Part shown: one piece after another, positions 1 through 64,000 of the stretch
Position numbering within the stretch: position 1 is the first letter of the stretch
Layout of the letters: the number at the start of each line of letters is the position of its first letter
Notes under the pieces: generated by a model
Told to the model about the DNA's origin: nothing
Seen by the model: the letters and a program-made list of their open reading frames with translations, nothing else
Databases searched by the model: none
Program-made: the position numbers and the translations under genes
Assembly: GCA_934700895.1 (NCBI GenBank)
Contig: CAKUXV010000001.1
Location: 269,289-333,288, forward strand
DNA from: an uncultured Bacilli bacterium
GTDB taxonomy: Bacteria > Bacillota_I > Bacilli_A > RFN20 > CAG-826
DNA length: 64,000 nt
Direction of reading: 5' to 3'

Positions 1-2250
1 TTTGAGCGATGTTGTCAGGAAAGGACGGAGGTATATCACGCTCCGTTTGAAAAAGCTCTTCGCAAGTTATACGAAACTGCGGTATTTGGCGATGACCAAG
101 AATGGGTGGATTATTTGAAAAAGCACGATAACGCCTCCATTTCTACTCCACACGTTCGTTTTGAGAAGTTTCGTTTCGACGATCTGGCAGAAACGCGTAC
201 CGACCGGGTTTTCTTCCTTCGCGGCGATGAATTTTCTTCTCGTGGCCTAAACCGAAACGACCTTGTATTTGTTTACTTGACTCAAGGCGCGGAAGAACAT
301 GACCGACAAGGGGAAATCGCTTTGAGGCTAGATAAAACTACGCGCGATGAGATGGTTATCGAACAGGTTTTATTGCCGTATGAAAGCAATCATATCGATG
401 AACTTGCTTATCCATCCTTGACCCAATATCAATTGCTATTGGCTTCTAGGGAACAATTGCCACACGCTTTTGTTGGTTCGGCAGGAACGGGAAAGACGAT
501 TCTATCTTTGAAAGAAACCCTGGATTTAGGGGACGTCAATAAGCGAGTCCTCTATTTGACCTATCAAAAAGACCTCAAGAATTTTGCCGAGAAGAAACTA
601 GAAGAGCTCCACGCGAGAAATGTGGAGACCCATACCTGGAAAACGTTATGCCGGTCTCTCAATCTTCCTCAATCAGATTGTATGGACGACAAAAGCGATT
701 TCGAACGTTTCTTCCGTCTTTTGGAAGAGAGGAACAATCGTCTATATCGCCGTGTAGCCAACTGTTTTGAAGGCAGCAAAGAAGATGATTGCCTCGTTTG
801 CTATTCCTTTTTCCGAGGGGTGTTAGAAGGCTTAAGCACCGATGTTAATCCAACATCCGATATTCTTTCCTTGCCCGTTTTCCTTGAACGCACGAAGAAG
901 GAAGAAGGCTTTAGTTTAGAACAAAAACAAGCCATCTACGAAGTCGGAAAGGCCTATGAAAACCATTTAAAGACACAAAAGAGAACGACGGATAACCGCC
1001 TCGCCCATGAATTGCTTGACCACGTCAATGATCTTGAAGTATATGACGCCATAGTCATCGATGAATACCAAGATCTTTCGGAGATTCAATTTGAAGCCGT
1101 GTGTTCGCTGCTCAATCACGAATATCCATTGGATTTGCTTAACCTCTATTTATATGGGGATGACAACCAAGCCATCAATCCAACGATTTTCGACGTGAAG
1201 GATGCGAAACGCATCGTAAAGAAATGCTTTGGAAACCAAGCAAACCTTTATGTCTCGAACCTAAATGACAGCTATCGAAGCGGGCCGAACCTCGTTGGAT
1301 ACATTAATGAAGTCTCCAAAATTCGTAGAAAAGCCATTGGGGCTCGCAATGCGGAAGTCGATTCCATTCAAGAAGTCACAAAGCGCGAGGATGAGGAAGA
1401 CGTCTTCGTTTCCCTGATTCAAAACAAGGAGAGTTTCGAAAAGCTTTTAAATGCAGTTTCCATTTCCAATCGCGATTGCGTGTTCTTGTTTCCCGATGCA
1501 AGGATGCGAAACGACTATCAAAGAAAATACCAAAAAAGGTATCCGGAATTTGTGGAACATTCATTCCTAAGCGTTGGGAATGCCAAAGGAAGAGAATGGG
1601 ATTCCTGTGTTCTTGTTGATTTCTTTTCCTCTTCAAAAAAGACTTTTGAATCCATGCTTGGAGAAGAAAGAAAAGGGAAGCACAGCACCTTGCATCGCAT
1701 GCTATTCAATCGGTACTACGTTGCCTTAACTAGAGCCAAGAATCGAATTGTGATTTTCGAATCGAACGCACATGGAATTATCGAAGAAGAATTGCTTGCA
1801 GGATTACGGAAACTCCAGTCTGAAAAAGAAGTGCTTTCCTACTTCAAAGGAACCATTGACCCAAGCCATTGGATGGAAGAAGGGGACAACCGTTTTAATC
1901 GAGACGAATTCGAAGATGCCATTCGGGCTTATTCTCGAGCTGGTGATTTCCAAGATGCAAAATCAAAAATCCAAATTTGCCGTCAATTCCTTTTGGCGTC
2001 TGAAAATGCGCTCCCTTATCCAGAAACGGTTCGGCTATATTTGAACCATACTAAATTACACTTGCTAGGAAACTACTATCAAGAACATGGGGAAGAAGAA
2101 AAGAAACAATTCCTTCGCTCCTTATTCACGGACCCTCCCGATCCGGCAATACTTTCTCAAGACTATATAACTTTGCTTCCAACCTTTACGGAAGCGGAGA
2201 AAAAATTCTATTTTTCCCGATTGCTAAAAGATTATAAATTGACATTATAA
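1..2250 (+). CDS. UvrD-like superfamily-1 DNA helicase with a C-terminal helical/TPR-like region. The 5' end is partial: the reading frame is open to position 1 and the listed ORF start at 106 is only the first in-frame GTG.
   Basis: Walker A GSAGTGKT, motif II DEYQDLS, motif III LYGDDNQAI, motif VI YVALTRAKNRIVIF. I translated positions 1-105 in the same frame and found no stop codon. Confidence 0.7.
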   Translation, partial: FERCCQERTEVYHAPFEKALRKLYETAVFGDDQEWVDYLKKHDNASISTPHVRFEKFRFDDLAETRTDRVFFLRGDEFSSRGLNRNDLVFVYLTQGAEEHDRQGEIALRLDKTTRDEMVIEQVLLPYESNHIDELAYPSLTQYQLLLASREQLPHAFVGSAGTGKTILSLKETLDLGDVNKRVLYLTYQKDLKNFAEKKLEELHARNVETHTWKTLCRSLNLPQSDCMDDKSDFERFFRLLEERNNRLYRRVANCFEGSKEDDCLVCYSFFRGVLEGLSTDVNPTSDILSLPVFLERTKKEEGFSLEQKQAIYEVGKAYENHLKTQKRTTDNRLAHELLDHVNDLEVYDAIVIDEYQDLSEIQFEAVCSLLNHEYPLDLLNLYLYGDDNQAINPTIFDVKDAKRIVKKCFGNQANLYVSNLNDSYRSGPNLVGYINEVSKIRRKAIGARNAEVDSIQEVTKREDEEDVFVSLIQNKESFEKLLNAVSISNRDCVFLFPDARMRNDYQRKYQKRYPEFVEHSFLSVGNAKGREWDSCVLVDFFSSSKKTFESMLGEERKGKHSTLHRMLFNRYYVALTRAKNRIVIFESNAHGIIEEELLAGLRKLQSEKEVLSYFKGTIDPSHWMEEGDNRFNRDEFEDAIRAYSRAGDFQDAKSKIQICRQFLLASENALPYPETVRLYLNHTKLHLLGNYYQEHGEEEKKQFLRSLFTDPPDPAILSQDYITLLPTFTEAEKKFYFSRLLKDYKLTL

Positions 2251-2266
2251 TAGGAGTAAATTTATT

Positions 2267-2725
2267 ATGAATGAAGTAGAAAAGAAAGAACCAATTAACG
2301 ATCTTAAAAAAGACTATGTTGATCGTGTCTTTTCCAAGGCTGTTGAAGGACTTGAAACATTAAGCGAATCCTATCAAAACATTTCCCAAATGGAGACAGA
2401 ACTTGTTACTAGAATTGAAAGGGTAGAGACTGCGTCATCTTCCATCCAGTCTCAAATTGAATCTCTAGGAAACGACGTAACTCGTTTTGAAAACGTGGTT
2501 TCGGAATTTCAAAAAACGCTTTCAAAGATTGAAGACCTTTCATCTAGTCTTAACAAAATCTTGGAAAAATTGTCGGTGGCCGATTTGCACGATTTAAGCA
2601 ATAAAATTGATGAGACAAAAGAAGCATTTGAACGCGAGGAAAAGAAAAACCGCAAAAACGAAGATAAAGTTGCAAAACCTGCTTCGAACTTCGGCAAAAA
2701 CCTAATTAAAAAGAAAAGAAGATAA
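2267..2725 (+). CDS. Hypothetical coiled-coil protein with a K/R-rich C-terminal tail.
   Basis: AGGAG ribosome-binding site 8 nt upstream. Heptad-like, E/K/L/S-rich sequence. No recognisable catalytic motif. Confidence 0.5.
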   Translation: MNEVEKKEPINDLKKDYVDRVFSKAVEGLETLSESYQNISQMETELVTRIERVETASSSIQSQIESLGNDVTRFENVVSEFQKTLSKIEDLSSSLNKILEKLSVADLHDLSNKIDETKEAFEREEKKNRKNEDKVAKPASNFGKNLIKKKRR

Positions 2726-2742
2726 TTGCAAAACCCCTATTT

Positions 2743-3684
2743 ATGACTAGAGATCCAGCTGTAGTTTCATACACCATGTCCCATATCCGTTCTAAGAACA
2801 CCGGAATAGAAAAAACTTTGCGCAAAGCCCTGACGGAAAAAGGGGTTCGATATCGTTTGTATTCTTCCAAGGTATTTGGTCATCCCGATATTGTTTTGCA
2901 GCGTTATCGTATTGCTATTTTTTGTGATTCTGAATTTTGGCATGGTTTTCACTTTGCGGAAAATAAAGCGAAGATCAAAACCAATACCTCATATTGGATT
3001 CCAAAGATAGAACGGAACATTGTCCGTGACCAAGAGGTGAACAAAGAGCTTCAAAGACAAGGCTATGAGATTTTGAGGTTCTGGGGGAATGAGATCGAAA
3101 AATCCCTGGATGAGGTCGTAGATAAAATCCTATTGGTTATTGAGAAAAGGAAATGGGTATATAACCAGATTCAATCCATTCATGAATTGACAACATTGGT
3201 ATATATAGAAAAAGAAGACTCGTATCTCATGCTTCATCGAGTAAAGAAAAAACATGATTTAAATCAGGGAAAATGGATTGGAGTAGGGGGCCATATTGAA
3301 AAAGGTGAAACAATACTAGATTGTGTTAAACGCGAGGTTAAAGAGGAAACTAGTTTAAATTTAACCAAGGCTAAATATTTGGGCAAAATCCATTTTTTAA
3401 ACGACGCATACCCGCCGGAAGTGATGTATTTGTATAAGGGGTTATCCTTTGAAGGAAATCTGACTGATTGCAATGAGGGCGATCTTCAATGGGTTAAGAA
3501 AAAAGATATTTTGAATTTGGAATTATGGGAAGGCGACCGTGTATTTTTGCCTTTGCTTGATTCGGATTTATCTGCTCCATTTACCTTGGATCTTGTTTAT
3601 AAAAATGGGAAACTTGCGGATGTAATAGGTCCATATTTCCCACCAAAAAATAAGAAGAAAACAAAGGCTAAAAAAGCCAATTAG
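2743..3684 (+). CDS. Fusion protein: N-terminal Vsr-like (very-short-patch-repair type) endonuclease domain and C-terminal NUDIX (MutT-like) hydrolase domain.
   Basis: N-terminus HIRSKNTGIEKTLRKAL...PDIVLQRYRIAIFCDSEFWHGF resembles the Vsr core. C-terminus has a Nudix box GGHIEKGETILDCVKREVKEETSL. Confidence 0.7.
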   Translation: MTRDPAVVSYTMSHIRSKNTGIEKTLRKALTEKGVRYRLYSSKVFGHPDIVLQRYRIAIFCDSEFWHGFHFAENKAKIKTNTSYWIPKIERNIVRDQEVNKELQRQGYEILRFWGNEIEKSLDEVVDKILLVIEKRKWVYNQIQSIHELTTLVYIEKEDSYLMLHRVKKKHDLNQGKWIGVGGHIEKGETILDCVKREVKEETSLNLTKAKYLGKIHFLNDAYPPEVMYLYKGLSFEGNLTDCNEGDLQWVKKKDILNLELWEGDRVFLPLLDSDLSAPFTLDLVYKNGKLADVIGPYFPPKNKKKTKAKKAN

Positions 3685-5069
3685 CGGAAGCGATATTTCC
3701 CTTTCCCTTTCCCTTTTATAGCCTTAATTTTTTTGCTGCTGCACAACTTTTTAACAATGGAAGTTGCGGTTGCCGGAGAGACTTGAGTTGCCTCCAAAAT
3801 TTCGGTTCGACCAAATACCTCATCTTTGTTTTTAACATAGAAGTCGCCTAGCGAGTCAGCAATTTCATCTTTAAAGAATGGGCGGATCGAATCTGCAAAT
3901 GCTTTAGATTCTTTGCTACGTTCTTTCTTTTCAATTGATCTTTGCAAACTCTTTTGCTCTTTGAAGGAAATACGAGCTTTTGTTACTTGGGTTTCCGTTT
4001 CTTCATGATATTCTGCAGCGGGTAGTTTCCTTTCACATAACGTTGTTTGAACGAACTCTAAGCCTTTTAGTGATCCCTTGCCGATTAAGAAAAAGTATTT
4101 TTCAATCAGAGGGTGTCTAGGATACGACTTCCCATTTTGCGCCCCGTAGCCCATTAAACCAGGGTTGGTTATTTCGTAATAGTCTTGTGAAACGGTCGTT
4201 AGCAAAGGTGACTTGGATCCGAAATCCATATTTTCCAAAGCGTTGATTAGCGTCTCTTCGAATACTTCGCAACTTTTTTGTTCTTTTAGGGCTGGAAGGG
4301 TGGACTCCGCAATTTTACTAACGAACTCAAAATAGGAAAAAAGCCCGCCTTCAAAGCTAGAATCGCCGGAAATAAACTCATTTAAGCCCTCGTATTTGCG
4401 ATTGAGAAGTCGTATTGCAAGAGAATGCCATGGATAGACGCTTGTAATCGAGCTATCGCTTCCAAACATCAAAAGTCCAGATTTCGTCGGATGAATTTGG
4501 CCATTAATCTCTTTTGCAGCTCTAATTTTTTGCAAGAAAACTGTATCCTTATCAAGAACCCATTGATTATGAAATTCATGGAAACTCTTCCGGTACTTTT
4601 TAAAGGAATCCGTCAATAATGCTGTGGCATCCAGAGATAAGATTGCCTTTGTATCTGAAGCAAATCCATCCGCGTTTTCTTCCATGGATTCGATAGCAGA
4701 TTCGCTGCAAATTTGGTTTCCAGTTTCCGTTCTTAGGAAGGCTCTGTTTCGATAAAAGATTGGTTTTTGTTCTGGCTTAGCTTCCGGAATGATTAACGTT
4801 AATCCGAGCTTCCCGGAGTCTTTTTCGTAAATGAAATTTTCTTGCGATAGAATATTTCTATTTATCTTTTGAGCATCGTTAAGAATATTTTGAATTTGAT
4901 CAACGATTTCATCAACATTTTTTAGCCCTTGGAACTTTTTACATCCTTCAATGACTTTATATCCGAATGTCAAAGTTCCACCATGTGAATTTGCAAGGGC
5001 AGAATACGTCTCACAAAACAATGGTTCCCATCGGAATTCTGTATCGATAAATACAATATTTTCTTCCAT
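3681..5069 (-). CDS. Putative DNA-binding regulator of the COG2865 type: N-terminal AlbA_2/Schlafen-like domain, central ATPase-like region, C-terminal winged HTH.
   Basis: N-terminal ...ALANSHGGTLTFGY... matches the AlbA_2 signature. The C-terminus is basic and HTH-like. It has the same architecture as the degraded copy at 25682-26993. Confidence 0.6.
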   Translation of the reverse strand: MEENIVFIDTEFRWEPLFCETYSALANSHGGTLTFGYKVIEGCKKFQGLKNVDEIVDQIQNILNDAQKINRNILSQENFIYEKDSGKLGLTLIIPEAKPEQKPIFYRNRAFLRTETGNQICSESAIESMEENADGFASDTKAILSLDATALLTDSFKKYRKSFHEFHNQWVLDKDTVFLQKIRAAKEINGQIHPTKSGLLMFGSDSSITSVYPWHSLAIRLLNRKYEGLNEFISGDSSFEGGLFSYFEFVSKIAESTLPALKEQKSCEVFEETLINALENMDFGSKSPLLTTVSQDYYEITNPGLMGYGAQNGKSYPRHPLIEKYFFLIGKGSLKGLEFVQTTLCERKLPAAEYHEETETQVTKARISFKEQKSLQRSIEKKERSKESKAFADSIRPFFKDEIADSLGDFYVKNKDEVFGRTEILEATQVSPATATSIVKKLCSSKKIKAIKGKGKGKYRFR

Positions 5070-5237
5070 TTTCCTTTCCCGTTTCCTTCCATTGAAAATT
5101 TAGTTTTTCTGGTACTTAAAGTATAAGAAAATATAGATTAAAGTTCAACCCAATGTATGACTATGAATGTATAAAAAACAAAAGTTATTTTCTTCTAAGG
5201 ATTCTTGGGCTGCTGTGCCGTATACTTATGAGGTCTT

Positions 5238-5837
5238 ATGGATAACAAAATTAAAATTGATCCCAAGGAATTGGAAGAACTTGCCACGGCGTATGGCTTG
5301 CTTACACGTTGCATCGAAAAAGAGCACTTATTAGAACTTAATAATCCTGAAAAAGAGAAGCGAGTTTCCATTTTATATGTGACGGTTTTCATGCTTTCCA
5401 AACAGCTAGATGGCCCTTCTTGGCAGTCTGCTGTTTTGTCCTGTATGGATGTTCTGGCAAAACGGAAACTCAGACTCCAAAACGGTCGTGAAATTTCCTT
5501 CCCTGAATGGGACCCTTACGATTCGGCGCATTTGGGGTGTTACCCCATTTGCGATGCCGTCATAAACCTTTACGCCTGGAACCGCGCCGCGACCTGCCCC
5601 GACTTCCCTCCGGAAGATTATTTTGGCCCTATTTTTTCTTTGGCTGGATATGTTTTAGATGGCGTTAACCGCGGGTACTATGTCACGGATGATGCCATGA
5701 AGGAGTTGGAGAAGGGTTACCTTGGCCGCGTCTACGCTCAACTAGGCCACCCCGAAAAAGGCCGTTTCATGCTTCAAAAGCAATTGGAAGCATTATCTTC
5801 CATGATGGATCAATTCGTCGCTTCCCCGCAGGCTTAG
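5238..5837 (+). CDS. Hypothetical cytoplasmic protein.
   Basis: ORF with a GAGG ribosome-binding site. No recognisable motif. Confidence 0.45.
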   Translation: MDNKIKIDPKELEELATAYGLLTRCIEKEHLLELNNPEKEKRVSILYVTVFMLSKQLDGPSWQSAVLSCMDVLAKRKLRLQNGREISFPEWDPYDSAHLGCYPICDAVINLYAWNRAATCPDFPPEDYFGPIFSLAGYVLDGVNRGYYVTDDAMKELEKGYLGRVYAQLGHPEKGRFMLQKQLEALSSMMDQFVASPQA

Positions 5838-5909
5838 CGCGTTTTATAAAAGAAAATTAAAATGGGGCGACTTTGCAGGTCGTCCCATATTTTGTTTAGG
5901 ATTTGTTTT

Positions 5910-7241
5910 TTAGTCCAATTGGGCCCAGAAGGTATTGAAGGGCGGGACCTCGATCGTCTCGGCCTTGCGGTATTTCTCTACCAATTCCGGATTGACGTAT
6001 TTGGACGGAACATAGATTTCATAAACGTATTCGTTAAACCAAGCCGCGTCCATGATGTAGAAGCCTTTTTTGCCATTTTCGGTGCCCCAGGTATTTTCGA
6101 CTTTGTAACGATTGGGCTTTTCGTTTTCGTCAAGATTGACTCCAACGAAGGTCATCGCGTGAGAAACGCAGGCGGCACGATAATCCAATTTCTCGCCTTT
6201 GCTTAATTGAGGATGGGTTTGGAACAAATCATCCGGGCAGAAAATGTCTTTTACGAGATATCCTTTCTTGCGGAGCGATTCTTGGCAGACCTCGGCAGCG
6301 AACCACACGGGCTTTTTGTCTTTCAAGGCGGCGATTAAGGCAGCTTTCAATTCGTCAAGTTTGACATTAAAGAAACTGACTTCAGCGCCTTCCACGACGT
6401 TATTGACCAAATTGCAGCCGTATTTCACGTAGGGCTTGTAGTCTTGAATGGGCGCATGGCATAAGCAAACATAATCGTCTAAGTCTTCCTGAATATAGGT
6501 GGAGAAGAACTCCTGAGGCGTGCAGGCGGGTAAACGCTTGAAGTGATTGTCCTTGTCCGTATATTCGAAGGCGAATGACTTGGGCGGGACGCCGATAGAA
6601 GCGATGAGAATTCGGTGGATTTCCCCTAGCATTTTTTCCTTCATCTCGCGCAACTTATCCATGCCGAGGTTTTTGTTTTCGCGGAGGATTTTAAGATCGC
6701 TGGCAAGGATGAAGTGAAGGTAACGATTGAGTTCCGTCGTATCTTGGGAAACCGCCCCGTCTTCCATCAAGGAAGAAGGGATGACGCCGTATTTATGGAC
6801 CAAGTTCACGAACATCGTCCAATGTCCGCCGTCTTCAATCGCGCTATCGAGGAGGAAGCAAACTTCGCGGTCGTCTAGAGGCTTATCCAAACGTTCCAAA
6901 TTCTTTTCCAAGAAGAAGTTGGCTTTTTCGAGCTTATCGTAGAATTGAAGATACGCTTGGCTGAGCTCAATGTTTTTTACGCCGAATTTTTCAAATAAGA
7001 TGGTGCGAATGACGTTGAGGCCCGCAAACATCCAGCAACGTCCGGAGTGGCGTTGGTTCGTGATTTCGCCCGCATCGACTTCGATGGAGAAAACGTTCGG
7101 GTTTTCAGCGATTTTGGTGTCGTTGATGCAGCTGGCGACGATCCCGTTTTCGCGAATCGTACGCCGAGCAACGCGCAAAGAGGGGTCTTCTAAGTCTTTT
7201 TCAAAGTTTTGAAGGTCTAAGGGAGTAATAGAAGTGTTCAT
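5910..7241 (-). CDS. pepC: Aminopeptidase C (bleomycin-hydrolase family, peptidase C1B).
   Basis: Active-site region QRHSGRCWMFAGLNVIR. Length and N-terminus are typical of PepC. Confidence 0.85.
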   Translation of the reverse strand: MNTSITPLDLQNFEKDLEDPSLRVARRTIRENGIVASCINDTKIAENPNVFSIEVDAGEITNQRHSGRCWMFAGLNVIRTILFEKFGVKNIELSQAYLQFYDKLEKANFFLEKNLERLDKPLDDREVCFLLDSAIEDGGHWTMFVNLVHKYGVIPSSLMEDGAVSQDTTELNRYLHFILASDLKILRENKNLGMDKLREMKEKMLGEIHRILIASIGVPPKSFAFEYTDKDNHFKRLPACTPQEFFSTYIQEDLDDYVCLCHAPIQDYKPYVKYGCNLVNNVVEGAEVSFFNVKLDELKAALIAALKDKKPVWFAAEVCQESLRKKGYLVKDIFCPDDLFQTHPQLSKGEKLDYRAACVSHAMTFVGVNLDENEKPNRYKVENTWGTENGKKGFYIMDAAWFNEYVYEIYVPSKYVNPELVEKYRKAETIEVPPFNTFWAQLD

Positions 7242-7381
7242 AAATGTTAAGTAGCCTTTCTTAAGTCCAACTAGGAATTATTGAGTGCCCACAAAAAAAG
7301 GCAAGCCATTTCGTCTTTTTGAAGACTAAAAAGAAAGGAAATCATCTTTCTTTTTTTGGGATTTCGTGTAACCTTTTAGCG

Positions 7382-8800
7382 ATGAAAGAAACGACTTCTT
7401 CGCCCTTGCCTTTGCTCCTAGGGTCTTTAACTTTGCTATTAGGCTCTTGCCGAATCAATCGGATTGACGGTTCTTCCGTATCCTTGCCCTCAACCTCTAG
7501 TTCCAGCCCCATCGGAGAGGAACAACCAACCCGTTGGGCTAAAATTCTTTTCGGAGCAGAAGCCCATACTTCCGTCGTCCCGATTCGGGCGGATGTTATC
7601 CAAACTTCCGAAATCCGCGTGGCTTCGATCGATGGGAGCCACAAATGCACCGGGGAATCGGGTCAAGCCCTCAAAATGGGCTCTGCCTCCGAGGCTGGCA
7701 CCCTTCAAATCGAGCTCTCGTCCTCGCTAAAGTGGTCTTCTGTTCGAGTTTTGGCCTTCCCCTATGAAGGAGAAGAACCCTGCAAATTAACGTTCAACCT
7801 TCGAGGCGAAGACTATACCTTGTCTTCCCGCTGCGCGGATTCGGAAGCGGCAAAAAAAGCCCTGAATCACCATGAGGACCTTTCTTGTTGGAGCGATGTC
7901 ACGGGGTTATACGGGAATGCCAATTCCTTTAGCTTAACGAGTCAAACCCGCGTTTACGTCGCGGGAATCGCCATCGAATTCATTGGTGGGACTAAGGAAG
8001 ATGGCACCGTTTCCAGTGATTCTTCTAATAGCAACTTCACTTCCAACAATACTTCCGCCAGTGAATCCACCTCCTCCGAGGATACGATTCCGGAAGAACC
8101 CTATACTCCCAGCGAACACCGAGACGAATGGGAAGTCTGGGCGAATGGGTATTACACCAATTATATTGATTTCTCCGCTTCGACGACCTTCCGTCTTTCT
8201 GCGACGGAATCCGAAGACGGTTTGACCGCGACCTGCTATTTCTATTCGGAAGAAAGAGAGCGTTTCGTGATTGGAGAAACTCTCCGCAAAGACGGTGTTT
8301 ATACGAATTCTAGCGAAGTCGCCCTTTATTACAACGCCTTCCGTGATTTGCCCAAGAATTATGGGTATTACACGAAGAAAAATACGAATGCCGTGATGAA
8401 GGAGCTTTACCCTCTCTACGGAGATTCCAGCCGCCTATATACGGACTATAGCAGGACCAATGGCTACGCCACCGTTCAGCCCGCTCTTAATATGCCGTCT
8501 GGATTTAAATATTACGAATTAGACCTCGCTTATGAGCCCAATAACGGCTATGCCTCCGCGGAAAAAGTCGATCGTTCTAGCGCTGGCAGAATCGTCATCT
8601 TCCCCTTTGGGACGAAGAATTATGGCGACGAACCTTATATCGTTAAAACCATCGACCATTACGCCCATTTCCGCGAATTCGCTAATTACTTGGACGGCTG
8701 GGGCGCCAATTACGATGGAGCCTCTAGCGATCTCGGCGATGGCAAAGTTTTGGGAGACTATTCCAAAGTCGGCCCCCTCGAAACGAGAACCGTCCGATAA
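7382..8800 (+). CDS. Exported lipoprotein with a Ser-rich linker and a C-terminal barnase-like (microbial RNase N1/T1/barnase family) ribonuclease domain. A TTG start at 7319 is an alternative.
   Basis: Signal peptide with lipobox LLGSC. The C-terminus aligns to the barnase catalytic region: YYELDL~WREADI, DRSSAGRIVIF~FRNSDRILY, KTIDHYAHF~KTTDHYQTF. Confidence 0.6.
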   Translation: MKETTSSPLPLLLGSLTLLLGSCRINRIDGSSVSLPSTSSSSPIGEEQPTRWAKILFGAEAHTSVVPIRADVIQTSEIRVASIDGSHKCTGESGQALKMGSASEAGTLQIELSSSLKWSSVRVLAFPYEGEEPCKLTFNLRGEDYTLSSRCADSEAAKKALNHHEDLSCWSDVTGLYGNANSFSLTSQTRVYVAGIAIEFIGGTKEDGTVSSDSSNSNFTSNNTSASESTSSEDTIPEEPYTPSEHRDEWEVWANGYYTNYIDFSASTTFRLSATESEDGLTATCYFYSEERERFVIGETLRKDGVYTNSSEVALYYNAFRDLPKNYGYYTKKNTNAVMKELYPLYGDSSRLYTDYSRTNGYATVQPALNMPSGFKYYELDLAYEPNNGYASAEKVDRSSAGRIVIFPFGTKNYGDEPYIVKTIDHYAHFREFANYLDGWGANYDGASSDLGDGKVLGDYSKVGPLETRTVR

Positions 8801-8859
8801 GTTTCATTAACTTTTATTCCCTATCGTGTATAATCCCTCTTGCTTCAGGAGGGATTTTT

Positions 8860-10602
8860 ATGTATTCCAATTCCCATTTGTCCGTTCTTCGCCAAGCCAT
8901 GAAGGAAAAAGGCATCAAGGCTTATTTGATGAAAACGGGCGACCCCCACAATTCGGAAGAGCCCGCTCCCTATTATTCGGCGGAACGTCGTTTCTTTTGC
9001 CCGTTTAGCGGCGATAACGCCTATGTGATCGTGACGGAAAAAGACGCGGTTTTGTTTAGCGATGGTCGCTTCATGTTATCGGCCAACGAGGAAATTAAGG
9101 GCACCCCCTATGCTTTTATCGAGCTTTATCGCCCTGGGAATCCTACTCCGGAAGAATATCTTCGCAAGAACGGTCTCTATCCGCTGGGCGTGGATTTTTC
9201 TTATCTTTCCCTCACTGATTTAAAAGAACTAAGAAAAGGGGGAGAAGTACAAGACGTTTCCTTCTTAAGTCTTATTGATGACCTCCCTTCCCTTTCTCAT
9301 GACCCCCTTTGGTCTTTTGATTCGCCCGCTTATCAAGACTATAACCACCTAGAGAAACTAGAAATCGTTCGGAGTGCCATGAAGGAAAAAGGCGTAGAAG
9401 CCCTTCTCATCACGACTTTGGACGACATCGCCTATTTGACCAACCTAAGGGGCAACGACCTCTTAAACACGCCTTTATTCTATTCCTACGCCTATTTGAC
9501 GCTTCATGAAGCCCATTTGTTCTTGGCTTCAGGGCGTTTGGAGCATCTAGAAGGCTATACCCTCCACGATTTAAGCGAAATCGCCCCTTTTGTTAAAGAA
9601 AGGGAAAACCTTTTGACTTGGGTGGATGAAAAGGAATGCAACGCTCGTTTGGCTTCATTGCTGCAAAATCCTTTTGACGCGGAAGTTCCTACCCGCTTAG
9701 AGAAGGCGGTCAAAGGACCCAAAGAAATCGAAAACATCATCTCCATCCAAGAAGAAGACGGGGTGGCCCTTTTGAAGTTCATCGATTTCCTCGATCGAGC
9801 AAAACCCGGCTTAACGGAATGGGAGGTTGTAGAAAAACTCCATGAATTCCGCGCGGAAGGGAAGCGTTTTCTCGACGAATCCTTCACCACGATTGCCGCG
9901 ATGGGCCCGAATGCTGCGATGATGCACTACGCCCCCACAGAGCAAATCTATGCCACCTGGGACGAAAATACGGTGGAATTGCTTTTAGATAGCGGAGGTC
10001 AGTATTTGGGAGGCACCACGGATACTACGAGAACCTTCTTGCTTGGCACCCCAAGCCCCGAATATATCCGCGATTACACCTTGACCCTTCGTTCGGTGAT
10101 CGCGCTTTCTGCCTGCGTTTTCCTCCAAGGGGCCAATGGCCAATGCATTGACATGATGGCAAGGGAAATCATGTGGAGGGAAGGGATGGACTATAAATGC
10201 GGAACCGGGCATGGCGTTGGCTATTTAAGCGTCGTCCACGAATCGCCCAACGGCTTCCGCTATCGTCCCGCCAAAGGCAAAAACGATGGAGCGAACATCG
10301 TTCCCGGCATGATCACGACCATCGAACCCGGCGTTTATAAGGCCAATAAGTACGGCATTCGCATCGAAAATAACCTTCTTTGCGTCCCCGCCTTCGTGAC
10401 TCCAGACGGCACATTCTACCGCTTCCAAACGATCACCTACGTTCCCATCGATACCAAAGCTTTGGATTTGACGTTATTAAGCGAAACGGATATCGCTTGG
10501 ATCAATGCCTATCATCAAGAGGTTTTTAAGCGCTTGTCGCCCAAGATAGAAGGGCGTCTGTTAGATGTTTTAAAAGAAAAGACGAAGCCCCTTTATCGAT
10601 AA
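8860..10602 (+). CDS. pepP: Xaa-Pro aminopeptidase (M24B; creatinase-like N-terminal domain plus M24 domain).
   Basis: GGAGGG ribosome-binding site. HGVGYLSVVHE motif and M24 metal-ligand pattern. About 580 aa. Confidence 0.85.
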   Translation: MYSNSHLSVLRQAMKEKGIKAYLMKTGDPHNSEEPAPYYSAERRFFCPFSGDNAYVIVTEKDAVLFSDGRFMLSANEEIKGTPYAFIELYRPGNPTPEEYLRKNGLYPLGVDFSYLSLTDLKELRKGGEVQDVSFLSLIDDLPSLSHDPLWSFDSPAYQDYNHLEKLEIVRSAMKEKGVEALLITTLDDIAYLTNLRGNDLLNTPLFYSYAYLTLHEAHLFLASGRLEHLEGYTLHDLSEIAPFVKERENLLTWVDEKECNARLASLLQNPFDAEVPTRLEKAVKGPKEIENIISIQEEDGVALLKFIDFLDRAKPGLTEWEVVEKLHEFRAEGKRFLDESFTTIAAMGPNAAMMHYAPTEQIYATWDENTVELLLDSGGQYLGGTTDTTRTFLLGTPSPEYIRDYTLTLRSVIALSACVFLQGANGQCIDMMAREIMWREGMDYKCGTGHGVGYLSVVHESPNGFRYRPAKGKNDGANIVPGMITTIEPGVYKANKYGIRIENNLLCVPAFVTPDGTFYRFQTITYVPIDTKALDLTLLSETDIAWINAYHQEVFKRLSPKIEGRLLDVLKEKTKPLYR

Positions 10603-10615
10603 GCTTCGCTCTCTT

Positions 10616-11173
10616 TTATTGTTTTAACGGCACGATTCGATGCGGCCACTCGTATCGAACCAGTCCGCAATTAGGAATCATATACGAGACGAATTCCTCG
10701 TTATTTAAGTCATGGAAATAGGTCTCAACCACCCGCGACATTCCTCCGTGAGCCACGATTAAGATATTTTTGTCTGGGCAGGTCTCTTCGAGTTCGTGGA
10801 GGAAGGAATAAACGCGGTAGGCCACATCCAAATACCCCTCTCCCCCGGGATAGCGGCAAAAGAAGTGCTGCCGTTGCTTTTTGTATTCTTCGTTATGACG
10901 GGACACCCCTTCGAATTGGCCGTAATATTCTTCGGCTAGCCGATCGTCGGTAAGAAGGAGAATCTTACGGTCTCCCCTTGCGATTTCCGCCGTTTCATAG
11001 GCCCGTTTTAACGGGGAAGAATAAATGACGTCCAAAGGAATGTTCTGGATTTTGATCCGAAGTTCTTCGGCCTCTTTTCGCCCCGTCTCGTTTAAGGGGA
11101 TGTCTTTCCTTCCCTGAATTTTGTAATCGAGGTTCCAGTCGGTTTGGCCGTGACGCGTGTAATAAATCGCCAT
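10616..11173 (-). CDS. Histidine phosphatase family protein (phosphoglycerate-mutase-like). The start is probably the internal ATG (MAIYYTRHG...); the upstream extension to 11293 would overlap the divergent neighbour.
   Basis: RHGQTDWN catalytic motif. HGG later in the sequence. Confidence 0.7.
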   Translation of the reverse strand: MAIYYTRHGQTDWNLDYKIQGRKDIPLNETGRKEAEELRIKIQNIPLDVIYSSPLKRAYETAEIARGDRKILLLTDDRLAEEYYGQFEGVSRHNEEYKKQRQHFFCRYPGGEGYLDVAYRVYSFLHELEETCPDKNILIVAHGGMSRVVETYFHDLNNEEFVSYMIPNCGLVRYEWPHRIVPLKQ

Positions 11174-11258
11174 GTCCGCAATCTTACCACAAAAGGAGCT
11201 CCCTCTATAAGGAAGGGAAGCGGAGGTGATATAATGCAGCCCGAAAGAAGGACGAACC

Positions 11259-11867
11259 ATGGATTGGAAGCTTATCGACGTTACCAAGGACACGAATCAT
11301 CGATTCCTCAATGAATACACCCTCCATTATGAGGTTTCTACGGGGAATGGAACTCGATCCTATGATTATTTCGTGGCTTCTAGAAACGAACCCGCTACGC
11401 TTCGCTCCATTACGCGCGATTATTCTCGCCCCGATGGGGTGGTGATGTGCCTTTATGAAATCGACCCAGCGACCCAAGAGGTTTCCGTTTTGTTCACCAA
11501 ACAATTCCGTCCTGCGTTAGGCGCCTATATGACTTCTTTCCCCGCAGGGCTGCTTGATCCCGAAGATCCCGATATGCTCGTTGCAGCTAAACGCGAGGCT
11601 AAAGAAGAAGCAGGGGTTGAAATCGATGACATAGAAATCCTTGCTCCGGCTTGCCCGACTTCCAGTGGGCTTTCCGATGAACTCGATGGTTTTATTTTGG
11701 CACGAATCGTGGGAAAAGAAGAAAAGAAGCTCGAGGATTTTGAGGATATTTCCACGCGCCTCGTCCCCTTGAAAGATGTCCCAGCGATGATGAAAGATCC
11801 CACCTATCATATCCCCCTTCCCGTCCGTCTTTGCCTCCATTACCTGTTAGAAAGATTTGCTCGATGA
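11259..11867 (+). CDS. NUDIX hydrolase (ADP-ribose pyrophosphatase-like).
   Basis: Nudix box GLLDPEDPDMLVAAKREAKEEAGV. Confidence 0.75.
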   Translation: MDWKLIDVTKDTNHRFLNEYTLHYEVSTGNGTRSYDYFVASRNEPATLRSITRDYSRPDGVVMCLYEIDPATQEVSVLFTKQFRPALGAYMTSFPAGLLDPEDPDMLVAAKREAKEEAGVEIDDIEILAPACPTSSGLSDELDGFILARIVGKEEKKLEDFEDISTRLVPLKDVPAMMKDPTYHIPLPVRLCLHYLLERFAR

Positions 11868-12601
11868 ATTCCCCTCAAAAAGATTTGCTGAAGAAGCGTC
11901 ATTATAATTTTGACCTCGGCCCCTTAGTCAAAGGGGTGCGTTTCTATTGGGTCCCGTTGATTTTGCTTCTGGTTCCCATCCTCTACATCATGGGATATGG
12001 GATGCGTTTTTATTCCGCGAAGCCCGAATATTTTTTGGGCGCGGACGAAGCGCTCGCCTCCTCCTTCAGCGGATATGAACTGGCCAAAATGGGGTTAGGA
12101 GGCCAAATCACCTTGGGCTTATGGGTTTTTAGCCTTGCATTACTGGTGGTTTCCGCGGTTTTGTTGTCCCTTTATCCGGTTTTCCGCGGCGTAAAATACT
12201 GCAACATCGTTTTTGGAATCCCCTGGGTTTTCTTTGCCGCTTGCAACACGGCCCTATTAATTACGATTGCCGAGCAAGTTCGTGGGCTCAATATCGCCTA
12301 TTACCAAGCGAAAGAACTTGATTTCCCCGAAGGGATGGGGCCCTATGGCTTAGCCAATATGACTTATTGGGTTTTGTTCGTCGCCCCCTTGGGTTTGATG
12401 CTTTGGTGGTGGGCTGTCAATTTCATCAATTTGTATTATTCCAAGAAAAAGAAAGCTTCAGGCGAGATTTCTCCCCAAGCGGAAAGCCAAATCCAGGGGG
12501 AGGAAGAGGAGAAGCAGCCCGAAGGCGAGCTGGTTCTTAGCCATGAAAATCATGGCGAGGATAGTCAAAGCAAGGAAAAGCAAGAAAAGAGAGAGGATTA
12601 A
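11864..12601 (+). CDS. Polytopic membrane protein with an acidic, low-complexity C-terminal tail.
   Basis: The ATG overlaps the upstream TGA (ATGA). Five or six hydrophobic helices. Confidence 0.5.
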   Translation: MNSPQKDLLKKRHYNFDLGPLVKGVRFYWVPLILLLVPILYIMGYGMRFYSAKPEYFLGADEALASSFSGYELAKMGLGGQITLGLWVFSLALLVVSAVLLSLYPVFRGVKYCNIVFGIPWVFFAACNTALLITIAEQVRGLNIAYYQAKELDFPEGMGPYGLANMTYWVLFVAPLGLMLWWWAVNFINLYYSKKKKASGEISPQAESQIQGEEEEKQPEGELVLSHENHGEDSQSKEKQEKRED

Positions 12602-13024
12602 GGTTTCTTCCCTCTTTTTTTCTTTGTCCTTGAAACGCTTCCCCATTAAATAGAATTCGTAAAAATAGCCGGGATATCCGAGGAGTAAAACAGCAATTGG
12701 GCCAATCGCGGGGCTTAAATCGCCGAGGAGGTTCATACTAGAAAGCACAATGCCAATCCCGGCCAAAACGGCTCCGCCCCCATCGATTTCCAAAAGCAAT
12801 TTCCATTTGCCAAAGATTTCAGGACGGGGGTCCTCTAAGCCGTAATGCTCAAAAAGGACATAAAGGGGATGCGCAGCCCCAAAGCAAAGAAAAGGAACCC
12901 AAAAAGGATATTGGGGGTCGGGGAAAGTGGCGCGCAAAAAAAGAAGGATCGTTCCACCCACCGCCAAAAGGAGCATCAGGGCAAATCCCAGGGGCGCATA
13001 TTCGTTATCCGTCTTCTTTTCCAT
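12458..13024 (-). CDS. Small membrane protein. Its 3' end overlaps the previous gene, so one of the two 3' ends may be mis-called.
   Basis: Hydrophobic helices. Converges on 11864-12601 and overlaps it by 144 nt. Confidence 0.4.
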   Translation of the reverse strand: MEKKTDNEYAPLGFALMLLLAVGGTILLFLRATFPDPQYPFWVPFLCFGAAHPLYVLFEHYGLEDPRPEIFGKWKLLLEIDGGGAVLAGIGIVLSSMNLLGDLSPAIGPIAVLLLGYPGYFYEFYLMGKRFKDKEKKREETLILSLFLLFLALTILAMIFMAKNQLAFGLLLLFLPLDLAFRLGRNLA

Positions 13025-13328
13025 TCCCCCATTATAAGACTTCTCCCGTAAAAATGGCTAGATGCCTTGCCTTCGGTGATTAAGGCTTAAGTCTGTGAAA
13101 ATTTACAAAAAAGTAAGTTTTTGAAATAATAGAAAATTTATCCGTTTAACGGAACTATTGTTTAAAAAAGTAAGAGAAATTTACCAAAATATTAAGAATG
13201 GAAAAAATGTTGATGCATGTATCTTGAAAGTCTAAAAAAACGCTTTATGATTATCAGGCTCATTGGTGACCGCACCCCTAGTCTCCAGTGAGTTTTTTCT
13301 TTCTAAGAACCCTGCTAGAATATGCCCT

Positions 13329-13757
13329 ATGGAAAAGAACATTCTCTCTCTTGATTTGGGAAAAGGATCCCTGGGAATCGCAATCTCCCGTTCGGGGATG
13401 CTTGTCTCCCTTCTTCCGAACCTGCGTTTCAAGGCCGGGGATTACGAAGAGGCGATCCGTCTTTTAGAAAAAGCGGTAGAAGGGGAGAAAATTGAGCATA
13501 TCTGCATCGGCCTTCCCCTCTTTCCTAGCGGAGACCCCTGCGAAATGACCCCCCTCGTGAAGGCGTTCATTCCTAAGGTGGAAGCCTTGTTTCCGGGAGT
13601 GAAAATCACCCCGGTAGACGAAAGAAATTCCACGGTAGAAGCTAGTGCCCTCCTCCATCAAGGCGGGGAAAGAAGCAAAAAGCAGCGGCATCATATCGAT
13701 TCCGCTGCCGCTGGAGTGATTTTGCAACGTTATTTGGCTTTGATTGGCCAAGACTAG
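13329..13757 (+). CDS. ruvX: Holliday-junction resolvase-like nuclease RuvX/YqgF.
   Basis: N-terminal ILSLDLGKGSLGIAIS motif. Preceded by an extended -10 TGCTAGAAT. Confidence 0.8.
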   Translation: MEKNILSLDLGKGSLGIAISRSGMLVSLLPNLRFKAGDYEEAIRLLEKAVEGEKIEHICIGLPLFPSGDPCEMTPLVKAFIPKVEALFPGVKITPVDERNSTVEASALLHQGGERSKKQRHHIDSAAAGVILQRYLALIGQD

Positions 13758-14614
13758 GCCTCCGAGGCCTTTTTTTCTTTTTCGGAAAGAATCGCACGAA
13801 GGTCGTCGCTGGTGAAATAGTAGGATTTGCCGCAGAACCCGCAATCCACGTGGATGGTCTTCCCCTCCTCAGCGATCTGAGCGAGCTCATCCGAAGGCAA
13901 TAAAGATAAGGTTTTTCGGCTTTTTTCTTGACTGCAAAGGCATTTCCATTCGATTTCTTTTTCGATTTTGGTTTCGTAATCCTTCTCACCAAATAGCATT
14001 CCAAGAATTTCCTCGAGGCTATTTTGATGGAAATCCAAGGCTTCGAGGCTTGGCATCTTATTCCAAGCTTCGCGAACCGCTTTCCGAGTGGAATCGTCGG
14101 CGAAGGGCAACGCCTGCGCCATATAGCCAAAAGCCCGATGTAGCGTTCCGTTTTGATGGAAAAAAACCCCGAGTTTGCAATAGGTTTCGATTTGTTCGCT
14201 TTGGGTAAAATATTCTTCCATCGCTTTTTCGAGGTTTCCCATATCGCAGAGGACGGAAGATTGATAAGGCTCTTTTAACCCTAAGTCTTTGGTAACGGTG
14301 AAAAGCCCAGGCCCTGATAGAATGGGGCTAGAAATCGAAGCGGAATAGGCTTTGACGTGGATGAAAGAATCCGCGTTGGCGATGAGGTCTTCTTTCCCGT
14401 CGAAACTTTTGAGTTCCGCGGATAAGTCGCATCCCTCCCCTTTCAAGGTGCTTCCTAGCATCGCGCTTAAAAGCATCAAGCCCCCGATTCCTTGGAGGGA
14501 GCCCGAGGAATAATGACGAAGTTTCACGGCTTCTTGGAGGGATTCCGTGCAGTCGCAGGCAAACCCCATCCACTCGCCCTTTTCGCCTAGATATCGAAGC
14601 AAACGGTCTTTCAT
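13754..14614 (-). CDS. hslO: Redox-regulated chaperone Hsp33.
   Basis: C-terminal zinc centre CLC...CGFC. About 290 aa. Confidence 0.8.
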   Translation of the reverse strand: MKDRLLRYLGEKGEWMGFACDCTESLQEAVKLRHYSSGSLQGIGGLMLLSAMLGSTLKGEGCDLSAELKSFDGKEDLIANADSFIHVKAYSASISSPILSGPGLFTVTKDLGLKEPYQSSVLCDMGNLEKAMEEYFTQSEQIETYCKLGVFFHQNGTLHRAFGYMAQALPFADDSTRKAVREAWNKMPSLEALDFHQNSLEEILGMLFGEKDYETKIEKEIEWKCLCSQEKSRKTLSLLPSDELAQIAEEGKTIHVDCGFCGKSYYFTSDDLRAILSEKEKKASEA

Positions 14615-14796
14615 GCCCCCATTCTAGACATCATCGCGAAAGAATCAAATAAAAAAGAAAAAGTGTCGATAAAGCGTAGATTCTATTTCAAATTTTAAAC
14701 AAAGTGCATTTTTTAAGAAGCAGTTCTATTTTCTTTCTTTGATTTTGTGTTATCGTAAGTTCAGGTAACATGGGGGCCGGGAAGGAGATTTTCAAA

Positions 14797-15384
14797 ATGG
14801 AAAAGAAACCGAGAAAAGAATACCGCAACGTCGAACGCTCGAAAGCGGCTTTAGCCGATGGGTTGGTTCGACTTTTGTTGAAGGGCAGGCCTTTTGCCAA
14901 AATTACCGTTTCGGAGCTTTGCGAAGAAGCGGGGGTGAACCGTGGAACCTTCTACAATCACTATTCGACGATTGATCAAATCGCGGATGCGGTGGAAAAC
15001 AAATACATGTCCGCCCTCAATGCACGGATGCAGGAATGCGATTTTGCTTCGTCGGAATCGATTTTAACGTTTTTCAACAACTTAAACGAATACCTGCAGG
15101 AACATCAAAACCAGGCCATGGCCATTTCCCGTTGCCTTCCCTCCCAATTCTTTGACGAAATCCGTCATCAACTTTGCAAGGCAACCTGCCTCGGACTCGA
15201 AAGCCGTTGCACGGATTACCCGAACGTGCATGAGATTTCTCGCGAAGTGGAAGTGGTTGCCCAAGGCATCGCCATCATCTACACGGAATTGATTCTTGGC
15301 AAGAGCGACATGACTTACAACGAAGCCGCCGCCGCTTGTTCGGGAACTTTGTTCCTTTTGTTCCAAAGCCTCGCTCAGCGATAA
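14797..15384 (+). CDS. TetR/AcrR-family transcriptional regulator.
   Basis: N-terminal HTH ITVSELCEEAGVNRGTFYNHY. GGAAGGAG ribosome-binding site before the ATG at 14797. Confidence 0.75.
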   Translation: MEKKPRKEYRNVERSKAALADGLVRLLLKGRPFAKITVSELCEEAGVNRGTFYNHYSTIDQIADAVENKYMSALNARMQECDFASSESILTFFNNLNEYLQEHQNQAMAISRCLPSQFFDEIRHQLCKATCLGLESRCTDYPNVHEISREVEVVAQGIAIIYTELILGKSDMTYNEAAAACSGTLFLLFQSLAQR

Positions 15385-16127
15385 AGACCGTATTCGATAA
15401 GGATCTTCCCTTTGCGGGAGGATCCTTTTTCTTTATAGAAGATGCCTTTTCCCTTTCCGCGGAAAGTTAGAATAGTCCCCTCTTCGACTTCCATGTCTTT
15501 TTGATGCAACACCGTCCCGCCCAAAAAGATTTTGCTCGCGTCGATAGCTTCTTGAGCTTGGGCGCGGGAGCAGGAGAACATCTCGCTGATGACGCCATCT
15601 AAGCGGTTGCTTGATATCGTCCCGTGACGAATTTCGATACGAGGAGAGAAATTCATCGAGGACAGGGGTACGAATTTGACCTGAATCTTATGGGGACCGA
15701 CTTCTTGCAAGGAGGCGATTTCTTCTTGAAGGGAAGGAAGACAAAAGGAATAGGCTTCCGCCCCTTCAACCAAGACGTCTCCTAAGGCGTCTCGTTCGAT
15801 CCCCTGGCCAAGCAACGCCCCTAACACCTGGCGGTGTTCTAATTTCTCCCCGAATTTTTTGCCGCTCGCCTCGATATGGAAGCAAAGTAGAAACGGTTGG
15901 ACATCAAAATCCTCCCCTTCTTTGAGGGGCTCGGGAAGGAAAATGGCCATTTTCCGTTCCGCGGATGGGTATCCGCCTGAAAGAAGAAAACGATTGGAAG
16001 GAAAATAATGAATTAATTCCCTCCACTCATCCTGCGTCAAAAAGCAAGAAGACAAAGGGCAGGACCATTGCTCACTGTGGAGATAAAGGTCGCGAAGATG
16101 TCCTAATAACGTCGAATCCAGTGCCAT
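15375..16127 (-). CDS. YlmH-like S4-domain RNA-binding protein.
   Basis: C-terminal S4 domain RLDGVISEMFSCSRAQAQEAIDASKIFLGGTV. The internal ATG was chosen to avoid a divergent overlap. Confidence 0.6.
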   Translation of the reverse strand: MALDSTLLGHLRDLYLHSEQWSCPLSSCFLTQDEWRELIHYFPSNRFLLSGGYPSAERKMAIFLPEPLKEGEDFDVQPFLLCFHIEASGKKFGEKLEHRQVLGALLGQGIERDALGDVLVEGAEAYSFCLPSLQEEIASLQEVGPHKIQVKFVPLSSMNFSPRIEIRHGTISSNRLDGVISEMFSCSRAQAQEAIDASKIFLGGTVLHQKDMEVEEGTILTFRGKGKGIFYKEKGSSRKGKILIEYGLYR

Positions 16128-16177
16128 AAACAAAGAAATTTTAACGGATGGGAAGGAAAATAGAATAAGATACCACC

Positions 16178-17383
16178 ATGACTGAATTGAACTTATCAAT
16201 CGCCGCGAAATGCCTCAACTGCAAATCTCCCCGCTGCGTCGCTTCTTGTCCCCTTCAAAATCGCATTCCCGAGATTCTTTCTTTATGGAAGAAAGGAAAG
16301 GAAGAAGAAGCTGCTAAGCTTCTCTATGCCCAAAATCCTTTTCCAGAATTGACCGCCCCTCTTTGTGACCATAACCGTCAATGCAAAGGGAATTGCGTCC
16401 TGAACGTTAAAGGGGATCCTGTGGATTTTCCTTCTGTGGAAAAAGAAATTGCCTCCCTATACCCACGCCCTTTGGACACGGCACCTAAAAACGGAAAGTC
16501 CATTGCCCTTGTGGGAGCCGGCCCCGCCAATTTATCTCTAGGTTATTATTTGCTCCAAAAAGGATATGAAGTCGCCTATTTTGAAAAAGAAAAGGGAATT
16601 GGAGGGGCGATTCGCTCTGGAATTCCCACCCTTCGTTTTCATAAATCGCCCCTATTCAAAATCCAAGAAGATTTAGAAAAAATGGGCGCCGTTTTCCATT
16701 TCCAAGTGACGATTGGTATCGATAAAACGGCGGAAAAACTGCAACACGAATTCGATGACGTGGTCCTAGGCGTTGGGGCCGAGAAAGAGAATCTCGCGGG
16801 TTTAGAAGTCGGGAATGGGGTAGAAAGCGGACTCGTCTTCCTTCGTCGTTTGAATCTAGAAAAAGGACGTTATTTGAACGAATATCGTGCATTGAAAAGC
16901 GATCATTTCGTTTGGGGCGGAGGCAATGTGGCTTTGGATTGCGCTCGCCTAGCCAAACGGCTGCTAGGCAAAGCCACGATTATCTATCGACGTTCCGAAG
17001 CCGAGATGCCCGCATCCAAAGAAGAAATTGAAGCGGCCAAAAAAGAAGGGGTTCGTTTCCTGTTCCTTGAAAACATCCGGAACGTAAAACGAGATGAAAA
17101 AGGAAAATTGGCCGAAATCGAAACCATCCAAATGGAATTAGGAGAACTTGATGCTTCCGGCCGCCCCTCCTGTCATGAAATCCCTGGCTCTTATTCAACG
17201 CGCCCCTGTGCCCATCTTATTCTGTGCTTAGGTGAAAAACCGACGTTTGAAGCACTGAAAATGGATCCCAATGCCTTGCCGGAACACGTCTATTTAAACG
17301 GGGACTGCGCTTATGGGGCTAAAAACATCGCTAAAGCAATCGCATCTGGCCGCGAACTCGCAAAAAAGATTTCGGGGAGATAA
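16178..17383 (+). CDS. GltD-family NAD(P)H-dependent Fe-S flavoprotein (glutamate-synthase small-subunit / PreT-like oxidoreductase).
   Basis: N-terminal Cys cluster CLNCKSPRCVASCP. Dinucleotide fold VGAGPANLSLGYYL and a second GG motif. Confidence 0.7.
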   Translation: MTELNLSIAAKCLNCKSPRCVASCPLQNRIPEILSLWKKGKEEEAAKLLYAQNPFPELTAPLCDHNRQCKGNCVLNVKGDPVDFPSVEKEIASLYPRPLDTAPKNGKSIALVGAGPANLSLGYYLLQKGYEVAYFEKEKGIGGAIRSGIPTLRFHKSPLFKIQEDLEKMGAVFHFQVTIGIDKTAEKLQHEFDDVVLGVGAEKENLAGLEVGNGVESGLVFLRRLNLEKGRYLNEYRALKSDHFVWGGGNVALDCARLAKRLLGKATIIYRRSEAEMPASKEEIEAAKKEGVRFLFLENIRNVKRDEKGKLAEIETIQMELGELDASGRPSCHEIPGSYSTRPCAHLILCLGEKPTFEALKMDPNALPEHVYLNGDCAYGAKNIAKAIASGRELAKKISGR

Positions 17384-17394
17384 ATTTTAAGAAA

Positions 17395-17421
17395 TTAGCA
17401 CTCACCACTTGCGAGTGCCAA
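17395..17421 (+). promoter_or_regulatory. CIRCE operator (HrcA binding site) overlapping the clpB promoter.
   Basis: TTAGCACTC-N9-GAGTGCCAA against the consensus TTAGCACTC-N9-GAGTGCTAA. -35 TTGCGA inside the repeat and -10 TACAAT 16 nt downstream. Confidence 0.75.
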
Positions 17422-17499
17422 AATAGCACGTACAATAATAGCGCTTAGGTTTGTTCCTAGGCGCTTCTTTGTTTCCAAAAATAGAAGGAGGGCATCAAT

Positions 17500-19626
17500 A
17501 TGCAATTCAACAACATGGGACCTGAAGATTATTCCCAAGACCCGAACATCTTGGAGAAATTCGGGAGAAATATGAACGAACTGGTCAAGCAGGGAAAACT
17601 CGACCCTGTGATTGGACGTGATGAAGAAATTCGCAAAGTCATCGCCGTTTTGGCCCGCAAAACGAAAAATAACGTCGTGTTGCTTGGCGAACCTGGTGTT
17701 GGTAAAACCGCGATTCTAGAAGGGCTTGCCGAACGTATCGTCAAAAAAGACGTCCCGACTACCTTGCAGGATAAAGAGATTTATGAACTCGACATGGGTT
17801 CTTTAATCGCCGGGGCTAAATACCAAGGCGAATTCGAGGAACGCTTAAAAGCCGTTTTGAACAAAATCAAGGAAAGCAAAGGGAAGATCGTCTTGTTTAT
17901 CGACGAGCTTCATTTAATCGTCGGCGCTGGCAGAAGCCAAGGCGCGATGGATGCATCCAACATGCTGAAACCGCTGCTTGCTCGTGGCGACATCGAATGC
18001 ATTGGGGCTACTACCCTCAATGAATATCGTGAATATATCGAAAAAGATCGCGCTCTCGAACGTCGTTTCCAGCCGGTTATGGTGGGCGAGCCTAGCGTCG
18101 CCGATACCATTTCGATTCTCCGTGGATTAAAGGAACGTTATGAATCCTTCCACGGCGTCCAAATCACGGACTCGGCACTCGTAGCGGCCGCGACTTTAAG
18201 CAACCGTTATATCACCAACCGTTTCCTGCCCGATAAGGCCATCGACCTTTTGGATGAGGCCTGCGCGGGCATTAAGATTGAAATCGAATCGATGCCGACC
18301 GAACTCGACGCGAGCTCCCGCAAGATTCGTCAGCTGGAGATCGAACGCGTTGCTTTGGAAAAAGAAAAAGACGAATCCAGCCAGAAACGTCTTGCCGCGA
18401 TTAATGACGAATTAACCAAAGAAAAAGCCAATTTCGATGCGATGAACAAGGAATGGCAAAAAGAGAAGCAAGACGTCTCCGCGGCAAAAGAAGCGAAGGC
18501 GCAACTAGAAAAGGCTAAATTCGAATTGGGCCAGAAGTTCCAAGAAGGCGATTATCGCGAAGCCAGCCGCTTACAGTATCAAGTCATCCCTGAACTCGAA
18601 AAGAAGATTCGCGATGCCTCTTTGGCCTCGAAAGACACCGATCGCTTGGTCAACGAAGTGGTCGATGAGGAAGAAATCGCCAAAATTGTTGCTCGCATGA
18701 CGGGCATCCCTGTTTCCAAGATTCAAAAAGGAGACCGCGAAAAGGTTTTGGAATTGCCTGAAATCCTTCGCAAGAGGGTGATTGGGCAAGACGAGGCGAT
18801 TAAACTCGTCTCGAACGCGATTCTTCGCCAGCGCGCCGGCATCCAGAACCCGAACCGCCCGATTGGGTCGTTCCTCTTCCTTGGTCCGACGGGGGTGGGC
18901 AAAACCGAAGTGGCCAAAGCTTTGGCGGAAGCGCTCTTCGATAATGAAAACAACATCATTCGCATCGACATGTCGGAATACATGGAAAAATACAGCGTTT
19001 CTCGTTTAATCGGCGCGGCCCCTGGATATGTCGGTTATGAAGAAGGGGGCCAATTGACCGAAAAGGTCCGCCGCAATCCTTATTCCATCGTCTTGTTCGA
19101 TGAAATTGAAAAAGCGGATCCGGAAGTCTTCAACCTCTTGCTTCAAATCCTCGACGAAGGCCGTTTGACCGATAGCCAAGGACACTTGGTTGATTTCAAG
19201 AACACCGTCATCATCATGACGAGCAACTTGGGCTCGGAATACCTCTTAAAAGGCGAAAAAGCCCCGGTGGACGACTTGCTGCATCATACCTTCAAGCCAG
19301 AGTTCTTAAACCGCATCGACGAAATTGTTTACTTCGCTCCGCTTGGACGCGATGTGCAATTCAAGATTGTCGAGAAGATGTTGGGCGAACTCTCTACTCG
19401 CCTTGAAAGCCAATACTATTCCGTTTCCTTCACCAAGGAGCTTAAGGAACATATTCTGGACAGCGCCTTCGATGAGGAATTCGGCGCTCGTCCGTTGAAA
19501 CGCTTCATCCAAGATAGCGTTGAAACCTATCTGGCCACGAAGATCCTTCGCGGCGAGCTCTCGACAAAGAAGAAGTACGTCTTGTCTTGGGACAATAACG
19601 ACTTCCGACTCGACGAAATCGCCTAA
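17500..19626 (+). CDS. clpB: ClpB-type AAA+ disaggregase that lacks the N-terminal domain.
   Basis: GGAGGG ribosome-binding site. Two AAA+ modules ([19 protein letters not shown]). Coiled-coil middle domain. Only 708 aa. Confidence 0.85.
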
Positions 19627-19633
19627 CTCTTTG

Positions 19634-19669
19634 CCCTCTCCCTTAACCCGGGGGAGGGTTTTTATTTTT
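19634..19669 (+). terminator. Rho-independent terminator downstream of clpB.
   Basis: CCCTCTCCC-loop-GGGAGGG followed by a T-run. Confidence 0.7.
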
Positions 19670-19715
19670 ATGAAGAACCTCACGCAACGGCTAAGAAAAT
19701 TGTTACAATAAAAAT

Positions 19716-20654
19716 ATGGTTGATGTTAACGTTCTTAAGAAATCCTACCGTTCCCGTCCGCGGACTTCCGTTGTGGTTCTCGGTGTTTTCGGAATTCTCG
19801 TTGGGCTCCTTTGCCTTTTTTTAACGCTTTGCTTTGATTATTTCCCCTCGTTCTTCAAGCAACTGCGCGATTATGAGATTACCTTTGCCGGAGAAACGCA
19901 GAATTTATTTGATTTTGGCGCGGTCACTTTATTCCCGTTCATCTGCTATTTGTTGTTGCTTGTTCCTTTATGCACCTTAAACGACATGGCCAGCCATCGG
20001 CCCTTCTATTTGATTTTTAGCATCCCTGCTGGAATTTTGAGCGCGGTTTATGCTTGCTGCGTCCTCGTCGAGACCTTCCCTCGTTTGCTTACCTATATCC
20101 CTTACGAAGGGATTGAGACCATCGTGCAGCAAATCTATCTATGGGTCCGCGTCGCTTATTGCGGGCTGCTCACGCTCACCTCCATTTTAGCTTGCTGTTA
20201 TAACTCGACTTATCCTTTGATGTACCGACAAATCTACGCGCTAAGAAAAGCCCGCATGAAAGAAGCGGAAGAAGGGAATCCCCCCCTTAAAAAGGAACAA
20301 ATCAAAAAAGATTTCTACCGTTATTATAAGAAGCAGGAATTTGAAAAATTATTGATTTTGCTTTATCGCGATTATCCAAGCGATCCCAATGCTGAGATGG
20401 AAGAAGGACAATGGAGAACCGCGATTCTCGAGATTCAAATGTCGGAAGCAGCCATCCGCGAAAAAGAAATTGCCTTCCTTGCCAAAAACGGTCAATATTC
20501 CTTGATCCGACAGATCCGTTCCCGCGCCGTTTCCGATTGCGAGAACGATCAAATCGGTCAACGAAAAGCCAAAGAAGACCAAGCCTATTTCGAATATCTC
20601 AAGAAAAACGCCCCCAAGGAGAAAGTTACTGCTTCGGAAGAAGAAAAGAAATAA
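19716..20654 (+). CDS. Membrane protein (4 TM helices) with a long charged cytoplasmic C-terminal domain; function unknown.
   Basis: Hydrophobic N-terminal half. K/E-rich C-terminal half. Confidence 0.5.
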   Translation: MVDVNVLKKSYRSRPRTSVVVLGVFGILVGLLCLFLTLCFDYFPSFFKQLRDYEITFAGETQNLFDFGAVTLFPFICYLLLLVPLCTLNDMASHRPFYLIFSIPAGILSAVYACCVLVETFPRLLTYIPYEGIETIVQQIYLWVRVAYCGLLTLTSILACCYNSTYPLMYRQIYALRKARMKEAEEGNPPLKKEQIKKDFYRYYKKQEFEKLLILLYRDYPSDPNAEMEEGQWRTAILEIQMSEAAIREKEIAFLAKNGQYSLIRQIRSRAVSDCENDQIGQRKAKEDQAYFEYLKKNAPKEKVTASEEEKK

Positions 20655-20673
20655 AGCGACGGATTACAAAGCA

Positions 20674-20698
20674 AAGGCGGCTTCTGCCGTCTTTTTTG
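20674..20698 (+). terminator. Rho-independent terminator.
   Basis: GGCGGC-ttct-GCCGTC followed by TTTTTT. Confidence 0.55.
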
Positions 20699-20789
20699 CA
20701 TGATTTGGTAGGAATGAGAAAACAATTATCCGGCATAGAAAAAGCGCAGAGCTTTGGGATGAACCCTAGCCACTACGCTTTTTTGTCAG

Positions 20790-21233
20790 TTATTCGACGA
20801 TGACGGTTCCGTCTTCTTGAATGGAGATGATATCGCCCGTTTTCACCGCATCGAGGAATTCGTCGCCGAGTTCATCGATCGCGATGAGGCCGCAATCATT
20901 CCAGACGTTGCTTAAAATAATGCCGCTGGCCGCCAAAGGATCGATATGGTGAGAGAATAACCATGCTTTGGGAGCAAGATTGCGGACGGCTACGGTTTGA
21001 ATGACCATGCCGCCTGTAGTTGAGCCAATCGTCTCTGGCAGGCAAAGCGCTTTGCCCGTGATGTTCTTTTTGTAGAGCTCTTTGTTATTTTGATCGCTGA
21101 CGATAATTTTTTTGCTGGTAGCTAAAAGCGCACTCGTTTGGCAGGAAGCAAGGGTATTGAACCCCGCGTGGGTAACCACGGCTTCCCCGTGATAGGTTCC
21201 CGCTGCAAGAACGCGTCCATGGAACGTTTTCAT
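20790..21233 (-). CDS. AcnX small (swivel, DUF126-like) subunit.
   Basis: Lies immediately downstream of the AcnX large subunit. About 145 aa, Gly-rich. Confidence 0.7.
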   Translation of the reverse strand: MKTFHGRVLAAGTYHGEAVVTHAGFNTLASCQTSALLATSKKIIVSDQNNKELYKKNITGKALCLPETIGSTTGGMVIQTVAVRNLAPKAWLFSHHIDPLAASGIILSNVWNDCGLIAIDELGDEFLDAVKTGDIISIQEDGTVIVE

Positions 21234-22532
21234 TTAGGCAACCTCCTTTTGTCCGGTGATGATGGCTAAAACGTCCTCATCCTTGAAATAACGCGATTTG
21301 GTATAGGTTCGAAGCTTGTTGGAGTTCGTCATGAGGGGCTTGGATCCGCTGACGGGGTTATCCGCATACATAAGCGGGCAGATGTAGCTAAGGTGAGCTC
21401 CGGTAGAGAGGAGTTTCTCGTAGCGATCCGTTTCCTTGAAGGCCTTAATGACCGCGGGAGAAGTGGTGAGAACGGTATCCACGACCAGCTTTTTCTTGCC
21501 GCTTTTAGCCAAACCTTCGACTAAGGCATCCGTCCAATCGCAAAGTTGCTTGAATGTGAGGTGTGGACAGCCAATGAAGCATTTGTGGGGTTTGCAGTTC
21601 GGCTTCTTCCACATCATGGGATAGGAAGCATAAACCCGTTCGAGTTCCGCGTCGTCGATTACGTATTCTTGGACGTTTTCCTTCAATAAGGCTTTGCCAA
21701 GACGCTTGGCTTCTGGGGTGATGCCTTCGATGTGATAAAGCCCAACGGCTCCGTTAGAAGCGGTAGCGGCCCCAAAATCCTTTAAGTAGGAAATCGTATC
21801 CTCATTAGGAAGCGGGTCCAAGAAGCGATCCAATCCCTCCACATAAGGGACTTCCGCCATGACTTTCATTCCGATTGCCGATCCTAAAATCTGGGCTTCT
21901 GGCTTCTTGGTCGTTTTCACGATGATTTTCCAGGTTGCCTTTCTTCCTTCGTCGGTGATGAAACCAAACGCAGGGGTGCGTTCTAGGATGGAACCGAACA
22001 TATCTAGGATGCCCGAGTTGCGGTTGCATCTAGCCCCTAAAACGGAGTTGGCAAACACGACGGCGCTTGATTCGCTCCAAGAGATGATGTCGCCTTCCTT
22101 AGGAGTATTGCCCACTTGTTCTAGATAGCAGGTGCAGGTAAATCCGCTGGGGTCGGAGAGACCGATTGCCTCCAGCTGTTTCTCATAATCCTTTTGCTTG
22201 CCATACATGAAAACGCTGGAAACCAGTTTTTCGATGGGCGAGCAAGAAACGTTTCTATAGTCCAAGGGACGGGGATCCATCGTGAATCCTTCTTTGACTT
22301 TGCATCCGGCTTGGATGAGTTCATCCATAAGGGGATAAACCGGTTTTAGCATGGAAAGCCCAAAACTCGTAACGAAATGGGCTTTTTTATAGGTGAGGGG
22401 CGCGAGGTGCGTGGCGTCGAAGGCGTCACCATATCGGACCAGGACCTCCATCATTTTGGCGTAGGTTTCACCTTTTTTGCCGGCGAGGATATCCTTTTCC
22501 TCGTCGGTCAATTTCATTTTTGGTTCGTACAT
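21234..22532 (-). CDS. AcnX-type (aconitase X) hydratase/dehydratase, large catalytic subunit.
   Basis: N-terminus MKLTDEEKDILAGKKGETYAKMMEVLVRYGDAF is typical of AcnX. About 430 aa. Confidence 0.8.
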   Translation of the reverse strand: MYEPKMKLTDEEKDILAGKKGETYAKMMEVLVRYGDAFDATHLAPLTYKKAHFVTSFGLSMLKPVYPLMDELIQAGCKVKEGFTMDPRPLDYRNVSCSPIEKLVSSVFMYGKQKDYEKQLEAIGLSDPSGFTCTCYLEQVGNTPKEGDIISWSESSAVVFANSVLGARCNRNSGILDMFGSILERTPAFGFITDEGRKATWKIIVKTTKKPEAQILGSAIGMKVMAEVPYVEGLDRFLDPLPNEDTISYLKDFGAATASNGAVGLYHIEGITPEAKRLGKALLKENVQEYVIDDAELERVYASYPMMWKKPNCKPHKCFIGCPHLTFKQLCDWTDALVEGLAKSGKKKLVVDTVLTTSPAVIKAFKETDRYEKLLSTGAHLSYICPLMYADNPVSGSKPLMTNSNKLRTYTKSRYFKDEDVLAIITGQKEVA

Positions 22533-22547
22533 TTTTCCTTTCCTTCT

Positions 22548-24599
22548 TTAGATTTTCATCGCGACTTCATAGGCCCGCCAAATGACGGAACGGAGGTTGC
22601 CGATGCTCAAGCAATCGCCCACCAAATGGACCTTGCCCGATTCTTTGGCCAAGGGGGTTGGAATGTAACCCGTGGAAACGATGACGGAATCGCAGGGCAA
22701 TTTCGTGACGTTGCCGGCATTGTCTTGAATGGTGATGGAGCCGTCTTCGATCGAAGAAAGCTTGGTCTCCAAATAGACGGGAATCTGATGCAAGGCAAAG
22801 TAGTCACGGAGATATTGGCTATTGGCCATGCAGATGCCACGTTGCTTGATGAGGTCATCTTGCATTTCAACGATGAAGGGCTTCTTGCCATCTAAGGCGA
22901 GTTCGTAAGCGACTTCACATCCCGTTAATCCGCCGCCGATGACGGCGACGCTCTCTCCAACCTTTTCCCCGCGGAGGAAATCGCAGGCTTCTAAGGCTTT
23001 ATCGAATCCTGGGATGGGCAACTTACGGGGTTTCGAACCTGTTGCGACGATGACTTGGTCTTCCTTTAAAGACGAGACATCCTTGATTTCGGTGTTGAGA
23101 TGAATCTCGACGCCGAGTTCTTTCATTTGTAGGCGATACCAGGCTAGTAAATCGCGCAATTTGCCTTTGAAAGAAGCACTAGAAGCAGGAATGAAAACTC
23201 CACCTAATTCAGCGGATTTTTCGTAGATGACAGGGTGATGTCCGCGGATGGCTAACACTCTAGCGACTTCCATACCGCCAATTCCGCCGCCGACAATAGC
23301 CACCTTCTTCGGATGCTTGGTTTTTTCGATGTGGTGGACATTGGTTTGCATCGTTTCGGCATTCACTGCGCAACGGGCCATATGGAGGGAATCGCTTAAC
23401 GTTTGATCGTTGGCCGTCCCCTTGTAATGGGCCATATTGAAGCAGCCGTTATGACAGCAGATGCAAGGACGGATTTCTTCTTCCTTGCCCTCTTTCAGTT
23501 TGCGGACGAAAGCCCCATCCGCTAAGAATGAACGGGCTAGCCCAATCGCATCGAGTTTGCCTTCTTGGATGGCATCCGCAGCAACGCGGGGATCCATTCT
23601 TCCAGCGCAAACAACGGGAATGGAGACGAATTTTTTGATGTGCTCCACGTCTTCCAAGTTGCAGTTTTCCTGCATGTAGATCGGCGGATGTGCCCAATAC
23701 CAAGCATCATAGGTGCCGTTATCGCAGTTGAGCATGTCGTAGCCAGCGTCTTGGAGGTATTTCGCGGCTTTTTCGCTCTCTTCCATGTCGCGTCCAGCTT
23801 CCACGAATTTTTCTCCGGGCAAAGCTCCCGAATTGAATCCTTTGGTTTTGGAAACGACGGAATAGCGTAGCGAGACGGGGAAGTCCTTGCCGCAGGTGGC
23901 TTTGATGGCTTTAACGATTTCTACGGGGAAGCGATAACGGTTTTCAAAGGATCCGCCATATTCGTCCGTACGCTTATTGATGTAACGCAAGGTGAACTGA
24001 TCCAAGAGATACCCTTCGTGGACCGCGTGGATTTCCACTCCGTCCACCCCGGCGTCCTTTAAAAGCTTTGCCGTTTTGGCGAAGGCTTCCACGAAATGGT
24101 GAATTTCCTTGATGGTCATTTCGCGGCTGGGGACCTTATCGCTCCAGCGGTTGGGGGAGGGCGAAGAAGAAGCACAGATCTTGTCGAAATTCATGATCGG
24201 CTTGCTGAGCGCGCGGAGGAAACGGTTGGTATAGAGTTTTTCCATGGCGGGAGAAATCGTGAAGGAACGACCGAATCCAGCGGTTAATTGCACGAACATC
24301 TTGGCCCCGTGGGCGTGGATTTCATCCATTAAGCCCTTGACCTTTTTATACATTCCCTTTTTCCGGTACAGCCATTGCCCGAGCATCGGGTTATAGACGG
24401 GCTGGATGCCCGGAAGGATTAAGCCCACTTCGTTCTCTGCTTTATCGAGCAAGAATTTCGCGGCTTCTTTATCGAAGTGATTGATTTCCATCCATCCGAA
24501 GAGGGAGGTTCCGCCCATGGAGGTCATGACAAAGCGGTTTTTGATTTCGCATTGTCCGATTTTCCAAGGCGTAAACAACGGTTGTAGTTTTTGGTCCAT
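22548..24599 (-). CDS. NADH:flavin oxidoreductase: Old-Yellow-Enzyme TIM-barrel domain fused to an FAD/NAD(P)-binding pyridine-nucleotide-disulfide-reductase domain (2,4-dienoyl-CoA-reductase-like).
   Basis: N-terminal OYE fold and Cys cluster CICCHNGC. C-terminal GGGIGGME and GGGLTGCE dinucleotide motifs. Confidence 0.8.
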   Translation of the reverse strand: MDQKLQPLFTPWKIGQCEIKNRFVMTSMGGTSLFGWMEINHFDKEAAKFLLDKAENEVGLILPGIQPVYNPMLGQWLYRKKGMYKKVKGLMDEIHAHGAKMFVQLTAGFGRSFTISPAMEKLYTNRFLRALSKPIMNFDKICASSSPSPNRWSDKVPSREMTIKEIHHFVEAFAKTAKLLKDAGVDGVEIHAVHEGYLLDQFTLRYINKRTDEYGGSFENRYRFPVEIVKAIKATCGKDFPVSLRYSVVSKTKGFNSGALPGEKFVEAGRDMEESEKAAKYLQDAGYDMLNCDNGTYDAWYWAHPPIYMQENCNLEDVEHIKKFVSIPVVCAGRMDPRVAADAIQEGKLDAIGLARSFLADGAFVRKLKEGKEEEIRPCICCHNGCFNMAHYKGTANDQTLSDSLHMARCAVNAETMQTNVHHIEKTKHPKKVAIVGGGIGGMEVARVLAIRGHHPVIYEKSAELGGVFIPASSASFKGKLRDLLAWYRLQMKELGVEIHLNTEIKDVSSLKEDQVIVATGSKPRKLPIPGFDKALEACDFLRGEKVGESVAVIGGGLTGCEVAYELALDGKKPFIVEMQDDLIKQRGICMANSQYLRDYFALHQIPVYLETKLSSIEDGSITIQDNAGNVTKLPCDSVIVSTGYIPTPLAKESGKVHLVGDCLSIGNLRSVIWRAYEVAMKI

Positions 24600-24738
24600 T
24601 GAGAATTCCTTTCTATTAGGGTCGATAAAAATATAGCACCCCTAAGACTCATGCGGTATTTCATTATCGATATAGCGAAGAAAAATCCTTCCCAATTGGG
24701 AAGGAGGGGCCTATCGTTGTAGGGAAAGAAGGTGGAAG

Positions 24739-25635
24739 ATGCTTTGGCTTATTCTGGCATTAATCGCTGCTTTGGCGACTTCACTGACAACCATCTTTGC
24801 TAAAATCGGAATTAAGGATGTTCCTTCGGATTTTGCGACCTTTTTCCGCACCGGTATTGTTTTAGTTTGTGCCGCAGGGCTTTGTTTTATCACGGGCAGT
24901 TGGAACCAAGTCCCTAGCCTCACCCCGAGCAACTGGATATTCTTGGCCTTATCTGGTCTATGCACGGGTTGTTCTTGGCTTTGCTATTACCGCGCTTTGC
25001 AACTTTCTAGCGTCAACCGCGTTGCTCCGATTGATAAATCGAGTTTCTTGCTAACAAGCATCCTGTTCCTTATTTTCTTCTTTAATGACGTAACTAAAGG
25101 CGGCGATTCCTTGGTGATCGGAATGTTATTTACCTCTATGGTTTTGATGTTAGGAGGCACCCTTCTTATGGCGTGGCCGAAAAAAGAAGGGGGACGTGTA
25201 TCGAAAAAGTGGATTTTCTATGCGGTGGGATCCGCGGTGTTTGCTAGTCTCGTTTCTTTGTTCGTGAAGATTGGCTTGCAAGGAATATCATCGGATTTAG
25301 GGACGTTTTTAAGAACGGTCGTTGTCTTGATTTTCTCAGGCGCGATTGCTTTGGCAAGAAAACAAATGAAAGGGCTTGAGGCCGTCTCCCCCAAAAGTTG
25401 GGTTTTTCTGACGTTATCTGGTTTAGCGACCGGAGTTGCATGGCTTGGCGAATATTATGCGTTGAACATGGAAGGAGTAAACCCCGTCGCAGTTAATGCG
25501 ATAGGGAAACTTTCCATTCTACTGACAATGCTATTCTCCGCCACGGTCCTGAAAGAGCGTTTTTCGTGGAAATCGTTGCTTGGGTTAGGACTATTGACTG
25601 GCGGAATTATCCTGGTTGTCGTGTTTAGCCTTTGA
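24739..25635 (+). CDS. EamA/DMT-family transporter.
   Basis: Ten TM helices in two EamA repeats. Confidence 0.75.
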   Translation: MLWLILALIAALATSLTTIFAKIGIKDVPSDFATFFRTGIVLVCAAGLCFITGSWNQVPSLTPSNWIFLALSGLCTGCSWLCYYRALQLSSVNRVAPIDKSSFLLTSILFLIFFFNDVTKGGDSLVIGMLFTSMVLMLGGTLLMAWPKKEGGRVSKKWIFYAVGSAVFASLVSLFVKIGLQGISSDLGTFLRTVVVLIFSGAIALARKQMKGLEAVSPKSWVFLTLSGLATGVAWLGEYYALNMEGVNPVAVNAIGKLSILLTMLFSATVLKERFSWKSLLGLGLLTGGIILVVVFSL

Positions 25636-25681
25636 ACATGAACAAATTGTGGTTTATTTCTTATGGATGGTGGTTACGAAT

Positions 25682-26993
25682 ATGGAATATGCAGAAAACG
25701 AAACAACGGAATTGAAGCCCATTTACGTGGATGACATCAAGAAAGAAATTATCGCCTTTGCTAACACTTTTGGCGGAACTATTTATATTGGGGTAGAAGA
25801 CAATGGTCGTATTTGCGGAGTAGAAGATGTTGACGCGGTGATGCAGCAGGTCATGAACGCTGCTCGCGATGGGATTAAGCCAGACGTCACGCTGTTTATG
25901 CACGTTCGTGATATTGATATTGACGAGGGCAAAACCATTGTCGCGATAGAAGTGCAATGTGGCGCTCATAAACCTTATTATTTGGCTTCCAAAGGGCTAC
26001 GTCCTGTAGGCGTTTTTGTTCGGCAGGGCACATCTTCCGTTCCTGCGTCGAAAACGGCGATCCGCAAAATGATTAAAGAAACGGACGGCGATAATTTTGA
26101 AGACATGCGTTCCTTGAATCAGGAATTGACTTTTCCAAGATGCAGGAGGAATTTCAAAAAAGAAATCTGAGCTTAGCGGATGTTCAAATGAAAACGCTTG
26201 GGCTCATCGACTCGGATGGATTGTACACCAATTTGGCATTGCTTCTATCAGACCAATGCCCTCACATAATCAAAGCGGCTACCTTTGGCGGGGTGAATCA
26301 GGAGAAATTCCAAGATCGGCGTGAATTTACCGGTTCGTTGCTTAAGCAGCTAGATGACGCCTACGCTTATTTGGATATGCGAAATCAAAATGTGGCTACA
26401 TTCAAAGGCCTTCATCGTACGGATCACCGCGATTATCCCGAAACGGCCATTCGGGAAGCATTATTGAACGCCATTGTCCATCGTGACTATTCCGTTCTGG
26501 CCAGCACACTTTTAAGCGTTTATTCCAATCGCATTGAATTGCTTTCTGTCGGAGGGTTAGCTGGAGGCGTGTCTTACGACGACATCATGCTAGGGGTGTC
26601 TTATTGTCGTAATAAGAAACTTGCCAATATTTTCTATCGAATGGACTTAATCGAAGCTTATGGGACCGGCATCAATAAAATCATGTCGTCCTATGAGGTT
26701 CTCGCCGAAAACCAGAAATCATCATCACCTCCGGCGCCTTTAAATTCATTTTGCCAAATCGGGGAACTCCCGTGAATACGGTGAAAGATGACGTGGCCTC
26801 CTATATCGATTCGGAACGTGAAAACACCGTTTGTTCCCTTTTGTCGGATCATTTACCCCACGCCCGCTTAGAAATAGAAAAAGCGTTGGGGGCATCCACC
26901 TCTACCACGCGTAGAATCCTTCAAAAGTTGATGGATGAAGGGAAAATCTCCTCAACGGGCGCAACAAAAAGCGTGATGTATTTCGTGAAATAA
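25682..26993 (+). pseudogene. Frameshifted paralog of the AlbA_2/ATPase-like/wHTH regulator. It is split over three reading frames (25616-26170, 26140-26775, 26751-26993).
   Basis: Three consecutive ORFs in frames 2, 1 and 3 together rebuild one domain series: AlbA_2 (KKEIIAFANTFGGTIYIGVEDNG), a HATPase_c_4-like region (LLNAIVHRDYS...GTGINKI) and a winged HTH. Confidence 0.6.
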
Positions 26994-26996
26994 ATT

Positions 26997-27026
26997 AAGA
27001 ACCGACCTCCAAATCGGTTCTTTTTA
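26997..27026. terminator. Rho-independent terminator.
   Basis: AAGAACCGA-cctccaaa-TCGGTTCTT followed by TTT. Confidence 0.65.
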
Positions 27027-27404
27027 AATGTAAATTTTTGTCCGTTTTCTTTCGACGGTTAGGAATTTATTTTCATTTACGAAAATTTTTTGCGACAAAA
27101 TTTCCAAAAAATCGTTCTAAGTAAGGTGTGGGAGGACTCTTTATGGAGCATCATCCCAAAAACGTCGCGCAACGCCCGGAAAGGGTGCGAAGCCATGCTC
27201 GACAAGATTATCGCCATTTTGGCGCTTCTCGATTTATTGTTGCTTCTCCTCAAGGACCTTCGCTCGAAGCGAAAGTGAACGAAAAAAGTGTGCCCGTTAA
27301 ATTAACCGGCACACCCAAGTACACTATTTAGTATAGGGCAGAGAAGCGCGGCTTCAATGGCCCTGGGAAGAATTCTTTGTCCTTCTCAGGGTTCTTATGC
27401 CGCT

Positions 27405-29192
27405 TTATTTGGCTTCCAATTCCTTTTCGAGGAGGTCGACGAGTTCGCTCATGCGCGACACGACGGCTTCGAAGGGTTCCTTCGAGGTCAAATCAACGCC
27501 GGCCTTCTTGACTTGCTCGATGGGGAAGTCGCTGCCGCCGCTGCGAAGCAAATTCACATAAGAAGTGAAGGCTTCTGGCTCTTTGGCTTTGACTTTTTCG
27601 TAAATCAACATGGAAGAGGTGAAACTCGTCGCGTATTGATAAACGTAGAAGGGGGTGTAGAAGAGGTGGGGGATATAAGCCCAGACCAAGGGTTTGAGTT
27701 TTTCTTCCTCAATGTCGATGCCGTAATATTGCTTATATAGGCGCGTCATGATGGAGGAGAGAACTTGATAATTGATCGGTTCGCCTTTTTCCGCCAACAA
27801 GCTGGCTTCGTATTCGTAATGGCCAAATAGGGTTTGGCGATAGAAGGTGGAGCAGATTTCATCGATGGCCTTTTGGAGCAAGGCGATGCGGTCTTCGTGA
27901 GACAATGTGCCGGAAGCAAGGAGATAATCAAGGAGGTTATGCTCATTGAAGGTCGAGGCGATTTCAGCGACGAAGATTGTGTAATCCTGCTTCAAAGTCG
28001 GCTGCGATTCTTCGCTATAAAGCGTGTGTATGGAGTGGCCGGATTCGTGGGCAAGGGTGAAAACGTCATCAAGCTCGCCTTGGAAATTCAAAAGAATGAA
28101 GGGGTGGTGGTCGTATCCGCCGTTAGAATAAGCGCCCGTCCGTTTTCCTAAAGAAGGATAGACGTCGACGTATCCAGGGCGTAAAACCTCTTTGGCTTTG
28201 TTTTGGAAATCAACCGGGAAATCCTTTAAGGAAGCGAAGAAGAGGTCTTTGGCTTCTTCGTAGGTGTATTTCTTGTTGGATTTTGCGAGTTGGAGGAAGC
28301 GGTCGTAGGAGCGGTGCTTTTCAAGCCCGAGGTATTTTCTGCGGAGCTCGTAATATTTCTTTAAAGGAGCGCTGCCTTTTTCGCTGGAAGCGACATCAAT
28401 TAAACTGTGGAAGACGGAAGTCGGAATGGCATTGTTGAAGAGATGCTCTTCTAGAATCGATTCATAACCACGACTTTTTTGAATGGCGAGTTGATCCTGG
28501 AGGACGGAATTATAGATTTCGCCATAAGTGTTTTTGTGCTCATCATACCAAGAATAGAGGCATTCGAAGATGGCTTGACGGTCTTCGGGTTTCTTGGTTT
28601 CGGCGATTAAGCTCGTCCAGTTTGAAAGATTGATTTCCTTCTTGCTTCCATCCGACAAGATCACTTCTTTGGGCTTGTAGTCGGCGACGGTTAGAAGGGA
28701 ATAGAGGTTTCCGCCCTCCCCATGAAGCGGGGCATAGCAGGAAAGCAATTTTTCCTTTTCGGCATCGAGAACGTGTCTTTGTCCGCGAAATAATTTCTCA
28801 AAGGAGAAAGAATATTCGTTGAATTCGGGGTGCTTGGCGAAGAACGCATTGACGTTATCCTGCCCGTAAGCAAGCAACTCCGGTTCAAAATAGGAGGCTT
28901 CGGCGATATAGGATTGAACGGCGAGTTCAACTTTGCTTTCGTCGCTTGTGTTCTCAACGTTTCTCCGATCGCGGTCGGCACGCATGGAAGCGAAGAAGGC
29001 GAGATTGATGTAGGTAAGGGTGAATTTCTTGTCTAGGGTTAGGTAGCCCGCTAATCCCTCTTCCGATGCGATTTTCCCTTGGAATTTTTTTACTTCGGGA
29101 ACGAAGCTTTTCAATTTTTCAATGTCGGATAAAAACGCTTCTTCGTTGGGATAGAAGACGCTTAAATCCCACTGTGTTTGTTGTTGGTCCAT
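27405..29192 (-). CDS. pepF: Oligoendopeptidase F (M3B).
   Basis: HESGHSIH zinc motif. About 595 aa. Confidence 0.85.
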   Translation of the reverse strand: MDQQQTQWDLSVFYPNEEAFLSDIEKLKSFVPEVKKFQGKIASEEGLAGYLTLDKKFTLTYINLAFFASMRADRDRRNVENTSDESKVELAVQSYIAEASYFEPELLAYGQDNVNAFFAKHPEFNEYSFSFEKLFRGQRHVLDAEKEKLLSCYAPLHGEGGNLYSLLTVADYKPKEVILSDGSKKEINLSNWTSLIAETKKPEDRQAIFECLYSWYDEHKNTYGEIYNSVLQDQLAIQKSRGYESILEEHLFNNAIPTSVFHSLIDVASSEKGSAPLKKYYELRRKYLGLEKHRSYDRFLQLAKSNKKYTYEEAKDLFFASLKDFPVDFQNKAKEVLRPGYVDVYPSLGKRTGAYSNGGYDHHPFILLNFQGELDDVFTLAHESGHSIHTLYSEESQPTLKQDYTIFVAEIASTFNEHNLLDYLLASGTLSHEDRIALLQKAIDEICSTFYRQTLFGHYEYEASLLAEKGEPINYQVLSSIMTRLYKQYYGIDIEEEKLKPLVWAYIPHLFYTPFYVYQYATSFTSSMLIYEKVKAKEPEAFTSYVNLLRSGGSDFPIEQVKKAGVDLTSKEPFEAVVSRMSELVDLLEKELEAK

Positions 29193-29284
29193 AAAACAAA
29201 CTCCTTTCGGAGGTATTCTAGGCTAGTTAAGGGGGAATTTCATCCTCGGCACACCAAAGAAAAAACAAATAAGACAAGGAAAAA

Positions 29285-32200
29285 TTACGGCTTTACTGAC
29301 CAAGTGGCAATGGAATTGAAGTTATCCGAATAGGTGAATTCGGACTCTCCTTCTTTGCCCAACATGGATTCGTAGATGGAAGAGACCGTTCCCGAAACGT
29401 CATTGCTGCCGTTTCGATAACTGGAGGAATCATCCCAACATAGGCGATAAACGTGATTTTGGACGTTTTCCAAGGCCAAAGAGAAGTTGATGTTTAAAGT
29501 AATCAAGACATTGATCGCGAGCTTTCCAGAGGCCGTAGAGAGGGTTTTCATGCGTTTGGAGTCGATGTCGACATAATCGCCAACGATGTCCGCGCTGATT
29601 TTCATGCCAACACTCGACTGGGTGATTTTGCCTAAGTCGATTCCCAAGGAGAATTTGGGGGTATCGGTTGGCGTAGCTTCACTAGGCCCAGAATAAGAAA
29701 GCAAGACGTCTTCGGGGTGAATGGCCGCGCCGGAAGTATCGGAATTTTCGATGCTGCCGACAATCGAATCCGACATATTGAGCATGTAGGACATAATCCA
29801 AAGAAGCATATTGGCCCCAAAGTCTTTCCCTTTGACTTTCTTTTGGTCTTGCTTCCATTTGGCCCCGATGCCAAGGAATCCGCCTTCTTTGGTGGCACGG
29901 CGAACCAAGACGCTGCCTTCTGGATCATTTCCTGAGCCATGGTAATAACATTCCGCGTAGGTTTCCGCGTTGGTGACCCCGGTAAATTTATCGATATGGG
30001 TCTTGATATAGAGGGTGACACTTGCCCCGTCGACACGCACATAGACGTCTCCGTTTAATTTGGTATTGAGAATCGATGCGGAAAGGGTGAGGTGATAGGT
30101 GGTAACTTTGTTATTCGGAGTGATTCCAAGCGAAGCGGTGTCGATGATATAAGCGGCAAGGCTAGAGATGGAAGAATAGTCGACGAATCCCTCCGTAGAA
30201 GAGAAGTGGTGGAGGTCTTCTTCTGTCGCATCAAGGGAAGTGATGCCGATCGTGATATCCATCTCCTTCAGGGAGCCTTCCTCCCCCATTTGAGTTTGGA
30301 TTCGTAAAGACGTAAGGGGTCCTGCCCCTTCTTGACCGGCGATTTTATCTCCAAAACCCAAAGTTAATACCAAAGGGGAATGGGTTCCGAATAAAGAGGT
30401 GGGGAAGGTCAAAGCCATTTGGTTGGAAGAAGAAAAGCTAGATTCCAACAAGGGGCTGGTTAAGGCGTCAAAATAAAGCCCGTTTCCGATTTTGCCAAGC
30501 AAGGATTCGGTGGATGCGCTGGAGAAGGCGTTCATCAAGCGTTCAAAACGCGGATCGTCGCTTTGGAGAAAATCCATGACCAGCGAGAGGATGTCATTGA
30601 GGGAATGGATGGTGAAATAGCCCTGCATTCCGTTTTTGCTATCGGGGTCCTTGCGGTTTTCGTCTTTTTGGCTATTCGCGTTCTTGGAGTCGTAACGGAA
30701 GATCATTTTGTTGATATCAAGATTCGTCGCTGCGTCGATTTTGCTAGGACCCGTTACTTCGATATCGATGTTATGGTCGTTGATGTATTTGGTCTGACGG
30801 TCGGTGAAAGTGGCTTTACCTGCCCCACGCTTTTGTTCTAAATCAAAGGCAAAGGAGCCTGAGAAGACAAACCCTTCTTCGGGGCGGTTATAGGACGAAT
30901 GGTCGGCTACGGTAGTAGTTCCGAGCTTCAATAAATAGCCGGATAAGGAGAAGGTGGCTTTATTGGTTCTTGCAATCTGGCCGATTTGGTCTGAAATCGA
31001 GGGGAGATGGTCCCACAAGTCATACGATTCGGGGTTTTGGATATCGTCCATCGCAAAATCACGGACTTTCAAAGAACCCGATTCGATGGAGAAGGGCCCA
31101 AGGGCCAAGTTCGATAAAGTGATTTCCGCAACAGACTCCCCTGAGCTTAAAAGGATGTCCGCCGAGCCTGATGCAAAACCGAGTTTGCTGAAATCTAGTC
31201 CGATCCGCACTTGATTCGCTTCCGTTTCCAGATGAGAAATCGCGTCGAGGATAAAGTCATAACGCCCCGCCTGGAGACCCTGATTTAATGCTCCGGCTTC
31301 GAAAGCGTCTACGGCTTCGCCAATGGCTCCAGTAGTTTGAAGGAGTCCGGATAACAAGCCCTCCTCATCGTTAGATTCGCCATTGCCTTTGAAGACTTCA
31401 TCGAAACGGGAGACAAGAGCATCTAAAACCGGTTTGGTTGTTTTGGCCTTTAAAGCGTCGTTTAAAGAGAAAAAGACGGCATTCGCGTTAGCTCCTTCGT
31501 TGCCATAAAGGTGAAGGCCAATATGATTTTCTCGTTTCGTTTCTTCTTTGGCGGTGGCAAGGCTGATATCCGCGCCAATTTCTTGCAGAGCCGAGCCGTT
31601 GAATTCCAAATCCGCGGATAGTCCTAATTCCAAGGTTTCGTGGACCGCGTCATGACCAAAGGAAGTGGACGTGGAGGGGATTTCGTCTTCGTCGTGGCTT
31701 AGTACCAAATTGCCATCCACCCCAAACTTGCGATTTTTGATGAGGTGGCCCATCTTTTTGAAGAGGGCGGTGGAATCACTTAGTTTTTGATAAGAACCGA
31801 CGTCCTCCGGAATCGCCCAATTCTTAGCTTCCGGCTTGTTTTCTAAGGAGAAAGATGCGGAGAGGTGCATCAAATTGCCCGTGCCAAAAGTTAAGGAAGA
31901 AATGTTGCTGCTTCTTGCTGGCAAATCGATTCCGGAAAAAGAATAAGAGGAAGAAGAACGCAACCCAATGGGATAATAGGTTTCCCCTTCGGCTAATTGA
32001 AGGTTCCAAGTAAAATAGGGGAGGCCATCGATGGAAGTTTCTTGCACGTGGTTTAACGAATCTAAAACCACGGACCAATCGATGTTAAACGAAGAAGAAG
32101 AACCAGAAGACCCTTCTGAATCGGAGCTTTTAAGGAGGTCCATCAATTCTTCAATGATCCAGGACAAATCGCCATATTGATAACAGGCGTATCCATTCAA

Positions 32201-32719
32201 TTCGGAATCGTAGGAAACGTCGTTCCCGTTGCTCCCGTCAAAAATGGTTTCCTTGAGGTCCATTTGGTAACGGAGGCGGCTATTTTCACTTTCGTTTCGG
32301 CTTAAATCCAAATCCAAAAGGAATAAATCAGAGGCTAAGAATAACCCAAGGTTCACTTTCTTGCCATTGTAACTAACGGGCGCATCCATGGCCAACTTAA
32401 GGTGATGGAGTGATGGGGCGTCTAAGGCAAAATCAAGGGAAACGCCAGAAAAATCGATGACGTTGGCGGAATCTCCCGCCGCTTTATCCAAGGTGAAGGC
32501 GCTTCCTTCTTCCACGTGCAGGCTTATCCCATCATGAAAAGAAGAAGTAAAACTGGTGAGAAAACGATCCCTAACCTCAATCTGCAAGGAATTGGAATCG
32601 CCGCTATTTCCTCCATCAAAAGGCTTTTCCGCCTTGACACTAGTGGTAAAAGGTGAGCAAGAAAGAAGCAAGGCTAAGCCTAGGGAACTAGATAAGAATG
32701 TTTTCTGAAAAGGTTTCAT
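29285..32719 (-). CDS. Giant exported lipoprotein (1144 aa), function unknown. Paralog of 33884-37639.
   Basis: Signal peptide with LLSC lipobox. Segments align with the 1251-aa protein, for example FFSLNDALKAKTTKPVLDALV against LNFGDALKARTTKTTLDELM. Confidence 0.6.
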   Translation of the reverse strand: MKPFQKTFLSSSLGLALLLSCSPFTTSVKAEKPFDGGNSGDSNSLQIEVRDRFLTSFTSSFHDGISLHVEEGSAFTLDKAAGDSANVIDFSGVSLDFALDAPSLHHLKLAMDAPVSYNGKKVNLGLFLASDLFLLDLDLSRNESENSRLRYQMDLKETIFDGSNGNDVSYDSELNGYACYQYGDLSWIIEELMDLLKSSDSEGSSGSSSSFNIDWSVVLDSLNHVQETSIDGLPYFTWNLQLAEGETYYPIGLRSSSSYSFSGIDLPARSSNISSLTFGTGNLMHLSASFSLENKPEAKNWAIPEDVGSYQKLSDSTALFKKMGHLIKNRKFGVDGNLVLSHDEDEIPSTSTSFGHDAVHETLELGLSADLEFNGSALQEIGADISLATAKEETKRENHIGLHLYGNEGANANAVFFSLNDALKAKTTKPVLDALVSRFDEVFKGNGESNDEEGLLSGLLQTTGAIGEAVDAFEAGALNQGLQAGRYDFILDAISHLETEANQVRIGLDFSKLGFASGSADILLSSGESVAEITLSNLALGPFSIESGSLKVRDFAMDDIQNPESYDLWDHLPSISDQIGQIARTNKATFSLSGYLLKLGTTTVADHSSYNRPEEGFVFSGSFAFDLEQKRGAGKATFTDRQTKYINDHNIDIEVTGPSKIDAATNLDINKMIFRYDSKNANSQKDENRKDPDSKNGMQGYFTIHSLNDILSLVMDFLQSDDPRFERLMNAFSSASTESLLGKIGNGLYFDALTSPLLESSFSSSNQMALTFPTSLFGTHSPLVLTLGFGDKIAGQEGAGPLTSLRIQTQMGEEGSLKEMDITIGITSLDATEEDLHHFSSTEGFVDYSSISSLAAYIIDTASLGITPNNKVTTYHLTLSASILNTKLNGDVYVRVDGASVTLYIKTHIDKFTGVTNAETYAECYYHGSGNDPEGSVLVRRATKEGGFLGIGAKWKQDQKKVKGKDFGANMLLWIMSYMLNMSDSIVGSIENSDTSGAAIHPEDVLLSYSGPSEATPTDTPKFSLGIDLGKITQSSVGMKISADIVGDYVDIDSKRMKTLSTASGKLAINVLITLNINFSLALENVQNHVYRLCWDDSSSYRNGSNDVSGTVSSIYESMLGKEGESEFTYSDNFNSIATWSVKP

Positions 32720-32805
32720 TTCTTGCTAAGTAGGGCCTACAAAAGACCAATATGCATTATATGCATAAGGGGTTCAACATCACTCTATTTCGAAAATATG
32801 GAAGA

Positions 32806-32834
32806 AAGAAAAAGACTCTCCAAATCGGAGAGTC
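32806..32834 (-). terminator. Rho-independent terminator of the XRE-membrane gene.
   Basis: On the minus strand: GACTCTCC-gattt-GGAGAGTC followed by TTTTTCT. Confidence 0.55.
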
Positions 32835-32847
32835 TCGATGCCATCGG

Positions 32848-33534
32848 TTATTTTTCTGGAGTTTCTGCAGGAATTTCTTTCGAAACTTCCTTGGAAGCTG
32901 CCGTCTCCGTTTTCGGCTTTCTCCTCCAAGAGAAAAGCAAAGCAAGGATAACTTGTAGCGGCACCCCAACAATCAAAATGAACCAAAGCTGTTCTTTTTG
33001 GGGGCTAAAGAAAGCGAAATGGAAACAGAAACAAAGCAAAAGACTCCATAAGAAAGAGCTGACCACGACGAAGGTAGCTACTTTGTTATGGTAGAAACGC
33101 CGGGTTTCAATGGCGATTAAGAAAAGGGAAATGGGAATCATCCAAAGGAAGACGGCGAATAATTCTAGAGACCGCATGTTCCGGAAATAATATTCGCTTA
33201 AGAAAATAGAGACGGCTACTAGAACAACAAACATGGCGGTCATCGCAACAATTAAGGCCTTGTTAATCGCTTGAGGGTCTTTCTTTTCAGTGGCATTAAC
33301 GATTTTGTCCGCGCTTTCCGGTTCGTGCTCTTGGGTTAAATAATCAACGCTCACCCCAAAATAAGAGGCGAAGTCCATCAAAATATCAATGCTAGGGCAC
33401 GTGTATCCAAGCTCCCATTTGGAGATGGATTTATCGCTATAATGAATTTCGGAAGCGAGTTCTAACTGCGTCAAACCCTTGGCTTTTCGGAGAGAAGAAA
33501 TGTTCTTTCCAATCGTTGCGGCGAGATTTTCCAT
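32848..33534 (-). CDS. XRE-family HTH domain fused to a polytopic membrane domain.
   Basis: N-terminal SSLRKAKGLTQLELASEIHYSDKSISKWELGYTCPSIDILMDFASYFGVSVDYL followed by four or five TM helices. Confidence 0.7.
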   Translation of the reverse strand: MENLAATIGKNISSLRKAKGLTQLELASEIHYSDKSISKWELGYTCPSIDILMDFASYFGVSVDYLTQEHEPESADKIVNATEKKDPQAINKALIVAMTAMFVVLVAVSIFLSEYYFRNMRSLELFAVFLWMIPISLFLIAIETRRFYHNKVATFVVVSSFLWSLLLCFCFHFAFFSPQKEQLWFILIVGVPLQVILALLFSWRRKPKTETAASKEVSKEIPAETPEK

Positions 33535-33835
33535 GCACCAATTGTACGTTTCCTCGCCCCTTTCGTCAAAATGGAGAGAAAAAATAAAGACTTATTCGGG
33601 TGTGACTTTTCCGAAAAAGGAATCGCGTGAGCACTAGGAGTGATGAACCAGGATACGACTTTCCAGCCCTTTTTGGCAAACTCGTTGACGGTATTTTGGA
33701 TTTAGATCGCCATCTTTTCCGCCTAGGGTCCGTAGGCTAATGCAACGGTTTTATATTTCATTTTGTTCACCTCAATAATGCCATTATACGGGGGACGCAT
33801 CGTCGAATTTGCAAAGAATTCGTAAGGATGAACTA

Positions 33836-33870
33836 GCAAAAAAAGGACGGCATCTGGCCGCCCTTTGGAA
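33836..33870 (-). terminator. Rho-independent terminator of the 1251-aa gene.
   Basis: On the minus strand: GGGCGGC-cagat-GCCGTCC followed by TTTTTTT. Confidence 0.55.
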
Positions 33871-33883
33871 GTTAAGGAACGCG

Positions 33884-36800
33884 TTATTTGGAAAGGTAGT
33901 AGTTCCGATGCCCTTTGTTAGCTTCGTCTACGCCGTGTCTCCATGCTTTTCCACCTTCTTTATCGGTGGGTTCTGCATAGATGCCAACGGCTTGGTATTC
34001 GTCTCCATTGAAGGAGAGGAAGTTCGTGGAATAGGCTTCGCTAACGGAATCCCATCCATTGGAATAGACGCCGTTATCGAGGTTGGCGAGGGCCAAGTCG
34101 ATGTTGGCTTTAGCCAAGGAGAGGCGGTTGCCGGTATTTTCCGCGTGGAAGCTCACGCCACAATCCGCGTGCAACGAATTTAACGCATGAACTTTGGTTT
34201 GGCCGTCTTGGGCGAGGAAGGTTCCTCCGCCAATGACGAGGCTGATGTCATCGAGGATATCAACGCCCAATAAACCATTGAGGTTCAATTTCAGGGTATA
34301 CGTGACGCTATTTCCGTCGGAAGAAACACTCTTAGAGAATCCTTTGTAAAGGTCTTCAAAATGGAGGGCATTGGCAAGTCCGGAAGAAGAAGTCTCTTCG
34401 CCATTATTTTCAAAATAGGATTCATTGACGCCGAGAACGTATTGGAGGATGTAATTCAAGGCATCGTCTTTAAAGGCGCCTTCTTTGTTTAGTTTCACCG
34501 AATCGCGGACGTTAGCAAGCTTGCCGTAATCCGAATCGCGGGTTAATAGCATCTCGGTGGTTAAGTTGCCTTCTGCATCTTCGCGTCCATCCGAATAATA
34601 ATAGAAGGAAGCATCGCGCGATCCGCCGAGTTCAAGCGGACGGAAGTAGAGGTCGTTATCCGGAGCGTTCAAACCGCGGATAGTGGGGATGTTGTTTAAC
34701 GATCCCGCCACCTTGATGCGCGCACCTTCTACCGACATCGCCATATTCGCTTGAGCGAGTTTGGTTTCATAATCGCCAAGTTGAAGCCCAACGGTTCCTT
34801 GAAGGTCGTAAGTCGATACCCCCTCTCCTTCTTTTAATCCGAGGACGGTCGTTTCGGCGGCGTAATCGATAAGGGAATATAGTCCAGAATAATCGTCGTA
34901 ATTCTTCTTTTCTTCGCCTAAGGAAGCAAAGGTTTCATCTGGGGCTAAATCCGCTAAAGCGATACGAAGGTCAACACTAGTTTGCTTGCCTTCTTCTCCG
35001 CTAAGGGTTTCCACCTGAATGTTTTTCAGTGTCTTGTCGTCATTGAAATTCAAGGCTAAGGTGATGGAACCATCCATCCCAAAGGCGCTGCCATTTAAGT
35101 CAAATTGGGCTTTGTTGGAGGTAAAAGAAGACGAATTTAAGAACGAATAATCGGCGATGGCAAAATAATTGCCACTAGAAATATCGTTCATTAAGCTCGC
35201 TTCAGCGCCGCTAGAGAAGAGTCGACTGATGCGGGAGAAGCGATCGTCGGAGTTGGAGACCAAGTCTTTGACCGTGTCGATGACTCCATCGAGTCCCTGA
35301 GTTCCGATTTGACCGTTGATGCCAGTAGAAGAAGTCGGGTCTTTGCGGTTTTCTGCAGCCACTTTCACTTCGTTTTTCATGACGGAAGGGTCGTTTTTGG
35401 AGTCGTAATGGAAATAGGCGACGTTATCGGCGCTGAACAAGGCTTCACCCTGGTTGTCCAAATCGATTGCAAGATGGTGATCTTGGTAATAAGAAGCACC
35501 ACGTTCGGTGAGATTTAACGCCACGGTTCCTTTGATTTTGGCAGGATTCACCGTTTCATCGCCTTCGACGTTTCCTTTGCCGCCGCCAAAGTCCAACGCG
35601 ACGCGGCCGTTTAAATCGAGTCCTTGGGTTTTATTCGCATCCTTATAGACGTCTTGGGTGCCGAGATAATTAATGTTGCCCTGCAATTCGATGCCAAGCT
35701 TTTTGTCTTCTACCATCGGTTTGATTTGGTCGACGACGGTGGGGAGGTGGGTCAATTCGTCCCAGGAAATCATATCCTCGCTGATGATGGGTTCTTGGAA
35801 TTCGGGGGTTTCTAAGGCGACGTTCAACGTAAGCGTCTGCAAAACGAGGTTTTTGATTTCGATTTTAGCAAGGCTAGAAGTAGCGTCCCCGCGTAATGCG
35901 ACAACGATTTTGGCTTCGTTAAATCCAAGGGGCTTCAAATTGAGTTCCAGGGAAATGAGATTATCCGCGATCGTGACGTTATCGATCATATCGACGACAT
36001 CTTCGTAATGTTTTTGCTCTAAATTGGTTAGCAAAGTCGGTTTTTGGTAATCGGATTCCCCTTGGAGAACTTTCAAAACTTTGTCGAGCGTCGAAATCAC
36101 CTGGTTCAATTGCTCGTCGGTCTTTTTCTCCTCAACGCTTCCCTCTGGATTGGTGGGGTCGGCTGTGGTTTCGCTCTTGAATTTGCCCATGAGCTCATCG
36201 AGAGTGGTTTTGGTGGTGCGCGCTTTTAAGGCATCCCCGAAATTCAAATAGGCTCCGCTACTATCGGAATCGGTATTTTGAATAAGAGCGCTTAAGGTTT
36301 GGCTGCCTTTCTTCGTGCCGTTCCCATCGAAATGGGTGAAAGAAAGGGAAGCGTCCGCACGATTGAAGTCGACGCCTTTAATCGCACCGTCGGTTAATTT
36401 CCAAGACAAATCGACGTTGCCGCCTACGTGTAAATTTGCTTTTTCGTGGACTTCTTTTTTGCCAAAAGTCGTATACGTCCCTGCTTCTCCTTTGACGTGA
36501 TGCTCCATATCAACGTCCAAACTGACGCCGAATTTTGGAGTAGCCACATAAGAAGCAATGCGGCGATAAAGTTCCAAAGAATCGTCTAATTTGGGATAGG
36601 CTTTCCAAGCTGCCGGAACCGTCCAATCGAATTCGCCGGTGCTGGCTTTGGTGGTAACATCCGCAGAAAGCTGAATGGTCCAATCTTTGCCTTCTAAAAG
36701 CTGTTGACGTCCCTGCTTTCCGTTTTGGACTGCCGGCATATCGATATGGGTTAAGGAATAATTCTCGTCCCCGCCGAAACCAATGGAATAGGTCATGTTT

Positions 36801-37639
36801 CCCAATGGCAAATCCAAGGTGAAATAAGGTTTCCCCGAAGCATCTTTGCCTTCTTTCATTTGGCTTAAGGCATCCATCATGGCATCGGTGTCGAAGCTGC
36901 TGGAAGAAGAATCGCTAGTAGAATCTTCGCTATTGGTCCCGCCAATCTTGCCATAGGTATCGATGTTGATTCCGCCCTTGGTCAAGATTTCGATGATGTC
37001 GTGAAGGACAAAATCCAAGCGGCCGTATTCATAGGAGGGATTGCCGCCGGTAATCGGATCGGCAATGGAAGTATCAACTTCCCGCAAAACGGAAACCTGG
37101 TACCCCGCGTCCCAGTCGTGTTCGTTGCCATCGATATCCGCGATGTTGAAATAGAGGTTTTTCTCCGTTTCCCCATCTCCAAGCAAGCCAAGGTTCAACT
37201 GACGTTGCAAGCCGTTATAGGCTAGTGGCAATTCCGCGGAAAGGTTAATCCCAGAAAGAGAAAGCGAATTCAACGCGAGTTTGATTCCCGCCGGTTTTCC
37301 CGGAATCGTGGAAATACGATTGTCGTAATAGGTGTTCGTGACGCTGCCATCTTCTTGGGGGAGCGAGCTTTTTACCGCGCCAGGAATGGATAAATCCAAG
37401 GTGTTGATGGATAAACTTAAACCGCTGGTAGCGGATTCGAGAAGATTATTGACGAATTTTTCCGATGGCGTGACTTTTTGGTCTCCCCCGCCGTTAGAAC
37501 TTGAAAGATGATTAGTGATCGTTTGTTGCGGTAATAAGAAGAAGACGCCCGCGGCTGTGACCCCGAAGGTCGTTAAGCACGTTAATCCCCATAGCAAGGT
37601 CTGCTTATGGCTTTGTTTTTTGTTGTTGTTCTTTTTCAT
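33884..37639 (-). CDS. Giant exported or membrane-anchored protein (1251 aa), function unknown. Paralog of 29285-32719.
   Basis: Basic N-terminus followed by a hydrophobic anchor. Collinear similarity to the 1144-aa protein. AGGGGAA ribosome-binding site. Confidence 0.6.
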   Translation of the reverse strand: MKKNNNKKQSHKQTLLWGLTCLTTFGVTAAGVFFLLPQQTITNHLSSSNGGGDQKVTPSEKFVNNLLESATSGLSLSINTLDLSIPGAVKSSLPQEDGSVTNTYYDNRISTIPGKPAGIKLALNSLSLSGINLSAELPLAYNGLQRQLNLGLLGDGETEKNLYFNIADIDGNEHDWDAGYQVSVLREVDTSIADPITGGNPSYEYGRLDFVLHDIIEILTKGGINIDTYGKIGGTNSEDSTSDSSSSSFDTDAMMDALSQMKEGKDASGKPYFTLDLPLGNMTYSIGFGGDENYSLTHIDMPAVQNGKQGRQQLLEGKDWTIQLSADVTTKASTGEFDWTVPAAWKAYPKLDDSLELYRRIASYVATPKFGVSLDVDMEHHVKGEAGTYTTFGKKEVHEKANLHVGGNVDLSWKLTDGAIKGVDFNRADASLSFTHFDGNGTKKGSQTLSALIQNTDSDSSGAYLNFGDALKARTTKTTLDELMGKFKSETTADPTNPEGSVEEKKTDEQLNQVISTLDKVLKVLQGESDYQKPTLLTNLEQKHYEDVVDMIDNVTIADNLISLELNLKPLGFNEAKIVVALRGDATSSLAKIEIKNLVLQTLTLNVALETPEFQEPIISEDMISWDELTHLPTVVDQIKPMVEDKKLGIELQGNINYLGTQDVYKDANKTQGLDLNGRVALDFGGGKGNVEGDETVNPAKIKGTVALNLTERGASYYQDHHLAIDLDNQGEALFSADNVAYFHYDSKNDPSVMKNEVKVAAENRKDPTSSTGINGQIGTQGLDGVIDTVKDLVSNSDDRFSRISRLFSSGAEASLMNDISSGNYFAIADYSFLNSSSFTSNKAQFDLNGSAFGMDGSITLALNFNDDKTLKNIQVETLSGEEGKQTSVDLRIALADLAPDETFASLGEEKKNYDDYSGLYSLIDYAAETTVLGLKEGEGVSTYDLQGTVGLQLGDYETKLAQANMAMSVEGARIKVAGSLNNIPTIRGLNAPDNDLYFRPLELGGSRDASFYYYSDGREDAEGNLTTEMLLTRDSDYGKLANVRDSVKLNKEGAFKDDALNYILQYVLGVNESYFENNGEETSSSGLANALHFEDLYKGFSKSVSSDGNSVTYTLKLNLNGLLGVDILDDISLVIGGGTFLAQDGQTKVHALNSLHADCGVSFHAENTGNRLSLAKANIDLALANLDNGVYSNGWDSVSEAYSTNFLSFNGDEYQAVGIYAEPTDKEGGKAWRHGVDEANKGHRNYYLSK

Positions 37640-37662
37640 GATTGGATTCCCCTAATTGAATG

Positions 37663-38631
37663 TTATTTCTCGATTTGTTTTAGAAGCGCTGCCTCCGTTT
37701 TCGGATATTCTGGCAAGGCTCCGCTTGGTTCTGGAATGCCCCCTTCTGGAAGAGAAGGGAAGTAGACGGTTGTCATCGTTCCCGCACAGGCGCTTCCAAT
37801 TCCGCTAGACAAGGTGGCTTGATATTTTTCTTTGCTTTGGAACCATTTCAATGTTAAGTCGGAAGTGAAGTTCCACCGCAAATGAACATAAGAGAAGTTG
37901 GGAGGAGCCTTAAGGTTTGAAATTGTCTTCATTTGACGGACGTATCGAAGGGTGGAGGTCAAGGGATCGACTTCCATGTCAATCGTATAGGTTCCGTCTT
38001 GGTTTTTCTGGACTTTTGTTAGCCCTTCCCCAGACAAGTTTTCTTTGCTTTCGGTTAGATCGGAAACGATATAAACAAGTCCGTCGCTGACGTTTCGCCC
38101 CATTTCTTCCTTGTAGGTCTTGTTATCCACCTTCACGGGTTTGTTGGATCCGTAATTGGGCGTGGATCCCCAGTATTTGGTGGTTTGATCCCCTTCTTGA
38201 TACATCCGATTATACAAAGCGACGAAAGAAGAGGAGGAATTGGATTCTTCAAAATAACGGTCTCCGTCGCGCATCTGGGTGGATTCGATTCGCTGATCAA
38301 CCAAACCCATCGCGTTAGAAGAACCAACGGACACGGAATAGGAAGTTTCTTTTTGGGCATAAATCCCATAGGCGGCATTGACGATTTCGTAGGGCGCCAT
38401 CTTGGCGAAAAAATCACCGCCCGACTTTTTGACCTTTTGATATTTGGCCATGATCGCGTCCATGTCGGCTTCATATTTAGATGCGTCGCCGTCTGTGATG
38501 GATAAAACGGGTTTTAACGTATCGTGGAGTTTTAGCCCTGCCACTAAACCAAGGAAGCAAGAAAGAAGAACCATGGTCGGCGCCCGAAAGCACTTGGGGT
38601 CAAAACGTTGGGCTTCTTGAACTTGTTCCAT
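37663..38631 (-). CDS. Exported protein (322 aa) of unknown function, co-oriented with and 23 nt upstream of the 1251-aa gene.
   Basis: N-terminal signal or anchor (MVLLSCFLGLVAGL). No recognisable motif. Confidence 0.55.
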   Translation of the reverse strand: MEQVQEAQRFDPKCFRAPTMVLLSCFLGLVAGLKLHDTLKPVLSITDGDASKYEADMDAIMAKYQKVKKSGGDFFAKMAPYEIVNAAYGIYAQKETSYSVSVGSSNAMGLVDQRIESTQMRDGDRYFEESNSSSSFVALYNRMYQEGDQTTKYWGSTPNYGSNKPVKVDNKTYKEEMGRNVSDGLVYIVSDLTESKENLSGEGLTKVQKNQDGTYTIDMEVDPLTSTLRYVRQMKTISNLKAPPNFSYVHLRWNFTSDLTLKWFQSKEKYQATLSSGIGSACAGTMTTVYFPSLPEGGIPEPSGALPEYPKTEAALLKQIEK

Positions 38632-38701
38632 ACTTTTTTACCATTACCATTTTAGAAAGGGCAAAGCCAAAGTCACTCTACTTCGTATGCGTATACGTGA
38701 G

Positions 38702-38727
38702 AAAAAGACTCTCCGAATGGGAGAGTC
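38702..38727 (-). terminator. Rho-independent terminator of the methyltransferase / iron ABC operon.
   Basis: On the minus strand: GACTCTCC-cattc-GGAGAGTC followed by TTTTT. Same stem as the terminator at 32806-32834. Confidence 0.55.
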
Positions 38728-38755
38728 CAAATTGAAAGGGTACGTGGATGCGTTT

Positions 38756-39337
38756 TCAGGCCTTTTCGCCTAATAAGAGAAAGAGGTGTTCGTCTTCTTT
38801 TGCATCTAAAATTTTGAAGTTTTGACCCCATTTTCGCCCTTCTTCGACCGCGGAATCGAGGTCGCGAGAATAGGGGTGGGCCTTTCCGACGTGGGCGGCC
38901 ATGAGTTCAAAACGGGACAGATTATGAAGAACGAGCAGGTGCCCCTTTGGCTTTAAAACGCGATGGGCTTGTTGAACGAAACCCTCGACGTCTAAAAAAT
39001 GGGGGTAAGCGTTGAAGACCACAATCCAATCGAATCCTTCGCCTTCAAAATGCAGGAAGTCTCCGGATTCAAAATGAAGATGCGGGTTATCCTGATATTT
39101 TTCTTTCGCTTTTTCAATCATCTTGGGGGACAAGTCTAATCCCAAAACGTCACATTCCGTCTTTTCGTAGAGGTATGGGGTGAGGATTCCCGTCCCGCAG
39201 GCAAGATCAAGAACCTTGTCCCTTTTTTGGATGGGGATATCTTTTAGAAGCAGACGCAAAGAAGAGGCGGTCGCCCTTTCTTTGTCGTCCCAAGAAGAAC
39301 TTTGGATATCAAAAAATTCCTGCATGGAGGAGATCAT
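38756..39337 (-). CDS. Class I SAM-dependent methyltransferase.
   Basis: Motif I VLDLACGTGILT. Confidence 0.7.
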   Translation of the reverse strand: MISSMQEFFDIQSSSWDDKERATASSLRLLLKDIPIQKRDKVLDLACGTGILTPYLYEKTECDVLGLDLSPKMIEKAKEKYQDNPHLHFESGDFLHFEGEGFDWIVVFNAYPHFLDVEGFVQQAHRVLKPKGHLLVLHNLSRFELMAAHVGKAHPYSRDLDSAVEEGRKWGQNFKILDAKEDEHLFLLLGEKA

Positions 39338-40551
39338 TGAGCTTTCTCCGTCAAGAATGCGCGAAGGTCGGAAATCTTTTGGTATCCGCCGTATTGGCCA
39401 TTCATCGCGGCGAGCTCGGCATAAATTTTCTTGCCGGTGAAGACTTCCAAAATCTCGTCGGCTTTTGCGGTGATATCAAATCCGGCAAAAGCGGCAGGAT
39501 AAACGCTAGAGGCGACGAAATAGGTGTTGATTAGATGGATTTCGATGTTTTGGTAGTAGGCGTTATAAGGAAGTTGAAGATAGACTTCGCCATTTTCCAC
39601 GGCCTTCACTCCATCAAAGATGGTTTTGTCTTCTTTGAATAATCCAATGGTTTTGGCCATGCCCGCGGCATCTAAAATCATGACGTCGATATTGCCGCTC
39701 ACAGCGGCAAATTTTTCTTTTTCAATGCTTTGGACCCCCGAAGCCGCAAGCCCTTGGTCTGCTAAAACGTTGGTGATTCCTGCCACGGCGAAAGAGGGGT
39801 CGGTTGGGTTGGTGGATAGATAGTCTTTTTGGCCCCAGTTGCCGACTCCACCCAGATAGACTTTTGGCTTTTCGGTCACGTTTTCCACGTGTTTGGAGAT
39901 ATCTTCTTTCGCGGTTTTGATGCAATTCAAAATTACTTGGCTCCGATCTTCTTTGCCAAGCAATTTTCCTAGGTTAGTTAAGGTTGCGGCAAAAGTATCG
40001 TCAAAAGCGCCTTTTTGGCCATATTTAACGGTAAAGACTTTGGCGCCGCTTTTCTTTTCCATTTGATCCGCTTGTTCGTTGGTTTCGTAGTCGCTGATGA
40101 TTAAATCGGGGGCGCAGGTAACAATCTTTTCAAGCTCCGGTTTCTGATGCATGGGCCCGCCTTCGCCACAGGTCGGCAAATCGGCCCATTCGCTTGCGTT
40201 GGCGTCAAAATAAGGGCGAGCAACGCCACTAAAGGGAGCGGAAGCACCGCGCTTTGAAAGGTTATCGATATCTTCGATGCCCACTAAACGCCCCTTGCCG
40301 CTTTCTAAATAGGAATAATAACGGAGGGCGCCGGCTCCGACACAAATGATTTTCTGGATGGAAGCGGGGTCAACGGTCACTTTCCTCCCAATGCCATCCG
40401 TCACTTCGACTGGCTTGACGATAGGGGTGGATTCGGAAGTCGATGGTTCGGTTTTGGACGGCTCCGTTTTCGAATTGTTGGGGTTGTCTCCGTTTCCGCA
40501 GGAGGCCAATAAGGCTGCGGAAAGGAGGAACAAGGTGGATGGTTTTTTCAT
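39334..40551 (-). CDS. ABC-transporter substrate-binding lipoprotein (iron-siderophore / cobalamin class; FecB/TroA-like).
   Basis: Lipobox LLASCGNG followed by a Ser/Pro tether. Sits next to a FecCD-type permease and ATPase. Confidence 0.7.
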   Translation of the reverse strand: MKKPSTLFLLSAALLASCGNGDNPNNSKTEPSKTEPSTSESTPIVKPVEVTDGIGRKVTVDPASIQKIICVGAGALRYYSYLESGKGRLVGIEDIDNLSKRGASAPFSGVARPYFDANASEWADLPTCGEGGPMHQKPELEKIVTCAPDLIISDYETNEQADQMEKKSGAKVFTVKYGQKGAFDDTFAATLTNLGKLLGKEDRSQVILNCIKTAKEDISKHVENVTEKPKVYLGGVGNWGQKDYLSTNPTDPSFAVAGITNVLADQGLAASGVQSIEKEKFAAVSGNIDVMILDAAGMAKTIGLFKEDKTIFDGVKAVENGEVYLQLPYNAYYQNIEIHLINTYFVASSVYPAAFAGFDITAKADEILEVFTGKKIYAELAAMNGQYGGYQKISDLRAFLTEKAQ

Positions 40552-41318
40552 GGATTTCTCCCTTTCTTATTTTGAAATTCAATATAGGTTCCGCCTTCTT
40601 TTTGAATAAAGGCGGCATCTGCCTCGTAAATGTCGGAGAGGATTTTTTCATTCAAATCCTTTTTGGCGACGTCATAAGCAAGATGAGTTTCCTTTAGAAA
40701 CAGGAAACGATCAGCGACGGAATAGGCTTCGTTGATATCATGAAGACACAAAAGGACGCAGGTGCCGGAATTGGCAATCTCTCTCACTTTTTGTAAGAAT
40801 TCGAGTCGGGCTTTCACGTCCAAGGAAGCGGTTGGCTCGTCCAAAAGAAGGACTTGAGGCTTTCCCACCATGGCTCTAGCAATGCCGACTCGCTGCTTTT
40901 CTCCGCCACTAAGCTCATCAACGTTACGGTCTCGATATTCGGCGATCCCCATTTCAAATAGAGTTTGGACGACGGCTTCTTTGTCCAAAGGGGAAGGACT
41001 CCAAGAAAAATAAGGGAGGCGCCCTAAAAGCAAATAGTCAAAAACGGTTAGCCCCCCACCTTCAAAGGATTGGGTAAGAGTGGCTATTTTTTGAGCACGC
41101 GCCTTGGGGGACATCTCCTTCAATGCTTTTCCTTCTAAAATGATTTCCCCTTCTTTAGGCTTTTTAATACCGGAAAGAAGATGAAACAAAGTGCTTTTCC
41201 CTGCCCCGTTTTGTCCTAATAAAGCATTGACGGTCCCAGGCTCAAGCGAAAAGGAAACGTTTTGAAGAATCGCTTTTTTGCCGTAAAAGAAGGAGAGGCC
41301 CTTTGCTTCTAAACTCAT
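40548..41318 (-). CDS. ABC-transporter ATP-binding protein (FepC/FecE-like).
   Basis: Walker A GQNGAGKST. Signature LSGGEKQR. Walker B LLLDEP. Confidence 0.85.
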   Translation of the reverse strand: MSLEAKGLSFFYGKKAILQNVSFSLEPGTVNALLGQNGAGKSTLFHLLSGIKKPKEGEIILEGKALKEMSPKARAQKIATLTQSFEGGGLTVFDYLLLGRLPYFSWSPSPLDKEAVVQTLFEMGIAEYRDRNVDELSGGEKQRVGIARAMVGKPQVLLLDEPTASLDVKARLEFLQKVREIANSGTCVLLCLHDINEAYSVADRFLFLKETHLAYDVAKKDLNEKILSDIYEADAAFIQKEGGTYIEFQNKKGRNP

Positions 41319-42388
41319 AGGGCTTTCTCCTTTTTCGAGAAGAGCAAGAAAAGGAAGAATGGGGCGCCAATCAAGGCTGTGATGGCCCCTACGGGAAGAG
41401 AAGTTCCTCTGCCAATCAAACGAGTGAGGATGTCACAAACTAGAAGCAGCCCTGCTCCGCCTAAAAAAGATGCGGGCAGCAACAAACGCATGTCGTTGCC
41501 TACAAACCTCTTCAAAATATGCGGAGCCATGATGCCGATAAATCCGATGATGCCACAAAAGCAAACGCAAACCGCGGTTAATAAGGAGGATAAAAACAGA
41601 AGAATGAAACGAACCACCGAGGTCTTTACCCCTAGGCTTTTGGCCAAATCCTCTCCCCCTTGCATCGCATTAAGCGGGTAAGAGAAAAAGAAAGCAATGA
41701 TTAAACAAGATAGGGCAATCCCTCCGATAATCCCGTTTTGAGCAAAATCTAGCCGCTCCAAATCACCAAAGGTCCAATTGGTTACGCTGGAAAGCTGAAC
41801 GTCGTCGGCGAAAAACTGAAGCAAGGTGGTAAGAGCCTGAAATAAAGAAGAAAAGGAAACCCCAATCAGCAAAACGCTGGTCGGTTTAAAATGGGCAAAA
41901 GCAGAGAAGGCCATGACCAAAAAAAGGCATAATGCCGAGAATAACAAAGCGAATGTGCTTGTTACCCAGGGGCTTTGGGAAACGTAGAGGAAATCGTTGC
42001 GGCCACTATGGGTGGTGCCAAAAGCAATGAAAATCGCAATATTCGCACCAAAACTTGCCGCATTGGAAACACCTAACGTGGAAGGAGAGGCGAGGCCGTT
42101 TCGAAGGCATGACTGCATGAGCAAGCCACTTAACGCCAATCCTGCCCCGACAACAATGGCTCCCAAGGTTCGAGGGAGACGAATTCCTCGTACGATGCGA
42201 ATCGTTCCCGCTTCGCCATTGCCAAACAGGGCTTTCCAAGAAGAGAAAAAACCGATTCCGGAAGACCCGATGCCCAGGGAAATAAAAAAGAGAACAACAA
42301 GGATCAACAAAGCGATAAGAAGAGCAAATAGTTTTTTGCTTTGGCTCTTTCGCCTTTCTCGCACGATGTTGTTCGTCCACGTATCCAT
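41315..42388 (-). CDS. FecCD-family ABC permease.
   Basis: About 9 TM helices. Overlaps the ATPase start. Confidence 0.8.
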   Translation of the reverse strand: MDTWTNNIVRERRKSQSKKLFALLIALLILVVLFFISLGIGSSGIGFFSSWKALFGNGEAGTIRIVRGIRLPRTLGAIVVGAGLALSGLLMQSCLRNGLASPSTLGVSNAASFGANIAIFIAFGTTHSGRNDFLYVSQSPWVTSTFALLFSALCLFLVMAFSAFAHFKPTSVLLIGVSFSSLFQALTTLLQFFADDVQLSSVTNWTFGDLERLDFAQNGIIGGIALSCLIIAFFFSYPLNAMQGGEDLAKSLGVKTSVVRFILLFLSSLLTAVCVCFCGIIGFIGIMAPHILKRFVGNDMRLLLPASFLGGAGLLLVCDILTRLIGRGTSLPVGAITALIGAPFFLFLLFSKKEKAL

Positions 42389-42417
42389 GCGGAGTATCTT
42401 ATCATAAAAACAAAGAA

Positions 42418-42447
42418 ACAGAACAAAACTTAATAAATAGTTCTGTA
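42418..42447. promoter_or_regulatory. Inverted repeat ACAGAAC-N16-GTTCTGT in the divergent promoter region. Candidate TetR operator.
   Basis: 7-bp perfect arms located between the fec operon start and the TetR gene. Confidence 0.3.
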
Positions 42448-42517
42448 AAAAGAAAACAAATATAAGAAAAGTGTTCGCTTAATTGAAATATATCGAACTC
42501 TTGTTTAGAATAATGGC

Positions 42518-43075
42518 ATGGATAAACGAGAAGAGAAGACCTTAAACGCGGTTTATGAGGCGTTGCGCCTCGAACTTGGAAACAAGGAATACCAAGATAT
42601 TTCGGTGTCGGACTTGCTAACGACCGCCCATATTTCCCGCTCGACTTTCTATAGTCATTTCAAAAGCAAAGAAGATGTTTTGCTGGGTGTTTGCTCCACG
42701 ATTTTTGACCATGTCTTTTCCCCGTCTCAGCAAAAAGAAGCGGATCACGATTTTTCGGGGTCCTCCCATTTCGATTACCGTCATCTCATCACTCATATCT
42801 TCTATCATTTCTATGATGAGAAGAGTTTGATATCGGCGATTTTATCTTCTCAGTCTGGCGCTCCGATTTTCTTGGAGAATCTCAAGGAACGTTCTCTCCC
42901 TTTGATGTCGGCCTGCGTCAAATCCCATACCTTTTATAAACCGGGTATTCCCGAAGAGATGCAAACGCACCAATTAACGGAGAGTTTTGTGTCTTTGCTC
43001 CGTTATTGGGTGAGTGGAGGCTGCGTCTTGACCCCGGAAGAAATGACGGATTATTTCAGTCGGCTTTACGCTTAA
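42518..43075 (+). CDS. TetR-family transcriptional regulator.
   Basis: N-terminal HTH ISVSDLLTTAHISRSTFYSHF. Confidence 0.75.
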   Translation: MDKREEKTLNAVYEALRLELGNKEYQDISVSDLLTTAHISRSTFYSHFKSKEDVLLGVCSTIFDHVFSPSQQKEADHDFSGSSHFDYRHLITHIFYHFYDEKSLISAILSSQSGAPIFLENLKERSLPLMSACVKSHTFYKPGIPEEMQTHQLTESFVSLLRYWVSGGCVLTPEEMTDYFSRLYA

Positions 43076-43293
43076 AGATATTTTTTGAAGCAAAGCTTAA
43101 ACTCCCATCTTTAATTTTTGGATAAATTTATACCTATTTTTAAGCGCAACTATTTAAAAAGAAACAGTTACGCGAAATTATTGGTATGGAAAAGAGGATT
43201 CCCGTTCAGTGAAACGCTTTCGAAAAAATGCTAATCCCATACCTTTTGTGATTAAAACCCTCTAATATATGAAGGAATAAAAGGAGATTAATC

Positions 43294-43968
43294 ATGGGCG
43301 ATGTTCGCGTGATTCGGGTCAAGCAATCTGTTTTGGCCAACAATGACCGGAGGGCAGAAGAACTCCGCAAAGAATTAAAGGAGAAAGGAGTGTTCCTCAT
43401 CAATTTGATGTCGAGCCCGGGATCGGGAAAAACCACCCTTCTGGTTAACCTTATTAATAAGTTAAAGGAAAAACTCCGTGTTGGCGTTATCGAAGCGGAC
43501 ATGGATGCGACGGTAGACGCAGAAACCATCGAAGCCAAAACGGGCGTGAAAACCATCCAACTTCATACTTCCGGAGAATGCCACCTCGATGCCAAGATGA
43601 CCCAAGAAGGGTTTGAAAGCCTCGGTGGAGATGGACTAGACCTCGTCATTCTAGAAAATATTGGCAACCTCGTTTGCCCCGCCGAATTCGATACGGGAGC
43701 TACTCTCAAGATGGTTTTGCTTTCCATCCCCGAAGGCGATGATAAGCCGTTGAAATATCCGCTTATGTTCACGAAGGGCGATGTCTTTGTTTTCACGAAG
43801 ATGGATACGAAAATCGTTTTCGACTTTGATGTGGAGAAAGCGAAAGAAAGAATTTTACGTTTGCAGAAGAACGCCGTTTTCTTCCCCGTTTCCGCCAAAA
43901 AAGACGAAGGCGTGCAAGAACTCGCCGATTATTTGATCGAGCAGGTGAAAGCCTATCAAAAAAACTAA
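43294..43968 (+). CDS. hypB: HypB-like G3E-family metallochaperone GTPase.
   Basis: P-loop SSPGSGKTTL. ENIGNLVCPAEFD and EGDDKPLKYPLMF are close to HypB hallmarks. AAGGAG ribosome-binding site. Confidence 0.8.
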   Translation: MGDVRVIRVKQSVLANNDRRAEELRKELKEKGVFLINLMSSPGSGKTTLLVNLINKLKEKLRVGVIEADMDATVDAETIEAKTGVKTIQLHTSGECHLDAKMTQEGFESLGGDGLDLVILENIGNLVCPAEFDTGATLKMVLLSIPEGDDKPLKYPLMFTKGDVFVFTKMDTKIVFDFDVEKAKERILRLQKNAVFFPVSAKKDEGVQELADYLIEQVKAYQKN

Positions 43969-44197
43969 CATTTCATCGGCAATTTTTTAGTCAATAGACG
44001 TTACGATTATTTTTGTTTCAAAAACGACCCCTCTAGGCTTATTGAAAGACCCTGAGGAAAAGAGTTTCCATAAACATACGATTATGCGTTAATTTTCGTT
44101 ATTTTCGCCTAGAAGGGTATCTTTTTTCGGTTTTTCGGGGTATAATGAACAGGATATTGATAGCTGTTGGTTAATAAAAAAGGAGGAACGTCCCAGA

Positions 44198-44689
44198 ATG
44201 GAAATCGGAATCGGTGATTACGTCTTTCACACCCATTGTGGTGTTTGCCGCGTGGAGGAAATAGCCCCCCTAAGCGGTGACGATTCAGGCATGCTCTATT
44301 TTGTTCTTCGTCCTTTGTATGGCGACGAGAAATCCACGATCGTTCGCGTCCCTTTGTCTCGCTCGGATTCTCTTGCGGCTCCGATGAGCAAAGAAGAGGC
44401 CCTTCAAGCAATCAAAGAATGGCCCTCGACCCGCACCTATATTTACGTCAGCGATTCCAAGGTTCGGAAATCCGCTTATGAAGCTTCGCTAAAAAGCGGC
44501 CTCGTGAAGGATTTGGCCCCCTTGCTAGAAGGGGCATTCCAACGGAAACTCAAGGATGGACACCTCAATTCCATGGACTCCCAATTCGTGGCTAAGGCTA
44601 CCCCCATCGTATATGGGGAACTCGCGTTTGGATTAGGAATCGATTACGAAGACGTTCCGGAATTTATTCGGGCCAACGTCAAAGCCTAA
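44198..44689 (+). CDS. CarD/CdnL-family RNA-polymerase-binding transcription factor.
   Basis: N-terminal IGDYVFHTHCGVCRVEEI...LYFVLRP matches the CarD_CdnL_TRCF fold. About 160 aa. Confidence 0.6.
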   Translation: MEIGIGDYVFHTHCGVCRVEEIAPLSGDDSGMLYFVLRPLYGDEKSTIVRVPLSRSDSLAAPMSKEEALQAIKEWPSTRTYIYVSDSKVRKSAYEASLKSGLVKDLAPLLEGAFQRKLKDGHLNSMDSQFVAKATPIVYGELAFGLGIDYEDVPEFIRANVKA

Positions 44690-44750
44690 GTTTCTTGCTA
44701 AGTAAAAAACCGGACCCCAACGCGGGCCCAGTTTTCATAAAGGCTTAAAA

Positions 44751-45887
44751 TTATTTGGCTTCCCCGACGCAATAATCGAGCAAGGCGTTAAGCAAGGGCT
44801 TTACGTATTCTTCTAATCCCTCGTGGTTATTGGACGTCTCTACTCCCACGAGGTTTTTCTTTTCGACCTTATTCAAGTAGGAGAAGATCTCCAAATTGTC
44901 CCGGCTTCCATCAAAATAACTTTCCGTGACCTTGCCGTCTTGGATTGTTTCGTTAAAGAAGACCCCGCTCGCGTCGATGACGTCTCCGGTTTTACTGACC
45001 CCATCGGGATTGACGTGGAAGATTGTTGGGAATACGCCTTGGCTATAACCCGCGGGATTGTAAGAAGAATAGGCGAGTCCATATTCGACCTTGAAGGCGT
45101 TATATTGTTCCGCCGCGGCCTTGCCATATTCGCTATCTTCGTCCCGATAATGGACTTGACCATCTTCATCCACGATCGAAGCGATTCCCGGGGCATCGCA
45201 ATCGATGATGTAACTATCCTGCACCCCGGTTAAATGGGACTCGTACCAGGAGGAATAAAGGCCGCGCTGCAAATAGGAACAATCCCCACAACGCTGACGG
45301 GAGAAATAGATCGTGAATTCCTGGCTCCCCGCATATAAGGAATCCAATTGTTCCTTGTTCACAAAGAAGACGCGGGGGAGTTCGATTCGGTTGAGCATCC
45401 ACGTCTTAAAAACCTCGTAAGAAGTATAGAAAGGAGAGACTTCATCCGCGTCATTATTCTGGGCGACGAGCCCCCCGTCTTTAAAGATTCCAATGGTCGC
45501 TTTCTCCACTCCGAGGCTAAGGCCCAAAGAGGAGGTGAGTTGATCGCTATATATATAGTAAAAGAGGAAGTTGAATTCGCGTTGGAAGGAAACGATGTTT
45601 TGTTCGTGAAATCGGTTCCAGCATCCGCAGGTGGAATGGCTTCCGGTTTCTCCTCTCCCCATGACGATCAAAACGAAATTGTCTTTGCCCGCAATCATTT
45701 TTTGAAGGACGGATTCGTCCTCCAATTTTTTCATATGGGACAAAGAATCCACCTCTTGAGAAACGAATTCTTTCGTTCCAAAAAGCAGGGGTGTTTTTTG
45801 AATTTTTTCTCCCCCGTTTCCCTTGCAAGAAACAAGGCTAAAAACAAGCGATAATCCTAGAAAAGAAATTTGGCTAAATTTGCTCAT
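44751..45887 (-). CDS. Lipoprotein of unknown function.
   Basis: Signal peptide with LVSC lipobox. Internal Cys pairs STCGCW and RCGDCS. Confidence 0.5.
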   Translation of the reverse strand: MSKFSQISFLGLSLVFSLVSCKGNGGEKIQKTPLLFGTKEFVSQEVDSLSHMKKLEDESVLQKMIAGKDNFVLIVMGRGETGSHSTCGCWNRFHEQNIVSFQREFNFLFYYIYSDQLTSSLGLSLGVEKATIGIFKDGGLVAQNNDADEVSPFYTSYEVFKTWMLNRIELPRVFFVNKEQLDSLYAGSQEFTIYFSRQRCGDCSYLQRGLYSSWYESHLTGVQDSYIIDCDAPGIASIVDEDGQVHYRDEDSEYGKAAAEQYNAFKVEYGLAYSSYNPAGYSQGVFPTIFHVNPDGVSKTGDVIDASGVFFNETIQDGKVTESYFDGSRDNLEIFSYLNKVEKKNLVGVETSNNHEGLEEYVKPLLNALLDYCVGEAK

Positions 45888-46169
45888 GATATGTGATTGT
45901 AAACTAGCCGAAAAAAATTGCGATAATTTTTTGCAAAAAAACGTAAAAAATTTTGGAGAAAAAAATCGTTGAAAAGTTTCGATTATGCCGAAGAAAAGCC
46001 TATTTTTATTTTTTTAAAATTTTGCACGAAAAAAATTGCAAAAATTTTTATTGCTTTTTTGGTCCGTTACCCCCATTATTTTCGCCGTTGAAAATCCTAG
46101 CCTTAAGCGCAGGGTCTTCACGCTGTAACATCTTTCTTTTTTGGAACCGAAACTTTGGGAGGGATTCTT

Positions 46170-47726
46170 ATGGGTGATGAACAGGAAACAATCATTAGTT
46201 TGCGGCACGTCTGCAAGGAGTTCGACGGCACGACGGTCGTCGATGACTTTAATTTGGAAGTCAAACGGGGAGAATTCATTACAATTCTCGGTCCGTCCGG
46301 CTGCGGAAAGACCACGACCCTGCGCATGATCGCGGGCTTTGAGCTTCCTAGCTCTGGCCAAATTCTTTTGAATGGCCAAGACATTTCTCTTCTTCCGCCT
46401 TATAAGCGCCCGGTCAACACCGTCTTCCAGCACTACGCGCTTTTCCCACATCTTGACGTTTACGATAACGTGGCTTTTGGCCTCAAGATGAAGAAAATCG
46501 CCGTGCCGCAAGTGGACAAAGCGGGCAAGCCGATCCTTGACGCCAACGGCGTGCAAAAAGTCAAAATGAAGCACCTTTCCGCCAAGACGATCGACGAAAA
46601 GGTTTCTCGCGCTTTGAAACTCGTCGACCTCGAAGAAATGGAAGATCGCGACGTCTCCACCCTTTCCGGTGGCCAGCAGCAGCGCGTTGCCATTGCCCGT
46701 GCCATCGTCAACGAGCCGAAGGTGTTGCTCCTCGATGAGCCGCTTTCTGCCTTGGACCACAAGATGCGCAAAGACATGCAAATCGAATTGAAAGAAATGC
46801 ACCGCAAACTCGGCATCACCTTCTTCTATGTCACCCACGACCAAGAAGAAGCCCTTACGATGTCCGATCGCATCATCGTCATGAAAGATGGCGTCATTCA
46901 ACAATGTGGCACCCCCGAACAAATCTACAACGAACCGGTCAATGCTTTTGTTGCAGACTTCATCGGGGAATCCAACATCTATGCCGGCACGGTTGTCGGC
47001 AACAAGAAAGTCCGTTTCATCGGACAGGTTTGGGACTGCGTCGACGACTTCCCGCTAAATGAGAAAGTCCACGTCGTGGTTCGCCCCGAAGACTTCTTGA
47101 TGGGCGAAAAAGGAGCGGGAGTGGTCGATGGAACCATCACCTCCAAGATTTTCCAAGGCGTCCATTATGAATACATCGTTCACGTCGGCAAATCCGAAAT
47201 CGCCTGCCGGGACACCAAAGATCGCGCGGTCGGTGAAATCGTTTCGCTCCGCGTGGAGAAAGAGAATATCCAAGTCATGCATCGCCCCTATGCGGAAAAC
47301 GAATACGACGACGCTTGGATCGATTCCGATAACAATTTGGTCATCGGTAAGGCCTCGTTCCCGGTCCACGTCGAACAGCTCGTGGAAAAAGGCATCCTCC
47401 AAGAAGACGGAACCGTCTATTCCCCTCTTACCCAGAAGCGTTATAACTTCGCCGCCAACGAAGCGGAAGTCGTCGCGACGATTCCCTTGGATAAAATCAT
47501 CCTCTCTGACGATTTGAGCCTCGGTTCTGCAGAGGGCAGCATCGTGAGCCTCGTCTGGGTTGGCGACCATTATCAGTATTTGGTCCGCACGGAAGATGAA
47601 CAAGACTTCATCGCCGATTCCCCCTATTCCTGGAACGAAAACGATTTGGTATCGATTGACGTGAAGCCGGAAGACATCAAGATTCGCCTCAAAGGCGCTC
47701 TTGATAGCTTCGCCGTGGAGGAGTGA
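46170..47726 (+). CDS. potA: Spermidine/putrescine ABC-transporter ATPase. A long form with an insertion in the ATPase domain and an extended C-terminal regulatory region.
   Basis: Walker [10 protein letters not shown], signature LSGGQQQRV, Walker B LLLDEP. The ATG at 46170 follows GGGAGGG. The TTG at 46155 lies within the ribosome-binding site. Confidence 0.85.
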
Positions 47727-47727
47727 A

Positions 47728-48576
47728 ATGGAAGCCACCTCTCGTCGCGGCTTTAAAGGTTTCTTCGCCTTTAAGCGGGAATATCTTTCTTTCCCCTACG
47801 CGTTATTCCTTTTGCTCTTCGTCGTCTTCCCCATCTTCATCATCTTGGTTTATGCCTTCACGGAAACCACTACCGATCCGAGTGGAATCGAAACCCTTCA
47901 TTTCTCTTGGAGCGCTCTTGTTTCCTTCTTCACTTCGCCGACGAAAGTCAACGTCTTGGTTGTCAGCCTGTTCCTTGGCATCCTCAATACGATTCTCTGC
48001 CTTTTGATCGGCTATCCCTTAGCCTACTTGCTCGCGGATAAGAAAGTGAACACCAATTACGTTCTCGTCATGCTCTTCGTCATGCCGATGTGGATCAACT
48101 TCGTTCTCCGCACCGGGGCGACCCGCGACGTCTTGAACTGGATTGGCATCCAAGGCGGCGATCATCCCTATGTTTCTACGATGATCGGCCTCGTCTACAA
48201 CTATTTGCCGTTTACGATTCTGCCGTTATACACGACGATGATCAAACTCGACCGCTCCCAAATCGAAGCGGCTCGCGACCTCGGGGCCAACCCCTTCCAA
48301 ACCTTCGTCCACAGCATCCTTCCCCAATCGATCCCGGGCATTGTCTCGGCCGCGGAGATGGTCTTCATGCCGACGATGTCGAGCTACGTCATCTCCGATA
48401 CCTTAAGCGAAGGCAAATTGACGTTATTCGGCAACATCATTTACTTGAATTTCTCACAATCCCAATGGAATGAAGGCTCGTTTATGGCCTTCGTCATGTT
48501 GGTTCTCATCGGCGTATCGATGCTATTGACCCGCAAATTCCGCGGCGATGGCGAAAGGAGGATGGGCGCATGGTAA
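47728..48576 (+). CDS. potB: Spermidine/putrescine ABC permease.
   Basis: Six TM helices. EAA-like loop (EAARDLGAN). Confidence 0.8.
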   Translation: MEATSRRGFKGFFAFKREYLSFPYALFLLLFVVFPIFIILVYAFTETTTDPSGIETLHFSWSALVSFFTSPTKVNVLVVSLFLGILNTILCLLIGYPLAYLLADKKVNTNYVLVMLFVMPMWINFVLRTGATRDVLNWIGIQGGDHPYVSTMIGLVYNYLPFTILPLYTTMIKLDRSQIEAARDLGANPFQTFVHSILPQSIPGIVSAAEMVFMPTMSSYVISDTLSEGKLTLFGNIIYLNFSQSQWNEGSFMAFVMLVLIGVSMLLTRKFRGDGERRMGAW

Positions 48577-49478
48577 ACTCGGCAGCTTCGGCGGTTACAA
48601 GCAACGAAAAGAAGATTAAGCACCGCTCCTTGGCCCGTAAAATTTGGGGCCAATGCTACATTTGGTTCTTCCTTCTTTTGATGTACGTCCCCATCCTTGT
48701 TCTCATTGCTTCGAGTTTCACCAACAGCGAAGTCATCGGACAATGGAATGGATTCAGCTTCGACCTTTATGCTCGCTTGTTCCACGACGAGGAAATCGGC
48801 ATTGCTCTTGGCAACACGATTATCTTAGCTCTAACTAGCGGTGTGATTTCCACGATCCTAGGAACGATGGGCGCGATTGGCACCTTCTATTCCAAGAAAG
48901 TGTGGAAGGGCATCATCGAAAACACCACCCAGATTCCGGTTGTCAACGCGGAAATCGTCATCGCTTTGTCCCTTACGGTTCTCTTCGTTTTCTGTGGGAA
49001 TTACATCTTCGGCGGCACCAATATCTTCAGCTTCTGGACCCTTCTTGCCGGCCACGTCATCCTCTCGCTCCCTTTCGTTTATCTTTCCGTTAAACCGAAG
49101 CTCCAGCAGATGGATCCGGCCCTTTATGAAGCGGCCCTCGACCTTGGCTGCACCTCGCGCCAAGCGTTAGTAAAAGCCACGCTCCCGGAAATCATGCCGG
49201 GTATTGCTAGCGGCTTCTTGCTCTCCGTCACTTTGTCCCTCGATGACTTCATCGTCACCGCCTTCACCCGAGGTTCGGGACTACTTTCGGGAGACAAAAC
49301 AATCGAAACCCTATCGACCTTGGTTCAGGCCAAAATCAAAAAAGGCCCGATTCCTCCGGCGATGCGCGCTCTTACGACGTTCATCTTCCTGTTTGTTTTG
49401 CTGCTTGTTGTCTCGGTGACGGTCTATCGTTCCATCAAGGCCAAACGCGGCTTTAAGAAAAGAAAGGGAAGGGCCTAA
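48570..49478 (+). CDS. potC: Spermidine/putrescine ABC permease.
   Basis: Six TM helices. EAALDLGCT loop. Start overlaps the potB stop. Confidence 0.8.
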   Translation: MVNSAASAVTSNEKKIKHRSLARKIWGQCYIWFFLLLMYVPILVLIASSFTNSEVIGQWNGFSFDLYARLFHDEEIGIALGNTIILALTSGVISTILGTMGAIGTFYSKKVWKGIIENTTQIPVVNAEIVIALSLTVLFVFCGNYIFGGTNIFSFWTLLAGHVILSLPFVYLSVKPKLQQMDPALYEAALDLGCTSRQALVKATLPEIMPGIASGFLLSVTLSLDDFIVTAFTRGSGLLSGDKTIETLSTLVQAKIKKGPIPPAMRALTTFIFLFVLLLVVSVTVYRSIKAKRGFKKRKGRA

Positions 49479-49481
49479 TTC

Positions 49482-51206
49482 ATGAAAAAGAAATCCTTGG
49501 TTTTCTCTCTGGCTTCGAGCCTTCTTGCGTTAACTTGCCTTTCCGGATGCTCTTCCCAAGAAGAAGGCATCGTCATCAAGGTTCTCAACTGCGAAGACTA
49601 TATCGGCGAAGATGAATTCGATTTCGTCGACGAAGACGGCAACGAACACACCTATGACGACGTTTTGACGGGATTTGAGGAATACGAATCCGCCAAACTC
49701 GGCAAGCCCGTCACGGTGGTTTACGACACCTACGACACGAACGAAACGATGCTTTCCTCCCTCAAAACGGGGAAATCCACCTACGATTTGATCGTCGCTA
49801 GCGACTACACCGTCCAAAAAATGATGATGATGGGCATGCTCCAAAAAATCGATTTGGATCGCGTCCCTCAATATCGCGATAACGTTTCTCCTTATTTAAA
49901 GACTCAACTCGACCAAATCACCGCGGAAGTGAATGGAGTCAAAGAATCGGTTGGGGATTATTCCCTCGGCTATATGTGGGGAACCCTCGGCATCCTCTAT
50001 AATCCCGCCAAAGTTGCTTCCGACAAAGGGATGGAAGAAGATGAAGTCAAGGGGGCCATGAACCACTGGAACTCGCTCTGGGATACTCGCTTCAAAGGCG
50101 AGATGTCCGTCAAAGATTCCATGCGCGACACCTATTCGGTTGGTATCATGGAACTCTTCGAAGAGGAAATCATCGCGGATTTGGAAGCTTCGAATTGCTT
50201 CGACGAAAACTTCAATTTGCTGGAAGGCAAATGGCAAGAAGCCGTTGATACCTATAACCCCAAATTGACCGAAATCTTCAACCGCTGTGACGAAGAGACC
50301 GTTTCGAAAGTCAAAGACACCCTCTTGAAACTCAAGGAAAACATCTTTGGCTTCGAGGTCGACTCCGGCAAAGAAGACATGGTCAAGGGAATGATCGGCA
50401 TGAACCTCGCCTGGAGCGGGGATGCCGTCTTCTCCATGGATACGGCCGAAGAAGGCCGGAATCCGATTTACATCTATTATTCGGTTCCGCGCACCGGCGG
50501 AAACATCTGGTTCGACGCCTGGATGATGACGAAGGACTGCCAAGGCGAATCCCAAGTTGCCGCCTATGACTTCCTGGATTTCGTGAGCAACCCCCAAGTC
50601 GCCGCTGCCAACATGAACACGATCGGCTATACCTCCTTCATCGGAGGAGAAACCGTCTTGGATTTGGTCCGCGAATGGTATGACCCGCGCTTCCGCGGCG
50701 ATTACGAAGAAACTTATGACGACGACGGAGACGAAGTCGCCGATGGAGCCGTTATCGATGGCGAAAAAGTTTCTTGGTCGGCTTTAGCAGAAGAAAACGA
50801 GTGGAGCGTCGTTGATCTCTCCTACGTCTTCAATCCGGCTTCCTATCTCCCGGCTTCCCCCATGGATACGCCGCTAAATAATCCGTGCCTCTTCTATACC
50901 GATGAACTGGAAGAAGTGCCAGATGGCGATACTACTTGCATCGCCGGACGTCAGTTCTACGCGCAATATCCGCCCCAAGAATTGATTCCGAAGCTCGCGA
51001 TCATGAAAGACTATGGCGAAAACAACCGCTATGTCCTTGCGATGTGGCAGGATGTCAAATCCAACAACTTGCCGTTAGCGGGCGTCATCGTCTTCGCCGT
51101 GATTCTTCTTGCCGCCGCCGCCTTCATCGTGGGCGGAGTCGTGGTCAAGAGACGTTATCACAAACTTCGCGTTGCTCGTCGCAAAGAACACGTCAAAAAT
51201 TCCTAA
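49482..51206 (+). CDS. potD: Polyamine-binding lipoprotein, an unusually long PotD (574 aa) with a C-terminal hydrophobic anchor.
   Basis: Lipobox LSGC. PotD-like core. C-terminal LPLAGVIVFAVILLAAAAFIVGGVVV followed by basic residues. Confidence 0.75.
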   Translation: MKKKSLVFSLASSLLALTCLSGCSSQEEGIVIKVLNCEDYIGEDEFDFVDEDGNEHTYDDVLTGFEEYESAKLGKPVTVVYDTYDTNETMLSSLKTGKSTYDLIVASDYTVQKMMMMGMLQKIDLDRVPQYRDNVSPYLKTQLDQITAEVNGVKESVGDYSLGYMWGTLGILYNPAKVASDKGMEEDEVKGAMNHWNSLWDTRFKGEMSVKDSMRDTYSVGIMELFEEEIIADLEASNCFDENFNLLEGKWQEAVDTYNPKLTEIFNRCDEETVSKVKDTLLKLKENIFGFEVDSGKEDMVKGMIGMNLAWSGDAVFSMDTAEEGRNPIYIYYSVPRTGGNIWFDAWMMTKDCQGESQVAAYDFLDFVSNPQVAAANMNTIGYTSFIGGETVLDLVREWYDPRFRGDYEETYDDDGDEVADGAVIDGEKVSWSALAEENEWSVVDLSYVFNPASYLPASPMDTPLNNPCLFYTDELEEVPDGDTTCIAGRQFYAQYPPQELIPKLAIMKDYGENNRYVLAMWQDVKSNNLPLAGVIVFAVILLAAAAFIVGGVVVKRRYHKLRVARRKEHVKNS

Positions 51207-51279
51207 GTTTAAAGCCCTTCTGATCTCAGGAGGGTTTTTCATTTGCAGGAAAAGAAAAACGGATACAATATGCCTGTTC

Positions 51280-52860
51280 ATGAAGAATCCCACGTTTTTT
51301 GCGGCCCATTATGACGTTATCGTCATCGGCGGGGCTTTGGCCGGCATGTCCGCGGCCATGGATTTGGCCCGCCACGGCAACAAGGTTTTGATTTTGGAAC
51401 GTCATAACCTCCCAGGAGGCGTGGCGACTAGCTTTGTCCGAAGCGGCGTGGAAATGGAAGCCACTCTTCACGAAATGATGTCGATCGGGCCCAAAGAAGC
51501 CCCATTATTTATTCGGGAATACCTAGAAGAAAATGGCTTGGATTTGAACTGGCTCCGCGTGCCGGAAGCCTATCGACTGTCCGCACCCGCCGATTCCATC
51601 GATATCACACTTCATGCCGGAAAAGACGAAGATGGCATCTTTCTCTGCGCCAAGGAAATCGAAAAGCAATATCCAGGCGAAGGGAAGAAAGCCGATGCGC
51701 TTTTGAAACTGTGCGAAAAGGTTTATGAAAGCGCCCGTTATTTTAACGACCATTCGCTTAGCAAAATCCAAACGATGATGGAGCATGAAGGGCTAGCCAA
51801 GACGGCGGGGTATTCGGCGAAAGAAGTACTGGATTGCTTTCAAATCTCTACCCCCGTCCAAAAGATTTTATCCGCCTATTGGATTTATGTGGGCGGCCCG
51901 ATGTCGGATATGCCTTTTGCAATCTATGCTTTTCTTATGGGGGATTATATGGTGGGAGGTGGCTACGTTCTTCGCGGCTTTTCCCACGAACTTGCCTGCG
52001 CCATGGCGAAAAAATGCGAGGAGCTTGGCGTTCAAATCGAATACGGCCAGGAAGTGGAAAAGATTTTAATCCGCGACGAGAAACGAAAGGACAAACGTCC
52101 CTCCGTCTATGGAGTCCGTACAAAGAGGGGAGATGAAATCCACACTCGATACGTCGTTTCCGCCCCCTATCAGGAAACGGTTTATAAGAAAATGGCGGAA
52201 CCCAAAAGCCTGGTGCCCAAGGATGCGTTCCGCTTGGTCAATTCTAGAAAGATGAACGTATCGACGTTCTCTCTCGTTTTGCGTTTAGAAGGGAAACCCG
52301 AGGACTATAACATCCACGATTATTCCGTGTTTTCCTGCGACTCCCCCATGGATAGTGATCGCTTCTTTGAAGAAGGAGAACAACTTGGAAACTGGGACTA
52401 TTTGGCGACCATTTGCCTGAACTACGCGAATCCCGATGGGGTCCCGGAAGGAACCACGTCTCTCGCCATTACGGCCATGCCCCTCCCGGAAGCGTTTTTT
52501 AACGTCGACGCGGATTCTTACCGCAAGGTGAAGCGGGAAATCGCAAGGCAAATGATCGAGACGGTTTCACGGCGTATTGGCGCGGATATATTCGGCCATA
52601 TTTTGGATATTGTGATCGAAACCCCGATGAGCGTTTATCGTTACATGAAAGATTATCGAGGCGGGGTATATGGATATCGCCACAGCATGTCGGATTCCAT
52701 TGTTTCCCGTCAAGGAGTCTATGCCAAAGAACATTATATTCATGGCTTAACTTGGGGAGCCGCTCATGCCCTGACTGGAGACGGGATGGCCGTCAACATC
52801 AATAACGGCCGCATCGCCGCCAAAATGATTGAAACGTGGCAAAAGGAGGACGCCCAATGA
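51280..52860 (+). CDS. NAD(P)/FAD-dependent oxidoreductase (phytoene-desaturase/amine-oxidase-like fold).
   Basis: N-terminal DVIVIGGALAGMSAAMDLARHGNKVLILE. The ORF's upstream extension to 51109 overlaps potD and was rejected. Confidence 0.7.
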   Translation: MKNPTFFAAHYDVIVIGGALAGMSAAMDLARHGNKVLILERHNLPGGVATSFVRSGVEMEATLHEMMSIGPKEAPLFIREYLEENGLDLNWLRVPEAYRLSAPADSIDITLHAGKDEDGIFLCAKEIEKQYPGEGKKADALLKLCEKVYESARYFNDHSLSKIQTMMEHEGLAKTAGYSAKEVLDCFQISTPVQKILSAYWIYVGGPMSDMPFAIYAFLMGDYMVGGGYVLRGFSHELACAMAKKCEELGVQIEYGQEVEKILIRDEKRKDKRPSVYGVRTKRGDEIHTRYVVSAPYQETVYKKMAEPKSLVPKDAFRLVNSRKMNVSTFSLVLRLEGKPEDYNIHDYSVFSCDSPMDSDRFFEEGEQLGNWDYLATICLNYANPDGVPEGTTSLAITAMPLPEAFFNVDADSYRKVKREIARQMIETVSRRIGADIFGHILDIVIETPMSVYRYMKDYRGGVYGYRHSMSDSIVSRQGVYAKEHYIHGLTWGAAHALTGDGMAVNINNGRIAAKMIETWQKEDAQ

Positions 52861-54032
52861 AATTCAAAGGCCTTTGGAAAGACGTCACGGGCTTTTTCCG
52901 CGTCAATAAATTAAGAAAGAACGCGATTAAAAATGCGTCGGCTTCTGAAAAATATTTGGACCCCATCGCCGAAGTAGCGAACGAACTCCACCCCGAGTAT
53001 TTGGATTTGGTCGTGACAAAGATCGAAGAAGAACCGCACGCCAAAAAGATGACCTTCGAAAGGACGGACGGCAAGAAACTTCCCCCATTTGACGCGGGAC
53101 AGTATGTCTCTTTGGCCTTAAAAATTGGCGACACGTTAACTACTAGACCCTATTCCGTTTGCAGCGCCCCCTTTGAAGCGCGTTTGGAGGAGCACCCCCA
53201 TATTTCAATTTGCGTGGTAAGAAAAGAAGATGGCTTTGCTTCTAAATTTCTTTGCGATTCGGTTTCTATCGGCGACCATTTTTCCGCTACTTTCCCTCTT
53301 GGGTTTTTCTACTTTGAACCATTAAGAGATTGCAAAAAAGTCGTGGCTTTAGCGGGAGGAAGCGGCATCACCCCCTTCTTGTCCATGGCCAAAGAAATTC
53401 GTCATGGAACCTTGGAGATGGACTTAACGATTCTATATGGTTCTTCCACCCCGCAAATGCTTTTGAAGCGGGAACTGGAGGATTGCGTCTGCGGCTCCCT
53501 CCGCCTAGTCCCCGTTATTTCTAATGATTCCAATTTTGAAGGAGAAAAAGGATTTTTAGACCGCGAGAAGATTCGTCGTTATTCCCAAGGCGAAGTTTCC
53601 TATTTTGCCTGTGGCCCCCAAGCGATGTATGAATTCGTCGAACGGGAATTAAGGGCTTTAAATATTCCAACCAAGCGAATTCGGATGGAAACGTTCGGTT
53701 CTCCCAAAGACATCGCCAAAGAAGAAGGTTATCCCCAAGGCGAGGAGAAGAAGTCCTTTCGGCTAACTGTCTATCGAGGAATCCATAAAGACGAAATCCC
53801 CGCTAAAGCTAATGAGCCCATTTTGGTTGCTTTAGAAAGAGCGGGCATTCCTTCTAACAGCCATTGCCGCAGCGGCGAATGCGGATTTTGCCGTTGCGAA
53901 CTCCTTTCCGGCTCTGTTTTTGTTCCGAAAAAAGGAGATGGCAGACGTTATAGCGACAAGACTTTTGGCTACGTCCACGCCTGCTCTGCTTACCCCTTAA
54001 GCGATCTCGAAATCCGCATTATCATTAAGTAG
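52857..54032 (+). CDS. Ferredoxin-NAD(P) reductase-like protein with a C-terminal plant-type 2Fe-2S ferredoxin domain.
   Basis: FAD-binding RPYS motif. NAD-binding GGSGITP. C-terminal CRSGECGFCRC. ATGA overlap with the upstream gene. Confidence 0.7.
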   Translation: MKFKGLWKDVTGFFRVNKLRKNAIKNASASEKYLDPIAEVANELHPEYLDLVVTKIEEEPHAKKMTFERTDGKKLPPFDAGQYVSLALKIGDTLTTRPYSVCSAPFEARLEEHPHISICVVRKEDGFASKFLCDSVSIGDHFSATFPLGFFYFEPLRDCKKVVALAGGSGITPFLSMAKEIRHGTLEMDLTILYGSSTPQMLLKRELEDCVCGSLRLVPVISNDSNFEGEKGFLDREKIRRYSQGEVSYFACGPQAMYEFVERELRALNIPTKRIRMETFGSPKDIAKEEGYPQGEEKKSFRLTVYRGIHKDEIPAKANEPILVALERAGIPSNSHCRSGECGFCRCELLSGSVFVPKKGDGRRYSDKTFGYVHACSAYPLSDLEIRIIIK

Positions 54033-54122
54033 ACTTAACTTTATTTATATATAAATAAGGTACAACTGCTCTCCTTTTGTGGCATAATTAACCCCGTCAA
54101 GCAGAAAGGCTTTTATTTTCTT

Positions 54123-55442
54123 ATGATTGCAAAAACAAAAGAAATCAAAGACATCGGCGGCCTGACAGATGAAAGAGAAACGGTGGTTTTGCCTCCGCCT
54201 CCCTTCGTCTACCTTGCGTTGGAAAACGCGCGTTGCCCCAAGGCGGAATGCACCGTCAAAGAAGGCGACCACGTCTATCTCCATCAACAAGTTGGACTCC
54301 GTCATGGCCCCTCTTTCGAAGAACCCATCCATTCCACGGTAAGCGGAACGGTGGTCGGCTTCGAAAAACGCTATCACCGCGCGGGCAAGATGGTGAATTA
54401 CATCAAAGTCGAAAATGACTTTAAGGACGAGAAGGATCCTAGCGTCTCTCCTCGTACCATGGAGCAAATCAAGACTCTCTCCTTTGACGACGCGGTGGAA
54501 ATCTTCAAGAACCGCTGCCTCGTGGGGCTTGGAGGATCTTCCTTCCCGACGTATGTGAAACTTCAATACGCCAAGGGCAAAAAGATCGACATGATCCTCA
54601 TCAATGCGATTGAGTGCGAGCCCTCCATCTCGGCGGATTATCGCTTGTTGGATGAAAAAGCGGACGACGTCCTTCGCGGCGTCCTTTGCCTCCAAAATCT
54701 CTTCCACTGCGGCGATGCGCGCATCTGCATCAAGAAGAAGCACGGCGAACTGATCGCCAAGCTTCAGGAAAAGATTGCCAAGGATTATCCGGGAAGCGGC
54801 ATCAGCGTCGACCCGATGCGCAACTATTATCCCCAAGGCTGGGAAATTGCGATGATTAAAGAAGCCACCCATGGCAAAGTGATCATCCCGCCCGGAAAGA
54901 AGGGGCTACCCCCGGATTACGGCATTTTCAATGTGAATGCCATGACCTGCGCTGGGGTTTGGTATGCCCTTGGCGACGACGAACCCGTTTATGAACGCTA
55001 TGTCACCGTCGCGGGAGACGGCATCAATAAGCCCGTCAACCTCGAAGTCCGCGTTGGCACTCCGATCACCGATTTGATCCAAGCTGCCGGCGGATACAAA
55101 GACGAATCGCCGAAGGTTTTAATCCTTGGCGGACCGATGATGGGCGCTGCTTTGCCTAGCGATGATGCTATCGCTACCAAGACCGTGACCTCGATCATCG
55201 TCGAAAACGCCAAAGAAAAGGAAGCAAAACCCTGCATCCATTGCGGATCCTGCGTTTATAGCTGCCCGACTCATCTCCAACCGGTTCTCATCATGGAAGC
55301 CGTCAAGAGCATGAACCGTGACCGCATCAAAATGCTCAACCCGCTCAACTGCATCGAATGTGGACTTTGCTCCTATTCCTGCACGTCCGGCATCGCCGTC
55401 ACCGATTTTGTAAGGAGGGCAAAGATCATCGCAAAACTTTGA
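54123..55442 (+). CDS. rnfC: Rnf complex subunit C (NADH-binding, 2x[4Fe-4S]).
   Basis: CIHCGSCVYSCP and CIECGLCSYSC motifs. GLGGSSFPT. Confidence 0.85.
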   Translation: MIAKTKEIKDIGGLTDERETVVLPPPPFVYLALENARCPKAECTVKEGDHVYLHQQVGLRHGPSFEEPIHSTVSGTVVGFEKRYHRAGKMVNYIKVENDFKDEKDPSVSPRTMEQIKTLSFDDAVEIFKNRCLVGLGGSSFPTYVKLQYAKGKKIDMILINAIECEPSISADYRLLDEKADDVLRGVLCLQNLFHCGDARICIKKKHGELIAKLQEKIAKDYPGSGISVDPMRNYYPQGWEIAMIKEATHGKVIIPPGKKGLPPDYGIFNVNAMTCAGVWYALGDDEPVYERYVTVAGDGINKPVNLEVRVGTPITDLIQAAGGYKDESPKVLILGGPMMGAALPSDDAIATKTVTSIIVENAKEKEAKPCIHCGSCVYSCPTHLQPVLIMEAVKSMNRDRIKMLNPLNCIECGLCSYSCTSGIAVTDFVRRAKIIAKL

Positions 55443-55452
55443 TCGTTTCATT

Positions 55453-56535
55453 ATGGAATTTGTCAAACAATCTGCGCCCCACATCAAAAGAAAGGACAAT
55501 TTGATGTGGATGCTGCTCAACGTGATCATCGCGTTGGCCCCCACGGCCATTTGGGCCTGGGTCGTCTCCCCGCTTGCTGCGCTTCGCATCTTCCCTCTTG
55601 CGATTGCCACTTGCCTCCTTTGCGAATTCCTCTTCGTCGTTATCACGAAGAAGGATCCCAAAGCCTTTAAGATCGAGAATATCCTCTCTTCGATCATTAC
55701 CGGCATGATTTATGGCCTTTGCCTCCCCACCGAAATGAGCTGGGGCAACGGCATGGGCTATGTCATCGTCATCTTCGGTGCCGCCATCGGCATCGTTCTT
55801 GGCAAACTCGTCTTCGGCGGGCTTGGCAACAACATCTTCAACCCCGCGGCCCTCGGCATGGTCGTTGTGCGCTTGTTCTGGGGCGGATTCTTATCCTCTT
55901 CCACCACGGGCACCGGCGGATTCATCGATGGGTCCATCGTGGCGGGCGGAACCTCGCTTTCTTATGGAGCGACCTATTCCAACATTGCTAACGCGGACTT
56001 CCTCGGCATGTTCTTAGGACGTGCTCCAGGCGCCTTAGGAGAAGGCTTCCACGTCGCAATCCTCGTGGGTCTTGCCTATCTTCTCATCACCCGCACCATC
56101 GATTGGCGCGTCTTTGTTTCCTATTTTGGAACCTTCGCCGTGTTGATGCTTGTGGCGGGAATTGTGGTCCAAACCCAACTCCCCACGGTCAATTGCGGAG
56201 CTTTCTTGCTCTATCAATTGCTCTCTGGCGGCATCCTCTTCGGCGCGGTCTTCATGATCACCGACCCGGTAACCGGACCGATGGGCGGGCCGAACCGCGT
56301 CCTATTCGGCATCTTCGGCGGGTTCATGGCCGTCCTCATCCGTATCGTGTTGAAGACGGAAGGGGTCGCCTATTCGATCCTGTTCGCCAACATGATTGCC
56401 CCGGTTCTCGATTATCCTTCTTGGTCCTCTTCGACCTGGAAGAAGCACCATTTCATCTCCGCCGGTATCATCGGCGTGTTTGGAATCTTGCTCGTTGTGC
56501 TCGTCTTACTCTTTAAGGAAGGAGCCATCGCATGA
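55453..56535 (+). CDS. rnfD: Rnf complex subunit D.
   Basis: Polytopic NqrB/RnfD-like protein in the canonical operon position. Confidence 0.85.
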   Translation: MEFVKQSAPHIKRKDNLMWMLLNVIIALAPTAIWAWVVSPLAALRIFPLAIATCLLCEFLFVVITKKDPKAFKIENILSSIITGMIYGLCLPTEMSWGNGMGYVIVIFGAAIGIVLGKLVFGGLGNNIFNPAALGMVVVRLFWGGFLSSSTTGTGGFIDGSIVAGGTSLSYGATYSNIANADFLGMFLGRAPGALGEGFHVAILVGLAYLLITRTIDWRVFVSYFGTFAVLMLVAGIVVQTQLPTVNCGAFLLYQLLSGGILFGAVFMITDPVTGPMGGPNRVLFGIFGGFMAVLIRIVLKTEGVAYSILFANMIAPVLDYPSWSSSTWKKHHFISAGIIGVFGILLVVLVLLFKEGAIA

Positions 56536-58040
56536 ACAAATACGTTAAATCTCCATTAGTTCTCGGCTGCATCTGCGTATGCTCTGCAGGACTCATCGGC
56601 GGGCTTCACCTTGTGGCAAAAAAATACGCGGAAGCGCATAAATCCACCGAAGCCCCGAAAGAAATTCAATCTTTAAAAGCGGGCGCCACCTTTGTAGAAG
56701 TTGCCGATTTCAAACCGACTTCCTTCACGGGGGATGCCTCCAAAGTTACCATCGAAAGCGTCTATGAGATGCAAGAAGGCGGAAAGCGTACGGGCTATGC
56801 CTATTCCGTCAATTGCGGCAAGCCGGCTAAAACCGACGTCACCTTCACGGTCGCTTTTGAAGGAGAAGTGAGCGAATCCACCGTCGCCCAACTCAAACCG
56901 ATCGCCATCAACGTCACTTCCGGCGGCGACGCAGGATATGACGCCAACACGGTTTCCTATGCTCAAGGAATCGTCGATGGCTCCAAGCAATTCAACGATG
57001 CTAACGACATCGTAAGTGGCGGAACCAAATCCCAAAAATTCCTTCGCGACGGCTTAACCGCTGCCCGTACGGATTATTTGGCCCGTTATAACGGTACTGC
57101 TCCGACTCCACAACCGACCGATGAAACCCTCGTTTACTTCCAAAAGATGTATCCGACGTTACAAAGCTATTCGCAAGATGAGGACTTCTCGCCCCTCAGC
57201 GTTTCTAGCGATCATAACGGTAAAGCCAAGATCGAGAAGCGTTATCGCGCAGAAGTCGATGGCAAGGTTGTCTTCTTCTACGAAGGCAAAGGAACCATCC
57301 AAGTCTCCGATTATGGCGAAAACAACACGGCTTCTGTCGACCTCTTCGTCGCCTTCGACGCGGAAGTCACCGATTCCAACTTGAAACAAGTCGCCCCGTC
57401 GAAATACACGATTGTTTCCTGCGACTTCTCTTATTCGCAATGGGAAGGCTATATGGAAGAAATCATCGCTGGCAGCAAAACCATTAATTCCAGCTCGGAC
57501 ATTTCCACTGGTGCCACACGTTCTTGCTTGCTGCTGCAAAGAATGATGATTAAGATGCGCAGCGATTATCACACGACTCGTCTCGCCGAAATCAAAGCCG
57601 GCGTCGGCGGAGCCGTTTCGAAAATCTTCTCCGCGGATGCCACTTACGAAGAAGACGACGCGTTTGCCGTCGTTGAGACGGAAGACTATTCCATTTCGAA
57701 GCTTTACACGGTTGCCTTAAGCGAAACCGAAACCGCGAAGCTCTATCTTGGAACCGCCCAAGCCGCGATTGAAGCGGATGGCACCATCTCCAAGATCACG
57801 CTCTACGTCGGATTCTCGGGAACCGCGGAATCGGAAGCAAATGTCCACATTGCTGGGTATTCCGAAGTTTCCTCCAATGGTTTCGACCAATGGAAAGGCT
57901 TTATGGATGGGCTATCCGATGGCTCGAAGTCCCTTGATAATGACGGGGACATCGCCACCGGCGCCACCCATTCCACCCGTGCCGTCCGCGACATGGTCAA
58001 AGGCATGAGAAGCCATTACTTCTCGTCCTTATCCAAATGA
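56532..58040 (+). CDS. rnfG: Rnf complex subunit G, expanded to 502 aa with three tandem FMN-binding repeats.
   Basis: N-terminal anchor. Repeats end in DIVSGGTKS, DISTGATRS and DIATGATHS, which resemble the RnfG/NqrC flavinylation motif D-x-SGAT-x-T/S. Confidence 0.75.
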   Translation: MNKYVKSPLVLGCICVCSAGLIGGLHLVAKKYAEAHKSTEAPKEIQSLKAGATFVEVADFKPTSFTGDASKVTIESVYEMQEGGKRTGYAYSVNCGKPAKTDVTFTVAFEGEVSESTVAQLKPIAINVTSGGDAGYDANTVSYAQGIVDGSKQFNDANDIVSGGTKSQKFLRDGLTAARTDYLARYNGTAPTPQPTDETLVYFQKMYPTLQSYSQDEDFSPLSVSSDHNGKAKIEKRYRAEVDGKVVFFYEGKGTIQVSDYGENNTASVDLFVAFDAEVTDSNLKQVAPSKYTIVSCDFSYSQWEGYMEEIIAGSKTINSSSDISTGATRSCLLLQRMMIKMRSDYHTTRLAEIKAGVGGAVSKIFSADATYEEDDAFAVVETEDYSISKLYTVALSETETAKLYLGTAQAAIEADGTISKITLYVGFSGTAESEANVHIAGYSEVSSNGFDQWKGFMDGLSDGSKSLDNDGDIATGATHSTRAVRDMVKGMRSHYFSSLSK

Positions 58041-58055
58041 AAGGAGTGATGCAAA

Positions 58056-58829
58056 ATGGCTAAAGAAAATACTTCCAAAAGATCGCGCATCTTCTTGGAC
58101 CCCTTGCTGAAGGCCAACCCCTTGTTCGTCATGGTCCTCGGCACCTGTCCTGCTCTTGCGGTTACGACTTCGTTTGAATCCGCGATTGGCATGGGCCTCC
58201 TCTTCACTTTCGTCGTTTTCTTCTCCAACCTCTTGATTTCCGCCTTACGGAAAGTCATCCCGGAAGAAGTAGAAACCCCAGCTTACATCGTAATCATCGC
58301 GACCTTCGTCACGATTGTTAAGATCCTCACCTCGACGTTCTTGCCTGAACTCTATAACAGCCTTGGCGTCTTCGTTTCCTTGCTCGTTGTCAACTGCATC
58401 GTTCTCGGCCGTGCCGAGGCCTTCGCCAACAAAAACAGCGTTGTGGATTCGATGCTCGACGGCCTTGGAAATGGCCTTGGCTATACTTGGGCCATCGCCG
58501 TCATCGCGCTCTTCCGCGAAGTCGTCGGCGCCGGTACTCTCACCTTTGGCAAAACCTTTACCTTCATTCCCCAAATCACCATCCCCATTTTGGGCGGATT
58601 CAAGGGAACGAATTTCTCCCTTGCCATCCCGCTATTTAAATCCTCCGCCGGTGGTTTCTTGGTGCTAGGATTCGCCCTTGCCATCCTTGCCGCGGTCAAT
58701 AACCACAAGAAGCACAAAGCCCAAGAGGCGTTAAAAGCCCAAAAGGCCAAAGAAGCGGAAGCGCGCAAAGCGGCCCTCGCCGCCAAAGCCGCCGCTAAGC
58801 CCGCTACGGTTGCAGAAGGAGGTAAATAA
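58056..58829 (+). CDS. rnfE: Rnf complex subunit E, with a roughly 45-aa Ala/Lys-rich C-terminal tail.
   Basis: MVLGTCPALAVTT...VVNCIVLGRAEAFA. Tail AQEALKAQKAKEAEARKAALAAKAAAKPA. Confidence 0.8.
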   Translation: MAKENTSKRSRIFLDPLLKANPLFVMVLGTCPALAVTTSFESAIGMGLLFTFVVFFSNLLISALRKVIPEEVETPAYIVIIATFVTIVKILTSTFLPELYNSLGVFVSLLVVNCIVLGRAEAFANKNSVVDSMLDGLGNGLGYTWAIAVIALFREVVGAGTLTFGKTFTFIPQITIPILGGFKGTNFSLAIPLFKSSAGGFLVLGFALAILAAVNNHKKHKAQEALKAQKAKEAEARKAALAAKAAAKPATVAEGGK

Positions 58830-58831
58830 GC

Positions 58832-59434
58832 ATGCCTTACATCGTTTCATTCTTGCTTGCCATCGTTTCTTACACGGTGATCGATAACGTCATTCTCTCG
58901 CGTTATTTTGGTATCTGCTCGTTTGTTGGCGTTGGCAACAAGGTTAAATCCGCCGTCGGCATGGGAGCCGCTGTCACCTTCGTCACGATGATGGCCGCCC
59001 TTGTTTGCTGGCCGATCTTCAATTACATCCTCGTCCCCGCTGGCATGGAATACATGGAGACCATCGTCTTCATCCTTGTCATCGCTTCCTTGGTCCAGAT
59101 GGTTGGTTATTTCATCAAGAAAACCTCGCCCTCTCTTTACAAGACCCTTGGTATCTATCTTCCCTTGATCACGACTAACTGCGCCGTTCTCGGCGTCGTT
59201 GAGACGAACATGACCTATGACTTCGGTCGTTCCATGGCTAACGCCCTTGGCACTTCCTTGGGCTTCGTCCTCGTCATCTTCCTCTTCGCCTGCATCCGCG
59301 TGAAACTTGAAGGCAACGACCTCCCCAAAGCGTTTAAAGGCGTTCCTATCGCCTTAATCGTCGCGGGCATCATGGCCGTTATCTTCATGGGCCTCGGCGG
59401 CATGGTTGACCTTGGCTCTTGGGGCATTGCCTAA
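58832..59434 (+). CDS. rnfA: Rnf complex subunit A.
   Basis: RnfA/NqrE-like, six TM helices, TNCAVLGV. Confidence 0.85.
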   Translation: MPYIVSFLLAIVSYTVIDNVILSRYFGICSFVGVGNKVKSAVGMGAAVTFVTMMAALVCWPIFNYILVPAGMEYMETIVFILVIASLVQMVGYFIKKTSPSLYKTLGIYLPLITTNCAVLGVVETNMTYDFGRSMANALGTSLGFVLVIFLFACIRVKLEGNDLPKAFKGVPIALIVAGIMAVIFMGLGGMVDLGSWGIA

Positions 59435-59682
59435 TGAGCAAAGGCGGGTATATCGCCCTCGCCGTCGTCCTCGTTGTTGCTCTTGTCGCCATCTTCACCG
59501 TCAGCTTCGTCCTTTACGTCAAAACTCCGCCCCCCAAGGGCTGTGAGCGGCAAAAAGGCGGAGCACAATGTGAGAATTGCGAGCAATCGAGCTGCAAATT
59601 CTACGAGGCCGCCATGGCGAAAGCCGCTAAAAAAGAAGAAGAAAAGAAAGCGGAAGAAGAAACTTCCGAGAAAGGAAATTGA
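59434..59682 (+). CDS. Small membrane protein with a C-x8-C-x2-C-x4-C motif inside the rnf operon, followed by an acidic/basic tail.
   Basis: Start overlaps the rnfA stop (TAATGA). One TM helix, then CERQKGGAQCENCEQSSC. Confidence 0.45.
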   Translation: MSKGGYIALAVVLVVALVAIFTVSFVLYVKTPPPKGCERQKGGAQCENCEQSSCKFYEAAMAKAAKKEEEKKAEEETSEKGN

Positions 59683-60002
59683 ATATGGATATTTTGTGGG
59701 CCGTCCTCTTGATGGCGGGATTAGCCGTCATCCTCGCTCTGCTTATCGTCCTTTTCTCCAATATCTTCCACGTGGAAGAAGACCCCCGCATCGCGGCGGT
59801 CGAAAAGATGCTCCCCAATTACAATTGCGGCGCCTGCGGATATGCGGGCTGCCACGATTTGGCGGAAGCTCTTGTTAACGGAGAAGTCAAAAAGGTCAGC
59901 CAGTGCAAAGCGGGCAAGAAGGACAAGAACTTCGACCCGATTGCCGAATATTTGAATTCGACGCCGGGACCCGACGGAAACACCCTTCACGTTAATCCTT
60001 AA
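59679..60002 (+). CDS. rnfB: Truncated RnfB: N-terminal TM helix plus the first Cys4 cluster only, with no ferredoxin domains.
   Basis: LPNYNCGACGYAGCHDLAEALVNGEVKKVSQC is the canonical RnfB N-terminal motif. The ORF ends after 107 aa. Confidence 0.6.
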   Translation: MNMDILWAVLLMAGLAVILALLIVLFSNIFHVEEDPRIAAVEKMLPNYNCGACGYAGCHDLAEALVNGEVKKVSQCKAGKKDKNFDPIAEYLNSTPGPDGNTLHVNP

Positions 60003-60017
60003 GAAGATGCCACTTCG

Positions 60018-61103
60018 GTGGCATTTTCTTTTACTCTTTTCTATAATTCCTGCGTGAAAAATTCTCGTTGTTTGTATTTAACTTCCACCCTCCTATTAAC
60101 GGGCCTACTCCCCTTGACGGGCTGCTCTACCAATCCCAGCGATTTCTCCTCGGAATCCGAAGATTTTTATGGGGCGAGTGGTTACGCTTTTCATAGTTTC
60201 TTTTCCTTTTCTTATAATTCCAACCAAGGCTCGATCGATGACCAAATCACTTCCTTCTTGGATAAGATGGATGATTTAGCGGACCCCTATAACGCCGTTC
60301 AAGGAAAATCGAACCTGTATACGATCAATAACACCCATCTCCCCGTGAAGGTAGATGAGGATTTATTCGACCTTGTTAAAACTTCCCTCGAACTCGAAAA
60401 AAAGACGGAGGGCTATTTTAACCCCCTAATCGGGGCGATTTCCCTAGAATGGAAGGAAATCCTTCAATCCCAAGAAGAAGTGCTAGAAACGGATATAAAG
60501 GCCTTAGAAGGCCGTTTGCCGGCGTTGCTCGAGCAAATGAATGCCTCGGAACTTGTTTTAAACGAAGAAGAACATTCCATTCAACGTGTGGGGGATGCCA
60601 AAATCGACCTCGGCGGATTGGTGAAAGGTTATTGCGTAGAACGCGTCCAGCAGATGGTTTTAGCCTGCGGGGCCACCCGTTATCTCATTAACGGGGGTAC
60701 GTCTTCGTTATCCCTTGGCAAAACCAAAAGTGGCGAGCCCTATCGCGTAAGCCTTCGCGATTCTAAAACCCCCAAGGAAAATTATTTCTCTCTCCATGAC
60801 GTGGACACCTCGACTTCCGGGATTTATGAGCAGATGATCCGCGTGGGCGAAACGACTTATTCCCACGTGATTAATCCCAAGACCGGCATGGCGGTTTCTC
60901 CTTTTTCGATGGCTTTGCTTGTCGGAGATGATTCCGCTCTTCTCGATGCTTTCTCCACTTCCTGCATGATCGCAGGAAAAGAAAAGGCCAAAGAATGGAG
61001 TCAAACCTATTCTTTCTCCTATTCTTTATATGAAGATGACGGGGGATATACAAAGCTGGTCGAAGAATCACCTGAACTAACCAAGGTGAGAATCTCCGCT
61101 TAA
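60018..61103 (+). CDS. apbE: FAD:protein FMN transferase (ApbE family) lipoprotein.
   Basis: Lipobox LTGC. ApbE-like core (GGLVKGY..., PKTGMAV). Immediately downstream of the rnf genes. Confidence 0.8.
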   Translation: MAFSFTLFYNSCVKNSRCLYLTSTLLLTGLLPLTGCSTNPSDFSSESEDFYGASGYAFHSFFSFSYNSNQGSIDDQITSFLDKMDDLADPYNAVQGKSNLYTINNTHLPVKVDEDLFDLVKTSLELEKKTEGYFNPLIGAISLEWKEILQSQEEVLETDIKALEGRLPALLEQMNASELVLNEEEHSIQRVGDAKIDLGGLVKGYCVERVQQMVLACGATRYLINGGTSSLSLGKTKSGEPYRVSLRDSKTPKENYFSLHDVDTSTSGIYEQMIRVGETTYSHVINPKTGMAVSPFSMALLVGDDSALLDAFSTSCMIAGKEKAKEWSQTYSFSYSLYEDDGGYTKLVEESPELTKVRISA

Positions 61104-61125
61104 TTTTTTTCTCTTTTAAAACCAA

Positions 61126-61155
61126 CAAAAAACCGAGGATTTCTCCTCGGTTTTT
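61126..61155. terminator. Bidirectional rho-independent terminator between apbE and the convergent lipoprotein gene.
   Basis: A-run, then CCGAGGA-tttc-TCCTCGG, then T-run. Confidence 0.7.
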
Positions 61156-61173
61156 CGTTATTAGAAGGACCAA

Positions 61174-62697
61174 TTACTTCGCGGCTTTGTTGTAGGCGTT
61201 GACGAGAAGGTCGACGTAGGAAACATAGCCAGAAGCAGGTTTGGAGTTGAGGTCGGTCCAGGTGGCGCCGATCTTAACGTCTTCATCATCCGAGTTCTTG
61301 ACAACCCATTGATTGTCTTGGCCACGGACAGAGGCTTGCATGGCTTCCGGTCCATATTGGACGAAGGCGCCGACGGTCTTGTCGCGGTTGGTCTTCCAAT
61401 CGAATTTGGTTCCGCCATAGCCGTTCTCTTCTTTGTTGAGTTTGGCATGGCCAACGTTCTGGTTGCCCGTGGAGAGCACAAGGGTGACGCCATCGTTCAT
61501 GACGGCATTGTAGTAAGCTTCGCAGACTTCTTCTTTGGAGAAATCAGCACCTTCGTATTTGAAGGATTTGTTCGCGGCATCATAAGCACCGGTGAGGGTG
61601 TAGTCGCCGAATTTGACGGTCTTGTAATAGACGTTGTTGACTTCGGCGTTGTGGCTAATGACGATCGCTTCGATATAGTCGGAAGCGGCAAGAGTGGCTT
61701 TTTCTTCATCGGAAACGGTGAGGGAGGTCGGCAATTCGACTTCGTGGAGGTTCGCACCGAGGAGGGTGATTTCATTGGTGTGAGTGGTGTAATTCATCGA
61801 GGAGACGAGTTCGACATCGGCCGCGCCAACGTAGGATCCACCGTGGACGAGGGCAAAGGCTTTGCCGGTCTTGTAAGCATCAACAAAGTTGACGTTGACG
61901 GTGACATCGTTCTTCGGCATGACGAAGGAACCGGTGGTCTTCATCGTGTTGTTGATGGAGGCTTCGAGGGTGTTGTTGACGAGGGTGAGGCCTTCGCTGG
62001 CGGCGCTGTATTTGTAGACGCCTTCGTGGAAGTTCTCAAGATCTTCACCTTGGATGAGCCAGGAAGCGAGGGATCCTTCGAGGATTTCGACTTCGTGGGT
62101 GCCCTTGGCGGAGAAGTAGGCATCGATGTTGGTGCCAGTCTTCGCGTTGACCCATTCTTCGGTGTCCATATCGAATTTCTTGACTTCAGTGGTCGTGTTC
62201 GTGACATTCAAGGTAACCTTGTGGGTCTTGCCACCCGTGACGGCTTTGGAATAAGCCTTGATGGTCGGGGCAGTCTTGGTCATGTTGAAGCTGACGTATT
62301 TGACGCCTTCCATGTTGAGTTCACCGCCATAGCAATTGAACTTCATGCCAGCAGCGCCAACTTGGGCTTCGTACTTCGTGCCATCGATGTCGATGTAGTC
62401 GAGTTCGTTCGCGCCAGAGAAGGACGGGACGAGGTAGACTTTCTCATTCACCTTCGGAGTGTAGATGTAAGCTCCGGAATAGGTGTCGGTGAAGGTCGAG
62501 ACGCCAAGGAGGTTCGGCATCGTGTAGTCGACGATGAGACCGCCATAGACGGAGGCACCAATATCGACGCCGGTGTTCGAATCGGCGGTGTCTTTACTAG
62601 CCGTGTCTTTGCTGTTGTCGGAAGAGGTTCCGCCACCGCAAGAAGCAAGCAACGCCGCCGAAGCGAGGACGAGAACCAATTTTTTGGATTGAATCAT
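61174..62697 (-). CDS. Thr/Val/Asn-rich lipoprotein of unknown function.
   Basis: Lipobox LLASCGGG with a Ser/Asp tether. The plus-strand ORF 61309-62703 is its antisense shadow. Confidence 0.55.
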   Translation of the reverse strand: MIQSKKLVLVLASAALLASCGGGTSSDNSKDTASKDTADSNTGVDIGASVYGGLIVDYTMPNLLGVSTFTDTYSGAYIYTPKVNEKVYLVPSFSGANELDYIDIDGTKYEAQVGAAGMKFNCYGGELNMEGVKYVSFNMTKTAPTIKAYSKAVTGGKTHKVTLNVTNTTTEVKKFDMDTEEWVNAKTGTNIDAYFSAKGTHEVEILEGSLASWLIQGEDLENFHEGVYKYSAASEGLTLVNNTLEASINNTMKTTGSFVMPKNDVTVNVNFVDAYKTGKAFALVHGGSYVGAADVELVSSMNYTTHTNEITLLGANLHEVELPTSLTVSDEEKATLAASDYIEAIVISHNAEVNNVYYKTVKFGDYTLTGAYDAANKSFKYEGADFSKEEVCEAYYNAVMNDGVTLVLSTGNQNVGHAKLNKEENGYGGTKFDWKTNRDKTVGAFVQYGPEAMQASVRGQDNQWVVKNSDDEDVKIGATWTDLNSKPASGYVSYVDLLVNAYNKAAK

Positions 62698-62797
62698 TTT
62701 TGATTTCCTTTCATTTCCACATCATTAGGATTGTGGGCTTGCCTATTATGCGTTTTTTCGTTTCGCCCTTCAAGGGCTGTACATGCTTTTTTGTATA

Positions 62798-62826
62798 ACA
62801 AAAGGCTGGGAATGCGTTCCCAGCCT
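62798..62826 (-). terminator. Rho-independent terminator of the thioesterase gene.
   Basis: On the minus strand: GGCTGGGAA-cgca-TTCCCAGCC followed by TTTTGTT. Confidence 0.6.
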
Positions 62827-62838
62827 TGCCTTGTTGAT

Positions 62839-63543
62839 TTACCGATACTCCAATCGGATTTGGAAATGGTCGCTTTCGAAGTCGCAACGAGAGTCGAAAA
62901 TCCCGTATTGAATGGGCGCGGATTCTCCTAATGGAATCTCTTTTTTGTAGGAGACGTTAATCGAAGCGCATTCATGGTTTTTAAGATAATCGATGGGAAT
63001 TAAGTCCTGAACGCAATCGAAATAGAAGGTGTTGTTGAGGTGGCCGTTGATGTCGCAACGGCTATATGTCGCCTCGATTTTGGCTTCTAAAGGCAATTCT
63101 TCCTTGAAGGAGTAGGAGGGTGGGAATTCGATCTGGCCCTCCATGGAATCGCAAGGGACTTCGATCCCGTAATGGGATGGATCGATCATCTTTCGATTAT
63201 TTTTGTCAATCAACGCCCAAACCGCGACGCCTTTTATTAGGACTTCCCCACTAGTAGAGAGGATGCGGTAATGACGCAAGAAGAAGGACATAAGACGCTT
63301 TCCGGGGTAGGTTTGCACCTCGATTTCCTCGTCGTATCGCGGCATGCGGGCAATCTGAAAATATTGTTTTCCGATGACCCATAATAAGCCCCGATCAAAA
63401 GTCTTTGTGTGGTCATAACCCAAATCTTCCACCGCGTGGATCGCGGCTTCTTGCGTCAAGCGCATAAGAGAAGAGAGACGAATCTCCTGGCGGGGATCGC
63501 ACTCGGCGGTTTTCAAAACTGTTTTAAAGGAATACAGGTGCAT
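62839..63543 (-). CDS. Acyl-ACP thioesterase.
   Basis: N-terminal YSFKTVLKTAECDPRQEIRLSSLMRLTQEAA...FDRGLLWVI is typical of the acyl-ACP thioesterase (FatA/B-like) family. Confidence 0.7.
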   Translation of the reverse strand: MHLYSFKTVLKTAECDPRQEIRLSSLMRLTQEAAIHAVEDLGYDHTKTFDRGLLWVIGKQYFQIARMPRYDEEIEVQTYPGKRLMSFFLRHYRILSTSGEVLIKGVAVWALIDKNNRKMIDPSHYGIEVPCDSMEGQIEFPPSYSFKEELPLEAKIEATYSRCDINGHLNNTFYFDCVQDLIPIDYLKNHECASINVSYKKEIPLGESAPIQYGIFDSRCDFESDHFQIRLEYR

Positions 63544-63544
63544 G

Positions 63545-63802
63545 TTATTTCTTCTTTGCTAATTCGATTTCGCACGCGTCTAGAAGCGCGCCAAGAGTCG
63601 TGAGTTTCTTCCATTTTTTCTGGGGAATCGTGATGTCGAGTTCCTCTTCGATGGAACAAATGATGTAGGTGACGGTCATGGAATCGAGACCCCCATCCGC
63701 ATTGATGCAATCGTCTTCGTGAATCCCATTTTCCTCAAACTGAGGCAACGAGGCTTTCGCGATGATATTGATTTTCTCTTTGATTTCTTCTCTTGTTAAC
63801 AT
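63545..63802 (-). CDS. Acyl-carrier-protein-like protein.
   Basis: 85 aa, acidic. GLDSMT phosphopantetheine-attachment-like motif. AGGAG ribosome-binding site. Confidence 0.55.
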   Translation of the reverse strand: MLTREEIKEKINIIAKASLPQFEENGIHEDDCINADGGLDSMTVTYIICSIEEELDITIPQKKWKKLTTLGALLDACEIELAKKK

Positions 63803-63813
63803 ATTGGAAACTC

Positions 63814-64000
63814 CTAATTTTGTTCGGTGTTGATTTGATAACGTTTGATTTTTCCCGTCGCGGTGCGAGGGAAGGGGTGATTTAAAACGAATAAGCGGGA
63901 AATGCGGGCACTGCGGGGATGATGCAAATTGAATTCGTTGAGCTTGTCCACGATTCCTTCGACGTTACGCTCCAGCGCCAAAATCAATTGACCTTTGCGG
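63814..64000 (-). CDS. AMP-dependent acyl-CoA/ACP synthetase, C-terminal fragment. The gene continues beyond the window.
   Basis: The minus-strand translation ends ...HPFPRTATGKIKRYQINTEQN*, the conserved C-terminal motif of adenylate-forming ligases. Confidence 0.5.
   Translation of the reverse strand, partial: RKGQLILALERNVEGIVDKLNEFNLHHPRSARISRLFVLNHPFPRTATGKIKRYQINTEQN

Follow-up and report, generated by a model that had tools for sequence, protein, structure and literature searches.

A divergent RnfG from uncultured gut Bacilli with three tandem FMN_bind-type domains and three predicted flavinylation sites

The rnf operon and its neighbourhood

The stretch of DNA analysed here (64,000 nucleotides, referred to as the window) comes from what appears to be an uncultured gut Bacilli lineage, labelled 'Mollicutes' and related to Faecalibacillus-like Erysipelotrichales, and its + strand carries the operon of what is probably a variant Rnf complex. 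The rnfC gene (54123..55442), encoding the NADH/FMN and 2x[4Fe-4S] subunit (TIGR01945, 316.7 bits; Pfam Complex1_51K, RnfC_N, SLBB and Fer4), is followed by rnfD (55453..56535; PF03116, E 1.8e-67). The rnfG gene (56532..58040) sits between rnfD and rnfE (58056..58829; PF02508, E 3.4e-57; NF009070, 225 bits), after which come rnfA (58832..59434; TIGR01943, 222 bits), a gene for an 82-aa membrane mini-protein (59434..59682) and a short rnfB (59679..60002; PF04060, E 1.1e-12). The window shares this order, C-D-G-E-A-(small)-B, with 13 related loci.

The original prediction had described the operon as a standard rnfCDGEAB, which it is not. RnfB is 107 aa long and consists of a TM helix and a small [4Fe-4S] domain; in RnfB models of 190-293 positions it aligns to 4-92 alone, and it lacks the C-terminal ferredoxin-type (polyferredoxin) domain and is 105-108 aa long in relatives. 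In canonical RnfB, ferredoxin passes its electrons to a C-terminal domain with 2-7 [4Fe-4S] clusters (PMC12174285). A literature search for truncated RnfB in Erysipelotrichaceae gave nothing relevant. The mini-protein encoded between rnfA and rnfB has four cysteines (C-x8-C-x2-C-x4-C, at residues 37, 46, 49 and 54) and a Lys/Glu-rich tail, had no match in a Pfam scan and occupies the same position in 13/13 related loci; it is possibly an extra Rnf subunit.

The FMN transferase gene apbE (60018..61103, + strand; PF02424, E 1.6e-44), which had been placed just downstream of rnfG, does belong to the same operon and encodes a lipoprotein, but it lies four genes downstream and is not adjacent. The ApbE signal peptide reads MKNSRCLYLTSTLLLTGLLPLTGC, with the lipobox LTGC; the true start is probably the GTG at 60054, and a hairpin is found upstream of the gene at 60001-60030. 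At every related locus extending that far, apbE was part of the operon.

No candidate extracytoplasmic acceptor or second ApbE substrate was found in the 64-kb window. A conserved convergent neighbour, encoding a 507-aa lipoprotein, showed no Pfam domain, CxxCH, flavinylation motif or redox motif. We saw no ndh2, eetAB or dmk beside the operon, and an Rfam scan of the window gave no match, hence no FMN riboswitch or rRNA. An FNR-like gene upstream of rnfC was considered as a member of the system and rejected, as it is conserved in no related locus.

RnfG has three domains behind a single membrane anchor

As originally predicted, rnfG encodes a protein of 502 aa, in which an N-terminal membrane anchor is followed by three tandem RnfG/FMN_bind-type domains. 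The anchor (aa 8-30, PLVLGCICVCSAGLIGGLHLVAK; 56553..56621) is the sole hydrophobic segment: Kyte-Doolittle windows of 19 aa exceed 1.6 only where they start at aa 4-11. It is spanned by a helix at aa 3-35 in the predicted model, and its sequence is strongly conserved in the family. Each of the three domains comprises about 150 aa. Domain 1 (D1, aa 40-190; 56649..57101) is the most conserved and is the orthologue of the one domain that ordinary RnfGs of relatives possess. Domain 2 (D2, aa 198-350; 57123..57581), the most variable, and its paralogue domain 3 (D3, aa 351-502; 57582..58037) are added domains of the FMN_bind type. D1 and D2 are joined by a Pro/Thr/Gly-rich linker (aa 187-197, NGTAPTPQPTD; 57090..57122) that is predicted to be flexible; the lowest pLDDT values of the model fall here (below 50 at aa 193-195), and the Gly/Pro-rich character is retained among homologues. 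D2 is joined to D3 by a long continuous helix (aa 329-365; 57516..57626), assigned by DSSP on the predicted model, in which the pLDDT of 10-residue blocks is 82-93 over aa 331-370.

Structure prediction, which had been suggested as a check, gave the same order of secondary-structure elements in all three domains, while the placement of the domains relative to each other is uncertain (pTM 0.51 for the whole-protein model). When D2 was modelled alone with AF2 the pLDDT was 92.7, and a Foldseek search of the PDB with this model returned no significant match, including none to RnfG or NqrC. The whole-protein model matched RnfG, NqrC and FMN_bind structures, the matched domain not being specified in the output. 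In the whole-chain Foldseek search against the PDB most matches were spurious ones to elongated proteins, and the sole meaningful one was 9eri_G.

The three domains are homologous to each other and to FMN_bind

Both blastp and hhalign of family profiles related the three collinear repeats to each other, in agreement with the original prediction. For D1-D2, blastp gave E=1e-13 (31% over 131 aa) and hhalign 98.3% (E 1.7e-14); for D2-D3 the values were E=3e-14 (26% over 145 aa) and 100% (E 1.8e-42), and for D1-D3 they were E=4e-7 (33% over just 42 aa flanking the motif) and 97.4% (E 1.3e-11). Well-aligned domain pairs are thus 26-31% identical, and by these sequence comparisons the similarity is far above chance. 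The beta-strand blocks and the W/Y-x-G...GSK elements that had been listed for the repeats were also found in the protein.

Standard domain models recover little of this. Pfam FMN_bind (PF04205) matched the whole protein in one stretch at 18.9 bits, under the cutoff of 22; D3 scanned alone is the only domain to pass this cutoff (23.7 bits), while one of nine members had a D1 match (E 0.0026) and none of nine a D2 match. With the whole protein as query, Pfam and NCBIfam yielded sub-threshold matches only, among them the RnfG family model TIGR01947 (20.1 bits, cutoff 102), and the single-domain RnfGs of the same clade were likewise missed by Pfam. A phmmer search of PDB sequences with the whole protein produced only noise (cohesin domains, E about 0.2), and the profiles of D2 and D3 had no match there. 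As a reference for canonical FMN_bind domains we aligned the Pfam-positive domains of four proteins (P0038, P0039, P0047 and P0052). Against this alignment hhalign gave 92.7% (E 4e-7) for D2, 94.6% (E 7e-8) for D3 and 39% (E 3e-4) for D1, with reversed controls at 0.1-0.2% (0.2% for D2), and it put the motif Thr of D2 and D3 on the canonical SGAT Thr. D1 is also tied to FMN_bind through D2/D3 (97-98%) and through the PDB RnfG 7zc6_G, which its profile matches with an E of about 0.01 in an alignment that pairs T165 with the ITGAT Thr. The proposed HMMER count of FMN_bind domains therefore yields one sub-threshold match and not three, but the remaining repeats are not unrelated sequence, because profile search links D1, D2 and D3.

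We hold it as nearly certain that the protein is an RnfG with three homologous FMN_bind-type domains. It represents a divergent RnfG subfamily, whose membership is based on synteny, fold and profile links: the gene is placed between rnfD and rnfE, and in the product one N-terminal TM helix precedes an extracytoplasmic alpha/beta domain of RnfG/NqrC fold.

Conserved flavinylation-type motifs at the domain ends

The motif claimed for the end of each domain was located in all three cases, with its Thr aligned to the canonical FMN position: DIVSGGTKS in D1 (aa 159-167; 57006..57032; predicted FMN-bearing Thr165, nt 57024-57026), DISTGATRS in D2 (aa 323-331; 57498..57524; predicted FMN-bearing Thr329, nt 57516-57518) and DIATGATHS in D3 (aa 473-481; 57948..57974; predicted FMN-bearing Thr479, nt 57966-57968). 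All three are C-terminal to the single TM helix of the N-terminus. In six-frame ORFs of at least 100 aa from the 64-kb window, two matches to D-x-x-[ST]-G-A-[ST], the strict motif, were counted, both in RnfG; a relaxed motif had three matches in ORFs of at least 200 aa, again all in RnfG.

T165, T329 and T479 are invariant among 12 homologues, down to 33% identity. In the same set G163 and S167 of motif 1, G327 of motif 2 and S481 of motif 3 are also invariant, and G477 is present in 11/12; the Thr of D2 and D3 are kept despite domain identities of 24-40%. The number of motifs equals the number of domains in relatives with one, two or three domains. Motifs 2 (DISTGAT) and 3 (DIATGAT) fit the published flavinylation consensus D-x-x-[S/T]-G-A-[S/T] exactly (PMC12052999), whereas motif 1 (DIVSGGT) deviates at position -1, with Gly for Ala (G-G-T versus G-A-T). 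G-G-T is also found in the single-domain RnfGs of the clade and at the RnfD flavinylation site of the window (aa 165-169, reading VAGGTSL); the RnfD of locus L009 has TTGATAL at the corresponding site. An Ala-to-Val change in the motif cuts flavinylation to about 50% (PMC12052999), and our literature search found no test of a G-G-T for G-A-T substitution. Multi-domain FMN_bind proteins have been flavinylated by ApbE in experiment (PMC10339131), and from the motifs covalent FMN would be expected on Thr165, Thr329 and Thr479.

The added domains are old and were acquired stepwise

RnfGs of different lengths occupy the same operon in relatives, as a suggested comparison of lengths revealed. At loci L009 and L010 RnfG is a single domain of 199 aa, to which D1 is about 51-53% identical (tblastn, aa 2-198 and 2-187), and at locus L012 it has two domains and 357 aa. 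The occurrence of one-, two- and three-domain RnfGs in the same operon therefore indicates that an ordinary RnfG gained D2 and D3 in successive steps. The second domain of two-domain RnfGs scores as D2, not D3, and the likely order of addition would run from D1 through D1+D2 to D1+D2+D3, D3 being a duplicate of D2.

The repeats are ancient and are not an assembly artefact. Duplication by assembly, a danger flagged in the original prediction, is excluded because DNA-level self-comparison found no repeat and because the same architecture recurs, with intact frame, in at least 9 independent MAGs or contigs of different studies; in independent assemblies the proteins of this architecture measure 480-540 aa. 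The low identity of the domains where they align well argues in the same direction, and we give next to no weight to an artefact of this or another kind, such as the fusion of adjacent genes via a frameshift. All that could be noted in its favour is a 30-aa internal tandem duplication in one homologue (P0003), which might stem from misassembly.

Purifying selection acts on each of the three domains (dN/dS 0.03-0.30; 0.08-0.30 for D2). D2 shows a strong allelic dimorphism between near-identical strains, and both allele types retain TGATRS. Positive selection was rejected as the source of this hypervariability; since dS is also elevated and dN/dS stays below 0.3, the variability of D2 points to recombination between old alleles.

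Relation to known flavinylated proteins

Multi-domain RnfG is a known kind of protein that was described bioinformatically in 2021, and the present protein is a divergent new example. It shares with the multi-flavinylated RnfGs of Meheust et al. 2021 (PMC8238504) the position of the gene in the rnf cluster, more than one FMN-binding domain or motif, and the association with ApbE. It differs in that the repeated unit is the whole RnfG globular domain of about 150 aa, not the FMN_bind core of about 80 aa, and in that the copies are just 26-31% identical. That survey counted domains by Pfam FMN_bind at E<=0.001 (PMC8238504); homology and motifs place the protein in the class with more than one FMN-binding domain, whereas the Pfam count does not, and the present family would be counted there as having zero or one domain. 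The names of the present lineage were not found in the accessible portion of the supplementary text of Meheust et al. 2021.

Canonical RnfG and NqrC (7zc6_G, 8ahx_G and 9eri_G; NqrC 4xhf and 7xk3_C) likewise have an N-terminal TM helix, an alpha/beta FMN domain and, after the Thr-bearing loop of [S/T]-G-A-T type, a long C-terminal helix; the order rnfD-rnfG-rnfE is the same. D1 agrees with them in sequence and fold. They are 187-251 aa long with one domain and one FMN, in contrast to the 502 aa, three domains and three predicted sites found here, and have G-A-T where D1 has G-G-T. To our knowledge, no multi-FMN RnfG has been characterised experimentally.

PplA, which belongs to the flavin-based extracellular electron transfer system of Listeria, reportedly carries two flavinylated domains. 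It is also a surface-exposed FMN_bind-type protein of a monoderm Firmicute, is flavinylated by the ApbE-like FmnB and hands electrons outward (Light et al. 2018, cited in PMC8238504); it is a separate lipoprotein fed by Ndh2, quinone and EetA/B, whereas the flavin domains of the present protein are part of RnfG itself and, as we propose, fed by the Rnf core. [quoted passage not shown] 2023, PMC10339131; 8p2a, 8p2b) are soluble secreted proteins and not Rnf subunits; their domains of about 85 aa have mutual identities above 80% and a common potential of -184 mV. In contrast, the domains of the present RnfG are old, divergent and individually conserved, and D2 and D3 are linked by a predicted rigid helix.

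Proposed function

We propose that the single N-terminal helix would hold RnfG in the membrane with its three FMN domains exposed at the outer face, and that the operon-encoded ApbE would join FMN to Thr165, Thr329 and Thr479 by a phosphoester bond. D1 most likely keeps its normal job as electron shuttle between the [2Fe-2S] cluster of RnfA/E and the FMN of RnfD. D2 and D3 would hang from D1 by the flexible Pro/Thr-rich linker, tied to each other by the long helix. They most likely serve as a flavin relay, a branch of the Rnf loop through which electrons would pass to or from an extracytoplasmic partner; O2, metals, soluble flavins or quinones and some surface reductase are examples of what this partner could be. 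A side path to extracytosolic acceptors was proposed for multi-flavinylated RnfGs by Meheust et al. 2021 (PMC8238504). The complete scheme, with three covalent flavins, a D1 shuttle and a D2/D3 side-path relay, seems to us slightly better than an even bet; the covalent flavins, the division of labour among the domains, the side path and its direction are what we infer in it. It builds on the homology of the domains, the invariant Thr, the equal numbers of motifs and domains, the purifying selection on every domain, the apbE of the operon and the series of one-, two- and three-domain relatives. Against it count the G-G-T of D1, the failure of Pfam FMN_bind on D1 and D2, the lack of a significant Foldseek match for the D2-only model, the uncertain placement of the domains, and the lack of a candidate acceptor in the window and of a redox motif in the neighbouring lipoprotein.

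D2 and D3 could instead be flavinylated and serve as an electron buffer or as a regulator of the RnfG shuttle with no external partner, storing electrons or gating the swing of D1 between RnfA/E and RnfD. We regard this as rather unlikely. It would fit the lack of a partner gene in the window and the conserved neighbourhood, the action of RnfG/NqrC as a moving switch module (PMC12174285), and the characterised SaFMN3, which has one potential and no directionality (PMC10339131). Two extra domains, each long conserved separately, are not obviously needed for a buffer, which argues mildly against it, as does the modelled combination of a flexible D1-D2 tether with an outward D2-D3 helix, which would suit reach over gating. 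Still less probable is that D2 and D3 are degenerate, flavin-free copies with a non-redox role in surface adhesion, as a scaffold or as a shield, FMN being bound to D1 only. Such a role would agree with the failure of Pfam to recognise D2, with the lack of Foldseek matches to the D2-only model and with the D2 allelic dimorphism, which is frequent for exposed surface proteins. It is hard to reconcile with the invariant G-x-T core of D2, the invariant Thr of D3 (with Gly in 11/12), the exact fit of both motifs in the window to the published consensus, the presence of TGATRS in both D2 allele types and the hhalign placement of both Thr on the canonical SGAT Thr.

It is rather unlikely, too, that the Rnf of this clade lost the ferredoxin-docking polyferredoxin domain of RnfB, gained the 4-Cys mini-subunit and became, in the three-domain lineages, an outward electron conduit. 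Electrons would then come from NADH (via RnfC and RnfD) or a small cytoplasmic donor and pass from D1 to D2 to D3 through three non-equivalent, individually tuned covalent flavins. They would end up on an extracellular acceptor, which at the gut mucosa might be O2 or an oxidant supplied by host or diet. If true, flavin extracellular electron transfer would have an Rnf-based form separate from the Ndh2/EetAB/PplA system, and the natural one-, two- and three-domain series would show how a flavin 'wire' evolved step by step.

Multi-flavinylated proteins are regarded as the flavin equivalent of multi-haem cytochromes. Pfam-based censuses undercount flavinylated domains, as the whole RnfG subfamily described here, single-domain members included, falls below threshold. 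The truncated RnfB and the multi-domain RnfG together raise the question of which reaction the Rnf variant carries out in reduced-genome gut Bacilli. A natural comparison is at hand in related gut bacteria, whose copies of this operon encode RnfGs of one, two or three domains; the one-domain form comes from an assembly with the label Faecalibacillus, a genus with cultured isolates. The age of the added domains, the differences between them and the separate conservation of each hint that their redox properties are tuned differently, and not that flavins were simply multiplied.

Three ancient repeats in RnfG

The genes from rnfC to apbE share one direction and are densely packed on the plus strand: rnfC (54123-55442), rnfD (55453-56535), rnfG (56532-58040), rnfE (58056-58829), rnfA (58832-59434), a mini-ORF for an 82-aa four-cysteine membrane protein (59434-59682), rnfB (59679-60002; 107 aa) and the apbE lipoprotein gene (60018-61103, probable start 60054). 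Pfam/NCBIfam models recognized all but rnfG and the mini-ORF, with strong scores; the intact 502-codon ORF at 56532-58040 is rnfG, as judged from gene position.

The original prediction that this RnfG contains three repeats with matching motifs was confirmed by motif positions, blastp and hhalign. The motifs DIVSGGTKS (aa 159-167), DISTGATRS (aa 323-331) and DIATGATHS (aa 473-481) lie in three successive domains of about 150 aa, here D1, D2 and D3. When RnfG was cut into these three segments, blastp aligned D1 with D2 (E=1e-13, 31% identity across 131 aa) and D2 with D3 (E=3e-14, 26% across 145 aa), while D1 and D3 matched at 33% identity (E=4e-7) but across just 42 aa around the motif. Family profiles built for each domain and compared by hhalign gave probabilities of 100% for D2-D3 (E 1.8e-42), 98.3% for D1-D2 and 97.4% for D1-D3. 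At the DNA level, self-comparison of the rnfG gene found no part resembling another, which rules out an assembly duplication and marks the repeats as an ancient triplication. When the 64-kb window was translated in six frames, the strict flavinylation consensus turned up twice among ORFs of 100 aa or more, and a relaxed motif three times among ORFs of at least 200 aa, in every case in RnfG.

Relationship of the repeats to FMN-binding domains

The expectation of three FMN_bind domains held only at the level of profiles. Whole RnfG matched Pfam FMN_bind over a single stretch (411-490) with 18.9 bits, below the cutoff of 22; scanned separately, D3 alone passed (23.7 bits), and all three domains are related by profiles. 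Across nine family members, the same per-domain scan matched one D1 and no D2. Single-domain RnfGs of the same clade are likewise missed by Pfam FMN_bind, which argues that the whole subfamily is divergent and that low scores are not peculiar to the added domains.

In the match of the D1 profile to the solved RnfG structure 7zc6_G (E about 0.01), T165 falls on the Thr of ITGAT. Against a reference set of genuine FMN_bind domains recognized by Pfam (aligned from proteins P0038, P0039, P0047 and P0052), hhalign gave 94.6% for D3 (E 7e-8), 92.7% for D2 (E 4e-7, 123 columns) and 39% for D1 (E 3e-4), compared with 0.1-0.2% for reversed-sequence controls; the motif Thr of each domain aligned with the canonical SGAT Thr. 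An AlphaFold2 model of whole RnfG (pLDDT 81.3) contains three units with identical strand/helix order, and its sole meaningful Foldseek match was the RnfG 9eri_G (probability 0.99). Foldseek found no significant PDB match for a very confident D2-only model (pLDDT 92.7), and the assignment of D2 to the FMN_bind type rests on the profile links.

Stepwise gain of domains and two probable D2 allele types

A search of 5.8 billion proteins returned 12 RnfG homologues of 484-537 aa, with identity down to 33%, whose alignment shows no variation at G163/T165/S167, G327/T329 and T479/S481. Only 46 proteins came up at E<=1e-3 when 1.84 billion cluster representatives were searched exhaustively with an HMM, among them three-domain, two-domain (P0016, 384 aa; P0017, 357 aa) and one-domain forms (P0018-20 and P0022, ~200 aa), and each form has as many G-[AGS]-T motifs as domains. 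RnfG length across relatives, a comparison proposed earlier, was ~200, 357-384 and 484-537 aa for one, two and three domains. The added domain of P0016 and P0017 scored 121 and 107 bits as D2 versus 71 and 73 bits as D3. Because this second domain scores as D2, and D2 and D3 are very closely related, the order of gain reads as D1, then D1+D2, then D1+D2+D3. D1 is the most conserved domain, with 94-97% identity in close and 42-60% in distant relatives. In the 537-aa homologue P0003, a 30-aa internal tandem duplication lies within D3, with ETAKLYLGTAQAAIEADGTTSKITLYVGFS doubled (columns ~440-470 of the family alignment); seen in one 2.3-kb contig, it may reflect either faulty assembly or a genuine micro-duplication.

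Near-identical operons (window and locus L001 versus L002 and L003) share 97-99% identity in RnfC, RnfD, RnfE and RnfA, 94-97% in D1 and 90-93% in D3, but only 65-68% in D2 (D2 57123-57581; L001-L003 at 10001-11521). Both dN (0.25-0.27) and dS (0.87-1.5) are raised in D2, against a dS of 0.15-0.53 for D1 and D3 and, window versus L003, of 0.19-0.26 for the rnf genes on either side; dN/dS stays at 0.17-0.30. The pattern suggests two long-standing D2 allele types, swapped by recombination and still under purifying selection. Such a pattern, typical among surface-exposed proteins, argues as well for a functional D2.

A conserved, non-standard rnf operon

The operon had been described as a standard rnfCDGEAB operon, which is wrong: RnfB lacks its C-terminal domain and a mini-protein is inserted between rnfA and rnfB. 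In the 2025 RNF/NQR review (PMC12174285), the TM helix of RnfB is followed by a small, flexible domain with one cluster and then by a C-terminal domain whose 2-7 [4Fe-4S] clusters take up electrons from ferredoxin. In the RnfB of the window, the only part beyond the TM helix is the small Fe-S domain (PF04060; Cys 50, 53, 58 and 76), and the ferredoxin-accepting domain that defines characterized RnfB is absent. RnfC retains its NADH/FMN and Fe-S domains and, by inspection of translations, RnfA and RnfE retain the Cys pairs expected to bind the [2Fe-2S] cluster in the membrane. The mini-protein (~80 aa) has one TM helix, four Cys (C-x8-C-x2-C-x4-C, within YVKTPxPKGCER...C-x2-C-x4-C-KFY) and a Lys/Glu-rich tail. 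No Pfam match was found for it, its C-x2-C-x4-C is spaced much like the Fe-S motif in the N-terminal part of RnfB, and it may be an unrecognized extra Rnf subunit.

We compared 11 genome loci, from uncultured gut 'Bacilli'/'Mollicutes' MAGs (human and horse faeces) and one assembly labelled Faecalibacillus sp., and 2 further contigs added through protein lookup. The order rnfC-D-G-E-A-mini-shortB occurs in every locus, with the mini-protein always between rnfA and rnfB (for example, L009 11916-12164; L012 8422-8673; L013 5354-5590), and apbE comes next in all loci reaching that far (L004 ends at a contig end before apbE). RnfG has 199 aa in L009/L010, 357 aa in L012 and about 485-512 aa in the other loci, while RnfB has 105-108 aa in all, regardless of RnfG domain count. 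The same short RnfB and mini-protein accompany one-, two- and three-domain RnfG, which indicates that both are older than the RnfG expansion and independent of it.

Right after the rnfB stop lies a strong terminator-like hairpin (60001-60030, plus strand; 13-bp stem, then a T-run), which overlaps the earliest possible apbE start codon. The GTG at 60054 (MKNSRCLYLTSTLLLTGLLPLTGC) is the more likely start, and apbE transcription may be partly uncoupled from rnfCDGEA-x-B. In most loci (L005-L013; e.g. L009 13572-14590), two further genes lie 3' of apbE, one for a NusG_II-domain protein (PF07009) and one for a PF07456 ('Hpre_diP_synt_I') membrane protein; neither was found in the entire 64-kb window or in its closest relatives L001-L003. 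Should FmnA-like flavin-trafficking ECF components belong to the PF07456 type, this absence would call into question where ApbE in the window strain obtains extracytoplasmic FAD.

Two neighbouring genes were also considered. Convergent with apbE is a gene for a 507-aa lipoprotein (61174-62697, minus strand; lipobox LLASCGGG), in which no Pfam domain, haem motif or flavinylation motif was found. The three-domain loci L005-L008 carry homologues (41-46% identity) downstream of the operon, but the single-domain loci L009-L011 have none within 10 kb, a co-occurrence that may be plain clade synteny. Just 5' of rnfC, a 398-aa ferredoxin reductase gene (52836-54032, plus strand) encodes FAD_binding_6, NAD_binding_1 and a C-terminal 2Fe-2S domain. 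NqrF has the same domains, but the reductase has them in another order and lacks a TM helix. Its absence from the corresponding site in L001-L003, and from every other related locus, makes it unlikely to belong to the system.

Proposed role of the added domains

The G/C subunit of Rnf/Nqr carries one covalent FMN, and this subunit moves to and fro between the [2Fe-2S] cluster of A/E and the FMN held by D/B (PMC12174285). Being the most conserved domain and the orthologue of single-domain RnfG, D1 most likely keeps this shuttle role. The G-G-T at its site is common to the single-domain RnfGs of the clade and to RnfD of the window genome, whose flavinylation site (aa 161-169; 55933-55959) reads SIVAGGTSL; the single-domain relative L009 reads SITTGATAL at the RnfD site. 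This recurrence suggests a cognate ApbE that accepts G-G-T, with Gly at position -1.

In the AlphaFold2 model, D1 is connected to D2 by an 11-residue Pro/Thr/Gly linker of low pLDDT, and D2 is joined with D3 by a confidently predicted 37-residue helix. D2-D3 would thus form a semi-rigid two-flavin arm, flexibly tethered. Its most likely function would be a branch moving electrons between the Rnf loop and an extra-membrane partner, as Meheust et al. proposed for multi-flavinylated RnfGs (PMC8238504). Since the reduced multi-flavinylated protein SaFMN3 directly reduces O2 (PMC10339131), a gut anaerobe could plausibly use O2 or soluble oxidants as acceptors. No partner gene is encoded nearby in the 64-kb window. 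That three flavinylated RnfG domains form a side path is, on balance, somewhat more probable than not. D2-D3 could instead act as a buffer or regulator, which we consider unlikely, and that they are flavin-free structural copies seems quite improbable.

Comparison with known multi-FMN proteins

The architecture originally predicted was largely right, and its novelty was overstated. The multi-flavinylated class is already in the literature, with 2081 multi-FMN_bind proteins in Meheust et al. 2021 (PMC8238504), beads-on-a-string 3xFMN-bind models in Huang et al. 2024 and three- and four-FMN proteins characterized by Tong et al. 2023 (PMC10339131); the differences of the RnfG family are of degree. 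The repeated unit here is a complete ~150-aa RnfG globular domain, unlike in known multi-FMN_bind proteins, and it sits within a host complex with a truncated RnfB. The domains of SaFMN3 and CbFMN4 are >80% identical, whereas those of the window RnfG are old, non-equivalent copies (26-31%). The 2021 census used a Pfam criterion, to which the three-domain family is invisible. A short (170-200-aa), N-terminally anchored RnfG-like subfamily is also apparent (P0018, P0019, P0035, P0036, P0041, P0048, P0049, P0051 and P0053). None of these relatives had a Pfam FMN_bind match at E<=0.01, and in most the site reads D-[IV]-x-C-G-A-T or x-G-G-T. Such short RnfG-like proteins are probably undercounted in Pfam-based surveys of flavinylated proteins.

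Follow-up and report, generated by a model that had tools for sequence, protein, structure and literature searches.

The rnf operon described here lies in the genome of an uncultured Bacilli bacterium from the gut, on a stretch of 64,000 nt of contig CAKUXV010000001.1 (positions 269,289-333,288), which was analyzed as a whole and is termed the window in the following. Its genes are arranged in the order rnfC-D-G-E-A-[small gene]-B (Table 1), and the same order is found in all relatives examined. All six Rnf subunit genes are present, and Pfam and NCBIfam searches assign RnfC, D, G, E and A as canonical, weakly so in the case of RnfG. The start of the small gene overlaps the rnfA stop codon (TAATG) and its stop codon is located 2 nt ahead of the rnfB start. 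A promoter-like site (60018-60047) is situated upstream of apbE, the start of which is uncertain (60018, 60054 or 60072); the gene call of a relative (locus L002) starts at the equivalent of 60072.

Table 1. Genes and features of the rnf region, in window coordinates
Feature	Position	Strand	Length	Characteristics
rnfC, full length	54123..55442	+	439 aa	NADH/FMN module and two [4Fe-4S] clusters
rnfD	55453..56535	+	360 aa	PF03116 (E 1.8e-67); TIGR01946
rnfG, enlarged	56532..58040	+	502 aa	N-terminal anchor and three FMN_bind-like repeats
rnfE	58056..58829	+	257 aa	PF02508 (E 3.4e-57); NF009070 RsxE (225 bits, over cut-off)
rnfA	58832..59434	+	200 aa	PF02508 (E 8.3e-52); TIGR01943
small Rnf-associated gene ('rnfX')	59434..59682	+	82 aa	between rnfA and rnfB
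minimal rnfB, ATG start	59685..60002	+	105 aa	TM helix, PF04060 [4Fe-4S] domain and tail
intrinsic-terminator-like hairpin	60001..60030	+		13 bp stem, T tract; closes the rnf operon
apbE, flavin transferase lipoprotein	60054..61103	+		PF02424 (E 1.6e-44); lipobox LTGC

RnfC features the Pfam domains RnfC_N, Complex1_51K, SLBB and Fer4, scores over the cut-off of TIGR01945 (316.7 bits) and has a Cys motif at residue 370 and another one at residue 409. RnfG matches PF04205 and TIGR01947 weakly; its aligned repeats end in DIVSGGTKS (162), DISTGATRS (326) and DIATGATHS (476), all of them motifs of the flavinylation type. Two conserved cysteines each are present in RnfE (LGTCPAL and VVNCIVLG) and in RnfA (FGICSF and TTNCAVLG).

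The exceptional gene among those for the six subunits is rnfB. The initial annotation gave its product a length of 107 aa, which corresponds to an open reading frame starting with TTG at 59679. Database homologues begin at the ATG at 59685, however, and the protein is thus likely 105 rather than 107 aa long: the ATG form is 100% identical to a database protein, while there is no exact-sequence database record for the TTG form. The further claims that RnfB consists of nothing but the N-terminal transmembrane (TM) helix and the first Cys cluster and that the ferredoxin domains are missing proved correct. PF04060 is the sole Pfam domain (residues 45-77, E 1.1e-12, 47.8 bits versus a cut-off of 23), Pfam searches returned no Fer4 match in RnfB, and the NCBIfam models for RnfB and RsxB aligned only over the first ~90 of their 190-293 positions. 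Scores against all NCBIfam equivalog models remained far under the cut-offs, and TIGR01944 was missed narrowly (63.4 bits, cut-off 68.7). The AlphaFold2 model has a pLDDT of 89 for the whole protein and at least 89 for the hydrophobic TM helix (residues 2-27), which aligns with the TM helix of 7zc6_B and 9eri_B. As a whole, the protein is equivalent to residues ~4-79 of RnfBs with solved structures (7zc6, 9eri, 8ahx), so that just the membrane anchor and the tethered [4Fe-4S] domain of the solved Rnf complexes are retained. C48, C51, C56 and C74 are retained in all of 75 sequences, the tail helix (79-92) is conserved, and the tail sequence KNFDPIxxYLxxxPxxDG is both conserved and specific for the clade. 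No in-frame continuation exists 3' of rnfB, where a strong terminator hairpin follows the stop codon and ApbE is encoded by the next open reading frame, and RnfC is the only place in the window with a CxxCxxCxxxCP motif. RnfB ends where the ferredoxin domain would begin, and the C-terminal ferredoxin-type domain is absent. In RnfBs characterized to date, this domain contains two to seven [4Fe-4S] clusters and is the acceptor for ferredoxin, while the small [4Fe-4S] domain serves as a flexible shuttle and is blurred in every cryo-EM map (PMC12174285). In solved Rnf complexes, it is this small domain that supplies the intramembrane [2Fe-2S] cluster of RnfA/E with electrons.

The initial annotation also noted a one-helix protein of 82 aa with a C-x8-C-x2-C-x4-C motif between RnfA and RnfB, and both the reading frame and the motif were confirmed. 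The single N-terminal TM helix (residues 3-30, modeled with high confidence by AlphaFold2) is followed by a juxtamembrane PPPKGC sequence, the cysteines C37, C46, C49 and C54 and a Lys/Glu-rich tail. The Cys region reaches a pLDDT of 46-57, and at such low confidence the model is uninformative past the TM helix. The protein is annotated as "hypothetical"; it belongs to no Pfam or NCBIfam family and has no sequence match in the PDB. Single-sequence searches retrieved near-identical proteins only, and the family was therefore collected by synteny and then by profiles. It comprises 209 cluster representatives, all with a length of 49-101 aa. C46, C49 and C54 are found in every member and C37 in most of them, but as this first cysteine is replaced in ~15-25% of the family, the four-Cys cluster is not universal; a TM helix together with four cysteines occurs in the protein of the window and at 66 of 77 loci. 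The C-terminal tails are of low complexity and very variable in length. When the family profile was compared with the RnfB N-terminus by hhalign, one comparison yielded a probability of 82% and a second one 91.5% (E 8.6e-7, 57 columns), a likeness that is short and driven partly by the TM helix and the cysteines. A few members of the family individually touch PF04060 and the rnfB model TIGR01944. These sequence comparisons suggest that the small protein derives from the N-terminus of RnfB as a diverged copy.

Neither of the two features is confined to the genome studied here. We found 271 homologues of the short RnfB, and the 120 listed among them are all 96-139 aa long. Loci were compared for the best 80 of ~580 species genomes having an RnfB relative, and these stem from RF39-like Bacilli, Erysipelotrichaceae, Acholeplasmataceae, Anaeroplasmataceae and Izemoplasma-like genomes. 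In all of these best 80, RnfB has a length of 100-141 aa, except for one start miscall of 56 aa, and the small gene is present between rnfA and the short rnfB at each of the 79 loci for which upstream DNA is available, as well as at loci of distant Acholeplasmataceae. The short RnfB accompanied by the small gene is the norm in a large clade of Bacilli related to the Mollicutes. The initial annotation had envisaged that related operons might reveal a standard arrangement with a well-characterized partner; the former is the case, but such a partner does not exist. Conservation of both genes over hundreds of divergent genomes is far beyond chance. Their co-occurrence as such carries little statistical weight because a single ancestral event may explain both. 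In the literature on Acholeplasma, Mollicutes, Tenericutes or RF39 we found no description of the short RnfB form. In one sub-lineage, RnfC is likewise reduced, in this case to a stub with two [4Fe-4S] clusters. A 934-aa GltD-like oxidoreductase encoded 3' of rnfB in locus L035 was considered as a conserved partner of this mini-RnfC variant and rejected.

Rnf is a ferredoxin:NAD+ oxidoreductase that works as an ion pump and is a central energy-conserving enzyme of anaerobes. Apart from the short RnfB and the undescribed small protein, the Rnf pump of these bacteria is normal. We give a probability of roughly 0.5 to the possibility that this Rnf is functional and streamlined, with the small protein and the minimal RnfB making up a two-piece port into which soluble ferredoxin or flavodoxin directly feeds electrons. 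A remodeled electron-entry module had already been proposed in the initial annotation, and it is also the reading we favor. The two features go together throughout several orders. The small protein would be a component of the mature Rnf complex with a putative role in Fe-S binding. Following the positive-inside rule, it would be oriented N-out/C-in, as is RnfB. Behind the TM helix, the C-x2-C-x4-C motif would form a cluster loop whose fourth ligand is shifted upstream, and the protein would most likely bind an Fe-S center a few residues below the membrane. It may provide a fixed membrane-proximal station or dock, while RnfB may contribute the swinging [4Fe-4S] domain. Reduced ferredoxin or flavodoxin, originating from pyruvate:ferredoxin oxidoreductase (PFOR) or hydrogenase, would deliver electrons without a built-in polyferredoxin wire. 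The [4Fe-4S] shuttle domain of RnfB would pass them on to the intramembrane [2Fe-2S] cluster of RnfA/E, from where they would travel via the FMN of RnfG and the flavins of RnfD to RnfC and finally to NAD+. This electron flow would be coupled to the export of Na+ or H+, and it is conceivable that the system also runs in the reverse direction. The initial annotation had alternatively suggested that a different donor may be used, but relatives encode PFOR and [FeFe]-hydrogenases (PMC7301438, PMC11122141), which points at a ferredoxin pool in these organisms and makes ordinary ferredoxin the simplest donor. It may also be that the minimal RnfB works alone, with the PF04060 domain taking electrons directly, and the small protein would then be free for another role. 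A more far-reaching version of the two-piece port, which we put forward tentatively and with less than even odds, holds that the small protein is a seventh Rnf subunit that arose from a partial duplication of rnfB and has its own Fe-S center, and that together with the one-cluster RnfB it constitutes a new port replacing the polyferredoxin domain.

The main rival to an electron port is a maturation factor. The small protein would then be an Rnf-specific counterpart of NqrM that supplies either RnfA/E or the minimal RnfB with Fe or an Fe-S cluster, and RnfB would deal with ferredoxin unaided. NqrM, a protein with one TM helix and four cysteines, is needed for the insertion of the intramembrane Fe-S center of NqrD/E. 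The small protein has the same architecture, i.e., a TM helix with a basic stretch next to the membrane, then G-x-C, 8-11 spacer residues, C-x(1-2)-C-x(3-4)-C and a charged tail, and its Cys region is unstructured in the AlphaFold2 model, as may be expected for a transient carrier. In addition, PF12669, a family of small "iron-associated" Cys-rich membrane proteins, is matched weakly by 56 of 146 members. PF04400, on the other hand, is absent from the families reported for 47 members at E <= 10 and for 146 members at E <= 1. An hhalign comparison with an NqrM-like consensus, which scores 85.5 bits on PF04400, resulted in a probability of 51% and covered the TM helix and the first cysteine only; with so weak a result, homology to NqrM is not claimed. 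The first cysteine is the only variable one in the small family, whereas in NqrM it is reportedly the essential one, as attributed to Kostyrko et al. in 2016. Furthermore, canonical Rnf complexes are not known to require a maturation factor of this kind. The nqrM gene, too, resides in a pump operon, the nqr operon, beside apbE (PMC12174285, PMC6209661), but the small gene is placed between two structural genes and adjoins rnfB instead of following apbE. Taken together, we consider a maturation factor rather unlikely.

Still less probable, in our opinion, is a non-redox accessory function, be it as a Zn-binding or structural single-TM peptide that steadies or anchors the minimal RnfB or be it as a regulator. 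Small single-TM peptides often stabilize membrane complexes, and the domain by which RnfB normally docks to the complex has been lost from the minimal form. That just three cysteines are invariant, that the Cys region lacks a confident fold and that the low-complexity tails vary widely in length would also fit such a function. However, the C-x2-C-x4-C spacing matches the cluster-binding loop of PF04060, with which it aligned, and a cytoplasmic site near Fe-S partners makes Fe-S a more natural ligand than Zn.

The genes for an FAD-oxidoreductase and an FNR-type 2Fe-2S reductase at 51280-54032 had been suggested to be relevant, a suggestion that largely did not hold up. If this pair replaced the ferredoxin domain, electrons would enter from NAD(P)H in a manner resembling NqrF, similar to the way in which Nqr evolved from Rnf. 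[quoted passage not shown] Yet the reductase lacks a TM anchor, its domains are arranged in the opposite order to those of NqrF, and a complete NADH site is already present in RnfC. Above all, the pair adjoins rnf only in this species (L001-L004), while the minimal RnfB and the small protein occur throughout the clade. The pair was detected neither in locus L011, which has a 96% identical RnfB and would cover at most part of the respective position, nor in any of the remaining 80-odd loci. Since its adjacency to rnf is restricted to one species, the pair is unlikely to be part of the system; it was rejected as an Rnf partner and is probably unrelated to the minimal Rnf, and an entry of this kind is very improbable.

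A pseudogene or a sequencing or assembly error as the cause of the short rnfB, in favor of which speak its unusual length and the score just below the TIGR01944 cut-off and nothing else, is already refuted: the same layout recurs in at least four independent ENA assemblies, in which rnfB is identical and neighboring proteins are 99-100% identical where checked, so that read or assembly errors are excluded, hundreds of homologues have equal length and the conserved C-terminal tail, and the terminator follows immediately 3' of the stop codon.

A natural version of Rnf with only the small RnfB domain and a tiny partner would show that the polyferredoxin wire is dispensable. Electron entry into Rnf is poorly resolved, and the minimal form would be easier to study structurally and kinetically; cultured members of the clade such as Paracholeplasma vituli exist. 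Should the small protein indeed be a seventh subunit and part of the two-piece port, the entire Erysipelotrichales/Acholeplasmatales/RF39/Izemoplasmatales radiation would have an Rnf subtype of its own, and together with the mini-RnfC this would reveal a minimal Rnf core for energy conversion into which cytoplasmic partners are plugged. Because the short RnfB scores below the TIGR01944 cut-off and the small gene has no name, annotation pipelines and papers miss RnfB or describe the operons as ordinary rnfCDGEAB. An example is Peloplasma, for which the list of Rnf gene accessions jumps over two genes. The clade includes abundant lineages from the human and animal gut (RF39, Erysipelotrichaceae), for which energy metabolism is inferred from such annotations.

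Comparison with known systems starts with Rnf itself. RNF clusters with multi-flavinylated RnfG are reported by Meheust et al. (2021, PMC8238504), and RnfG from the window resembles these proteins in its three FMN_bind-like repeats with flavinylation-type motifs. That study defines RNF by the presence of RnfB (K03616), and the passages covered here make no mention of a truncated RnfB or the small gene. With canonical RnfB/RsxB (TIGR01944, K03616; 7zc6_B, 9eri_B, 8ahx_B), the minimal RnfB shares the TM helix, the PF04060 motif C-x2-C-x4-C-x16-C, the linker helix and the position of its gene as the last one of an rnfCDGEA(B) operon. It differs by its clade-specific tail, by the constant extra small gene and by having none of the two to seven additional clusters of the RnfBs characterized so far.

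The small protein resembles NqrM (PF04400/DUF539) in the single TM helix, the juxtamembrane G-x-C, the further Cys triplet, the charged tail and the location of its gene near apbE inside an operon for a pump of the Rnf/Nqr type. There is no significant sequence match, however, and both the spacing of the cysteines and the pattern of their conservation differ. Moreover, nqrM occurs only with Na+-NQR and follows apbE there, whereas the small gene is found between rnfA and rnfB, upstream of apbE, in organisms with Rnf. FeoB-associated Cys-rich membrane proteins (PF12669) are likewise tiny and combine a TM helix with a Cys cluster. Weak matches to this family were obtained for 27 of 47 and for the above-mentioned 56 of 146 members (best E 1e-6, most of them sub-threshold), and the profile search gave no PF12669 match for the 82-aa protein of the window. 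In contrast to the genes of the PF12669 family, the small genes lie in rnf operons and not beside feoB. An open reading frame following feoB in locus L007 was considered as a relative of the small protein and rejected, as it has a single cysteine and no such motif.

The best structural match of the soluble domain of the minimal RnfB is the N-terminal [4Fe-4S] domain of the large subunit of the corrinoid iron-sulfur protein CFeSP (4djd_C, 2ycl_A), with a Foldseek probability of 1.00 for the AlphaFold2 model and an rmsd of 1.3-2.8 Å over 52-58 columns. CFeSP is a soluble methyl-transfer protein without a TM helix and without a relation to Rnf. Its [4Fe-4S] domain also belongs to PF04060, takes electrons from external donors by itself and sets a precedent for a stand-alone mobile electron acceptor.

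The rnf operon of the window spans 54123-61103 on the + strand. Its rnfB product consists of a TM helix and the PF04060 'putative Fe-S cluster' domain (E 1.1e-12), with no other Pfam domain. Pfam and NCBIfam scans found no Fer4-type domain in this protein, in agreement with the RnfB without ferredoxin domains proposed in the initial annotation, and no ferredoxin Cys motif was found in the window outside RnfC. The short gene ending at 60002 stands as described, with its length corrected from 107 to 105 aa by the start that database homologues indicate (ATG 59685). NCBIfam RnfB/RsxB models align over the first ~90 positions only and the TIGR01944 score of 63.4 bits lies under the cut-off of 68.7, so that rule-based pipelines may call the Rnf complex 'incomplete' (RnfB missing) or else label the protein merely '(Fe-S)-binding protein'. 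Neither an in-frame continuation nor a sequencing error, named earlier as grounds for refutation, was found. A terminator hairpin (13-bp stem and T tract, 60001-60030) directly follows the rnfB stop codon, and sequencing or assembly error is rejected because the gene arrangement is identical in four independent assemblies of this species, all metagenome-derived.

Otherwise the complex is of canonical make-up: RnfC carries an NADH/FMN module plus two clusters, Cys pairs are present in both RnfA and RnfE, RnfD and RnfG are encoded, and apbE adjoins the operon. A promoter-like site lies upstream of apbE, the start of which is ambiguous (60018, 60054 or 60072); GTG 60018 falls within the rnfB terminator hairpin, and GTG 60054 (MKNSRCLYLTSTLLLTGLLPLTGC) or TTG 60072 yields a normal lipoprotein signal peptide. 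Downstream of apbE, most relatives encode a NusG_II-domain protein and then a membrane protein of PF07456 (Hpre_diP_synt_I), as seen in loci L005-L010 and L092; the window holds different genes at this position (61174-63987).

Features of the rnf region in the window and of rnf loci in related genomes (L-numbers)
Feature	Locus	Position	Strand	Remark
FAD-dependent oxidoreductase	window	51280-52860	+	CrtI/amine-oxidase-like
FNR-type reductase, C-terminal 2Fe-2S	window	52857-54032	+	PaaE/phthalate-dioxygenase-reductase-like FAD/NAD/2Fe-2S
rnfC	window	54123-55442	+	
rnfD	window	55453-56535	+	
rnfG	window	56532-58040	+	enlarged, 502 aa
rnfE	window	58056-58829	+	
rnfA	window	58832-59434	+	
small gene	window	59434-59682	+	82-aa ORF
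rnfB	window	59685-60002	+	short, 105 aa
apbE	window	about 60054-61103	+	flavin transferase gene
lipoprotein	window	within 61174-63987	-	507 aa
acyl-ACP thioesterase	window	within 61174-63987	-	
ACP-like protein	window	within 61174-63987	-	85 aa
AMP-binding enzyme	window	within 61174-63987	-	
extra gene between rnfG and rnfE	L091	3340-4740		
extra gene between rnfG and rnfE	L092	3736-4710		
mini-RnfC	L035	3522-3788		also L030, L034, L036, L038, L040, L064

A homology search with the window RnfB yielded 271 proteins, and the 120 listed are 96-139 aa long with PF04060 only; where given, their names are 'electron transporter RnfB' or '(Fe-S)-binding protein' and their sources 'Bacilli bacterium' or Candidatus Enteromonas. 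When aligned, they share the four Cys as well as a tail (CKxGKKDKNFDPIxxYLxxHPxPDG) that is conserved and specific to the clade. In a survey with one genome per species we found about 580 loci; in the best 80 of these, except for one start miscall of 56 aa, RnfB has 100-141 aa. They belong to RF39-like 'Bacilli', Erysipelotrichaceae (including Faecalibacillus, Coprobacillus and Erysipelothrix), Acholeplasmataceae (including cultured Paracholeplasma vituli), Anaeroplasmataceae, Mariniplasma and the Izemoplasma-like 'Tenericutes bacterium MO-XQ'. In all 79 informative loci, rnfA and rnfB are separated by an ORF of 50-90 aa with a TM helix and a Cys motif (77/80 by automatic screen; L078 added by eye, L081 counted with its gene present but frameshifted, L062, beginning at a contig edge, left out), and distant Acholeplasmataceae share the identical gene context. 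The comparison of related operons called for earlier thus reveals short RnfB and small gene as common to the whole clade. A ferredoxin-accepting domain dispensable across an entire clade and an unnamed seventh gene fixed in the rnf operon would surprise a specialist.

Some loci feature further deviations. Acholeplasmataceae operons contain an extra gene between rnfG and rnfE (324-466 aa, without Pfam match). In one sub-lineage with short RnfB, the gene at the rnfC position, directly after purB, encodes only 82-109 aa, i.e. the C-terminal 2x[4Fe-4S] dicluster alone (Pfam Fer4 only). The NADH/FMN module is missing, and both cytoplasmic Rnf modules are therefore minimal in this sub-lineage. In L035 a 934-aa GltD-like Fe-S/NAD(P)H oxidoreductase is encoded after rnfB, which is not conserved at the other mini-RnfC loci.

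The combination of short RnfB and small gene is real, conserved and undescribed in the literature searched: we found no account of either in work on RnfB in Acholeplasma, Mollicutes, Tenericutes or RF39. The flavinylation survey by Meheust et al. (PMC8238504), in the sections covered here, takes RnfB (K03616) as the mark of RNF and records multi-flavinylated RnfG without mention of short RnfB or small gene. In the description of Peloplasma aerotolerans, the accessions given for the Rnf genes skip positions 239 and 242, which fits one more gene downstream of rnfG, as in the Acholeplasmataceae operons of L091 and L092, and the small gene upstream of rnfB; the operon is nonetheless assigned the clostridial rnfCDGEAB structure. 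The arrangement has therefore apparently gone unnoticed rather than been accounted for.

The small protein has one N-terminal hydrophobic helix, a PPPKGC-x8-C-x2-C-x4-C motif and a Lys/Glu-rich tail, exactly matching the extra single-TM Cys4 peptide of the initial annotation. In alignments of 47, 68 and 146 members, the last three Cys (C-x2-C-x3-13-C, usually x4) are invariant or >90% conserved and the first, in a P-x-G-C-E context, occurs in most but not all; by locus, 66 proteins have four Cys versus 11 with three. A profile search across all 1.84 billion representatives gave 209 members, all of 49-101 aa and none of them a fusion. None of the members has a Pfam or NCBIfam family, and they are 'hypothetical protein' in the source annotation. 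Individual members match PF12669 ('FeoB-associated Cys-rich membrane protein') weakly (27/47 and 56/146, best E 1e-6), and a few match PF04060 and the TIGR01944 rnfB model. In profile-profile comparison the TM helix and C-x2-C-x4-C align with the RnfB N-terminus (probability 82%, then 91.5% with E 8.6e-7 over 57 columns). An origin by partial duplication of rnfB is probable, albeit not proven. AF2 predicts the TM helix confidently and the Cys region poorly, which fits a cofactor- or partner-dependent fold.

AF2 models RnfB itself with confidence (pLDDT 89). In structural superposition its soluble part matches the N-terminal [4Fe-4S] domain of the corrinoid iron-sulfur protein, a mobile domain that accepts electrons on its own. 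The window RnfB corresponds to residues ~4-79 of the RnfB chains (174-333 aa) in three solved Rnf complexes. According to a 2025 RNF/NQR review (PMC12174285), RnfB comprises a TM helix, a flexibly tethered small [4Fe-4S] domain from which electrons pass to the RnfA/E intramembrane [2Fe-2S], and a C-terminal domain that holds two to seven [4Fe-4S] clusters and takes electrons from ferredoxin. The window RnfB thus consists of anchor and shuttle domain only, which places it outside the range of characterised RnfB subunits. The reading we favour, at about even odds (roughly 0.5), is that a soluble ferredoxin or flavodoxin directly reduces a two-piece entry port, in which the small protein is paired with the swinging domain of RnfB. 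By the positive-inside rule, the Cys loop of the small protein would face the cytoplasm only ~8 residues away from the membrane, where it most likely carries an Fe-S centre or makes a docking site, a role we infer from sequence. Relatives have PFOR and [FeFe]-hydrogenases (PMC7301438, PMC11122141), and the basic chemistry is probably still ferredoxin:NAD+ oxidoreduction.

The chief rival, which we judge rather unlikely, makes the small protein a maturation factor resembling NqrM. The latter, too, has a single TM helix and four Cys; its gene accompanies apbE in nqr operons, and the Fe-S centre of NqrD/E depends on it (PMC12174285, PMC6209661). However, no member of the small-protein family matches PF04400 (47 and 146 scanned), similarity to an NqrM-like consensus is weak, and the small gene is placed between structural genes. 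Moreover, its Cys conservation pattern is opposite to that reportedly seen in NqrM by Kostyrko et al. in 2016. A non-redox stabilising peptide appears less likely still.

The two reductase genes directly upstream of rnfC overlap by 4 nt, are preceded by a promoter-like site (51242-51269) and, with no + strand terminator found before rnfC, may be co-transcribed with rnf in the window's species. The relevance to electron entry that had been suggested for them is unlikely: they adjoin rnf only in L001-L004, the loci of that species, and are thus rejected as part of the conserved Rnf system. The pair was not detected in L011, from a relative with 96% identical RnfB, a locus covering at most part of the position, nor in any of the other loci. 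Possibly, it constitutes a lipid or isoprenoid desaturase system.

At 502 aa versus the usual ~180-200 aa, RnfG contains three FMN_bind-like repeats ending in flavinylation-type motifs (DIVSGGTKS, DISTGATRS, DIATGATHS). Comparable proteins (490-496 aa) occur in L007/L008 and L035; those of most relatives have 178-198 aa. The window protein fits the 'multi-flavinylated RnfG' class of Meheust et al. 2021, which may feed an extracytosolic acceptor.
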